DNA of 64,000 bases from Mobula hypostoma (lineage: Eukaryota): the NCBI RefSeq assembly GCF_963921235.1, contig NC_086108.1, positions 20,398,001 to 20,462,000 of the forward strand, given 5' to 3'. Every line of letters starts with the position of its first letter. Within the stretch, counting starts at the first letter, position 1. The position numbers and the translations under genes were made by a program. Below are positions 1 to 64,000 of this stretch, one piece after another. Below the pieces are notes generated by a model. That model saw only the letters and a list, made by a program, of their open reading frames with translations. It made no database searches and was not told the DNA's origin.

Positions 1-929
1 TAGCTACTTGTAGAAGTGGATACCAGGGTTTATTGTTCAGTGGCCTGACTGTGACATTAATTTTTCATTTTAGAGAAAAAATGGTCATGAAACTTAGCTT
101 GTGCTTACAGTTTGTTTGAAAACAACAGGTTCATATTGTATTCAATAATAATTGCCAATCATTGGTGTTGCGTTTCATAATAGAATTGGTTCTGACTAAG
201 ATGTTTGGCAAGATCTACATTGTCAACTTTGTTCCAAGCAGTTGTTAATACCCAATTTATTCTGACATTTATTTGGCAACTAGAGCAGTGTTTAAGTGCT
301 AATAGCTGAACATTTAGTTTCAGAACCTAGTGCTGTTGCAGATTGTCTTTCTGAAATGTTCTCCAGCAGATGTAGAATGTTACTTATTAAATGCTCTTTC
401 TATCAGTTTTCAATCTCTCTTCCAACATTTTGTGTGGACCTCATCAAAAAAGGAACGCAAAGCTTGAATTTGCACTGTCTTCTTCAGACAACTGTAGAAT
501 GCATCATCTAATTAATTTGAATACAAGGAAGCCCAAAGAAACCTTTCATAAGGTTCTGTCAGAATGGATGTCATTGCCGTAAATGATAGCTCCTTCATCT
601 CCCCATGGAACACTTTGCGTTGGATGGTGGGGGATGTGGGGGTACCATTTGTAGATAGCCAATTTTCACTAACTCTTGTAGAGGTCATTGCTATCACTTA
701 TGTCAAGATATTTTCATAAATAATGGATGTCATCCTCAGAGATAGCTGTCTGTGTCTCTCTTTCTGCTCCAATGAAAGGACCTGCAAGTTATGAAGCCTT
801 TTGACCAATGAGGAATACTTTACAGCTTCCTTAATGAGATATGTTTTGCAGCTTCCTCTATTTCAGCCACATTAAATGTAGAAACTCTAGGCCCATTATT
901 TTTATACTTTTCCAGCAGAAACTGTCTTT

Positions 930-1630
930 GAAAGTGAATCCATATGTTGTGGGAACAGATCAGTGATGGTACAGTGAAGGTAAGTGAAGCTAGCCGCTGA
1001 TGGTTGAGGGGTAATAACCTTTCCTGAATCTGGTCGTACAGGTCCTGAAGCTCCTGTACCACCTTCCTGATGTCCTCAGTGAGAAGACAGCATGGCCTGT
1101 ATGGTGGGGGTCCTTGATGATGGATGCTGCTTTCTGTGATAGCGCTCCCTGTAGATGTGCTCAAAGGTGGGGAGAGCTTTACTCATGAGGGACTGGGTTG
1201 TATCTGCTACTTTTTGTAAGCTTTTATTCAAATGCTTTGGTGTTTCCATACCAAGCTGTTATGCAACCAGTCAATACACTCTCCACCACATATCTATAGC
1301 ACTTTGTCAAAGTTTTAGATGACGTGTCAAATCCTCACAAACTTCTAAGAAAGTAGAGGCACTATGGTGCATTTTTGTAATGGCACTTACAAGCTGGACC
1401 CAGGCATATCCTCTGAATTGATAACACCGAGAATTTTAAAGTTGCTGACCTTCTCCACCTCTGATCCCTTGATGAGGACTGTCTCATGGACCTTGTTTTC
1501 CTCCTCCTGAAGTCAGTAATCATCTCCTTGGTCTGCTGACAGAGGCTGTTGCTGTGGCACCACTCAGCCAGATTTTCATTCTCCCTCTTATATGCTGATA
1601 TATCACCACCTTTGTTTCGGCCAACAACAT
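930..1630 (-). mobile_element. Rex1/Babar-type LINE, decayed 3' fragment
   Basis: Minus strand reads like the Rex1 ORF C-terminus (PSGRWYRSFRTCTTRFRKGYYPST). It is homologous to the copies at 20527-21119, 34511-35503 and 43531-44168. Confidence 0.75.
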
Positions 1631-1642
1631 CGAAAAGTAATA

Positions 1643-2703
1643 CAGGTGTCCCCCGCTTTTTGAACGTTCCTTTTATGAAACCTCACTGTTACAAAAGACC
1701 TACATTAGTACCCTGTTTTTGCTTTCAGGAGATGTTTTCACTGTTACGAAGAAAGGCAGTGCGCGATAAAAAATCAGCGCGCAAAAAAAATCAGTGTGCG
1801 ATAAAAGGCAGCGCACACCCCGAGCAGCCGCTCTGCCCCGGATTCGGAATGGCATTGCTTTAACGTGTGCCTGTGAGCAGCCATTTGCAAGATGAGTTCT
1901 AAGGTGTTGGAAAAGCCTGGAAGAGTAAGGGTGTTACACTTAGCGTAAAACTAGACATAATTAAGCATTTCGATCGTGGCGAACGAAGTAAGGACAAAGT
2001 GAGTTTGGCTTGTGGAAGCGTCGCCTCTGATCTGGGCCGACAGTTACATGTCGGCGGCGCCTAATTAATTAGCATATTTATTTCAGCTTTTTTTCTTAAA
2101 GATATACTGTGTGCCTCCTGGCTACTGTTGCATTCTTCACGGCAATGTATTGGGTCGGTGGCCCGGAGGGTGGGGGCCACTGCACCACCCAACCTGCGAC
2201 GACTCAGTCTAACACACCATCATCAGTGTGCTCGGCGCTGTTTTCCCAATTCCGGTAAGTGATACTACACTGTACATACATTATTTCTACTTTATATAGG
2301 CTGTGTATTTTTACACGTTATTTGGTATGATTTGGCAGCCTCATAGCTTAAAGGTTACTGGAGAGCGTGTTTATGCCAACAGCGCTTGCGTGAGATTTTC
2401 TGCTGGGAGTGGCTTGCGTGAGATTTTCGCTACGGAGATCTGTGCAGGCAATCGTTGTAGAGAAGTATTTCTACTTTATATAGGCTGTGTGTTTATCATA
2501 TCATTCCTGCTGTTACTATATGTTACCGTTATTTTAGGTTTTATGTGTTATTTGTCATGACTTGGTAGGTTATTTTTGGGTCTGCCAACGCTCTCAAAAT
2601 TTTCCCATATAAATAAATGGTAATTGCTTCTTCGCTCTATGACATTTCGGCTTACGAACCATTTCATAGGAACGTTCTACCTTCGGATGGCGGGGGAAAC
2701 CTG
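1643..2703 (+). mobile_element. Tigger/pogo-type internally deleted DNA transposon
   Basis: TIRs CAGGTGTCCCCCGC and GCGGGGGAAACCTG with TA duplicated at 1641-1642 and 2704-2705. A CENP-B-type HTH remnant KGVTLSVKLDIIKHFDRGERSKD lies at ~1927-1995. Confidence 0.9.
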
Positions 2704-3849
2704 TATCGATTCTCCTACCTTTTCCTTTCCCACCTCCAGATCCTAAGCACACCTCACAGGTGACGTAGTGATTCACTTATACAACTTCCAGTTGACTTAC
2801 CCAAACTTCCTGAATGGGGAAACCAAAAATAAAATGGGTGCAAAACACCTCTGAGAGTCCACAAGGCATACATCCAGTTAAATTCCCCATCTCACTCCCA
2901 TCAATATCTTCTACACTGTTCCAACAAAGCCTAAGGAATGCCATCTCATCTTCTGACAAGGCATATTATAGCCCTCAGGTGGTTCAGTGGGCAGCTTAGT
3001 CACTTATCCTGCATAGCAAGCCAAACCAAACTGCTCCTTCAATTGGCTCAAAGAAGCAGTCTGAACCTTCGACAAGAACTTCTTGTTGGTCTACAAGTGC
3101 ATCCATGGAGACTCAAAGTGAAAGGAAACAGACTTCCAGCAGCCAGATTGTGGTCACACAAGGTGAGGTGTGATGTTACACTTGGTATTGAAATGGGAAA
3201 AAAACATTAATATGTGTAATTTCACAGAAAAAATGTTATGATTTCGGATTTTTGGATTTTTTTACACACAAGAAGTATTGAAATGTGTCTTCATTTGGGG
3301 CAAATAATTTCCTTCATCATGCAAGAAAGTTGACACTGGTGGGGTAGCTACTGGCATCGGTGGAGACTCTGCCATGCCTCACTGAGAATGGTTGCTGATG
3401 GAAAACTGCCAGCAATGTCACTACTAAGGCACCCATTGAAGCAGCTTCACACCAATAAAAGCACTCTCTGTTAGCTTTAGCACACTGTCAAATGTTTCAG
3501 CAGCTCGCAATGAGTTCTGAGCCTGCACAGTCAGGTCTCTAATTTCCAGAGTATGCTCCTTTAAATGGATAAAAACTCTAAAAGTAACACAATACATTGT
3601 TAGTGTTCATGAAGGTTAATCATTGCACTCAAAAGCTTCAATTTATGCTCCAAAGGAGGAAACATGAAAGGCCTGAATTGTAATGTCACTATGTTTGTGA
3701 CTGATGCTAGAAAAATGTGAGGTGTTCCAAAGTGAAATGTCCAGACCTATTTCTCATCAGAGGTACTCACATAAATGACTTACCCCTTGTAAAATAGCCT
3801 TTATGTGCAATTTTTTTTACATGAAAATGGTCCAATTTCCAGGAATTTG

Positions 3850-4174
3850 AGGAGATTTGGCAGGTTGGAGATTTTGTAACTCTTACAGTTTCTGTATATG
3901 TGTGGCGAAGAGCATTCCGAATGGCTGCGTCATAACCTGGCGTGGAAGCACCAAAGCACAGGACCACAAGGGGCTGCAGAGAGTTGCAGACTCAACCATC
4001 TCCATCGTGGGCTCAACCTCCCCACCACTGAGGACATTTTCAAGAGGTGGTGACTCAAGAAAGTAGCATTTAACATTAAAGAACCCCACCATCAGGATGT
4101 GTTCTTTCCTCAGTGCTCCTACCAGGGAAATAAGAGGGAGCCTGAAGACACACTCAATGATTCAAAAGCAGCTT
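3850..4174 (+). mobile_element. Old Rex1-type LINE fragment
   Basis: ORF 3857-4066 contains SIPNGCVITWRGSTKAQDHKGLQRV, the Rex1 SILTGCITVWYG...RKxLQRV motif. Confidence 0.7.
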
Positions 4175-4282
4175 CATTTTGGGTCAAAACCCTGCATCAG
4201 GTTGTGACCCAAAATGCTGACAATTCTTTTCCTCCCACAGATGATGCTCAGCCTATCAAATTCTTCTAGCAGATTGTTTGTT
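4175..4282 (+). mobile_element. Penelope terminal-repeat remnant with inverted duplication
   Basis: Similar to the Penelope end at 31673-31772. Two 17-bp inverted arms at 4175-4191 and 4200-4216. Confidence 0.65.
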
Positions 4283-4375
4283 ATTACTTTCCACAACTGG
4301 AGGTCATGTTGCTTTAGTGGCTACACTCCACCGAGAGCACAAATAATTTCCAGGACATAGAGAGATGTTTTTTCA

Positions 4376-4917
4376 GAAACATAGAAAACCTACAGCACAA
4401 ACTTGTGCCGACCATGTCCCTATCTTAGAAATTACTAGGCTTACCCATAGCCCTCTATTTTACCTATATAGTTCCATGTACCTATCCATAAGTCTCTTAA
4501 AAGACCCTATCGTATCCGCCTCCACCACTGTCGCCGGCAGCCCATTCCACGCACTCACCACTCTCTGAGTAAAAAACTTACCCCTGACATCTCCTCTATA
4601 CCTACTCCCCAGCACCTTAAACCTGTGTCCTCTTGTGGCAACCATTTCAGCCCTGGGAAAAAGCCTCTGACTATCCACACGATCAATGCATCGCATCATC
4701 TTATACACCTCTATCAGGTCACCTCTCATCCTCCGTCGCTCCAAGGAGAAAAGGCCGAGTTCATTCAACCTGTTTTCATAAGGCATGCTCCCCAATCCAA
4801 GCAACATCCTTGTAAATCTCCTCTGCACCCTTTCTATGGCTTCCACATCCTTCCTGTAGTGAGACGAACAGAACTGAGCATAGTACTGCAAATGGGGCCT
4901 GACCAGGGTCCAATATA
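4376..4917 (-). mobile_element. CR1 LINE 3' part (host copy, continues at 8841)
   Basis: ORF 4460-4963 has LVRPHLQY...ERVQRRFTRM...LERRRMRGDLIEVYK, followed by a CR1 3' UTR. Confidence 0.92.
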
Positions 4918-4979
4918 CATAGAACTTAGAATAGTACAGCACAGTACAGGCCCTTCTGCCCACAATGTTGTGCCGACCC

Positions 4980-7770
4980 TCAAACCCTGCCTCCCATATA
5001 AGCCCCCACCTTAGATTCCTCCATATACCTGTCTAGTAGTCTCTTAAACTTCATTAGTGTATCTGCCTCCATCACTGACTCAGGCAGTGCATTCCACGCA
5101 CCAACCACCCTCTGAGTAAAAAACCTTCCTCTAATATCCCCCGTGAACTTCCCACCCCTTACCTTAAAGCCATGTCCTCTTGTATTGGGCAGTGGTGCCC
5201 TGGGGAAGACGCGCTGGCTATCCACTCTATCTATTCCTCTTACTATCTTGTACACCTCTATCATGTCTCCTCTCATCCTCCTTCTCTCCAAAGAGTAAAG
5301 CCCTAGCTCCCTTAATCTCCGATCATAATGCATACTTTCTAAACCAGGCAGCATCCTGGTAAATCTCCTCTGTACCCTTTCCAATGCTTCCACATTCTTC
5401 CTATAGTGAGGTGACCAGAACTGGAACACAGTACTCCAAGTGTGGCCTAACCAGAGTTTTATAGAGCTGCATCATTACATCGCGACTCTTAAACTCTATC
5501 CCTCGACTTATGAAAGCTAACACCCCATAAGCTTTCTTAACTACCCTATCCACCTGTGAGGCAACTTTCAGGGATCTGTGGACATGTACCCCGAGATCCC
5601 TCTGCTCCTCCACACTATCAAGTATCCTGCCATTTACTTTGTACTCTGCCTTGGAGTTTGTCCTTCCAAAGTGTACCACCTCACACTTCTCTGGGTTGAA
5701 CTCCATCTGCCACTTCTCAGCCCACTTCTGCATCCTATCAATGTCTCTCTGCAATCTTTGACAATCCTCTACACTATCTACAACACCACTAACCTTTGTG
5801 TCGTCTGCAAACTTGCCAGCCCACCCTTCTACCCCCACATCCAGGTCGTTAATAAAAATCACGAAAAGTAGAGGGCCCAGAACAGATCCTTGGGGAACAC
5901 CACTAGTCACAATCCTCCAATCTGAACGTACTCCCTCCACCACCACCCTCTGCCTTCTGCAGGCAAGCCAATTCTGAATCCACCTCGCCAAACTTCCCTG
6001 AATCCCATGCCTTCTAGCTTTCTGAATAAGCCTACCATGTGGAACCTTGTCAAATGCCTTACTAAAATCCATATAGATCACATCCAGTGCACTACCCTCA
6101 TCTATATGCCTGGTCACCTCCTCAAAGAACTTTATCAGGCTTGTTAAACACGATCTGCCCTTCACAAAGCCATGCTGACTGTCCCTGATCAGACCATGAT
6201 TCTCTAAATGCCTATAGATCCTATCTCTAAGAATCTTTTCCAACAGCTTTCCCACCACAGACGTAAGGCTCACTGGTCTATAATTACCCGGACTATCCCT
6301 ACTACATTTTTTGAACAAGGGAACAACAGTCGCCTCCCTCCAATCCTCCGGTACCATTCCCGTGGACAACGAGGACATAAAGATCCTAGCCAGAGGCTCA
6401 GCAATCTCTTCTCTCGCTCGTGGAGCAGCCTGGGGAATATTCCGTCAGGACCCGGGGACTTATCTGTCCTAATGTATTTTAACAACTCCAACACCTCCTC
6501 TCCCTTAATATCAACATGCTCCAGAACATCAACCTCACTCATATTGTCCTCACCATCATCAAGTTCCCTCTCATTGGTGAATACCGAAGAGAAGTATTCA
6601 TTGAGGACCTCACTCACTTCCACAGCCTCCAGGCACATCTTCCCACCTTTATCTCTAATTGGTCCTACCTTCACTCCTGTCATCCTTTTTTTCTTCACAT
6701 AATTGAAGAATGCCTTGGGGTTTTCCTTTACCCTACTCGCCAAGGCCTTCTCATGCCCCCTTCTTGCTCTTCTCAGCCCCTTCTTCTTTCTTGCTTCCCT
6801 ATATTCCTCAATAGACCCATCTGATCCTTGCTTCCTAAACCTCATGTATGCTGCCTTCTTCCACCTGACTAGATTTTCCACCTCACTTGTCACCCATGGT
6901 TCCTTCACCCTACCATTCCTTATCTTCCTCACCGGGATAAATTTATCCCTTACATCCCGCAAGAGATCTCTAAACATCGACCACATGTCCATAGTACATT
7001 TCCCTGCAAAAACTTCATCCTAATTCACACCCGCAAGTTCTAGCCTTATAGCCTCATAATTTGCCTTTCCCCAATTAAAAATTTTCCTGTCCTCTTTGAT
7101 TCTATCCTTTTCCATGATAATTATAAAGGCCAGGGAGCGGTGGTCACTGCCCCCCAGATGCTCACCCACTGAGAGATCTGTGACCTGACCCGGTTCATTA
7201 CCTGGTACTAGATCTAGTATGGCATTCCCCCTGGTCGGCCTGTCAACATACTGAGACAGGAATCCATCCTGGGCACACTTAACAAACTCTGCCCCATCTA
7301 AACCTTTGGAGCTAATCAGGTGCCAATCAATATTAGGGAAGTTAAAGTCACCCATGATAACAACCCTGTTATTTTTGCACCTTTCCAAAATCTGCCTTCC
7401 AATCTGTTCCTCTGTGTCTCTGCTGCTACCAGGGGGCCTATAGAATACCCCCAGTAGAGTAACTGCTCCCTTTCTGTTCCTGACTTCCACCCGTATTGAC
7501 TCAAAAGAGGATCCTGCTACATTACCCACCCTTTCTGTAGCTGTAGTAGTATCCCTGACCAGTAATGCCACCCCTCCTCCCCTTTTTCTGCCCTCTCTAT
7601 CCCTCTTAAAGCACTGAAATCCAGGAATATTGAGAATCCATTCCTGCCCTGGTGCCAGCCAAATCTCTGTAATGGCCACTACATCATAATTCTATGTATG
7701 TATCCAAGCTCTCAGTTCATCACCTTTGTTCCTGATGCTTCTTGCATTGAGGTACACACATTTCAGCCCT
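4980..7770 (-). pseudogene. CR1 ORF2 (APE endonuclease + reverse transcriptase), frameshifted
   Basis: ORF pieces 7020-7679, 6270-6992, 5401-6378 and 4980-5429 are consecutive parts of one ORF2. Confidence 0.92.
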
Positions 7771-7895
7771 TCTACCTTACTGTCTTTACACCGTTTATTC
7801 TGCTTTCCTCAAAGCCTCTCTATATGTTAGATCTGGCTTTACTCCATGCACTCCTTTCACTGCTCCATCACTCTGGGTCCCATCCCCCTCGCAAA

Positions 7896-8831
7896 TTAGT
7901 TTAAACCCTCCCGAACCATGCTAGCAAACCTACCTGCAAAGATATTGCTCCCCCTCGAGTTCAGGTGCAACCCATCCAATCTGTACAGGTCCCACCTTCC
8001 CCAGAAGAGATCCCAGTGATCTAAAAATTTAAAACCCTGCTCCCTGCACCAACTCCTCAGCCACGCATTCAACTGCCATCTCCTCCAGTTCTTACCATCT
8101 CTGTCACGTAGCACTGGCAGCAATCCTGAAAACGTCACTCTTGAGGTCCTGTTCTTCAGCCTTCTGCCTAATTCCCGAAACTCACACTTCAGGACCTCAT
8201 CCCTTTTCCTGCCTATGTCGTTGGTCCCAACATGTATCACGACTTCTGGTTGCTGTCCCTCTCGTACCAGGATGTCGTGCATCTGGTCAGAGACATTCTG
8301 GACCCTGGCACCCAGGAGGCAACAAACCATGCGGGTGTCCTTCTCACGTCCACAAAATCTCCTGTCTGCTTCCCTGACTATAGTCTCCAATGACGACAGC
8401 TCTCCTCTTCTCCATCCCACCCTTCTGCACCACAGGGTCAGACTCAGTGCCGGAGGCCCTGCCACCGTGGCTCACACCTGGTCGGTCGTCCCCGCCAACA
8501 GTATCCAGGACGGTAAACATTATTCAGGGGAATGGCCACAGGGGTGCTCTGCACTACCTGTCTGCTCACCTTCGCTTTCCCCCCTCTGACTGACACCCAA
8601 CGACCTGCTTCCGACAGCCTAGGTGTGACTACCTCCCTGTAGCTCTCATCTATGACTGCCTCATTCTCCCTTATGAGTCAAAGGTCATCCAGCTGCTGCT
8701 CCAGATTCCTTACACTGTCTTCCAGATCGCCCAGCCGTATGCACTTCTGGCAGATGTGACTGTGGGAGAGGGGCGTTCCCCCAAGACTGCCACATCTCAC
8801 ATGAGAGGAACATCACCATCTCAGGAGACAT
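7896..8831 (-). pseudogene. CR1 ORF1: Cys/leucine-zipper N-terminus + SGNH esterase
   Basis: ATG at 8831 gives MSPEMVMFLSCEMW...HICQKCIRLGDLEDSVRNLEQQLDDL*. Downstream are VIHVGTNDIG and DGLHLN. Confidence 0.88.
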
Positions 8832-8840
8832 TGTAAAAAC

Positions 8841-9322
8841 TAGCTGCAACATTACCTCTCGGCTCCTAAATTCAATTCCAAGATTGATGAAGGCCTATAC
8901 ACAGTACACCTTCTTAACCACAGAGTCAACCTGTGCAGCTGCTTTGAGCGTCCTGTGGACTCAGACCCCAAGATCCCTCGGATCCTCCACACTGCCAAGA
9001 GTCTTACCATTAATACTATATTCTGCCATCATATCTGACCTACCGAAATGAACCACTTCACACTTATCTGGGTTGAACTCCATCTGCTACTCCTCAGCCC
9101 AGTTTTGCATCCTATCAATGTCCCGTTGTAACCTCTGACAGCCTTCCACACTATCTACAACACCCTCAACCTTTGTATCATCAGAAAACTTACTAAACCA
9201 TCCCTCCACTTCCTCATCCAGGTCATTTATAAAAATCACGAAGGGTAAGGATCCCAGAACAGATCCCTGAGGCACATCACTGGTCACTGACCTCCATGCA
9301 GAAAATGACCCGTCTACAACCA
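8841..9322 (-). mobile_element. CR1 LINE, continuation of the host copy at 4376-4917
   Basis: ORF 9087-9452 has VPQGSVLG...KFSDDTK. The sequence joins 4917 to restore GACCAGGGTCCAATATAGCTGCAAC. Confidence 0.88.
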
Positions 9323-9997
9323 AAACTAAAGTTTTTGGGGGGGAATTCAGAGAAACCGTGAATTTCTTGGTTATTAGAGTCATCAAGTTGTATAGAATGG
9401 AAACAGGTTCTTCAGTCTGACTTGTCCAAGATGACCAAGATGCTAATCCCATTTTCCTGCATTTGGCCCATATCCCTGTATGCCCTTCCTAGCCATTAGC
9501 TGTCCAAGTTCTTGTTAAATACTATGATTGTGATTGTATCTCTCTCCACCAACTCGCATGGCAGCTTGTTCCATATATTCACCACCCTTTAGTGTGAAAA
9601 ATATTGCCCTTCAGATCCACATTAAATCTTTTCCCTCTCAACCCAAACTAGGTATATCTTCTCGTTTAGACTCATGTATCCTAGGAAAAAAATCTGTGAC
9701 CATCTACCCTCTCTCTGCCCTTCATAATTTTATAAACCTTTATAAGGTCACCCCTAGGCCTCTTACACTCCAGTGAGACCAGTCTCAGCCTATCCAACCT
9801 CTCCTTGTAATTAAAGCCCTGTGTTCCAGGCAACACCCTGGCGAATCACACAATATTCCATTGTCTTGTTCAGCTGCAACATGATAATCCATCTCTGGTA
9901 CTCAATACCCTTCCCTATGCAGGCAAGCAGGCTAAGTGCCTTCTGTGTTACCCTATTCATCTGAGTTGCCGTTTTTAGGCAGCTGTGAACTTGTACC

Positions 9998-10547
9998 ATG
10001 GTTTTCGGTTGGGCGCCAGATGCTCGGAGAGATTTGGTGGGGGGCGAGTGCCCGGCGTTTGGCCGGGGGGCCATGGTCGAGTGGTCAGCGACTTGGGCCG
10101 GCTCCCCCACCGGACTTAGTCTGGTGAGGAGAATGTGAGGACACCCAGCAGGACTGAAAAAAAACAAGACCTGACAAAGGGCGGATGAGCTCCTTGTGAG
10201 CCAATGGCCATCTACCATGGAAGAGATTAAAACCTCACCACCTATCTACGAATTGTATGCAATGCACCTAGTTAGAAGAGACATGATGAACTTGGGCGCT
10301 GCACCGTGTGCCTGGACCTGCCCAAGGCCTCCGCCTAAGGAAGGGCCGAGCTCAAAGATGCGGCCGCGGCTGGAGGCCGACATGGCCTCAGGCTCGAGTT
10401 TGGTGGGACGGCAGCGGGCGGTGCCAAGGTGGCCAGCGAGAACAAACTGGAGGAGAGGCTGTACTCGGTGCTGTCGCAAGATCGAAGAAGATGGAGGTGC
10501 ATAGCTGCCAACCCCGGATTCGGGACGGCACCCACTGACTGACTGAC
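9998..10547 (+). mobile_element. Non-autonomous RTE/RTE-X-like retroposon (5' UTR-like head + ORF 3' tail)
   Basis: Perfect 12-bp TSD TGAACTTGTACC at 9986-9997 and 10548-10559, and an (ACTG)n 3' tail. Removing 10296-10474 restores DMMNLAQDRRRWR, the RTE C-terminal AxDRxxWR motif. GC- and CpG-rich. Confidence 0.85.
10298..10474 (+). pseudogene. ZFTRAF1: Circularly permuted fragment of ZFTRAF1 (CYHR1) coding sequence
   Basis: 10441-10474 encodes [11 protein letters not shown]+T and 10298-10333 encodes GC+[11 protein letters not shown]. Joined end-to-start they give [22 protein letters not shown], which I recognise from memory as vertebrate ZFTRAF1/CYHR1. Confidence 0.85.
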
Positions 10548-11334
10548 TGAACTTGTACCCCAAGGTCCCTCTGTACATCAATGCTTCTGAAATCCCTGCT
10601 GTTTTCTGTGTCTATCTGGCCTGTGTTAGATGACCTAAAATATATTACCTTACATTAAATGGGCTAAATTCCATTTGTTATTGCTCTGCGCCCAGCTTTT
10701 CACATAATCTATGTCATTCCCTATTCTTAGGTAACACAAACACCAAATCTACAATTCCACCAATCTTCTTGTCATCAGCAGACATTCTCATTCAAGTCAT
10801 TTATATGTATGACAAACTACTAAAGTCCCAGCACCCTTCACTGCGGTACACCACTGGTTATATCTTTCCAGTCAGGAAAACAACCGCCCACCACTACCTT
10901 CCTGTTCCTATCATAAAGCCAATTTTGGATCCAGTTTGCCAAAATACCTGAGGCCTCATATACCCTAAAATTCTGGACAGCGTACCATGTAGGACCTTAT
11001 AAAAAGCCTTGTTAAAATTCAAGCATTCTACTTCTACTACCTAGCCTTTATTAATTTTCTCAATAACCTGCTCAAAATATTCAATCTGATTTGTAAGGCA
11101 GGATTAAGGCAAGACATTATTCCATACTGACTTCCTTTAATAATTTCCTGCCTTTTCATAAGTCAAATTCCTAAGATGTTTTCCCAATTGTATCCCTGCT
11201 ACTGATGTAAGGCACACTAGCCTGTAGTTTCCTGGCTTCTCTTTACTGCCTTTTTTGATTTTAGGAACAACATTAGCCAACTTTCAGTCTTCCAGTACTT
11301 CAATCATGGCTAATTGTCACCTGCCCTATTCTAC

Positions 11335-11763
11335 CATTGTGTGGAAGGAGCTACCAGCAGAAGTGGTAGATGTGGGTTCAGTTGGAACATTTAAGAGAAG
11401 TTTTGATAGCTACATGGATGGGAAATGTTTGGGTGCAGGTCGATGAGACTGGGCAGATCAGGTCGGCATGGACTAGATGGATCGAAGGGCTAGTTTCCAT
11501 GCTATAGTACTCTATGATTAGAGAGGAGATATAGGAGCCTGAAGTCCTGTATTCACTTATTTAGCAACAGCCTCTTCACCAATACCATCAGGTTTTCTGA
11601 ATGAACCATGAACCCGTAAACACTACCTTGTTATTCCCTTTTTTTGCACTATTTATTTACTTTGTAATTTTCAGCACAGGAACTTTCTGGCTTTGTGCCG
11701 TGCTGCTGCTGCAAAAGAATCAATTTCAGAATGTCAGAGGTAATATATCTGATTCAGATTCTG
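11335..11763 (+). mobile_element. CR1 3' end (to ~11519) followed by a Rex1-type 3' end
   Basis: WKELPAEVVDVGSVGTFKRSFDSYM plus a CR1 3' UTR, then RRYRSL-like sequence and a (GATTCT)n-like tail. Confidence 0.75.
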
Positions 11764-12779
11764 CCTTCAGCTATTTTCAAATATCTCACTAAACAGCCTT
11801 CATGCAAGATCCTTCCCTTTTAAATTAAAGACAATAGTTTTAGTTAAAAGATTTTCATCATTAAAACCAATTTTACTTTAAATCTTTTATTTCTTCTGCC
11901 ACCTCTGATACTGTACATACTGTAGTAAGCACCCGAAATAGAAATCCAGTGAACTCAGGCCTTTAATATGCCCAGGCTTGTCCATACTGTTCATACATTG
12001 TTGATAGATAGGACCATTCGGAGTGAATTAATTGATTCATTAAGGTAGACAATAGTCCTTAACAATAATGAAATTTCTGAATTCAGTCAAACAGTGCATA
12101 TCAAGGCAAAGAGCTAGTTTTATGAAGTCTTTCACACCAATGTCATAAATAAGCATAGGAACCAGTTTCAGGTGAGACCATTAGAGTATGGGACTGCGCA
12201 GTGGAGTAGTCTAACAAATGGTACTAAAGTTAACTGGCTAGTATCTGCTGATCGACCAGCATGTGGTCCAATTGCACCTCTAAAGTAAACAATTTGTGAG
12301 CTGCGGTTGGAAATTCTGTCCCTCTCTGAGTGTCTTTAGGAACTTGAAATGTATTCTGCTAATTTTGTTTTTCTGTGACATCTCTAAGGACTTTACAGCC
12401 TTTCAGGTGCTGACTAACATGATATTTGCTTTTTTAAAAGAGGTTCAACATAATTAACTTTGTCTTTGACCATATCCCAATTGTTTTTTGAAATTGCTTT
12501 TTCATTCTGTCTGCTTCTTTCAAGGATGTGCCAAATTACACTCAGATTTTTCCTTAGCTACTTTACCATTGTGTTTTTTATATAATGTAGTTCCTTCCTA
12601 CCAAATCATACCATTCTCTAAATTCTCACACAAAAATTTAATCTACCATATACTTGTCTATTTATCTCTCTTGAAATCTAAAACAGCCTTCCTTACTGCT
12701 CACCACATAGCCTTTGAATTTGCGTCCTGTACACACTAGTCCAAGTAAACTACTGTTTCTATTATGAGCCTTGTGAAAC

Positions 12780-13240
12780 ATCACTGCGTAAGTCCCTCAG
12801 CTCAAAAAATATATTCACTGCAATTATGCTCCCTGACCCCAAAACCAATTTTGTCTCCACGATGACAAAGACATTTTGAAAGTCCATGTACAAAACATCA
12901 ACAATATATCAGACCAGTCTGTTACCTCAGGGGAAAGCACTCAAACATTTTGCTCAAGGTTTGTTTTGAATACAGCTATGCTGATTTACTTTTATTGATC
13001 CAAATTTGTCCAAAGGATTTTTACTATTATCCCTGATATTATGCTAACAACTTCCCCACCATCTCAGTTTAAAATAACAGCTGGCATTATTTTAACATTC
13101 TTTTACAAGCAAGGGTATAACCTTTAAAATCATTATATCCTCTGAAATCTCTCCAACCGTTGCTGAAGATTGCAAGATTGGAAGATTATTGTTGATAATT
13201 TTGCATTCTTTCCTCTTATTTTCCACAACAAACCAAGATA
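12780..13240 (-). mobile_element. Very old CR1 RT fragment
   Basis: Minus strand VDVLYMDFQNV at ~12870-12902 and KVIPLLVK. Confidence 0.55.
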
Positions 13241-14011
13241 TATCCCAATTTAACAGTATGAAAAAAAACCCAAAATGCACGGGAAACACAGAGGATTGCC
13301 AAGAAAATTGCAATGAAGCATGAACCATACAGCATGGAAACAGGCCCTCAGTCCACAGACTGACGCTAACACCAAATCAATTCCAATCACTATGGTAGTG
13401 ATATTAAACCTGATTCTGAATCACTAGGGGACAGACTGAACAATTACATGTATATAGGTAATTATATAAAATACAAGCAGGCATGAGAAGGTCAAATTCT
13501 GAAGAAAGTAACAATTATACAGTCGAATCCAACATCTACCCCTTTTGATTCTAAATCACACATTTAGAATCATTACATCTGAAAATTTAGAAGCAGAAAT
13601 GCTTGTGGTATCTACACTAAGTATAAAATAATCAAAAATAGTCAAGTTTTGGACGTATAAAAGGGTAGTCATATGATTCTGTCATTGTTGGGTAGGTTAG
13701 TAGGCATGCTTACATGAGTTTAAACTATTAATAATTATTGTTATACAAGTAAAAAGATGTAAATGATGATAAAGCAAATCAGAACACATATTATCACTCA
13801 TTGTAAGTAGGGAAAATTGGCAAAAATATAACAACAAGTAATATTACAATAAACTTCATAATGTGCAGTAGCTGGTGACCTCTGTTTGAAATATTCTGCC
13901 CAGTTAGTGTTCGCTGCAGCCCAACAGCATAGGCATTATGTCATATTAACAACAGTGCTTGTTGTCTTTGGCAGGTACCAATTTAGCTCACTTGCAGTAG
14001 ATGGCATGTAT

Positions 14012-16280
14012 CATAAGACCATGAGACATAGGAGAAGAATTAGGCCATTCAGCCCATCAAGTTTGTTCTGCCATTCTATCATGGCTGATTTATCATCCCT
14101 CTGAAGATCAACCCCATTCTCCTGCCTTTGCTACACAACCTTTGACACCCTGATTAATCAACTTCCAACTTAACTATATCTAATGACTTGGCTGGCACAG
14201 CCACCTATGGCAATGAATTCCAAAGTTTCACCACCCTCTGGCTGAAGAAATTTCTCTTTCTAAATGGGCACCCCTCAATTCTGAGCCTGTGCCATCTGGT
14301 CTTAGATTTCCCCACCATAGGAAATATCCTCCCCACATCCACTTTATGCAGACTTTCAATATTTAATAGGCTGCAATGAGATCCCAGACCCTCCCACCAA
14401 TGATTCTGAACTCCAGTGAGTACAGGCCCAGAGCTATCAAACACTCCCCATATGTTAACGCTTTCATTTCTGCGATAATTCCTGTGACCCTCTTCTGAAC
14501 CCTCTCCAATGCCAGCACATCCTTCCTTAGATAAGGGGCCCAAAACTGCTCATAGTACTCCAAACGCAGTCTGACCACTGTCTTCTCAAGCCTCAGCATC
14601 ACACCCTTGTTCTTATTTTCTAGGTCTCTCAAAATGAATACATGTGTTACATACCTCAAGGAGATCTGTGACTTTTTTTTGTGAGAATGATGTGATGGTC
14701 TTTTGGAGGTCACCTGATGTAATCTTCCCGCCGATGTGAGGTTATGTGATGACATGTGCACTGCGGGTATATAAGGGAAGACTCCAGATGACGCAGTTAG
14801 TTTTTAGTTTTTAGTTTTCCAGCTAGAACATGCATCTGTGTCTCCGTTTCTGTTGCGTATTTATTTTATGACACAGTTTCATCTTTTTAAAAAATGGAGT
14901 GTTGTGTTCTGTTGCAAGGTACAATAGTGCTGGATTGGCAATGTTTGCTAGATGTGTTGATGTACCTTATTCCAGCAATAGTACGGGAGAGTGAAGATTT
15001 TATCGAAGTACAGGACCCAAAGGATTGAGACGAGTCGGTTTCGTTCGGCAGTTTAACAAAGGATTGACCTAATTGAGTCTTCGTCGAAGGAGTAGTGACC
15101 TGCATCGAAGATAACTCTTGCCAAAAGAGAAAAAGAGTTCATGCAAAGTTTGCTCTCTGGAATTTAAGGTCAGTTGTTTTAAACTGTTTATTTCCTGTAT
15201 CGTGAATCCTTTGGACAGAACCAGCAGGAAAGTCGTGTCTATAAAGAAATCCTTCTCCAGAGAAGTCTCTCCCAATTGAACATATAAATCTGTTGGACTT
15301 TCGAATTTACCATTTTAAGAACTATATCTGACTTTAGCGCTTTAAGAACTGTTTTTACATTTAATGCTTTAAGAACCAGCGCCAAGTGACGATTTGTTGA
15401 ACGGCTGCATAGGGGTTAACTTCCGCTTAAGGTTTTCGTTTGTTTTTTTTTATCGTTTATCCATGTTTAATAAATGTTCGGTTGTTTTTATATAACCTGT
15501 CTCAATTGATATTCATTGTTGCCGGTTACGTAACACATTGCATTTGCCTTCCTTACCACTGACTCAACCTGCAAGTTAATCTTTAGGGAATCCTGCATGA
15601 GGACTCCCAAGTCCTTCTGCCTGCTGATGTTTGAAATTTCTCCACATTTAGTAAATAGTCCGCACCTTAAGTCATTGTGCCAAAGTGCATGACCGTGTTC
15701 TTCCCTACATTATATTCAATCTTCCACTACTTCGCCCATTCCCTCAATCTGTCAAAGTCCTTCTGAAGACATGCTGCTTCCTCACGCCACCTGCCCCTCA
15801 CCTGTCTTCATATCATCCACAAAATTGGCCAGAAAACCATCAATTCCTTCATCCAAATCATTGGAATATAATGTGAAAAGAAGCGGTCCCAACATTGACC
15901 CCTGTAGCACACTACTAGTCATTGGCAGCCGACCAGAAAAAGCCCCCTTTCTTCCCACTCTTTACCTTCTGCCAGTCAGCCAATCTTCTATCCATATTAG
16001 TATCTTTCCTTGTTAAGCAGCCTCATGTGCGGCACCTTGTCAAAAGCCTTCCCAAAATCCAAGTAAACAACATCCACTGGCTCTCCTTTGTCTATCCTGC
16101 CTGTTATTTCTTCAAAGAATTTCAACAGCTTTGTCAGGCTTTCCCCCATGCTGACTTTGGCCTATTTTATCATGTGCCTCCAAGTACCCCAAAACCTCAT
16201 CCTTAATAATAGATTCTAACATTTTCCAATCACTGAAGACAGGCTAACTGGCCTATCATTTCCTTTCTTCTACTGCTTCC
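14012..16280 (-). mobile_element. CR1 LINE 3' half, interrupted by a solo LTR
   Basis: Tail CATAAGACCATGAGAC and LEYYEQFWAPYLRKDVLALERVQKR. RT motifs continue at 15536-16280. Confidence 0.88.
14645..15535 (+). mobile_element. Solo LTR (Gypsy-like)
   Basis: TGTTAC...GTAACA termini and a 4-bp TSD CATG/CATT. TATATAA at ~14768 and AATAAA at ~15469. It cleanly interrupts a CR1. Confidence 0.85.
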
Positions 16281-16593
16281 CAGGAAAGCAGCATGCATCG
16301 TCGGGGACCAGCACTTCACTTGCCTCATCATTGAACTGTTCCCACAACCTATGGACTCACTTTCAAGGACTCTTCACCTCATGTTCTCAATAGTTGTTAT
16401 CATTATTTCTTTTTTTGTTTAGTATTTGGACAGTTTGTTTTCTTTTGCACACTTGTTTTCCATATTGTTGGGCGCCATCTATCATTGAGTCTATTATGGT
16501 TATTGGATTTACTAAGTATACCCACAAGAAAACAAATCATAGATGAGATATATGTACTTTGATAATAAATTTACTTCGAATTTTGAACTTTGA
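16281..16593 (+). mobile_element. Rex1-type 3' UTR fragment
   Basis: Homologous to 29813-30085 and ends in an (ACTTTGA)n-like tail. Confidence 0.7.
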
Positions 16594-17207
16594 GCATTGA
16601 AAATGGTGGAAAGACAGGAGTGTCAGGGAGTGTTTCACTTTTTCAGGTTATCCTGCTTTTGACCTGTTTTTGTAATTACAATATTTTTGTAACTTCTCCA
16701 GCTGAGTTTCTGGTCTCCACCATTAACATCCTGATGTTTCTGTGATTGTGAATGAATGGATATAAGGATAATGCATTTCTTTTTCAGCTCAGCTCTTGTG
16801 GATTCATATTTAATTAATGATAGGGCATTGAAACACGCATCAAAATAAATAGAGCTAATTAACAGAAATCATGTTTCAAAATTAGAGGCATTGAGAACAT
16901 CTAACTACTACACACAATAACAATGCAAAATCAAAGGGAGAAAACTTACAGTTTGTAAAATTTATTTGTGATTTAGTATCATACTTTTATTTTCTATTTG
17001 TGCATTAGTACCATAGGAGAGATGTCAATCTAAAGGTTTAAAACTTCAACTAAAAAACAGATAGAAATCATATTCATTATTTACTGTCAAGCAAGTTGTA
17101 AACATGAGAAATTGAATTATATTAATCATGTTTAAAGTAAAAAAATATTAAAAATTTGACATTTTTCAGGATTTATTACAACTCTTGATGCAATGCTTAA
17201 TTCTTAC

Positions 17208-17849
17208 TGGCATGCTGGCCTTCATAACAAGGGGAATTGAGTATAAGAGCAAGGAGGTCCTTCTGCAGCTGCACAGGGCCCTGGTGAGACCACACCTGGA
17301 GTACTGTGTGCAGATTTGGTCTCCAAATCTGAGGAAGGACATTCTTGCTGTTGAGGGAGTGCAGCGTAGGTTCACAGGGTTAATTCCTGGGATGGCGGGA
17401 CCGTCATATGTTGAAAGATTGGAGCAACTGGGCTTGTATACTCTAGAATTTAGAAGGCTGAGAGGGGATCTTATTGAAACATATAAGATTGTTAAGGGAT
17501 TGGACACGCTGGAGGCAGGAAGCATGTTCCTGCTGATGGGTGAGTCCAGAACCAGAGGCCACAGTTTAAGAATTAGGGATAGGCTATTTAGAACAGAGTT
17601 GAGGAAAACTTTTTCACCCAGAGAGTGGTGGATATATAGAATGCTCTGCCCCAGAAGGCTGTGGAGGCCAAGTCTCTGGATGCTTTCAAAAAAGAGATGG
17701 ATAGAGCTCTTAAAGATAGTGGAATCAAAGGTTATGGGGATAAGGCAGGAACTGGATACTGATAGTGGATGATCAGCCATGATCACAGTGAATGGCGGTG
17801 CTGGCTCGAAGGGCCTAATGACCTACTCCTGTACCTATTGTCTATTGTC
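17208..17849 (+). mobile_element. Young 5'-truncated CR1
   Basis: ORF 17185-17772. Very similar to 27658-28300, with a (CTATTGT)n tail. Confidence 0.93.
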
Positions 17850-17875
17850 AATGGCAATAACAGATTCAAGCTGTG

Positions 17876-18163
17876 TGTTACAGTAGCATAGTGGTTAGCT
17901 TGATGCAATTACAACTCGGGGCATAGAGGTTCAGAGTTCAATTCCAGTGCTGTCTGCAAGGAGTTTGTATATTCTCCTCATGACCAACTAGATTTCCTCT
18001 GGATGCTACAGTTTCCTCCCACAGTCCAAAGACATACTGACTAGTAGGCTGATTAGCCATTGTAAATGGTCATGTGAATAGACTAGGGTTAAATAGGTGG
18101 TTTGCTGGGCAGCGCACCCTTTGGGTAGGAAGGGCCTGTTCTGTGCTGTATCTCTAAATAAAT
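17876..18163 (+). mobile_element. V-SINE (HE1-like) tRNA-derived SINE
   Basis: A box TAGCATAGTGG, B box GTTCAATTCC, V-domain TTTCCTCCCACAGTCCAAAGAC and CR1-like tail GAAGGGCCTGTT...TAAATAAA. Confidence 0.85.
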
Positions 18164-19071
18164 GTCACAAATAAACATTTGTGAAGAAAGGTCGTAGCTG
18201 AAACATTCTCCTTAGATGTTCATCACTCTGCCATACTTTTTAATCAATTTTATGGCACTTACTGCTTTACAGAACCAAAACCAAAAAATATAGTGAGTGA
18301 GATGGAATTGGTGAGTTGGAAAATGACTTATATGGTGACATAGGCTTCTCCACTGTCAAAAATTCATTAAAAGCTTCAAGAGCTAATACTCTCACATTCT
18401 AAAACACCAAGAGGTAAGCAACCATTTGAAAGTGTGCAAGTCAGAAGTTTCAAACCTGGCATCTGTTTCATATTTTAAAATCTTTGCACTTTATTCAAAA
18501 ACTGGGCTGTCTAATCCAATATCAGAATGGTGTCAAACTCTGTTTCATGTTTTATTCACACAATATCCTTCACAGTTCATACCTTAATTTTAACCACACA
18601 GGGTAGTTTTATAGTTTTCACAGTCCATACTTTAACCACTGAGTATAGTTTTACATTGCACAGTTTGGCAGTGGTCTAATTACCCCGGCTTTCACCATTA
18701 TAAATAATAATCCATTCACTGTTCAGCTAAGTATGTCTGTGCAACGCCTCATTACTCAATAACTACAAGTGTCTCGCCAGGGCATATGTCTAATCTGCCT
18801 GAGGTTGTTCTCTATAAAAATAAATTATAACATTCGTGATCAATAAGCATTTGTCCCACAGCGTCCTTCCTGTGGACTTTGGTATTTTACAAGGTGAAGC
18901 AGATAGGCAATATTAGCATGTACTTAATGGAATACTTTTCCAATTCAGGCGCCTACTCTCAAGAATCAAATATTCCCCTTCCCTGTCCCCAGAACATGTA
19001 CAAGAAATCTAGCTGTAGAGCAAATCTTCTGTTGCTTGAATTACACCTCACCCTGCTATATCAACATATTC

Positions 19072-19337
19072 ATTTATTTAGCAATACAAAATGGAGTAGT
19101 CCTTCCAGCCCTTTGGCCACACCGCTCCATTACCACACAACCCCGAAGAACCCTAACCTAATCACGGGACAATTTACAATGATCAATTAACCTAACTGGC
19201 ACGTCTTTTGACCATGGGAGGCAGCCGAAGCCCATGCGTTCCACAAGGAGGACATACAGAGACTCCTCGCAGTACGGCTCCAGAATGCCCTGCGCTGTAA
19301 TAGCGTTGCACTAACCGCTATGCTACCGTGCTGCCCT
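19072..19337 (-). mobile_element. V-SINE (HE1-like)
   Basis: Reverse complement begins GGGCAGCACGGTAGCATAGCGGTTAG. V-domain and tail are homologous to the other copies. Confidence 0.85.
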
Positions 19338-19436
19338 GATCTTCAAAGAAGTCCCAATTTAGTCCTGATCTTCAAAGGAGTCTCCTGTTGCTCTTAAGCA
19401 TTAATTTTCCATCTGATCTCAGCCACCTCAGAGGCC

Positions 19437-19830
19437 AATGATTTGGATAATGGAATTGATGGCTTTGTGGCAAAGTTTGCGGATGATATGAAAATAGGTG
19501 GAGGGTTAATGATTGGATAATGTTAAGACCATTGCTTCAGAAAATGAGACAGCAAGACCTGGACAGCCCTTGCACCTAAGATGATAAGTAAGATTATTGT
19601 CAGACCAGGGTCAGGCAATAACCATCTTCAACAAGATGTAACCACTTCTCATTGACATTCATCAGCCTTAGCATGACTGAAATGCACATCGTCAGGGTCA
19701 TCAATGACCAGAAACTTACCTAGATAAACGCTATAGCTACAAAGGCAAGGTATTTCACAGATGATGACTCACTGCCTGCTTGACCAAAGCCAAACTGAAA
19801 CTGCTCAGTAATGGACACACTATCCACTAG
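19437..19830 (+). mobile_element. Small CR1 RT piece (19437-19507) next to an ancient L2/CR1-group fragment
   Basis: NDLDNGIDGFVAKFADDMKIGGG, then decayed QQDLDS...QAITIFNK...VINDQKL-like sequence. Confidence 0.55.
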
Positions 19831-20526
19831 CTTAAACATTAATTTCCTCTGTCAGAAATGCATCACCTTCAAAGTTGGTACATAACTTTCCTGAAGGGAG
19901 CAGATTGACAATCACTTTAGAAGTTTCTCCTGTGAAATAGTTTAACACTTTGATCAGTAGAACCATTCGTATGAGATCAAGGTTCGTGTGCATTAGCAGT
20001 TAAAAAAGCAAGTTCACCGTATCTCCTTAACACTATTCTGTCTGCTTCTTATGTAGTACATTCTGCTGAAGACAGAACTGTTATCAAATTACAAAACAGT
20101 ACTAATGGTGTCTAAAATTTCTCATTGTATAGTTATTCTGTAAACTCATTAAAACCAGTATGTTTTATGTTATATTGTATACTCAAGCTGCATATCTTCA
20201 ATATTGTGATTTAGCCCAATTATTTTAACACATTAAAGAGTTATACAGCACAGAAGCAGCCCATTCAGCCAAACTTGCCAATGGCAATTAAGATATCTAT
20301 CTGAGCCAGTCTGACTTGCTAGCATTTAATCTTTATGTCTTCCTTGATTGCAATGTTGGTTAGCTGAAAGTTCTGCAGAGACCCACCAACCTAGTACAAC
20401 TTGTACAACACCACATTCTGGTCTTCATTTCCTAGGCAATGCACTGCAGAAGTATGGACCATACTGGAAATCAGACCTGTGAGTGAACTTGACCTTATCA
20501 TGCTCCAGCCCTGGACTACCAATCAG

Positions 20527-21119
20527 GCCACAACAACAACCTCTCAATCAATGTCAGCAAGAACAAGGAGCTGATTATTAATTTCAGGAGGAGGAAACTG
20601 GAGGTCCATGAGACAGTCCTCATCGGGTGATCGGAGGTGGAGAGATCAGCAACTTTAAATTTGTCGGTGTTATTATTTCAGAGGGTCTGTCCTGGCTCCA
20701 GCATGTAAGTGCCATACAAAGAAAGCACCGCAGCGCCTCTACTTTCTTAGATGTTTGTGAAGATTTGGTATGTCATCTAAAACTCTGACAAACTTTTTAT
20801 AGACATGTGGTGGAGAGTATATTGACTGGTTGCATCGTGGCCTGGTATGGAAACAACATTGCCCTAGACCAAAGGCATACAAAAAGTAGTGGATATGGCT
20901 CAGACCATCACAGGTAAAGCCCTCCCCACCATTGAGCATATCTCCATGAAGCACTGTCACAGGAAAGCAGCATCCAACATCAAGGACCCCACCATCCAGG
21001 CCATGTTCTCTTCTTGCTTCTTGCATCAGGAGGAAGGTACAGGAGCCTCAGGGCCCACATCACCAGGTTCAGGAACAGTTACTGCCCCTCAACCATGGTG
21101 CTCACTCACCCCATCACTG
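20527..21119 (+). mobile_element. Rex1-type LINE 3' part (resumes at 29806)
   Basis: NNLSINVSKNKELIINFR, VESILTGCIVAWYG and LPTIEHI motifs. Confidence 0.85.
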
Positions 21120-21452
21120 CATAAGACCATAAGACATAGGAGCAGAATTAGGCCATCTGGCCCCTCAAGTCTGGTCTGCCATTCAATCATGGCTGATCCT
21201 TTTTTTCTGTCTCCTCCTCAACCCCATTCCCGGGCTTCTCCCCGTAACCTTTGATGCCATGTCCAATCAAGAAGCTATCAATCTCTGCCTTAAATACACT
21301 CAGCGACCTGGCCTCCACAGCTGTATATTCATCAAATTCACCACCCTTTGGCTAAAGAAATTTCTCCACATCTCTGTTTTGAAAGGGCGCCCCTCTTCTC
21401 CTAGACTTTCCCACTATAGGAACCATCCTTTCCGCATCTACCCTGTCTAGGC

Positions 21453-24184
21453 CCAGGGTGTCAAACTACTGGCCCATGAAGGGGTCCGATGCGGCCCGCG
21501 GGATGATTTGGGGAAAAAAAGTATATTTGTGACCATTTATTATGTATCTGTACTGCAGTCGCTCTCTCTCCCACCGCTGTCTGTGCTGCCTGCTGCACCA
21601 GCAGCTTGTTGTGTGTACTTAGAAAACAATAGTTGGCAGTCAACCACCCGCTGTGCATAAGCACCTACCACCCTGCACTGAAGACCACTAGGGCCCCACT
21701 TACGTCGTCAGACACAGTATATACACACACAGAGTACTCAGGTAAGGAACACCTGTAACAAGGCTGAGACTGTTTGCTGCTGTGGTTCAAAATGCTTTCC
21801 AAGAAAAGAAAAGTTGGCATCGAAGGTCAGATATTCAATAATAATTGGAAAGATCGTTTTTCTTCTGTGAGGTCAAAGGCAAACCTCTGTGTCTGATATG
21901 CTCGTAACAAGTGGCTGTGTCAAAAGAGTACAATATCAAATGACACTATGAGACGTCACACAGAGAAAAATATGGCAAGTATGCAGGATGACTCAGAATG
22001 CAAAAGGTAAACGAGCTTGAAGCAGCTCTGAAAAAAACAGCAATCAGTGTTCACCAAAAGTCAAGAGACTCATGATGGAGCTGTCAAGGCCAACAAAATA
22101 GCAGCTGCGTTGAAGCCATACTCAGAGGGGGAATTCATCAAAGCATGCATGCTGACGGTGGCTGAGCTGGTGTGCCCTGAGAAGAGACAGGCCTTTGGTA
22201 ATATCAGCTTGTCAAGAAATACTGTGGCAGAGAGAATCGGGAGATTTGAACAGTCAACTAAAAGATAAAGTGAAGTCATTTATTGCCTTCTCTATTGTAA
22301 TTGATGAGAGCACTGACGTGACTGATGTAGCTCAATTGGGAATATTTATTTGTGGTGTTGATGCATCTTTGACCGTCACCGAGGAGTTTGTGGAGATGCT
22401 GCCCATGACAAACACCACAACGGCAAACGACGTTTTCTCCAGCCTTGTTGAGGCCTTGGACAGACTGGGGGTTGACTGGAGTTACGCTGTCAGCATGGCA
22501 ACAGATGGCGCACCGTCCATGTTCGGGAAAAAGGTAGGTGTTGTTGCAAAACTCAGAGAGAAAGTTCAGACAGAGAATCCGGAGCAGGAATTCTGGAATT
22601 TTCATTGTATTATACACCAAGAGGCACCAAGAGCCTGAAAATGGACAATGTCATGAATGTAGTAATCAAAACAGTTAATTTTATTAGAGCTAAGGGACAC
22701 AACCATTGGCAATTTGACACTCTTTTGTCCAAAAGTAATACTGGACACAGCCTACCCTACCACACTGAAGTCCGCTGGTTGAGCAGAGGGGTTCTGTTCA
22801 AACGTTTTTTTCAATTACGTGCAGAAATTGGACTATTCATGAACGAGAAAGGGAAGCCAGTGGCAGAGTTGGATGACTCAGACTGGCTTCCTGATCTTGC
22901 ATTTTTGGTGGATATAACAGAGCACTTAAATATGCTTAATATTAACATGCAAGGCCACAACAAACTTGTTACGGAATACTATGACAGCATTTGTGCTTTT
23001 CAAATTAAATTAGGCCTGTGGGAGATGCAACTATCCTGGAGCAACCCAGCTCATTTCTCCTCTTTGCAGTCTGTGCGTGTCACTCATGGGAATAATGACA
23101 ATATGGACAGGTACAAGGACAAGATATCACGGCTGAAAAGTGAGTTTCAGAATCGTTTCCAAGTCTCCACTCAGCTCAAGAGGGAATTCTTACTATTTTC
23201 CTCTCCGTTTGCCGTCAACGCAGCATCAGATGTGCTGGAGGAACTCCAAATGGAACTAATTGAAATTCAGTGTAACTCGGCTTTCAAATATAAATTTGAG
23301 ACTGTGGGTCTGGACTCATTCTATCAATACCTGGGACCGATGTACCCCAAGATGACAGACTTTGCCTCAAAGATCCTTTGCATGTTCGGGACAACATATC
23401 CCTGTGAGCAGGCGTTCTTCATAGTGAACATTAACAAATCCAAACTGCGCTCGCAGCTGACACACAGACATCTAAATGACATTATGAAAATCACAACTGC
23501 CTAGAAACTGGTCCCTGATGTTGACAGGCTGGTTAAAGCCAAGAGATGTCAGGTGTCTGGAAGCAGCAAGTGAAAAATGAGTGACACTGTCTGATGCACT
23601 GCGACATGTAAGCAAAATGCATTATGAAATATTGAGTGTCATAATATTGTGATTCATTCATTTTCTGACTATTATTGTAAATGTGATCACTTCAATAAAA
23701 ATTAGAGGCTAACTGTGTTCATTGTCTGAGTTTGATTGCTGGAAGCAGGCTAATAAAATTTAGGTGCAGTTGTGTAGCCTACATTTACAATTTGTTTCGT
23801 TAGGTCTACATTTGTGTCTGCTAATGTTCGATTTCAAATGGTTTGTTAATGGAAGGGTGTGGCTCCCAGAACAATCTTAGCCAAAATAGCATCGTTTTTC
23901 TCTCTCTCATCACAACTTTCTTGTAGGCTACGACTGTAAGTTAATACCAATCATAAAAATAATGCTTGCTAGGCAATCTTCTTCATAAGAAGCGAAATTC
24001 GTAAAGTGAAACACTTTGTAGTTATAGCAGAGACTGAGACACATGAAAGCAGGTTGAAAAAACGAAGGCAACGAAAGCTGTGGGAGCACGCGCGTGTGTT
24101 CATGCATGCACAACTGATCCGGTCCGCATGAAGTTGCATTTTTCCCAATCTGGCCTGTGACCTAAAATGAGTTTGACACCCCTG
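21453..24184 (+). mobile_element. hAT (Charlie/SPIN-like) DNA transposon, full length
   Basis: 8-bp TSD GTCTAGGC at 21445-21452 and 24185-24192. TIRs CCAGGGTGTCAAAC and GTTTGACACCCCTG enclose a transposase. Confidence 0.95.
21792..23573 (+). pseudogene. hAT transposase (GTF2IRD2/Charlie-like), frameshifted with stops
   Basis: MLSKKRKV N-terminus, DESTD, TDGAPSM, HCIIHQE, EVRWLSRG, FGTTYPCEQAF and a KRCQVSG C-terminus. Confidence 0.92.
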
Positions 24185-24773
24185 GTCTAGGCCTTTCAAC
24201 ATTCTAAAGGTTTCAATGAGATCCACCCCCGCCCCCCATCCTTCTGAATTCCAGTGAATACAGACCCAGAGCCATCAAATGTTCCTCATATGATAACCCT
24301 TTCATTCCTGGAATCATCCTTGTGAACCTCCTCTGTACCCTCTCCAATGTCAGCATGTCTTTTCTAAGATGAGGGACCCAAAACTGTTCACAATACTCAA
24401 GACGAGACCTCACCAGTGCCTTATAAAGCCTCAGCATCACATCCTTGCTCCTGTATTCTAGACCTCTTGAAATGAATGCTAACATGGTATTTGCCTTCCT
24501 CACCACTGACTCAACCTGTAAGTTAACCTTCACTATGTTCTGCACAAGGACTCCCAGGACCCTCTGCATCTCATATTCTTGGATTTTCTCCCCGTTTAGA
24601 AAATAGCCCGTACATTTGTTTCTACTACCAAAGTGCATGACCATGCATTATCCAACATTGTATTTCATTTCACTTTCTTGCCCATTCTCCTAATCTGTCT
24701 AAGTCCTTTGCACCCTACCTGTTTCCTCAACACTACCTACCCCTCCACCGATCTTCGTATCATCTGCGAACTT

Positions 24774-27700
24774 CTGTGGCAACGGGCGAGATTTAAGGAT
24801 GGTGTGTTGCCTCCCTGGTGCCGGGATCCAGAATGTCATGGACTGATTGCAGGGAATCCTCAAGAGTGAAGGTGAACATCCGGAAGTGGTGGTGTATGTC
24901 GGCACAAATGACGTGGGGAAGAAGAGGAAAGACATTCTACAGCGTGACTTCAGAGAACTCGGAAGAAGACTGAAAAGCAGGACTTCCAAGGTGGTTATCT
25001 GCGGTTTGCTTCCAGTTCCTCGTGCTGGAGTGGGCAAGAACAGGGAGATAATGGATCTGAATATGTGGCTGAGGAACTGGTGCAGGAAGCAAGGATTTAC
25101 ATTCTTGAACCATTGGGGTATGTTTCGGGGTAAGGATGAATTGTACAAAAGGGACGGGTTGCACCTTAATAAGCGGGGCACCAGCATTCTGGCAGGCAGC
25201 TTTGCCTCTGCAACACCGGTGTGTTTAAACTAAGTAGTGGGGGGAGGGGATGAACTGGAAATATAAGGATGGAGATAAACGAAAAGTGAGAATAAGAAAA
25301 GTTAAGAAAGACAGCAGAATCAGCAGAGCAGAAAGCTCAAGAGGGGATCGTACAGTGTGGCCAAGTGAAATAGGAATTGATATGGGAGGTGAGGGGAGTA
25401 ATGAATTAAAAGTATTATATATGAATGCACGGAGTATAAGAAATAAAGTGGATGAGCTTGAGGCACAGTTGGAAATTGGTAAGTATGATGTTGTGGGAAT
25501 AACAGAGACGTGGCTTCAAGTGGACAGGGCCTGGGAAATGAATATTCAAGGGTATACGTCCTATCGAAAGGACAGACTGATGGGCAGAGGGGGTGGGTTA
25601 GCTCTGTTGTTGAGGAGTGATATTCAGTCCTTTGCAAGGGGGGATATAGAATCAGGAGACGTAGAGTCAGTATGGATAGAACTGAGAAATTCTAAGGGTA
25701 GAAAGACCCTAATGGGAGTTATCTACAGGCCCCCAAACAGTAGTCTGGATGTAGGGTGTAAATTGAATCAAGAGTTAAAATTGGCATGTCACAAAGGTAA
25801 TGCTACAGTTGTTATGAGGGATTTCAACATGCAGGTAGACTGGAGGAATCAGGTTGGTACTGGACCCCAAGAAAGGGAGTTTGTGGAGTCCCTCCGAGAT
25901 GGATTCTTAGAACAGCTTGTGCTGGAGCTTACCAGAGAGAACGCAATTCTAGATTTAGTGTTGTGCAATGAACCGGATTTGATCAGGGACCTCGAGGTAA
26001 AAGAGCCATTAGGGGGTAGTGACCATAATATGATAAGTTTTAATCTACAATTTGAGAGGGAGAAGGGAAACTCGTAAGTGTCAGTATTACAGTTGAACAA
26101 AGGGAACTATGGTGCTATGAGGGAGGAGCTGGCCAAAGTTCAATGGAACAATACCCTAGCAGGAATGACAGTGGAACAGCAATGGCAAGTGTTTCTGGGA
26201 ATAATGCGGAAGGTGCAGGATCAGTTCATTCCAAAGAGGAAAAGAGATCCTAAGGGGAGTAAGGGGAAGCCGTGGCTGACAAAGGAAGTAATGGACAGTA
26301 TAAAAATAAAAGAGAAGTATAACATAGCAAAGACGAGTGGGAAGCCAGAAGATTGGGAAACTTTTAAAGAGCAACAGAAGGTAACTAAAAAGGCAATACA
26401 TGGAGAAAAAATGAGGTACAAAGATAAACTAGCTAAGAATATAAAGGAGGATAGTAAAAGCTTCTTTAGGTATGTGAAAAGGAAAAAAATATTTAAGACC
26501 AAAATTGGGCCCTCGAAGACAGAAACGGGTGAATTTATTATGGGGAACAAGGAAATGGCAGACAAGTTGAACAGGTACTTTGGATCTGTCTTCACTAGGG
26601 AAGACACAAACAATCTCCCAGATATAATAGTGGCCAAAGGACCTAGGGTAATGGATGAACTGAAGGAAATTTATATTAGGCAGGAAATGGTGTTGGATAG
26701 ACTGTTGGGTCTGAAGGCTGATGAGTCCCTGGGACCTGATGGTCTGCATCCCAGGATACTTAAGGAGGTGGCTTTAGAAATTGTGGATGCATTGGTAATC
26801 ATTTTCCAATGTTCTATAGATTCAGGATCAGTTCCCGTGGATTGGAGGGTGGCTAATGTTGTCCCTCTCTTCAAGAAGGAAGGAAGAGAGAAAACAGGGA
26901 ATTATAGACCAGTTAGCCTGACGTCGGTGGTGGGAAAGATGCTGGAGTCATTTATAAAAGATGAAATTACGACACGTCTGGATAGCAGAAACAGGATCGG
27001 TCCGAGTCAGCATGGATTTACGAAGGGGAAATCGTGCTTGACTAATCTTCTGGAATTTTTTGAGGATGTAACTATGAAAATGGACAATGGAGAGCCAGTG
27101 GATATAGTGTACCTGGACTTTCAGAAAGCTTTTGATAAAGTCCCACATAGGAGATTAGTGGGCAAAATTAGGGCACATGGTATTGGGGGCAGACGGCTGA
27201 CATGGATTGAAAATTGGCTGGTTGACAGAAAACAAAGAGTAGCGATTAATAGGTCCTTTTCAGAATGGCAGGCGGTGACCTGTGGGGTACCGCAGGGTTC
27301 AGTGCTGGGACCGCAGCTGTTTACAATATATATTAATGACTTAGATGAGGGAATTAAAAGTAACATTAGCAAATTTGCCGATGACACAAAGCTGGGTGGC
27401 AGTGTGAAATGTGAGGAGGATGTTATGAGAATGTAGGGTGACTTGGACAGGCTAGGTGAGTGGGCAGATGCATGGCAGATGCAGTTTAATGTTGATAAAT
27501 GTGAGGTCATCCACTTTGGTGGTAAGAACAGGAAGGCAGATTATTATCTAAATGGAGTCGAGTTAGGAAAAGGGGAAGTACAGCGAGATCTAGGTGTTCT
27601 TGCACATCAGTCACTGAAAACAAGCATGCAAGTACAGCAGGCAGTGAAGAAAGCTAATGGCATGCTGGCCTTCATAACAAGGGGAATTGAGTATAAGAGC

Positions 27701-28301
27701 AAAGAGGTCCTTCTGCAGTTGTGCAGGGCCTTGGTGAGACCACACCTGGAGTACCGTGTGCAGTTTTGGTCTCCAAATTTGATGAAGGACATTCTTGCCA
27801 TTGAGGGAGTGCAGCGTAGGTTCACAAGGTTAATTCCTGGGATGGCGCGACTGTCATATGTTGAAAGATTGGAGCGACTGGGCTTGTATACTCTGGAATT
27901 TAGAAGGCTGAGAGGGGATCTTATTGAAACATATAAGATTATTAAGGGATTGGACACGCTGGAGGCAGGAAGCATGTTCCCACTGATGGGTGAGTCCAGA
28001 ACCAGAGGCCACAGTGTAAGAATAAGGGGTAGACCATTTAGAACAGAGCTGAGGAAAAATTTTTTCACCCAGAGGGTGGTGGATATATGGAATGTTCTGC
28101 CCCAGAAGGCTGTGGAGGCCAAGTCTCTGGAAGCTTTCAAGAAAGAGATGGATAGAGCTCTTAAAGATAGCAGAATCAAAGGTTATGGGGATAAGGCAGG
28201 AACTGGATACTGATTGTGGATGATCAGGCATGATCACAGTGAATGGCAGTGCTGGCTTGAAGGGCCGAATGGCCTACTCCTGCACCTATTGTCTATTGTC
28301 T
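24774..28301 (+). mobile_element. Young CR1 LINE, 5'-truncated inside ORF1
   Basis: Esterase (VGTND, DGLHLN), a complete ORF2 and a (CTATTGT)n tail. AACTT is duplicated at 24769-24773 and 28303-28307. Confidence 0.95.
25250..28213 (+). pseudogene. CR1 ORF2 (APE + RT), one frame with two internal stops
   Basis: ORFs 25250-26077, 26078-27436 and 27443-28213 are all in the same frame. Confidence 0.93.
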
Positions 28302-29805
28302 AAACTTGGCAACAAAACCATCTATTTCATCATCTAAATCATTTACATACAGCATAAAAAGAAGTGGTCCCAACACCGACCCCTGCAGAACACCACTAGT
28401 CACTGGCAGCCAACCAGAAAAGCATCTTTTTATTCCCACTCTCTGCCTCCTTCCAATCAGCCAATACTCTAACCATGTTAGTAACTTTACTGTAATACCA
28501 TGGGCTATCAACTTGGTAAGCAGCCTTGTCAAAGGCCTTCTGAAAGTCCAAATATACAACATACACTACATCCCCTTTATCTTTCCTACTTGTAATCTCC
28601 TCAAGGAATTCCAACAAGTTGTCGGGCAGGATTTTCCCTGAAGAAAACCATGCTGACTTTCTCTTGTGTCACCAAGTACTCCATCACCTCATCCTTAACA
28701 ATTGACTCTAACAAATTCCTAACCACTGAGGTCAGGCTAACTGGTCTATAATTTACTTTCTGCTGCCTTCCTCCTTTCTTAAAGAGTGGAGTAGCATTTG
28801 CAATTTTCCAGTCCTCTGGTGCCATGCCCAGAGTCCAATGAGTTTTGAAAGATCATTTCTAATGCCACCACAATCTCTAACGCTATCTCTTCCAGAACCC
28901 TAGGTTGCAGTTCATCTGGTCCGGGTGACTTATGTATCCTTAGGTACATTATCCTCAGCTTTTTGAGCACCTTCTCTCTTGTAGCAGTAACTACACCCAC
29001 TTCTCTGCCTTCACACACTGAAACATCTGGCACAATATTAGTGTCTTCCACAGTGAAGACTGATGCAAAATACTCATTTAGTTCATCAGTCATCTCCTTG
29101 TCCTCCATTATTATTTCTCCTGCCTCATTTTCTAGCGGTCCTATATCTACTCTCATTTCTCTTTTATTTTTAAAAACTTGAAAAAAGTTTTACTATCCAC
29201 TTTGATATTATTTGTTAGGTTGTTTTCATATTTCATCTTTTCCCCATCTTATGATTTTTTTAGTTGCTCTCTGTAGGTTTTTAAAACCTTCCCAATCCTC
29301 TATCTTCCCACTAATTTTTGCTTTATTGTATGCCCTTTCTTTAGCTTTTACAATAGCTTTGACTTCCTTTGTCAGCTACGGTTGTATTATTTTATCATTT
29401 GAGTATTTCTTCATTTTTGGAATACACATGTCCAGCACTTTCCTCATTTTTCCCAGAAACGCCCACCATTGCTGCTCTGCTGACATCCCTGCCAGCAGCT
29501 CTTTCCAATTTACTTTGGCCAACTCCTCTCTCATACCACTGTAATTTCTCTTACTCCACTGAAATACTGCTACATCAGACTTTCTCCCTATCAAATTTCA
29601 AGTTGAACACAATCATATTGTGATCACTGATTCCTAAGGGTTCCTTTACCTTAAGCTCCCTCATCGCCTTTGGTTCATTACATAACACCCAATCCAGTAT
29701 AGCTGATCCCCTAGTAGGCTCAATGACAAACTGCTTTAAAAAGCTATCTCTTAGGCATTCACCAAACTCACTCTCTTAAGATCCATTGCCAACCCGATTT
29801 TCCCA

Positions 29806-30085
29806 ATCACTGTTTCCAATTGCATTGTTCCCAAAACCTATAGACTCACTTTCAATGACTCTTCATCTCATGTCCTCAATATTTATTGCTTATTTATTTA
29901 TTTTTTATTATTATTTCTTTTTTTCTTACGTATTTGCACATATTGTTAACTTTTGCACATTGGTGTTTGTCTGTTCTATTGGGTTCGGTCTTTCATTGAT
30001 TCTGGTGTTTTTCTTATATTTACTGTGAATGCCTACAAGAAAATGAATCTCAGGGTTGTATATGGTGACATATATGTACTTTGAC
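29806..30085 (+). mobile_element. Rex1-type 3' UTR, continuation of 20527-21119
   Basis: TGTTCCCAAAACCTATAGACTCACTTTCAA follows the broken motif, as seen uninterrupted at ~16325-16366. Confidence 0.75.
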
Positions 30086-30233
30086 TCTGGGGTATTGAAA
30101 TTGCAGGTCAGATAGGTTTGGCTAAATATTATTTTAAAATTTTCTTTATTTGTCCACATATTTATATCTTAGATAAATTAGCAGTAGTTTCATATGTTGT
30201 AAAATATTTATAAATCTTTAACTATCTACGTCA

Positions 30234-30548
30234 GTGTTGGCGTATGGCCAAGTGGTTAAGGCATTCGTCTAGTGATTTGAAGTTCACTAGTTTGAGCCTT
30301 GGCTGAGGCCGCGTGTGTGTCCTTGAGCAAGGCACTTAACTACACATTGCTCTGTGATGACACCAGTGCCAAGCTGAATAGGTCCTAATGCCCCTCCGTT
30401 GGACAACATCGGTAGCGTGGAGAGGGGAGGCTTGCAACATGGGCAACTGCTGGTCTTCCATACAACCTTGCCCAGGCCTGCGCCCTGGAAACCTTCCAAG
30501 ACGCAAGTCCATGGTCTCATGAGACTAATCGATGCCTATATAAAAAAA
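30234..30548 (+). mobile_element. tRNA-derived SINE with central GTGTCCTTGAGCAAGGCACTTAAC box and RTE-like tail
   Basis: A box TGGCCAAGTGG and 10-bp TSD ATCTAYGTCA at 30224-30233 and 30549-30558. The 3' part is shared with 39705-39903 and 56579-56779. Confidence 0.85.
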
Positions 30549-30645
30549 ATCTATGTCAATTTTGACTATTTTTAAATGACTGGCAAAAAGAGTGAAATAG
30601 ACTTTTAAAGAAGCTGTAGCAATGAATTTTGAACAAAAATCAGCA

Positions 30646-30927
30646 GGGTGCCACGGTAGCGTAGCGGTTAGTGCTACACTACTTCAGCTTGGGGCGTTCT
30701 GGAGTTCAGAGTTCAATTCCGGCCCCTGTCTGTAGGGAGCTTATATGTTCTACCCATGAGCAAGTGTGTTTCCTCTGGGTGCTCCAGTTTCCTCCCATAG
30801 TTCAAAGACATACTAGTTAGTAGGTTAATTGGTCATTTTAAATTGACCTGTGATTAAATGGATGGATTGTTGGGAGGTGCGTCTCATTGGGCGGAAGGGC
30901 CTGTTCTACATTGTATCTCAAAATCAA
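30646..30927 (+). mobile_element. V-SINE (HE1-like)
   Basis: GGTAGCGTAGCGGTTAG head, GTTCAATTCC B box, V-domain and CR1-like tail. Confidence 0.85.
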
Positions 30928-31736
30928 AGTTGATTAGAGCAGTGAGTATCAGGATACAAAGCCGGAGGTGGGGCTGTCACATGCAGTCTACTCTGCGGTG
31001 GACTGGCCAGGAAACCAAGGAAGTTCAGCAGTCACCATAGGGTCAATCACAGCTAATGGCCAATCAAACAAAACCCAATCCAAAGCAGAAATACTCCTCT
31101 TGTCCTAGCCTTATGGTTCAAATGCTCATGATCAATTCTTTATCTTGTCCACCACAAATCCAACACTTGCTTTTGGGTCTCAGAGCTTCTCATGCTCATT
31201 TTGACTTCTGAGGGTCTTCAGTGTGCCTTGGTTCCTCATGGTCTTCATCATCTCCTCTGCTCCCTCACTCCCCATGGACATTGTGTCTGGTATTCCCTCG
31301 ATCATCAAGGACTCATGTCTCCAGTGTTCCCTCCTTATTTTGGGACCTCAACAAATCTGCTCACTTGATCCTCATGAATCTCACCATTTCTATCCTCTCT
31401 CCTTGCAAGGACCTCATTTACCTACACTTCTGCATTCTTGATCTGTGTCCTGTGTTCCCTCATTATTTGTGGTCCTCATTGCCTCCTATGGATGTCAAGA
31501 GGAAAGTAAACCATAAATAAGCATTGATGTCCAGAGGAGACTATAGGTGTAAACCCATAGCTCCCTTGAAGTGGCAATGCAAGTGGATGGGGTGGCAAGG
31601 AAGGTGTCTTCAAAGACCAGGCTATTAAAAATAGAAGTTGAGAAGTCATGTGTAGTTAGGCCAAAGTTATTAAGCAACACACATCAAAGTTGCTGGTGAA
31701 CACAGCAGGTCAGGCAGCATCTCTAGGAAGAGGTAC

Positions 31737-31772
31737 AGTCGACGTTTCAGGCCGAGACCCTTCGTCAGGACT
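31737..31772 (-). ncRNA. Minimal type I hammerhead ribozyme in the Penelope terminal repeat
   Basis: Minus strand AGTC-CTGACGA-AGG(GTCTCGG)CCT-GAAA-CG-TC-GACT. This gives stem I AGTC/GACT, an intact CUGANGA/GAAA/UH core and a palindromic ACGT helix III. Confidence 0.8.
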
Positions 31773-32803
31773 AACTGAAGAAAGAGCTAGTAAGAGATTT
31801 AAAAGTGGGAGGGGGAGGGGGAGATTCAAAATGATAGGAGAAGACAGGAGGGGGAGGGATGGAGCCAAGAGCTGGACAGGTGATTGGCAAAAGGGATACG
31901 AGAGGATCATGGGACAGGAGGCTCAGGGAGAAGGAAAAGGGGGAGGGGGGGAAAAACCCAGAGGATGGGCAAGGGGTATAGTCAGAGGGACAGAGAGAGA
32001 AAAAGGAGAGTGAGAGAAAGAATGTGTGTATATAAATAACGGATGGGGTACAAGGGGGAGGTGGGGCATTAGCAGAAGTTAGAGAAGTCAATGTTCATGC
32101 CATCAGGTTGGAGGCTACCCGGACGGGATATAAGGTGTTGTTCCTCCAATCTGAGTGTGGCTTCATCTTTACAGTAGAGGAGGCCGTGGATAGACATGTC
32201 AGAATGGGAATGGGATGTGGAATTAAAATGTGTGGCCACTGGGAGATCCTGCTTTCTCTGGTGTTCAGCAAAACGATCTCCCAGTCTGCGTCGGGTCTCG
32301 CCAATATATAGAAGGCCACATCAGGAGCACCGGACGTAGTCTATCACCCCAGCCGACTCACAGGTGAAGTGTCGCCTCACCTGGAAGGACTGTCTGGGGC
32401 CCAGAATGGTGGTAAGAGAGGAAGTGTAAGGGCATGTGTAGCACTTGTTCCGCTTACAAGGATAAGTGCCAGGAGGGAGATCAGTGGGGAGGGATGGGGG
32501 GGACAGGGGCGTAAGGAAGCAATCCCTGCGGAAAGCTGGGGGGCGGGGGAGGGAAAGATGTACTTAGTTGTGGGATCCCGCTGGAGGTGGCAGAAGTTAC
32601 GGAGAATAATGTGTTGGACCTGGAGGCTGGTTGGGTGGTAGGTGAGGACCAGGGGAACCCTATTCCTAGTCGGGTGGCGGGAGGATGGAGTGAGAGCAGA
32701 TGTGCGTGAAATGGGGGAGATGCGTTTGAGAGCAGAGTTGATGGTGGAGGAAGGGAAGCCCCTTTCTTTAAAAAAAGAAGATATCTCCCTTGTCCTGGAA
32801 TGG

Positions 32804-33041
32804 AAAGCCTCATCCTGAGAGCAGATGCGGCAGAGACGGAGGAATTGCGAGAAGGAGATGGCACTTTTGCAAGAGACAGGGTGAGAAGAGGAATAGTCCA
32901 GATAGCTGTGAGAGTCAGTAGTTGAAAAGCCTCATCCTAAAAGCAGATGCGGCAGAGACGGAGGAATTGCGAGAAGGGGATGGCATTTTTGCAAGAGACG
33001 GTGAGAAGAGGAATAGTCCAGATAGCTGTGAGAGTCAGTAG
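32804..33041. repeat. ~120-bp tandem duplication inside the Penelope ORF
   Basis: 32804-32921 is repeated at 32926-33041 with a few differences. Confidence 0.9.
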
Positions 33042-34510
33042 GCTTATAGTAGACATCAGTAGATAAGCTGTCTCCAGAGATAGAGACAGAAAGACCTAGA
33101 AAGGGGAGGGAGGTGTCAGAAATGGACCAGATAAACTTGAGGGCAGGGTGAAAGTTGGAGGCAAAGTTAATAAAGTCAATGAGCTCAGCATGCGTGCAGG
33201 AGGCAGCGCCAATGCAGTCGTCGATGTAGCGAAGGAAAAGTGGGGGACAGATACCAGAATAGGTATGGAACATAGATTGTTCCACAAAGCCAACAAAAAG
33301 GCGGGCATAGCTCGGACCCATGCGGGTGCCCATTGTTTTGAGGAAGTGGGAGGAGCCAAAGGAGAAATTATTAAGAGTAAGGACTAATTCCGCTAGACGG
33401 AGCAGAGTGGTGGTAGAGGGGAACTGATTAGGTCTGGAATCCAAAAAGAAGCAGATTTGCAAGACCAGCTTTTTTGTATACTGAATGGCAGGTGCATAGA
33501 ACGTGCAGCCAAGGGAGGTGTTGGAAGCAGATAAAATAGCAAAGATTAAGAGGCATTTTGACGAATATGTGAACAGGCAGGGAATGGTGGGGTATGAACT
33601 GCACAGGTTTATGAGGTTAGTTTAGATTGGCATTATGTCTTCCACAGACATGATGGGCTGAAAGGCCTGTTTCAGTGCCGTATTGTTTTAATTTCTCTTA
33701 CTCCTTATGGACTTGATTATCTCTGCTCCCTCATTCCTGACTGATCTCAGCATCTGCTGTGCAGCCTTACTCTTCATGCCCCAAACAGACTCCAGTAATC
33801 CCTTTCCCCACATGAGCTGTCCAGTTTCCAGTGCTCCCTTGCTCCAATCAATCTCATCATCTCTAACTATCCCTTGCTGTGTCATGTTTCATTTACATTC
33901 CAGCACTCCTTTCATCTTTGAAAGTCTCATTTTCACCAGTCTTCCCCTTTCAATGATCACAGTCTCCCAAGTCCCTAGATCCTCTTCAACCTTACTGTCT
34001 TCAAATGCTCCCTCTTTCACACACTTGCTGACTTATCACTGATCTATAAGTCTCCAGTCTACCTTGTTTATGGAGACTATCATTCCTTTCCATTCTAATC
34101 TCCTCTCCCTAAGTCCACATTATTAAACTATTCACGCCAATTTGAAGATATTCAAATTTGACAGATATTTTTTCTTGAAGATGTAATTTCATTTTAGGGA
34201 GTAAAATTAAAGCTGAAATGGAAGTTTTTTTTGCTTTATTTTAAAGAAAAATGCTTCTACTATTATTTCATGACAGTGCCTATTGATCAGACATTAAGCT
34301 GAACTGAATATATTCCTACCCGAGATGTGAGTATTGTTTGCATTTCAGTATTGTTGATGTTAGGAAGGTGTGCAATTTGCAGGTGGTGCCAATCCATACC
34401 TCTGCCACACCTTTGTCTTTCTAGGTGTAAGAATTTGGGGTTTGAAAGGTGCTGTGATCTTGACAAGCTGCTGTTCCCTTCTCAATTTTGGTGCTTCCAT
34501 CTTCCTCACT

Positions 34511-35503
34511 GATCAGAATCAGAATCAGGTTTATTATCACCGGCATTTGTCGTGAAATTTGTTAACTTAGCAGCAGTGGTTCAATGCAATATGTAATATA
34601 AAAGAAAAAACAAAATAACATAATAATAATAATAAATAAATCAATTACAGTATATGTGTCTTGAATAGATTAAAAATCGTGCAAAAAACAGAAATAATAT
34701 ATATTTTAAAAGTGAGGTAGTGTTCAAGGGTTCAATGCCCATTCAGGAATCAGATGGCAGAGGGGAAGAAACTGTTCCTGAATCACTGAGTGTGTGCCTT
34801 CAGGCTTCTGTATCTCCTACCTGATGGTAACACTGAGAAAAGGGCATGAACTTGGTGCTGGGGGTCCTGAATGATGGATGCTGCCTTTCTGAGACACTGC
34901 TCCCTAAAGATGTCCTGGGTACTTTGTAGGCTAGTATCCAAGATGGAGCTGACTAGATTTACAACCCTCTGCAGCTTCCTTTGGTCCTGTGCAGTAGCCC
35001 CACCCCCCCATGCCAGACAGTGATGCAGCCTGTCAGACTGTTCTCCACAGTACATCTATAGAAGTTTTTGAGTGTACTTGCTGACACACCAAATCTCTTC
35101 AAGCTCCTAATGAAGTATAGCCACTGACTTGCCTTCTTTATAATCACATTGATATGTTGGGACCAGGTTAGGTCCTCAGAAATCTTGACATCCAGGAACT
35201 TGAAACTGCTCACTCTCTCCACATCTGATCCCTCTATGAGGATTGGTATGTGTTCCTTCATCTTACCCTTCCTGAAGACCACAATCAGCTCTTTGGTCTT
35301 GCTAATGTTGAGTGCCAGGTTGTTATGACACCACTCAACTAGCTGGCATATCTCACTCCTGTACACCCTCTCGTCTTCATCTGAGATTCTACCAACAATG
35401 GTTGTATCATCAGCAAATTTATAGATGGTATTTGAGCTATGCCTAGCCACACAGTCATGAGAGAGAGTAGAGCAGTGGGCTAAGCCCTCACCCCTGAGGT
35501 GCA
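34511..35503 (-). mobile_element. Rex1/Babar LINE, 5'-truncated
   Basis: HDCVA...YKFADDTTIVG...KTKELIV, LPSGRRYRSL and an (ATCAGA)n tail at 34512-34528. Confidence 0.92.
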
Positions 35504-36206
35504 AAAGTGAGTCCAGGCACTGTGATTTTAAATATTCCAAACACGAGAGATATGGTCAGAGGTTCAGAGTCAACAGTTGGATCATTCAATGGGGAATCTG
35601 TGACACATGATCTATAAAGAGTACAAAGCAAATTGTGAAATTTCTTATGCAACATCTTTTAAAGCCACACACTCTCACACCTGGTAAATGAAGGACAGCA
35701 AAAAAGCACAGGACTTGAAATAATGAGGAAAGTGTTAATTAGTTATAAACACTTCATCAATGTGAATCATGAATGTTGCAATCACATCTGAAGTGGCTCC
35801 TTTCCTTTCCCTGAACAATAAGGGGATAAATCACCAAAGCATTTTTCTTTAAATGTTAATGGTTGTGCAATCACTTGTTTAGCAGAGTGCACCAGAATGT
35901 GTGGGTGATGTACTCAGTAGTATAATGGATAAATGTTACTCATCAAAAGATTAGTAAGATCACTGTAATAGTTAACTAGTCTGTGAATGGAAAAGGATAC
36001 CAAAGGCTCCCAACCAGTGTGCTTGATGTCCACTTCTGAGGCTCAGTATGCTTCCTAAAGTGCCTTCACTGATTATTATACTGCAGAAACAATTGTAACC
36101 ATACTAACTTCCACATAACACTAATACATAAAATAAATGGTATCGAAAACACAGAGACAGGCATTTGTAAATCTGTCTGCCACTATCTCACAGTCTCTAA
36201 GAGCTC

Positions 36207-36378
36207 TTTAACAGAACTCTTTGAAGATACAGTTAGATTCAGCAACAGACCAGCCCTGATCCACCCTGATCATCCTTAATGGAATCAGGTAGTTTAACAG
36301 AACTCTTTGAAGATACAGTCAGATCCAGCAACAGACCAGCCCTGATCCACGCTGATCATCCTTAATGGAATCAGGTAG
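36207..36378. repeat. 86-bp tandem duplication
   Basis: 36207-36292 and 36293-36378 differ at about three positions. Confidence 0.92.
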
Positions 36379-36944
36379 TTAACTCAAATCTCCACAGTGC
36401 TTCACCCAGTCACTAAACTGTGCAAGACTGCAGGTAAATTGAGTGATAACATCATTAGTTCCTCTACTGGAGGAGATATGATTGTCCTGCAAATTCCTAG
36501 CCCCACCAATGCAGAGATACTGAGTTCTGATTTGCTCTAGTAGTTCGTTAACTGGTCCAGCTAGATTCTGAATAGCGGTGAATCCCTTTCTCACACTTGG
36601 TTGATGGTGGTGGGACTCAATGATGGTAACACTCTAGATGGGGAGATCATTTGTTGGAGTCAATTACTGATCCAATATATATTTTATGTGAATGCTTCTT
36701 ACCAAAATGAGTGTCATCTTGGGGCTGGCATGATTGAGTTCCTAGCACCACAATCATCTTCCTTAAATTCCAATAAGGAATTTTCCCTTTGATGTTCAGT
36801 GAATTCATTTTAACAGTCCCTTGATGCCATACCTAAACAAATGCTGCCCGGATGTCATGTTACCTTTGGAACCCAGACTTTACTTGTTTTTTGCATGATG
36901 ATTTCCACCATTACAACATTCTTCGGCAATCTAAATTCTTGAAA

Positions 36945-37383
36945 GATCGAGTAGTTGGCTGCTTCTCTGAGTGGAGACCTATGATCAGAGGTGTGCTGCA
37001 GGGATCAGTGCCGGGCCCGTTGTTTGTTTCCTATATCAATGATCTGGATGAGAATATGATAAGCTGGATCAGCAAATTTGTGAATGACACCAAGGTTTGG
37101 GGCCATGGTGGGCAGTGAGGAAGGCTATCAAATTTTGCAGCATGATCTGGACCAGCTGAGAAAATGGGCTGAAAGGTGGCAGACAAGTGTGAAGGACTTT
37201 GGAAGGGCAAACCACAGGAGGACACACACAATGAACAGTAGGGCAGTAATTCCTTGAAAGTGGTGGAATAGATAGAGAGGGTTGTAAAGAGAATTTCTGC
37301 CTTCAAAATATTGAGTACAGCAGTTGAGATGTTATGTTGAAGTTGTATAAGACCAAATTTGGAGTATTTTGTACAGTTCTGGT
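36945..37383 (+). mobile_element. Old CR1 fragment split by the Gypsy element (resumes 45509-45650)
   Basis: GVLQGSVPGP...INDLDE and QFW before the LTR. SPT...KIERIQRKF-like sequence follows the other LTR. Confidence 0.75.
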
Positions 37384-37701
37384 TGTTATGTTTTGCAACT
37401 CTAAAATATAAAACTATTTGAAAGAAAAACATGGAGCTGATGATAACTCATGTACATATAGCTTTCAGTTTAGTGAAGTGCACAGATATGATGTGGATTC
37501 ACATACTTTTACATATAATTTGTAGTGAATTATGTAAACAAAGAATGATTATTCAAACAATATACAGCTTTTAAAATATTACTTGAACATTACTGACGTA
37601 TTAAATACACACACTCCTCTTTGCTTAGCTGTAGACTCCCACTCAATATAGAATGCATCTCAATTCAAATATGTAACATATTGCTCTCTATATAGTAATT
37701 C

Positions 37702-37755
37702 ATGTGTATGTATGTATGTATATATATATAGATAGATATATACACACACACACAC

Positions 37756-37796
<41 letters not shown>
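37702..37796. repeat. Compound microsatellite (TATG)n(TA)n(CA)n
   Basis: Read directly from the sequence. It abuts the mariner MITE TIR. Confidence 0.95.
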
Positions 37797-37797
<1 letters not shown>

Positions 37798-38414
37798 GGG
37801 GTGATTGATAGGTTTGTGGCCTAAGGTAGAAGGAGCCAATATTAGAAAACCTAGCACATTTATTTTTCAACATAGTCCCCTCCTACATGTACACACCTAA
37901 TCCAGCGGTCGTGGAGCAAATGGATCCCTTCTTTGTAGAAGTGGTCCACGACAGGGGTGATTGATGAGTTCATGGCCTAAGGTAAAAAGAGATGAGATAT
38001 TAACTTCAAACTTTCTGCATTATCACGCAGAGTTGAACTGCACGTACATGTAATGAGAGCATCTTGGACCTCCAGGTGGTCCACGGGGGCGATTGATAAG
38101 TTTGTGGCCTAAGGTAGAAGAAGATGAGTTATACCTCTCTTGTTACATGCACGTGCAGTTCAACTCTTTGAGTGATTGTGCAGAAAGTTTGAAGTTAATA
38201 CTTCATCTCCTTCTACCTTAGGCCACGAACTTATCAATCACTCCTGCTGTGGACCACTTCTGGAGATCCAAGACGCCGACTTCTACAAAGAAGGGATCCA
38301 TATGCTCCATGACTGCTGGACTAAGTGTGTAAATGTAGGAAAAATAAATATGCCTAGGTTTTCTAAAATTGACTCCTTCTACTTTAGGCTACAAACTTAT
38401 AATCACCCCTCATG
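37793..38414. mobile_element. Mariner-derived non-autonomous element with long inverted arms
   Basis: AGGGGTGATTGAT...CCTAAGGTAGAAGGAG termini are inverted at both ends. Transposase C-terminus QDADFYKEGIHMLHDCWTKCV is present. Confidence 0.88.
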
Positions 38415-39302
38415 TGTGTATATCTGTCTATCTATCATAGTAAATTATAAATTGCCCCATTCAGGCCTAAAGATTTAATTGCGGTGTCTGATTTCTTACT
38501 CTTGTGAGATAATGTCTTTCCTGAAAAAGGTGGGGAGGTTGTGGGGGGGGTGGTAGGTAGCAGGTGAAACTTGTGGCTGTGAAATAATCTCAGGTTCTGG
38601 TGCTTCCCTTGTGGCGATTACAGTAGTTGACTCTGGGACTCCAGGAAGGTGTCCTGACACCTCCAGCCTCCATTCTTCTCTAGCAATTGACTCTACTCTT
38701 CTCAACTGATTTGTGTGTCGTCTCCAGATGCAATCTCCACTGTGTAGAAGAGAGGTGCAGTTCTGTTCTTCCGATCACATCCATAGTCCCTCACAAGGAC
38801 TGCTTGACCAGGAGTGAAATATTGAACCTCCTTGTTTGAGGAGCCTTCAGTTTGTCTCAGCTGTTTGTCCTGCGTACTCCTTCTGAGATTGGTATTGAGC
38901 AGATCCAACTATGAGCACAAGGGAAGACACAGGAAGAGCACAGCATATGAGTTGCTGGTTGTGGAGTCTGTTGCATATGATATGCAAGGAGGAAATTGGC
39001 GAGCTTCTGATTTAGTGTTAGTGTACTATGTTCTATTGACATTGTTTGTAGTATGTTTTTTAGACTTCGGACAAACCTTTCCACCAAGCTGGCATGGTGC
39101 AGATGTAATATGACTTATTCCATTCATTTTCTGGAATGACTGAAACTGTTCCACAAAAAAATGTGGTTTACTGTCACTGACGAAGTGTTCTGACACACCG
39201 TTCCTTAGGGACAGTCGTCTCAACAGATTAACGGTGTGCATGGCTGTATTGGAGTGTATTGAGTACACTTCTGGCCACTTTGTACCTGTATTCACTATTA
39301 CC

Positions 39303-39903
39303 TGTTCCTAAGGTTGTCGTAGTTGGGGGTGGTAGTGGGGATATGCTCCCACTACCTATAAAGTGCTCCAAATGGTGTGCGACTCTAACAGCATCTGATG
39401 ACCAAGTCCAGATCTTGGTCTTCATGCGTGGTTTAGCCACTAGGCACGGTGGAACTGTTTCTACTGACAAGAGAAGGGGCAAAGGCGGACCACTGGTACC
39501 TCAAAACCAGTTGCTTCTGGCAGGTGGGGCTCATCAGCCTTGGACAGCAGCCCACCTAGGAGAAGGAAAACTCTGATTTTAAACCTCCGCTGCCTTGCTG
39601 CCATACCCATCCATGGGGAAGGCATCGAGAGCAAACCCCAAGGAAGAAATCTGGAGCCAGGGTCCCTCAGGCAGTTTGATGTTGTTTACGACTTCACTCC
39701 AGCAACCTCTGCAGCGACACTGGTGCCAAGATGTATCGGCGCTTGCCCTTCCCTTAGACTACATCAGTGACATGGAGAGGGGGAAACTGCTGCATGGGCA
39801 ACAGCCAGTTCTTCAAATCTTCCTGCCCAGCCTTGTGCCCTGGAGAGGACACAGTCCACCAGAGGACAAAATCCATGATCCCTGGGATCGATAGCTGTCT
39901 ACC
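39303..39903 (+). mobile_element. Bipartite non-autonomous RTE-like retroposon inserted in the Gypsy integrase
   Basis: 13-bp TSD ATTCACTAYTACC at 39290-39302 and 39904-39916. No ORF. The 3' ~200 bp are shared with the SINEs at 30234 and 56579. Confidence 0.8.
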
Positions 39904-40798
39904 ATTCACTACTACCAAGAAATTTATGTCTATGAATGCACATGAATCCTTTGCCAGAGCAAGACAGGGCAATCCTCTGCCCACGGATGGAAAGACACTG
40001 CTCTAGGCATCTTCTGGACATGTTGGCATCCCAAACAGTGCATGGAAAGCGGTTCAATCTGCTAATGTATCCCAGCTTCAGGCCAATGCTTTCACTTTGA
40101 CCATGCCTAGATGACCAACATGTAGCTCTTCCAACACTTTAGTTCTCAGGTGGGATAGTCCCCATATAAGGCAATCCCTGTCAAGTGCAAGTTCATCCTG
40201 ACACTAGTGAAAATGTGGGAACTGTAATTCCTGCTGCACATTCCAGCCATTTTGGGTTGCCATGCAAATCTGAGACAGTATGGGGTCTTTTCTGGTTTCT
40301 CGTTGGATTGCTTCTGCTGTAATAGGGAGACTTTTGATTTGCATGAGGGAGAATACGTCAAAAGGAGTGTCCCCCTTTGTAATTATTTCAGATATTTCCT
40401 TTTCCAAGGGTAAACAGGAAAATCCATCAGCATTTCCATGGTTATTCATCCTCTTGAATTCGATCTTGTAATTGTGTCCTCCCAGAATAAGAGCCCATCT
40501 CTGCATTTGTGCTGCTGCTGTTAGTGAAACGCCCTTCTGTGGGTTAAAAGTGGACGCTTGTGGTTGATGATCAGTAATGAGGGTAAGCTCTCTCCCGCCA
40601 AGATACTGGCTGACATATTTTACACCCCAAATGAGACTCAAGGCTTCTCTGTCAATCTGCATGTCAATTTTCTCTGCAACGGTAAGGAAATGTGATGCAA
40701 AGGGATTCACTGCTATTACTCATAACACGTGACATGACTGCACCTATCACATAAGGAGAGGCATCACAGGCAAGCTTCACTGGACAATGTGGATCATG

Positions 40799-41635
40799 AT
40801 AAGACCATAAGACATAGGAGCAGAATTAGATGATTTGGCCCATTGAACCTGCTCCGCCATTCATTCGTGGCTGATCCTTTTATCCCCTCCTCAACCCCAT
40901 TCCCTGGCCTTCTCCCCTCCTCAACCCCATTCCCCGGCCTTCTCCCCATAACCTTTGTTCAATCAAGAACCTATCAATCTCTGCCTTAAATATACCCAAC
41001 GACATGTCCACCGCAGTTGACTATGCTAACAAGTTCCACAAATTCACCATTCTCCGCATCTCTGTTTTAAGTGGGCTCCCCTCTATCCTGAGGCTGTGCT
41101 CTCTTGTCCTAGACTCACCCACCATGGGAAACATCCTTTCCACATCTGCTCTGTCTCGGCCTGTTAATTACAAAATAAATAGTGCAAAAGAAAATGAATA
41201 ACAAGTTTGTGTTCATTGGATCATGAACCATTAAAATATCAGATGGCAGAGGGAAAAAACCTGTTTCTGAATTGTTTAACGTCGGTCTTCAGGCTCCTCC
41301 ATCTCCTCCCTGATGGTAGTAACAAGAGGAGGGCATGCCCGTGCGGTGAGAGTCTTTACTATTGGATGTCACCTCCTTAAGGCATCTAAACATATGTCAT
41401 GAAATGTGTTGCTTTGCTGCAGCAGTATGGTGCAAAACATAGAAATGACTATATTATATAAATAAAGGAATTCTGCAAAAGACAAGTAACAATGTAGTGC
41501 TGATAGGTTCATGGACCATTCAGAAACCTGATGGCAGAGGGGCAGAAGCTGTTCCTAAAACGTTGAGTGTAGATCATCAGGGTCTTGCACCTCCTCCCCA
41601 AAGGTAGTAATGCGAAGATGTCATTTTCCAGATGC
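40799..41635 (-). mobile_element. CR1 3' end (40799-41163) plus two Rex1-type 3' fragments
   Basis: ATAAGACCATAAGAC tail with an internal ~31-bp tandem duplication at ~40884-40947. Two GATGGCAGAGGG...CTGTT Rex1 blocks follow. Confidence 0.75.
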
Positions 41636-41699
41636 TATATATACACACAGGAATTTGTGGAGTAACAAACCTGAAAACAGGCCTAACCTGTATATCACT

Positions 41700-42428
41700 G
41701 GAACAGCAACGCATCACAGCAGAGGGAAGCATATGGTGGTTATAACTTAGAGAACAGACTGGATATGGGCCCTCCTCTAACTTTGGTTTCTTCTTCAAGT
41801 ATATCGAGATTTGACTGCCTTTTCTCAAGTTTCCTCTCATGAAGCAGGAAATCGTGTCGAGAACATTTTTCTTTGCCTTATTACTTTGCTCCCATTCAGG
41901 GTCATTATCAATGAACTGGTCCATGATTTGTGTGATCTTGGTAATACAAGTGCTGAGGAATTTTGTGGTGAGGTTCCTTGCTGGTGTTTCTTCTTCCTCA
42001 TCTGTGTCCTCAGATTTACTCAGGAGTGTTGCTCAGCCAATTCGCCAAGCTCTTCATTATTTAGGCTCTCACCTTGAAAATACAGTTTCACATCCATGCT
42101 AATGCTTTTCCTAGACATCTTAGATGTACTACCCTCACTGGAAGTTGCAGGCCGTTTTTCCAGACATTATGGGTGAAAAAAATGGAATAAGTTGGCAAGG
42201 AAGCAAAAACGTTTACACATGCAGGAGAGGCAGAGCGTGATTGGCTGTGAGTGGCTCAGAGTGTATGTAAGGCGCTCCCACTGGCTGATTAAATGTTTAC
42301 TGTAATGACGGCTCCTTGAGAAGTTTTAAGTGTTGTCTAGAATGAATTTTTTGCCATTTTAAAAAATTTCAATGAAGAATTGAAATACTGAGTTGTAATA
42401 AATCAGCATTATGCGGGGTGTGAGTGTA
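41700..42428 (-). mobile_element. Tigger1-like transposon remnant
   Basis: ESLNNEEL...EEEETPARNLTTKFL...FIDNDPEWEQSNKA matches the Tigger1/TIGD1 C-terminus pattern. A TIR-like TACACTCACACCCCGCATAATGC lies at 42428-42406. The other end is not resolved. Confidence 0.65.
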
Positions 42429-43530
42429 GTCAGAATGCTCTCCAACAAGTACCTGTAGAAATTTGCAAGTGTGTGAGTACAGTGTCTGATGTCAACATTG
42501 CATTTACGTTTTGGAAACCCACCCCATATTGTGTTGACCATTGCCATTTCTTCCCGATCCGCAATAATGAGTTCAAGGGTTGGAGCTCAGTCGCCAGGTT
42601 CAGCAGGAACCTGTTATAGTAATTGACAAATCCTAAAACTGATAGTAACTGTGACACATCCATTGGCCTTGGGCTATCCACCACTTTGAATTTTCTCAGC
42701 ACACTTGTGTAATTCTCATGCGTCAATGGTGTAACCACAGTAAGTGATGCTTGGTTTAGAGCTTTGTGCTCTGAGCTCATAACCTCTTCATCTTTTTCAC
42801 ACTGCCTTGAGATTTTGGAGATGTTCCTTGTCATCCTCAGTGGTAACAATGATGTCATCCAGGTAACACTGACTGCCTTGGGTGCCTTGCAGCACCTGGT
42901 CCATAGCTTGCTGCCAGAGTGCTGGTGTAGATGCTACTCCAAAAATAGGACTATTGTAGCAATAAGGCCTTTGTGAGTGTTTATGGTGAGAAACACTTTG
43001 AACTCCTTCCATCTTCATCTGTAGGTAGGCCTCAGCTAAGTCCACTTTGCTGAAGTGCTTCCCTCCAGAAACATTTGCAAAGATCTCCCTTTTTACCTTT
43101 GATATGTTTGATACAATGCCATCCTTGAACACTGCTGTAGCATCATCCAGTATGTTTCTTAATTTGCTTTCGGTTGACTCTTTTGCAGGGGATGTGGCAA
43201 GCAAATGGTGGATGGATCTCCAATCAAGTTGTAGTTGTTTCAGCCAATTATATCCTCACAATGCTGGCACTCCTGTTTTTACCACATACAAGCCCACTGT
43301 GGCTTGTTGGTTGTTGTATTTCACTGTATGACTGCCATTTCCACAGGAGTTAACTTTTCTCCAGTTTATGTTCTTAGTTGGACATCTTCAGGCTTCAATT
43401 CAGTATCTTCGAAATGCCATTCAAACTCATTTCCTGGAATGACTGAAACAACTGAACCATATTCAACTCCATACTAACTAATTTGCCGTTCACTTCTGGT
43501 GTGAGCCATATTGCTTGTCTATTACTAATT

Positions 43531-44168
43531 TTCAAAGTTCAATGTAAAATTTATTATCAGAGTCCATACATGTCACCACGTATAACTCTAAGATTCTTTT
43601 TTCTGCAGGCTACTCAACAAATCTATAGAACAGTAACTGATAAAACTGGATCAATGAACAACAAACTGTGCAAATGCAAATATAAATAAATAGCAATAAA
43701 TAATGAGTATGAAATAATGAGGTAAAGTGTCCTTGAAGTGAGATCATTAATTATGTTCTTGAACCTGCTGTTGCAAGTCTTGAGGCTCCTGTACCTGATA
43801 CCTGATGGCAGCAGTGAGAAAAGATCATGGCCTGGGTGGTGAGGATCTTTGTTAATGGATGCTGCATTTCTACAGTCATGTTTTATGTAGCTGTGCTCAA
43901 TGGTTGGGAGGTTGTTACCTGTGATGTACTGGGCCGAATCCACTAACTTTTGTAGGATTTTTTGCTCAAAGGCATTGATGTTCCCATACCAGGCTATAAT
44001 GCAGACAGTCAGCACACATCTATAGAAAGTTTGCCAAGGTTTTTGATGACTTGCTGAACCTCCACAGACTCCTGAGGAAGTAGAGATGTTGTTGTGCTTT
44101 CTTTGTAGTTATATTTATGTGATGGATCCAGGACAGGTCCTCTGAGATAGTGACACTCGGGGATCTCA
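43531..44168 (-). mobile_element. Rex1-type LINE 3' fragment in the Gypsy protease region
   Basis: ORF 43623-44015 CIIAWYGN...HPGHDLFSLLPSGIRYRSL and a TTCAAAGTTCAA tail. Confidence 0.88.
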
Positions 44169-44711
44169 AGGCTACCCGGTCCTATATCACTCTCATCATT
44201 ATCAGATTTTTCATCAACATCATGCAGATTAATGCTCTTTTTGAAACTGCAACTTGACTTTTTATCTTTTTCTCCTCATTCAGTCCATTTATTTTTGTCT
44301 GCCAAACATGCTCTTTGCATGTGTCCTACTTTGTTGCATTTTCTGCAAGTTTTGCCTTTAAACCTACTTTAGTCTGGTGTATGTGAGTCCCTGCCACAAT
44401 GGTCTCACAATTTGTTCGACCAGGCTGGTTTCTGTTTAGATGTTGCAATTTTGTTCACGCTCACATTCATTCCTGACTGCAACTCAATTGTGTCTCTGTC
44501 TGCTGTTTCATTTGATATAGCTATTTCAACTGCTCTTTTAAATGTGAGCTGTGCTTCTGTTAGCCATTTTGAATGCTTTCTTGTAAGGTTCCACAATCTA
44601 AATAATCTCTCAGTACTTCAGTAAGACTATCACTGAACTGGCAATGCTCAGACAATCTCTTCAATTCAGCCACCTAAGCTGAAATGGACTCCCCTTTCTT
44701 TTGATTCCGCT

Positions 44712-44917
44712 TCTGAAACCTAAAAACCTTACAAGGCAGTGTGGGGCGCCAATCCTCGCACAGACATTTCGCTGTATTATTTTTATGAGGCCGAGTTGCG
44801 GGCTTTACATCAACCCGGCACGGATGGAAAGCGTGCTTGGGGCAGTCTGTCACTGGATCGAACTTGGGAACCTCCGTTCTCGAGCCCAGCGTCATTCTCA
44901 CTGCACCACCAGCCGAC
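44712..44917 (-). mobile_element. Short tRNA-derived SINE in Gypsy gag
   Basis: Minus strand GTCGGCTGGTGGTGCAGTGAG (A box) and GTTCGATCC (B box). CpG-rich. Confidence 0.75.
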
Positions 44918-46389
44918 CTCAAAGATTTGCTTCAAGATACTGTTCAATTCATTCAGTATACATGATTGAGTTATTCATTGTGCAATCGGATGCATCTATC
45001 TTTCTGATGTAACCAGTCATTTCTGCATTTTTTAAATTTATTATTATTATCACCCAGTACTCATTGTTTATGAAAGTGTGAATTTTGACAATTTACTGAC
45101 TTTTTTTTCAACTCGACCATCATTCTCCCCTTGCAAAGAAAGCATGTGCTGTGAATTTTTAAAAATCTTGACCATTCCTGTCTCTCCCCTTTTGAAGAAG
45201 AAAGTATGTTGCACTTCAACAGGTAGGTAGCCATCTCGGGTTAGTTTTAAAATGCCATTGTCACCACCGTTATGTTTTGTAATTTCAAAATGTAAAACTA
45301 GTTGAAAGAGAAACATGGAGCTGGGGATAACTTGTGAATAGTTACTTTTTACTTTAGTGAGGCAGCACATGTAACCTGGTTATGTAATGATGTCTGCCGT
45401 TCACTACTTTTACATATAACCTATAATGAATTATGTAAACAAACAAAAATGCTTTTTCCAATAATATATATACAATATTACAATATGGCTGATCTTAAAT
45501 ACATAACACAGATCACCTACCCAAAGGATAAATATCTATAAGATAGAAAGAATACAGAGAAAATTTCTAGGCAAAAATAACAATTTGACACAAACTACAT
45601 GTGCCAAAAGGCCTGTTTTTCTGTGTTTTTGTGCTCTATGACTTTATGACCTTTTCAGACCAATCCTTTCAGCAGTGTTATTTGATCTGTTCTATTTGCC
45701 TCTGTTTTTAGGGTCGGTGGACTGAATCTTGGAACAATTGTTTGCACCTATCTCAGCAATGAGATGCATATTTAGAGCAATAATTCTTTCACTTTTCTTC
45801 CCTACTTTAATCTGAATCAATGTTCCAGTAATATTCATGGCCATTTTTAATAACATTTTAGAAGCTATATTTCACCAATTTTAGTCCATCTGAATAGATC
45901 TAATCATAAGTAATGCCTGAACTGCTATGTAACAGGATCTTTAAAAATTATTTGGGAGTTCCTCCAAACCTCATCTGTAAAATTCCTGACAATACTACTA
46001 TTCAATTTTTGAGTAAATCCAATGAATTTTGTTCTTAGTTTGCAACTTTTTTCAGAAATTTAATGTTGCTTTTACTGTTCGACTGCAAGCCAACATTTTA
46101 TACTACAATTGTTTTATTGCAATGATTTTTCTGATGTTCTCATTAAACAGAATTGGAAATGCACTTACTTCATTTTAAGGAATTTAAATGAATAATTCAT
46201 TTCATCTGAAACTTATATATTAAATTTATGTTGTGCTCAGCTCCCATCTTGATTTCTACTTTACAAAAAAGAGCCCCACAGAAATAGTTTTTGAAGTGAT
46301 CTTAAGAAAATGAGATTATTAAATGGAAAATCTGAAGTACTAAGGGAATTTGTAAAATCAAGATGTTCAAAAGCTTCTCTGATATCACA

Positions 46390-46730
46390 GTGCAGTTCAA
46401 AATGCAAACAATAGGTCAAGTAGCAAATGTGGAGTGAAAGAAGTGGTCAAAATTTCAGGCGGAGACCCTGTATCAGTGAGGTTTTTATTTGTTACTTTTT
46501 GGGTTGTGGATGACATTGCTAAGATAGTATTAACTTGGTTGATAACCGTGAGTGCATTAATTAGACTGGAATGCTGTGCAGTCTACACCAGTCACCGTTG
46601 ACATGCCTCTTCCTAAAGGAGGTGAGTGAAGTTCAGTTCATTTACAACACTCATGAATTTTCATAGGCAACTGCTCAGCCATTGACTTATTCAGTTTAGT
46701 TTCTGAAACTGCCATGTGGAATTAAACATC
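46390..46730 (-). mobile_element. Decayed Penelope end (46390-46480) and SacSINE1/DeuSINE-like remnant (46483-46730)
   Basis: Minus strand CTGATACAGGGTCTCCGCCTGAAA is a degenerate hammerhead. CTTCCTAAAGGA...GTGAA...TTTACAACA...TTTCAT resembles a reverse Deu domain. Confidence 0.5.
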
Positions 46731-47199
46731 GTTAGTCAGCACCGTTTGAAGTGCTGCTAAAAGGGACAAAATATACATTGGTACAAGAAGGAAAAAAATT
46801 GAGTTTCTTTAAGTGAGCTTGAGGATTTGGATGAAATTCATTACAGCCAGGTGGATAAGGGTATGGATAATTGATACACATCTACCATTATTTACTCTTG
46901 AGTTTATGGGAGCTCCCAACAAAGAAATCTGAGGCAGTGTCAACCCAGATACTCCTCCACCTTGATCAGCCAAGGCCCAGGAATTTCCATGAGTTGGTGA
47001 AGATGTTACATTCTATTAATTAGCTTTCAGTGAATTCTTGAAGCACTTTCTCTTTCCTTCAGGAAAGTTCTTGCTTAGCCAGAGCTCAGAGTGCTTCATT
47101 CAGGGATCTGCAGCTGGACCCATGAACACTATGGTCCTGCAATAGAGCTGGCTGTCTTTGATCAAAGCCTGCTTTGGGGGTGGACACTGATGCCAGCTT

Positions 47200-47965
47200 G
47201 CTTATCCAACCAGTGGACTTGGAGGGTTCTGCTGAGAAAATTTCAGTGTTACAATTTTTTTTTGTCCTTTGAGTGAAAATGGACATGATTTTTTAAATGC
47301 AGTAACTCTCAGAAAAATGCAGACAGCAGCATCAAGAATCATATGAAGCCTTTATGGATCTTACGAAAGCTTTAAAATCTGTCAATTTAGAAAGATTGTG
47401 GACTTTGAAACCTTATTATTCTCAGAAATTCATCCCCATTCTGAGTCTGCTACATGATTGTATGCAAACTATGATCTTAACCAATGGCTCCACCACAGAC
47501 TCAATCCCATTTCAGTCTGGTGGGAAGCAAGGCTGTGTCGTTGTTCTAGTCATTTTTTTAATCTGTCTTACTGCTACAACAGACCACACCTCCAATATGG
47601 CTTTTGATAGAATGGAACTACCCAATTTGACGACTACATATCTGTTAATCCTCCGCTGCTTCTAGTCCACCTTCAGTCATTGCACTGCAGTGTATACACA
47701 ATACATCTGTGTGTGCATATTCGGTGTTTGAATCTCCAAGTCATTGTCAACTCATTCAATGAGAGAGTGTCCTCCACAAACAATGTAAAACAAAGGTCCT
47801 GCCATCAATTTACCCCTGGTGTAGAACACCAACCATGAGCATTAAAGATCCACAACAAGACATGGAAACAGACCGTTTCTCATACAATAGGAGCCCCATC
47901 TCAGTAAAAGCAGACATCAAAAGCCAAAGTTTTTCTTTCCTGTGCCAGCATAGCCTTTGGAAACT
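47200..47965 (+). mobile_element. Old RTE (BovB-like) LINE RT fragment
   Basis: DMIF...EKCRQQ...AFMDLTKALKSVNLERLW and SGGKQGCV. Confidence 0.8.
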
Positions 47966-48189
47966 AATTTAAACAGTTTTCAAATCATTTATAAAGGTGT
48001 CTGATACTAGAGCCTGCCTGCATTGCATTCAAGGCAGAATATGCATTGCAGAAAATTCTTTTACATATCAAAACAAAGGCAAAAGACAAAATCTGATGTT
48101 CAGGTGCGTGATCCACTTCACTCACCTAAATATCAAGTTGTCTAGTTTACGAGGAATCAAATTCTACAAATTCCACATCACCAATCGGT

Positions 48190-48452
48190 GTTACAGCTAG
48201 GGGTGCTGGGATTCATAGTTCAACTCCAATGTCATCGATAAGAAGTCTGTATGTACATGTAATGCAAGGGTTTTCTCTGAATGCTCCAGTTTCCTCTCAC
48301 AGTTCAAAGACAAACCATTTACTGGGTTAATTAGTCATTGTAAGTTGTCTCAGGATTTAGACTAGGTTTGAATCGGATGTCACTGGGGCAGCACAGCTTG
48401 AAGGGCCAGAATGGCCCACTTCATGCTGTTTTGTATCTCTAAATAAATAAAT
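48190..48452 (+). mobile_element. V-SINE (HE1-like), decayed
   Basis: GCTCCAGTTTCCTCTCACAGTTCAAAGAC V-domain and a (TAAA)n tail. Confidence 0.8.
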
Positions 48453-49464
48453 ACTTGTGGTTTACAATTCTCTGTTGGAATTTTTGATTCTGCAGTGAAG
48501 AGATGAATTGGGGGTAATCGTTCTGCTTTTCCTCCTTCTGGAGTATATTCACTACGATTGCCTTGCTCTTATATAAATAGCAAACAGCTGTGTCCCCGCA
48601 GAGTATCAATGTTAAATTACTTACAGTTAAAGGAAGGAATGTTGAACCCATGGGACAGGGAAAAGTTTTCTCATCTCTTAACACCAAAGTGAAGATTCTG
48701 CATTGGGACTCCTGGTATTCCATAAATCCATTATATAAGCAGACTAGGGATAGGTTGAGAACTGAAATTCTGTTTTAAAATACCTCAAAGCACATTAGCA
48801 CTGTATCTGCCAATTCCCTGCCCAAACTTGTATTTTTTCTTCTAATAAATATGGAAAATACCAGTCCCATGATTCTACAATCCATGCACAATCTCTCCCT
48901 AAGTGTTGCAGTAATTGGTTGCAAGATCTATGGAGAAAATGGGGGAACATATAAATGAACTGAATTTGAAGTAGTCTGGGATGTGTGGTTTTCATATCTT
49001 TGTGGTTAGTGGTTTATTTTTACTTTCCCAGACTTAACAAAGTACTTTTCGCAACAATGAAAATGTGTAATATCAAAAGACAAATAAATTCTACTACTTG
49101 TGACTTCTAATAATCTAAGTCCCTGAACTAATCAATACCACCTGTAAGCTGTCCATGATCTAGCAAGAATACAATAAACCAGATGAAGAATACCTTCTTT
49201 GTGATTCTTGCAAAGACCATGGCTGTTCCTAATTTTCTAGTCCATTAGGAAATTTTATTCTATTTTTCTATCCAGTAAAGGGAATTTCTCGTTCTTCAGC
49301 CTTCAAGAGTAAATTTTAAGTAATATTTTCATCCTCACAAACCATTTTTATTATCCTCTTTACTATAATATCATATTTTGAAAATAAAGAGTATAAGAAC
49401 AACTGATGACTTATTTATGTTGGTACTAACAGACATTTTCCATTAAAAAAGTGAAGCAAACTAT

Positions 49465-49925
49465 GATGGATGCTGAGACCCTGAAATGCAAAGAAAAAAA
49501 AAATATAGCAGATGCACCCAGCTGTGGAGAGAGAAGGTTAGCTAATCGTTCAACATGTATGATTTTTCATTAAACCTAAAATATTTAACAGTTTTTAAGC
49601 AAGACTGAGCCAGAGGGAATAAAATGAGCGTGAATGAAAAAAAAGCTCAATAAATATCTATATCAAAGGCAGAAGTCCTTAAATAACAAGAGAGGCAAAT
49701 GGAACAAGTAAAAAGAAGAGGAAGTGCAACAAATAACAATGGATTTTAAGATGTAAAAGCGACAGAAGAGTCATTACCTGCATCTGCTACAAAAAAAATG
49801 TGAACTTGATGTTGAAGCATGATGATGTGAATCACCCAATCAAAAGGTGAAATTCTGTTCCCATTACATGCAATGAGCTTTAGTGGAATAAGGGAAAGGA
49901 CAAGGGAGCAAGATTGGGACTGGAC
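49465..49925 (-). mobile_element. Very old Penelope 3' remnant
   Basis: 49808-49925 weakly resembles 32090-32220, and there is a purine-rich tract as in the young copy. Confidence 0.45.
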
Positions 49926-51369
49926 TATTTATTTTTGAGAACTTTATTAAAAGCAATACTATGCAATGTTCAGTTCTTCAGGTGGTTTCATTATCACAGC
50001 TGGAGCAGGAAAAGCACATGAGTTCACAATATGCAAAAGTCTGAATACTCTTTTTTTTCTTCCAATGAAAAAAATCCTTAGTTCCACTGCTGGGCCCGAC
50101 ACATTATCAAGTTTACAATCAGGTTCTCTGTCACAAACTCAAGTTATCCTCAAGTGATACATCATAAATTGCAAACAGCTATTTGGCCACTTCACACAAC
50201 TCTGCTTTTCATCTTGAAGAAGCTGCAGAAAACCTGATGAAAAATACTGGGCTTCACTACATGGCAAGAACTGAAAATACAACTATTTAATTTAAGAAAA
50301 TTTCACATTAAATAAAGACATGTTGTACTAGGTCTCTCAATAATTCTAAACCAAACATCAAGCAATATATGACTACAGTTACCCCTTCCTTAATAAATGC
50401 TGTACAAGTGATTGGATGTTTTCCAAAATCATTGGCATATCAGTTCTCTTTCAACCTAGTTCATGGATTCACATTCCACTCTGAACACATCAGTATTTCC
50501 AAGAGTGTTAGTTTTGCTGTGATTTAATTCCTTCTGATGGAGAAATATTATTTTTGTGTTCAGTAGAAATGAGGGAGCTACTTGGCTCCTGGAAATGAAG
50601 CTTAACATTTTAGTCAGTGGATGGAAAATCATGAAATCTGATTGACCTATAGCTCTAATACCAAAACTATTTTTCATTTGAAAAAATAGGAAGAAATTTT
50701 CTATATAAATAAGCATCTGTTATTTAAGAATGTTTCAACATTATTGCCAAATAAGGTCCCAGAAGCCCCATAATTTAGTCTCAGATAGAAGGGGCAGGAG
50801 GAAGAATAGAAAAAAGTAAATGATAAATGATCAGGATATGAAAAACATTTAAAAAAATTCTCAAGTATTTTGCAGGAGGAAAAAAAAACAATGAAGATTT
50901 CTTGAAGATTTATTGTCATGTTTAAATGGTTCCATAACCTCTTCCATCTGGACATTTTCATCTGTTCCTCCTTTGCTGCCCCAGCATCCACGGGTAAGAT
51001 TCCAGAGAGGGAAAAAAATCAGTATTGGCAAGACATGGAGTAAGTAGCTTAACCACCAAAATTCCTGTGTGGTTGCTCAGAAATAACAGCATTTTGTTTT
51101 GTTAGTGGGAGAAATAGCTTGTCAACTGTTATATACAGTAATAAGAAGACCCAGTGATTGAAGGATCCCCAAGGAATCATACCATTTCAACAGTGGTGAT
51201 ACACACTTGAACCCAGAAACTTCATATTGTCCTAGCTATGATTCTTCCAGTTGCTGCCAAATTTTAGCACTAAGAATGCATTAACCTAGATTTTACTCAA
51301 ATGACTTAAACTTTAAACTAACCAAAATTAATGAAATTTGTTAACATAATATTTACTGTCTGAAACATT

Positions 51370-51950
51370 GCAGACCATAAGGTAAGGCATGACTAACTAA
51401 TCCAGTTGAATTTTTGGAGTGATCACCAGGATGGTGCATGGGAATTCAAAAATGTTTCTGTTGAATTTCAGGTGTAAGGTGCCATGCATAAATTTGAATA
51501 TGGAGCTGGAAGCAACTTAATGTTATGTATTAATGCTTAGTTAAAAGGTGGGAGATATAAAATAGGAATAAGTGGATCATCCGCTGATTTGCAGGGTGTG
51601 ATTAGTGATATTCCTCAAAGGTCATTACTAGACTATCAAATTTTGACAACATTTGTCTCATATGCAGGAAAAGTTTTATAAATCTGTTTTTGCATTGAGT
51701 AATAACATGCGAGTAAAAAGCATGAAGTGACAAAAAGACTGACTTATGGAGCGAATGGGGATTGCAATGGAAATATGATTTAATGTAGGATTTTGAGGAT
51801 ATCAACTTCTGAACCACGAGAGTTAAGTTAGAGCATTTTCTTGGTACTAGAAAGCGGCTTTGAACCAGAGAGAGTATGAACCAAAAATTTAGCTGTTAAT
51901 GCAGAATGAATTCACTAGAATAAATGAGGAAAAATAGCTAAATTGCTGCC
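51370..51950 (+). mobile_element. Very old CR1 RT fragment
   Basis: LTNPVEF, VISDIPQRSLL and WGLQWK-like remnants. Confidence 0.55.
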
Positions 51951-52611
51951 AGATCTCCCTCTGAGATTCTTTTAAAATATAGTTCTTATTCTATAGTTCC
52001 TATGACGGACCTTTGGACCAATAATGGTCTTGCGTAACTCTGTCCAATTAGAAACAAGATCTTTTGTCATATCTTGTATGGAATTATCCACCTGAGTACA
52101 AAGTGTTAAATGGAGAAATTAAAACTCTCAAAGTGAGATGGGAGAGATGGGAGAGTCAATGCACAAAGGAACAGTTTTCTGATAAAGTTGAGCCCATAAA
52201 TGTATAATATTGAAAACCATAAACACAATATAGCACTTTAGAACCATGTGACAAAATAATGAAGAAACATGGTACAACTGGTACGTTTAGTACCAGGACC
52301 GCACCGGGAGCGGGGAAGGCTTTGGGTCTGTGTGCGTTACTTGGAGGAGGAGGGTAAGGAATCGACAATCAGATCAAACAGAGCAAATTAGGGGCGTCTT
52401 ACACCAACAACAATTGCTTCTTTAGCACCCCAGCTATTTAAGAAATTGTCTAAATTTACAAAAAGAGGATATATTCTTCAATGCCTAAAGGTCAAAATCG
52501 TAAATGCAAATACTTGCAGTCTGTTTGCAGAATTGAATATAATGTAACAGGAACCGGTAGGGAGTCTGCAGGCATTAATGTGGCCATAGAAAATGAACTA
52601 TTGGTCATATA

Positions 52612-52668
52612 CACTCAGTAACCACTTTATTAGGTACAGGAGGTACCTCATAAAGTGGCCCCCGAGTG
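52612..52668. mobile_element. 57-bp Tc1-type MITE (TIRs only)
   Basis: TA|CACTCAGTAACCACTTTATTAGGTAC-AGGAG-GTACCTCATAAAGTGGCCCCCGAGTG|TA. Confidence 0.85.
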
Positions 52669-54055
52669 TAAATAAAATTACTGAGCAGTGGTATTAGGAA
52701 AGAGATTACAGGGCGTATTATTGAATGATTGTTTAGAACTGCACTCCTTCAGGGGTGGGAACTATGCTTAGGTGCAGTTTGAACTTAAGGACATGTAGCT
52801 GTTGTTGAACGGGAGATAATATGAAAGCTAGTCAGTAACAGGTATCTAGATTCAGATTGTGTTTAAGTACATTAGAACATATTCTTAGATATTCTATGTG
52901 AAATTGCATCTTTAAGTAGTGCCTGCTGTTTATGTTCAGTTTCAGAACCTTTATAAGTGCAGTTTCTTAAATCCTGTTTTGTTTTGGAAATGATTTAAAC
53001 TGGGAATAGTCAAAAAATGTAAGTGTTAGTTTTTTAAAAGGTACAGCTAAATAAACTACAGATTGCTTTTAAAAGAACTGGATTACAGCAAAGGTAGATT
53101 TTATTTCATGAGTTTAAGCTAGTCAGTAGATGATAATTCATATTTTCCATTATCTGAGGAAAAAAGCAATGTATTACAATTCTCTACATTTGTTTTATAA
53201 GCATATGTTCTTTGACTTTCTGTATGTGCCTTTTATTTAAAGAATATTGCTCTGAATTTATATTGGCAGGAGTAAGGACAGGAATTCCTCAACAGTTGTG
53301 TGCAATTCCAGTTAATTTTGAGAGTTATAAATGAGTCTACTTCTAGACATGGCATACCCATATATTAAAAATTAGTAATGATGTCAAATGAAATGACATT
53401 TTTAAAAATAGTTGTTGCTTTCCTTTATGTTGACTAGTTATGGTTCCTGAGGTTCCACTTCACTTTGGATACCTAAGATAGACTTTGTAGAGTAGAAAAT
53501 GTTGAAAAGCAGTGAATAAGTTTGAATCTACATTCCCTAGGCTGAGGTACTCTCAATCTATGGAATATAGAGTCCATACATTGACATACATATTCAGAGG
53601 TTAGCCCTTTCTGCTAATTGTTCAAACTGTTTGAATTTTGATGGTTATTTTCCTGAAAGAGACAAATTAATCTTTTGGGATCTTAAATAGATTCTGCTCT
53701 TCCCTTAGTGTAAAAGTCGCCGTCTGAACCCTTAGTGCCTTTAGTGTAAAATCTGGTAGCATTAATGTCTTGACATGTCAAGACACAAAACAAGCATCCA
53801 GCTTGGAGAATCTGAGAACATACTGCAGTTGCAGATTACCTTAATTTCAGACTCTTCAATATGCTTGGATGTAAGATGTCCACGCTGTTTATTATTTTCT
53901 GGAAACAAATATACAAGGGGAAATTTAAGAAGTCCAACAGAAAATAAAATCCTGACTGAGAGTTAGAAAAAGAGAAATGACTTCATCAATTCTACTACAT
54001 ATCAAGGAATAAACATTTAATTGGAGTAATAAAAACTGAATTTCACACTTGCTGT

Positions 54056-55740
54056 GTACATACATCTATTGATGCTTCTGGACACATCTTCAGTGATGTT
54101 CCTGGAATCATCGGGTGTTTCGGGTCTTTCAACATCATACAACCTCCTCCAGGTGACCCAGCCGGGGCTGATCAGACCCCAGCTTGTGTCCAGATGGCTA
54201 GCTACTTATGACTCATGGCTCCCCTCTTTTGAGCCACAGCCATCTTGAGGCCCTCTCTGCCGCATCGGTGGTACCGTGGATGGCTCTCCTCTGCCTCTCT
54301 CCCTCGATGCCCAAAATGCTGAAGGCTCTAACTAAAGAACGGGCTGCGAATCCCCTACAACCAACCTCCACTGGGAGACACCTCGGTCTCCATCCAGCCT
54401 GCTGACAGTTGCTGACCAGTCCTGCGTACTTGGAGAGCTTCCTTTCAAAGGCCTCTTCCAAGCTATCTTCCCATGGGACTGTCAGCTCCAGCAGCACCAC
54501 TTGCTTAGTAGACTCAGACACTAGGACAATGTCTGGTCGCAGGGTGGTGGCTGCGATATGGTTGGGGAACTTCACCTGCCCTTCGAGGTCCACCAACAGC
54601 TGCCAGTCCCTTGCAGAGGTCAGAATGCCTGCAGATGTTCTTTTGGCAGGTGTTGGCTGCTCCCCAACTCTGTCAAAGGCAATGGTCTGCTTGGAGGGTC
54701 GGGACTGCTTTGCCCACTCAACTCCTGTGCTGATGGCTTCAGCGATGGTCTTCAGGACCTGTTCATGCCTCCATCAGTATCGTCCCTCACCAAGTGCCCT
54801 TGCGCAGCTGCTGAGCTGCTCCAGGGTTCCTGGCTTGGAGCACAGTGGGCACACGGGTGACTCTGCCTTGCCCCATGTGTGCAGGTTTGATGGGCTTGGA
54901 AGCACATCATACACTGCCTGGATGAGAAATTAGATGCGGTGTGGTTCAGCTTTCCAAAGATCAGCCCAGGTCACTTTCCTCTCAACCGCATTCTCCCATC
55001 TTGTCCAAGCTCCCTGTTGCTTCATTCCCACCGCCTTGCAGGCTCTCGTGTCCTCCACTACTGCTCTCACCTCCTCCTGAACTAGACGATGCCTTTCCTT
55101 CCCTCTGGTGTCCATTTGGGGAGCTGGAAAGGATCCTAGCCCAGCTCGGCCTCGTGTGACCACTCCCACCAGCCTCCTGTGACTCAGCCTCGCCTCTGCC
55201 TCCTGAACAGCTTCCTCTGCCCTCCACTTCCTGCCAGTACTTACTTGGATCCCTGCTCTAACCACCTTCGGGTCACTTGAGTCCCTATACTGTAGCACTG
55301 CTCTGGCTCTTGTTACCTTGAATTCTTCCTCCAAGGATTTGAAGGGCATTTGCAGTGTGTTGTGGTGTCCATAGAGTGCGATGCTGCTCAGGCTCTTTGG
55401 CAGCCCCAGCCATCTCCTGAGGTGGTTGCTAACCCTCCTCTCTAAGGTTTCAACTGTCGAGATCGGAACTGCATAGACGAGAGGGGCCACAGGATTCTGG
55501 GAAAAATGCCATGCTGATACACCCAGGCTTTAAACTTCCCAGGTAAGCTAGACTTGTCCACAGATTTCAGCCAGCCATCCAACTCGGTGCAGGTTGCCTG
55601 AATGGATGTTGTGTCCCTTAAAGAACTGTCAAAAACTTTGCCTAAGCTCTTGACTGGCTTTTCTGTGATGGTTGGGATGGCTGTGCCTGCGATGCTGAAC
55701 CGGAACTTGTTTTCCATCTTCCCTTTCCTCAGCACCATCG
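54056..55740 (-). mobile_element. Hero-clade non-LTR retrotransposon with restriction-like endonuclease, 5'-truncated
   Basis: PVKSLGK...LPGKFKAW, zinc-knuckle-like CPECSKPGTLEQLSSC, RHEQVLK, RPDIVLVS...ELTVPWE, KLSKY and VEVGCRG. Confidence 0.88.
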
Positions 55741-55928
55741 AGCTTGGCAGTCATCCCCAGAATAGTTTAACAAATTTAACATAATATTTGGTTCACGTGT
55801 CACATTGGTACAGTACATTTTAAAATAGACATATTTCACCTACATTTTCCATTTTGAAAACTGTAATGTGCAGTAAAGTTCTTCCAATTTTCATGAATGC
55901 ATACTAATAGGGATTTAAGGGAGTGCGC

Positions 55929-58900
55929 ACTAGACACTAGACACCAGAACACTACAGCACAGTACAGGCTCTTTGGCCCTCGATGTTGTGCTGATCCATA
56001 TATTCCTTTAAAAAAAATGTACTAAACGCACACTACCCCGTAACCCTCTATTTTTCTTTCATCTATGTGCCTGTCCAAGAGGCTCTTAAATACCTCTAAC
56101 GTTTTAGCCTCCACCACCATCCCTGGCAAGTCGTTCCAGGCACCCACAACCCTCTGTGTAAAAAACTTACCCCTGATGTCTCTCCTAAACTTCCCTCCCT
56201 TAACTTTGTACATATGCGCTCTGGTGTTTGCTATTCATGACCTGGGAAACAGGTACTGGCTATCCACCCTATCTATGCCTCTCATAATCTTGTAGACCTC
56301 TATCAAGTCCCCTCTCATCCTTCTATGCTCTAAAGAGAAAAGCCCCAGCTCTGCTAACCTTGCCTCATAAGACTTGTTTTCCAATCCAGGCAACATCCTA
56401 GTAAATCTCCTCTGCACCCCCTCCATAGCTTCCACATCCTTCCTATGATGAGGTGACCAGAAGCCAGAACTGAGCACAATACTCTAAGTGTGGTCTAACC
56501 AGAGATTTGTAGAGTTGCAACATGACCTCTCTACTCTTGAACTCAATCCCCCTATTAATGAAGCCTAGCATCCCACAGTGTTCTGCGGCGACACTGGTGC
56601 CAAGCTGTATGGGTCCTAATGCCTTTCCCTTGGACAACATCGGCGTCGTGGAGAGGGAAGACTTGTAGCATGGGCAACTGCTGGTCTTCCATACAACCTT
56701 GCCTAGGCCCGCGCCCTGGAGAGTGAAGACTTTCCAGGTGCAGATCCATGGTCTCGCAAGACTAACGGATGCCTTTATAAGCATCCCATAGGCCTTCTTA
56801 ACTATCCTATCAACCTGTGCAGCGACCTTGAGGGATGTATGGATTTGAAACCCAAGGTCCCTCTGTTCATCTACACTCTTAAGTAACCGAACATTAAGCC
56901 TGTACTCAGCATTCTGGTTTGTCCTTCCAAAATGCATCACCTCACACTTATTCGGATTGAACTCCATCTGCCACTTTTCTGCCCAACTCTGCATCCTGTC
57001 TATATCCTCTTGTAACCTTTGACAACCTACAGCTCCATCCACGACTACTCCAATCTTCGTGTCATCCGCAAACTTACTCACCCATCCTTCCGCCTCTTCA
57101 TCCAGGTCATTTATAAAAATCACAAAGAGCAGGGGTCCCAGGACAGACCCTTGCGGCACTCCACTAGTCACTGACCTCCAGGAAGAATACTTTCCTTCCA
57201 CTACTACCCTCTGCTTTCTTCCTTTAAGCCAATTTTTTATTCAAACAGCCAAGGTTCCACTCATCCCATGCCTCATAACCTTCTGGATGAGTCTCTCATG
57301 GGGGACCTTGTCAAATGCCTTGCTAAAATCCATGTAGACCACATCTACCTACCTACTGTCATCAATTTCTTTTGTTATCTCTTCAAAAAACTCAATTAGG
57401 CTCGTGAGGCATGACCTTCCCTTCACAAAGTCACGTTGACTATCCTTGAGTAGACTGTACTTCTCCAAGTGCTTGTAGATCCTTTTCTTAAGGATCCTTT
57501 CCAATAGTTTGCAGACCACCGACGTAAGACTCACCAGTCTATAGTTCCCAGGATTCTGCCTATTACCTTTTTAAAACAAGGGAACTACATTTGCTATTCT
57601 CCAATCCTCCGGCACCTCCCCTGCAGCCAAAGAGGATTCAAAGATCATAGCTACTGCTCTAGTGATCTCTTCTCTCACTTCCCACAGCAAACTGGGGTTT
57701 ATCACGTCCGGCCCTGGGAACTTATCAATCTTGTTGTTTTTAAAAAGATCCAACTCTTCTTCTTCCTTAATCTCCACATTGTCCAGCACACAGGCCAGTT
57801 CTATTTTGACCTCACCCTGATCAAGGTCCTTTTCACTTGTGAATACTGAAGCAAAGTATTCATTTAGGACCACCCCAACCTCCTCCACCTCCAGGCACAT
57901 GTTGCCTTCTTTATCCTTTAGCGGCCCCACCTTCATTCTTGTCATCCTTCTGTTCTTCACATACGCACAGAACGCCTTGGGGTTCTCCTTAATCCTACAA
58001 GCCAAGGCCTTCTCATGCCCCCTTCGAGCTCTCCTAATTCCTTTATTAAGCTCCTTCCTGGCTACCCTATATTTCTCATGAGCCCCTCCTGCATCCTGCT
58101 TCTTATATCTAAGATATGCTTCCTTCTTCCTCTTGACAAGTTGCCTCACGTGTTTCATCAGCCAAGGTTCCCTTTCCTATCATTTTTTCCTTGTCTCAAT
58201 GGGACAATCCTATCCTAAACTCAGCACAAGTGGTCCCTAAACTTCCTCCACATTACTTCTGTGTTTTCACCCTTGAACATCTGTTTCCAATTTACTCTTG
58301 CTAGTTTCTGCCTCATTCCTTCATAGTTAGCCCTTTCCCAGTTAAGCACTTTCCCATTTTGTCTGTTTTTATCCTTTTCCATAGCTATGCTGAAGCTATG
58401 GGAGTTGTGGTCATTCTCACCAAAACGCTCCCCCACCAAGAGGTCTGCCACCTGACCAGGTTCATTACCCAGAACTGGATCCAGTATGGCCTCTCCTCTC
58501 GTCGGCCGGTCCACATATTGTGTTAGGAGTGCTTCTTGAACACACCTGACAAATTCAGCCCCACCTATTCCCCTTGCAGTCTGGAGGTGCCAGTCAATAT
58601 GAGGGAAGTTGAGATCATCCATAACTACAACCCTGTATTTCCTGCACCATTCTAAAATCTACCTGCTTATCTGCTCCTCGGTGTCCCGAGGGCTATTTGG
58701 GGGCCTATAAGACTACTCCCAGCACAGTGATTGAACCCTTCCTATTTCTGACTTCCACCCGCACCGACTCAGTGGACACTTCCTCTGCAGCGTCCTCCCT
58801 TTCTATAGCCCTGATACTATCCTGAAAATGCTACTCCCCCCCTTTTCTACCTCCCATCCTATTCCTTTTAAAACACCTAAACCCCTGCATCAGCCAATCC

Positions 58901-59572
58901 TGCCCTTCCTCCAGCCAAGTTTCTGTAACAGCCACAACATCGTAGTTCCACGTACTGATCCATGCTCTAAGTTCATCCCCTTTTTTCCTAATACTCCTAG
59001 CATTGAAATAGACACATTTCAACCCCTCTAACTGGCTACATTTATGTTTTGTCCCCGCCTGTCCTTCCTCACCAACTCAGAACACATAGCATCATGCCCT
59101 TGTCCTTCTGCCCTAATCTCTGCACTCACATTCTGATTCCCAACCCCCTGCCAAGCTAGTTTAAACCCTCCCCTACAGCTCTAGAAAACCTGCCCACCAG
59201 GATATTGGTCCCTTTCCAATTCAGGTGCAGCCCATCCTTTTTGTACAGGTCAGACCTTCCCCAGAAGAGATCCCAATGATACAGAAATCTGAACCCCTGC
59301 CTCCTGCACCAACTCTTCAGCCACGCGTTCGTCTGCCATAACTTCCGGTTCCTACCCTCTCTGACTCATGGCACAGGCAGCAATCCCGAGATTACCACCC
59401 TTGAGGTCCTACTTTTCAACTTCTTTCCTAACTCCCGATATTCCTTCTTCAGGACCTCATCCCTACTCCTATCTATGTCATTGGTCCCCACGTGGACCAC
59501 GACATCTGGCTGCTCACCCTCTCTCCTAAGAATACCGAGAACTCGATCCGAGATATCACGGACCCTGGCACA
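55929..59572 (-). mobile_element. CR1 LINE, 5'-truncated in the ORF1 esterase, ORF2 disrupted
   Basis: ACTAGACACTAGAC tail, RT (FADD), APE (NARSI, ETWL) and HVGTND. Confidence 0.94.
56579..56779 (+). mobile_element. 5'-truncated copy of the RTE-tailed SINE, inserted in the CR1 RT
   Basis: TSD AGCATCCCAYAG at 56567-56578 and 56780-56791. Homologous to ~30348-30540. Confidence 0.88.
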
Positions 59573-60678
59573 ATTGATGGGAGAAAGCAACTGAAGATAT
59601 GGAAGAGAAGTAGAGAATGCCAAACCAAACAGAAGCATAGTACTACTCTCTTAGGTGAATGAAAAATTTGGGAGTACATTCTACATAATGGCAGAAAGCA
59701 ATAAGAATGGTTCATTAGTAGCTTTTTCTTAGAGAGGTTTTTTTCTCCTCTGAAGCCAAAATGTGGCTTGGACTCAGTGCAAAGAACTGGGATACTGTAT
59801 GCGTGTTCAAGTCAGATTGCTTATGAGTGAAGCAAAGCATGGCTCCTTTGCTCTGAAGAATAGTTTAGAGAGGAGCACAATCATTTGACAACAGTACCTC
59901 ACAAAAAGGTTACCAGGGCTTGAGAGAGAGGGTGACAGGTGGAGAGAAACTGAGTTAACGAACTAAATCATCAAGATACTGATACCAGTAGAAAAGAAAC
60001 CACTTTGAAAGCAGTTAGATCAAAACTGTAAATCAAACTTGTGAGTAAAGAGATAAACAGATTCCAAATTAATTCAGTAGATGGCTAAGAAGGCAATAGC
60101 TTGAAATAGTTCTCTAAAGGATGGATATGTTTAAAAAGAAGCAGTGGAGTAGTCTTTTTGTTTGTATTTACTTCAGAAAACAGGGAAGAGAGCAAGTCCA
60201 CTCCATCACAATATGTTCCAGTTTTAATTCTTCTGATACAAATATATTGGATTAAAGATTTTGAAAAACATTCTTTAGAATATAATTGTTAATAATTTGG
60301 TTTGATGGCAAACCTATTTATGTAATTAATTTATGTTATAACATGCTTTAAATTGAATACAATAATGCAGATCAACTCCTGACTAATGGGAAGGATGTGT
60401 GAGGGTGTGAGTGTTTGAAGTACCTTAATTTCAGAGCAGCACATACATTTGAGATGGGACAAGATACAAGTGGTTAATTAGAGAAATAATATTTCTAAAA
60501 ATACATTTGAAAAGCCTATGTAATCTACTTGAAAGATAGTTTACAATGCATAAGGTTACAGGTTGCTCTTAAAGGTGGGTTCATGAATTTATCAGTGACA
60601 AAATGTCTTATGTAATTTCTCATAGCCTAAACTTATGTGAGAAGAAAACAATGAAGAACTGTAGTACAGCTGGTCTAT

Positions 60679-60752
60679 CCTTAAGGTTGTCATAGCCAGG
60701 GGAGGTGGTCGGGATAAGCTCCCATTACTTATTAAAAGCTGTAAAGGCATGC
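60679..60752 (+). mobile_element. Isolated 5' end of the 39303-type element
   Basis: CCTTAAGGTTGTCATAGCCAGGGGAGGTGGTCGGGATAAGCTCCCATTAC aligns with 39307-39356. Confidence 0.7.
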
Positions 60753-61199
60753 ATCCCTGGTTTAAGATGGTGCTGGTGAAACACAGTGACACCTTACTGG
60801 CAGCAAACAAAACTACTAGCTACTTCATTAATCACACCATTTCTGGAAAGCGATCACTGCAATCAATAGCCTGTAACTTTTCTTTTGGAGCTGAGCTTTT
60901 AAACCGCCTGTATAACTTGGCATTTTTGCGGTGTGAACTGAAATCTTGAATGTACAGGACAGTTACGGAGTGGCGTGTATTGGCTGAATCAAGGAGGCAG
61001 AGTCCGTGTGCAAGAGTGAGGAATGAGCCAATCTTTGGCCATTGCTGGAGCAATCGGAGCCAATCAGACGTGGCAGATCCAGGGTGAGGTAGAGTCAAGG
61101 CAGTAAGGCATGTGCTAGAGAGCGCAGAATGAGCTAGTGTTTGACCAATTTAAGTGCTGGGCCAGATGGGAAAGGTTGGGTATGGGCCAAGGTTGGGTA

Positions 61200-64000
61200 T
61201 GGCGGGAAGATTTGCGAGGGCTACTGAGGTGACTTTAAACTAGAATGGTTGGGGGGTGGGGATCAAATTAAAGAGACTAGGAGAGAGGAGGTTAGTTCAC
61301 AACAGAGGGATGGGAACAAGTGCAGAGAGACAGAGGGGTGTAAAATGAGGGTAGAAGCGAGAAGTAGTAAGGTGAAAAGTGAAAGTGGCAGGCCAGCAAA
61401 TCCAGGGCAAAAATCAAAAAGGGCCACTTTTCAACATAATTGTATGAGGGCTAAGAGTGTTGTAAAAGCAAGACTGAAGGCTTTGTGTGTCAATGCAAGG
61501 AGCATTCGTAACAAGGTATGAATTAAAAGTGCAGATTGTTATTAATGAATATGATATAGTTGGGATCACAGAGACATGGCTCCAGGGTGACCAAGGATGG
61601 GAGCTCAATATTCGGGGATATTCAATATTCAGGAGGGAGAGACATGAAAGAAAAGGAGGTGGGGTAGCATTGCTGGTTAGAGAGGAGATTAACACAATAG
61701 AAAGGAAGGACATTAGCCGGGAGGATGTGGAATCAATATGGGTAGAGCTGCATAACACTAAGGGGCAGAAAACACTGGTGGGAGTTGTGTACAGGCCACC
61801 TAACAGTAGTAGTGAGGTTGGGGATGGTATTAAACAGGAAATTAGAAATGTGTGCAATAAAGGAACAGCAGTTATAATGGGTGACTTCAATCTACATGTA
61901 GATTGGGTGAACCAAATTGGTAAGGGTGCTGAGGAAGAGGATTTCTTGGAATATATGCGGGATGGTTTTTTGAACCAACATGTCGAAGAACCAACTATGG
62001 AGCAGGCTATTCTAGACTGGGTATTGAGCAATGAGGAAAGGTTAATTAGCAATCTTGTCATGAGAGGCCCTTGGGTAAGAGAGACCATAATATGGTGGAA
62101 TTCTTCATTAAGATGGAGAGTGACATAGTTAATTCAGAAACAAAGGTTCTGAACTTAAAGAAGGGTAACTTTGAAGGTATGAGACGTGAATTAGCTAAGA
62201 TAGACTGGCAAATGACACTTAAAGGGTTGACGGTGGATATGCAATGGCAAGCATTTAAAGATCGCATGGATGAACTACAACAATTGTTCATCCCAGTTTG
62301 GCAAAAGAATAAATCAGGGAAGGTAGTGCACCTGTGGCTGACAAGGGAAATTAGGGATAGTATCAATTCCAAAGAAGAAGCATAGAAATTAGCCAGAAAA
62401 AGTGGCTCACCTGAGGACTGGGAGAAATTCAGAGTCCAGCAAAGGAGGACAAAGGGCTTAATTAGGAAAGGAAAAGAAGATTATGAGAGAAAACTGGCAG
62501 GGAACATAAAAACTGACTGTAAAAGCTTTTATAGATACGTGAACAAAAAAAGATTGGTTAAGACAAATGTAGGTCCCCTACAGACAGAAACAGGTGAATT
62601 GATTATTGGGAGCAAGGACATGGCAGACCAATTGAATAACTACTTTGGTTCTGTCAAAGGAGGACACAAACAATCTTCCGGAAATGGTAGGGGACCGAGG
62701 GTCCAGTGAGATGGAGGAACTGAGGGAAATACATGTTAGTAGGGAAGTGGTGTTAGGTATTGAAGGGATTAAAGGCAGATAAATCCCCAGGGCCAGATGG
62801 TCTGCATCCCAGAGTGCTTAAGGAAGTAGCCCAAGAAATAGTGGATGCATTAGTGATAATTTTTCAAAACTCTTTAGATTCTGGACTAGTTCCTGAGGAT
62901 TGGAGGGTGGCTAATGTAACCCCACTTTTTAAAAAAGGAGGGAGAGAGAAACCGGGGAATTATAGACCGGTTAGCCTAACATCGGCGGTGGGGAAAATGC
63001 TAGAGTCAGTTATCAAAGATGTGATAACAGCACATTTGGAAAGCCGTGAAATCATCGGACAAAGTCAGCATGGATTTGTGAAAGGAAAGTCATGTCTGAC
63101 GAACCTCATAGAATTTTTTGAGGATGTAACTAGTAGAGTGGATAGGGGAGAACAAGTGGATGTGGTATATTTGGATTTTCAAAAGGCTTTTGACAAGGTC
63201 CCACACAGGAGATTAGTGTGCAAACTTAAAGCACACGGTATTGGGGGTAAGGTATTGATGTGGATAGAGAATTGGCTGGTAGACAGGAAGCAAAGAGTGG
63301 GAATAAACGGGACCTTTTCAGAATGGCAGGCAGTGACTACTGGGGTACTGCAAGGCTCAGTGCTGGGACCCCAGTTGTTTACAATATATATTAATGACTT
63401 AGATGAGGGAATTAAATGCAGCATCTCCAAATTTGCGGATGACACGAAGCTGGGCGGCAGTGTTAGCTGTGAGGAGGATGCTAAGAGGATGCAGGGTGAC
63501 TTGGATAGGTTAGGTGAGTGGGCAAATTCATGGCAGATGCAATTTAATGTGGATAAATGTGAGGTTATCCACTTTGGTGGCAAAAACAGGAAAACAGATT
63601 ATTATTTGAATGGTGGCCGATTAGGAAAAGGGGAGGTGCAATGAGACCTGCGTGTCATTATATATCAGTCATTGAAAGTGGGCATGCAGGTACAGCAGGC
63701 GGTGAAAAAGGCGAATGGTATGCTGGCATTCATAGCAAGAGGATTTGAGTACAGGAGCAGGGAGGTACTACTGCAGTTGTACAAGGCCTTGCTGAGACCA
63801 CACCTGGAGTATTGTGTGCAGTTTTGGTCCCCTAATCTGAGGAGAGACATCCTTGCCATGGAGGGAGTACAAAGAATGTTCACCAGATTGATTCCTGGGA
63901 CGCCAGGATTTTCATATGATGAAAGACTGGATTGACTAGGCTTATATTCGTTGGAATTTAGAAGATTGAGGGGGATCTTATTGAAACGTATAAAATCCTA
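61200..64000 (+). mobile_element. CR1 LINE (ORF1 end + disrupted ORF2), running off the window
   Basis: AGRFARATEVTLN* ORF1 end, APE at 61487-62128 and RT at 62760-63644 with FADD. Confidence 0.94.

Follow-up and report, generated by a model that had tools for sequence, protein, structure and literature searches.

The retroposon copy and its ZFTRAF1 piece

The window analysed here is a 64,000-nucleotide stretch of contig NC_086108.1 of Mobula hypostoma. It carries one copy of a non-autonomous element of 550-600 bp that ends in a (CTGA)n run. The element is a mosaic of a 5' part, a rotated piece of the host gene ZFTRAF1 (CYHR1) and a LINE tail. The following features were assigned to the window copy:

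9986-9997, plus strand: 5' target-site duplication (TSD), an exact 12-nt direct repeat of 10548-10559
9998-10547, plus strand: non-autonomous non-LTR retroposon copy, slightly 5'-truncated; other copies reach 20-46 nt further 5'
9998-10297, plus strand: GC-rich 5' part without LINE homology and without a consistent reading frame
10072-10217, plus strand: module common to a second repeat family of ~465 bp, 76-78% identity
10298-10337, plus strand: ZFTRAF1 half A, the 3' portion of the captured segment and start of the RING-like region; 36/36 identical to native in the family majority, 39/40 in the window copy
10334-10337, plus strand: last four bases of half A, native with one substitution, or filler
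10338-10474, plus strand: ZFTRAF1 half B, the 5' portion of the captured segment, in sense; 136/138 identical, majority versus native
10358-10360, plus strand: private ATG in half B; AAG in the majority of copies
near 10404-10409, plus strand: private 1-nt deletion in half B, a minority state among the copies
10475-10547, plus strand: 3' tail from an RTE-like LINE, the last 21 codons of the LINE open reading frame; 92-97% identity to LINE 3' ends
from 10535, plus strand: (CTGA)n end, the 3' terminus of the element
10540-10542, plus strand: LINE-derived stop codon inside the tail
10548-10559, plus strand: 3' target-site duplication, an exact 12-nt repeat of 9986-9997

Comparison with the native exon identified 10298-10474 as a sense-strand, circularly permuted piece of ZFTRAF1 coding exon 1. 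Descent from the first coding exon of this gene had been proposed from the sequence alone and was confirmed by protein matches as well as by comparison with native exon 1. The 47-residue translation of half B, taken from a copy with an intact frame (L022), was searched against longer proteins. ZFTRAF1/CYHR1 of one sawfish and two skates were the sole matches (3 among 152 candidates), the best of them covering 98% of the query at 67% identity. A search of the source genome (3.48 Gb, 200 contigs) with the sawfish protein yielded 1235 candidates, of which 102 were scored. Four strong coding exon matches placed the native gene on the minus strand of contig C5 at 227.93-228.09 Mb. The other 98 matches among those scored were weaker, and all of them cover residues ~43-113 and represent copies of the element.

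Native exon 1 (L034) extends from the start codon to a GT donor and contains both halves in colinear order and directly abutting. The re-ordered piece thus has its counterpart in the animal's own ZFTRAF1 locus on contig C5. In native coordinates half B occupies 30-167 and half A 168-203, with neither gap nor overlap between them, which confirms the suggestion that the two halves were swapped without the loss of a base. What was captured is coding sequence from inside exon 1, starting ~190 nt past the native start codon; this GC-rich exon has a GC content of 0.72 and an observed/expected CpG ratio of 0.88. In the protein, the residues encoded by half B precede the RING-like region, while in the element half B is placed after half A.

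The family majority, taken per column from 30 copies, agrees with the native exon at 36/36 positions of half A and 136/138 positions of half B. With 172/174 identical positions in total, a chance resemblance is excluded. The window copy itself matches the native exon at 126/138 positions of half B, and a blastn alignment extends its half A by four bases to 39/40 identical positions. A 26-mer spanning the junction in native order, with up to 3 mismatches allowed, has a single genomic match, namely in ZFTRAF1 itself. By this search, colinear or multi-turn retrocopies of the captured segment are absent genome-wide, and the native gene contains no tandem duplication. An arrangement inherited ready-made from the gene, by rotated order or by tandem duplication, is therefore not present; the native halves are colinear and their order is unique. 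The permutation is real, comprises exactly one unit, and has the ZFTRAF1 gene of the own lineage as its source.

Two features of the window copy do not extend to the family. The 1-nt frameshift described in the sequence-only reading is indeed present, and it is private to a minority of copies: of 30 copies, 23 have a half B of 142 nt, five (the window copy among them) one of 141 nt, and two one of 143 nt. As an ancestral trait it was rejected, 142 nt being the commonest length. The ATG at 10358-10360 was likewise rejected as a start codon, since the majority of copies have AAG and the corresponding native stretch is internal coding sequence.

A fixed module of a retroposon family

With the 550-bp element as query, 2447 first-look candidates were obtained, and 40 of the 41 scored matches were near full length with 90-92% identity, the window copy included. 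Both halves in rotated order were present in all copies fetched (30/30). For counting, 26-mers were matched genome-wide with up to 2 mismatches, and the reversed patterns used as controls gave 0 matches in each case. The inner junction between the halves was found 704 times on many contigs, the end of the 5' part (10267-10292) 710 times and the tail 1109 times. An assembly artefact or a chance resemblance has practically nothing in its favour next to a junction that recurs in this number against an empty control and a majority that is nearly identical to the native exon; we consider its probability negligible.

Among the first 20 exact tail matches on contig C1, 16 span the whole insert, three are 5'-truncated inside it, and one is the LINE itself (L070). 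The first 20 exact matches of the 5'-part 26-mer all continue through the insert into the tail. An insert-free element, defined as the end of the 5' part followed after 0-30 nt by the start of the tail, gave 0 genomic matches; this pattern consists of exact short motifs, which a single-copy or diverged progenitor would escape. Copies with the insert are thus many, and the insert-free form was not found in this genome.

Divergence from the majority was determined for the 30 best matches to the window copy, a set biased to young copies, and amounts to 2.6% at non-CpG and 16% at CpG sites. The non-CpG values of the modules in the same set are similar, with 2.1% for the insert, 2.9% for the 5' part and 2.5% for the tail. 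Since the insert has diverged like its flanks, the piece was already in the founder before the burst. The rotated ZFTRAF1 piece is confirmed as a constant component of the family, which has at least 700 members. This agrees with the earlier proposal of a family trait amplified by retroposition: beside the 704 junction matches, all sampled copies that are long enough carry the insert. Parts of the stretch occur in 20 of the 24 sequencing runs listed, which come from 10 studies and include none of RNA. The fraction of shared words was 0.67 for organism A, 0.56 for organism B and 0.25-0.40 for organisms C-F, the latter values being no evidence of distribution.

Exact flank repeats of at least 8 nt were observed in 12 of 30 copies compared to 6% of 578 mismatched flank pairs. 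The 5' ends vary among the copies, and many copies are 5'-truncated. No tRNA, 5S, 7SL or other Rfam head was detected in full-length copies (Rfam E <= 0.1; ARAGORN), so that the head with internal Pol III promoter that defines a SINE in the strict sense (tRNA, 7SL or 5S) was not found. The LINE 3' end, target-site duplications, 5' truncation, high copy number and lack of own coding capacity are those of a LINE-mobilised non-autonomous retroposon. As a side observation, the copies L088 and L090 represent a subfamily that lacks ~30 internal nt at about element bases 40-69, where the 5' region is rich in G. The 5' ends of truncated copies (L056, L067, L098, L100, L103) accumulate at this G-run as well, at element bases 68-74.

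Homology to the LINE is confined to the last 73 bases of the element, beginning with the first base after the insert, with 92-97% identity to the LINE copies L074-L087; comparison with LINE copies revealed none 5' of the insert. Because LINE homology starts at the edge of the insert, the element is a three-part chimera and not an interrupted tail. The assumption that the piece had been integrated into an existing LINE-derived tail has to be abandoned accordingly. The ZFTRAF1 piece lies in sense relative to the reading frame of the LINE tail, on the same strand. How the same tail looks in the LINE itself can be seen in L070, a 5'-truncated, insert-free copy in which the end of the open reading frame runs into the identical tail and which has its own target-site duplication.

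The partner LINE family comprises 328 first-look candidates with ~95% identity. Its stop codon lies inside the (CTGA)n tail, leaving practically no 3' UTR. The copies examined are truncated to 0.4-0.7 kb (L070:131-520 minus, L078:1430-2080 minus, L085-L087), and a full-length copy was not obtained; after extension by 6 kb, each of three copies still proved to be cut back to ~700 bp. The C-terminal 235 amino acids match no Pfam family. They have 97 relatives, typically proteins of ~1000 aa with a PF03372/PF14529 endonuclease and a PF00078 reverse transcriptase, which sit on contigs of ~3.3 kb; a few of them are named 'Craniofacial development protein 2'. This combination of endonuclease and reverse transcriptase in ~1000 aa we take to be the profile of the RTE clade, and by these motifs the partner is RTE-like.

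For the 5' part, no conserved long open reading frame was found. The search for its parent gave no LINE match and no stable open reading frame, and only a 145-nt module is common to another repeat family (76-78%). This second family of ~465 bp has at least 1962 first-look candidates with 92-95% identity (L044:1503-1967; L006:1096-1497; others in L045-L052) and is without a tRNA or Rfam head; a short CTGACTGA-like motif occurs near its 3' end. At L006:1096-2080 a member of the ~465-bp family is interrupted by an oppositely oriented copy of the element beside its CTGACTGA-like motif, which may hint at a target preference for microsatellites that resemble the tail.

An open frame of ~122 aa (121-140 aa) spans all three modules and is intact in 12 of 37 copies (L003, L004, L009, L012, L019, L022-L024, L035, L036, L041, L042), without a conserved ATG. 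It passes through the 5' part, half A in a shifted frame, half B in the native frame and the end of the LINE open reading frame in frame. No relatives were detected among 45 candidates in a search of database proteins of 67-214 aa, by which occurrence in further annotated species was gauged indirectly. We infer that the ZFTRAF1 piece is a passenger; nothing suggests a service to the element.

Further repeats were noted in the window. Dispersed pairs occur at 5521-8311 and 56782-59571 (71%), 26426-27939 and 62491-63996 (78%), and 17205-17849 and 27655-28300 (93%). These old dispersed repeats coincide with blocks of strong GC skew, and the element at 9998 lies inside one C-rich block. Local tandem duplications were observed at 32801-33041 (units of ~121 nt, 94%) and 36207-36380 (units of ~88 nt, 97%).

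Breakpoints and candidate routes of origin

An exact rotation by a single unit needs a circular template or an equivalent of it, and the breakpoints were inspected for the way in which such a template may have been closed. On the 5' side of the inner junction, native identity begins in the middle of exon 1, and on the 3' side it ends 4-8 nt upstream of the exon-1 donor. The junction may lie at 10337|10338 rather than at 10333|10334. In this case all 178 ancestral bases are native and filler is unnecessary. The parsimonious reading of the alignment would thus be a native segment of 178 nt that ends 4 nt before the donor, was joined bluntly and received one substitution in the founder. The alternative would be four filler bases, of which three match the native exon by chance, with a probability of ~0.05 by our own arithmetic.

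Under the parsimonious reading, neither the inner junction nor the join to the LINE tail shows microhomology, and both are blunt. For a 3-nt repeat to fit at the inner junction, both a substitution and a 2-nt deletion have to be assumed. The outer right join between insert and LINE tail contains neither intron nor promoter sequence. Folding of the native segment gave no stem that would join the two breakpoints, and the fold is unexceptional (z = -1.23).

The observed junction equals no product of the exon-1 donor with an AG-preceded site. The product of the donor with an internal AG differs from it by one substitution and a 2-nt deletion. That the junction falls without an obvious splice boundary, as the sequence-only reading had put it, is correct for the break in the middle of the exon and only narrowly so for the 3' break, given the short distance to the donor. 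Inspection of the breakpoints thus revealed a junction that is not a canonical splice junction and that, in the parsimonious reading, lacks microhomology.

Because the inner junction lies off the canonical splice sites, canonical back-splicing is rejected. Back-splicing normally leaves out first exons, and here the 5' break would require an acceptor in the middle of the first coding exon, where there is no natural one and the pyrimidine tract is poor. The observed junction moreover differs from the predicted splice product. What speaks for a back-spliced ZFTRAF1 circRNA that was reverse transcribed is the closeness of the 3' break to the donor and of the donor-to-internal-AG product to the observed junction, together with the non-colinear order, which is the signature of circRNA-derived pseudogenes (PMC4897178). 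Copies of the mouse circRFWD2 pseudogene are likewise multi-copy and associated with retroelements (PMC4897178). Overall, we regard this route as very improbable.

As origin of the founder we tentatively prefer, at somewhat less than an even chance, RNA template switching that produced a three-part chimeric cDNA, over the capture of a DNA circle. Target-primed reverse transcription by an RTE-like LINE enzyme would start on the LINE's own 3' end and copy 73 nt. The enzyme would then jump to ZFTRAF1 exon-1 RNA, either a non-canonical circle or a linear mRNA with a jump back downstream, and would travel exactly one round of this template. It would stop at its entry point, where the stretch would be covered by the enzyme's own cDNA or the circle be nicked. 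With the next jump to a third RNA the 5' part would be added. The resulting locus would be transcribed and its LINE tail recognised by the RTE machinery, giving at least 700 copies that carry the rotated piece along. We infer the joins at the RNA or cDNA level as well as the once-around mechanism.

Several observations argue for template switching. The sense strand of the gene is the strand of the LINE frame, as expected of RNAs copied in series, although orientation as evidence gives only 2:1 odds. The position of the insert at a module boundary is produced by a jump by construction and only rarely by random insertion. Consistent with this route are also the failure to find an insert-free form and the blunt outer right join, as well as the target-site duplications, the 5' truncations and an insert divergence that matches the flanks. 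LINE-1 chimeras with cellular RNAs exhibit a strong sense bias, with 98.3% for U6 (10.1101/2025.02.02.635956), and double template jumps leading to tripartite chimeras are described (PMC2104539). In addition, non-colinear pseudogenes are possible via reverse transcription of open-ended structured RNAs with adjacent ends (PMC4897178).

Against template switching stands that the junction lies off splice sites, so that the usual formation of RNA circles is inapplicable. The absence of a stem joining the breakpoints in an unexceptional fold also counts against it. The module boundary would be accounted for equally well by a DNA fragment taken up where a truncated LINE insertion has its 5' junction. 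MicroDNAs are small circles enriched for GC-rich 5' exons, and the 178-bp size of the piece and its origin in a GC-rich, CpG-island-like 5' exon fit them.

Capture of such a circle is accordingly the main alternative, possible though in our estimate somewhat less probable than template switching. A microDNA of ~178 bp from ZFTRAF1 exon 1 would have been opened once and ligated into the future master locus. The recipient site would be either a pre-existing element or, most plausibly, a LINE insertion with heavy truncation, at whose 5' junction the circle would serve as filler; the recipient locus would then have become a transcribed, retroposition-competent master. The exact permutation by one unit (AB to BA) from a unique source and a junction without use of splice sites are in favour of this route. 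Heritable eccDNA-mediated insertions with non-colinear split mapping are reported in a 2026 preprint, where 82 of 327 filtered human insertions were recognised in this way (10.64898/2026.09.03.749254). The lack of microhomology at the inner junction in the parsimonious reading speaks against a DNA circle; terminal microhomology is given there for only 28% of the eccDNA-mediated insertions (10.64898/2026.09.03.749254). Random integration into a pre-existing element of ~400 bp is unlikely to have hit the exact edge of LINE homology, a position that is explained if the circle was captured at the 5' junction of a LINE. The sense orientation would be a 1-in-2 coincidence, and an insert-free element was not found. 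The earlier conclusion that the absence of splice sites favours a DNA circle holds as far as it counts against a back-spliced circRNA. It does not hold over other routes at the RNA level, which the position at a module boundary and the sense orientation fit at least as well.

A formation without any circle appears improbable. Two independent jumps or DNA joins would have taken adjacent pieces in swapped order, or a colinear capture would have been tandemly duplicated and then trimmed. Chimeras from multiple jumps do exist (PMC2104539), and open-ended structured RNAs can yield non-colinear junctions (PMC4897178). The outer ends of the piece, however, abut to the base in the native gene, a coincidence of ~1 in a few hundred. 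Copies in native order or with more than one unit are absent as well, the native-order 26-mer (up to 3 mismatches) occurring only the once.

Returning to template switching, its most specific version is that an RTE-type enzyme copied a small, non-back-spliced circular or self-looped mRNA fragment once, stalled at its own cDNA and jumped, so that one event with three templates would have founded the family. In this complete form we consider it rather unlikely, less so than the routes called improbable above.

Known systems and significance

Similar to the element, template-switch chimeric retrogenes are same-orientation fusions with the LINE 3' end last, one pair of target-site duplications and blunt joins (PMC2104539; 10.1101/2025.02.02.635956). 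Unlike in ordinary chimeras of this kind, the middle part is circularly permuted here, the partner LINE is RTE-like and not L1, and the family has at least 700 copies. An origin of the element's 5' part from a cellular transcript, which would complete the analogy, is putative.

With circRNA-derived pseudogenes the element shares non-colinear host-gene sequence, multiple copies and a link to retroelements (PMC4897178). Their junctions are exon-exon junctions at canonical sites, whereas the junction of the element lies within a single first exon and off splice sites (PMC4897178). With 178 nt the piece is also far shorter, and it forms an inner part of a non-LTR retroposon. Germline insertions of eccDNA resemble it in the AB to BA mapping to a unique source (10.64898/2026.09.03.749254). 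The small size and the GC-rich 5' exon source are shared with microDNA. The insertions of the preprint are single and mostly within 10 Mb of their source (10.64898/2026.09.03.749254), in contrast to the dispersed retroposon family without microhomology observed here.

LINE-dependent SINEs of the stringent type are, like the element, short, non-coding and abundant, with the tail of a partner LINE, target-site duplications and 5' truncation; the element differs from them in having no tRNA, 7SL or 5S head. A composite element carrying a host exon is also known in SVA with the MAST2 exon. There the exon is a 5' transduction, in contrast to the internal and rotated host exon described here. In the main text of open-access literature, no non-LTR retroposon family with a rotated host exon as internal module was found. 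The signature and each of the candidate mechanisms are already known; new is their combination with family-wide amplification, small size and exactness.

Rotated host sequence is an accepted footprint of circular intermediates, as in circRNA-derived pseudogenes and eccDNA insertions. To our knowledge, such cases are single insertions or small sets. The footprint described here is unusually clean, with 178 nt in base-exact permutation, a source exon that this genome carries at 98-99% identity and an identifiable partner LINE. This offers a tractable system for asking if circular templates are copied by LINE enzymes or if, instead, LINE insertion sites take up small DNA circles. If the copying of an RNA circle is true, the copies would document that such copying by LINE enzymes occurs in nature, and new SINE-like families could arise from such mosaics. 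Hundreds of near-copies of a conserved ZFTRAF1 coding segment are present in both orientations and could feed putative antisense or small-RNA pathways. The family shows the assembly of new non-autonomous families from unrelated parts.
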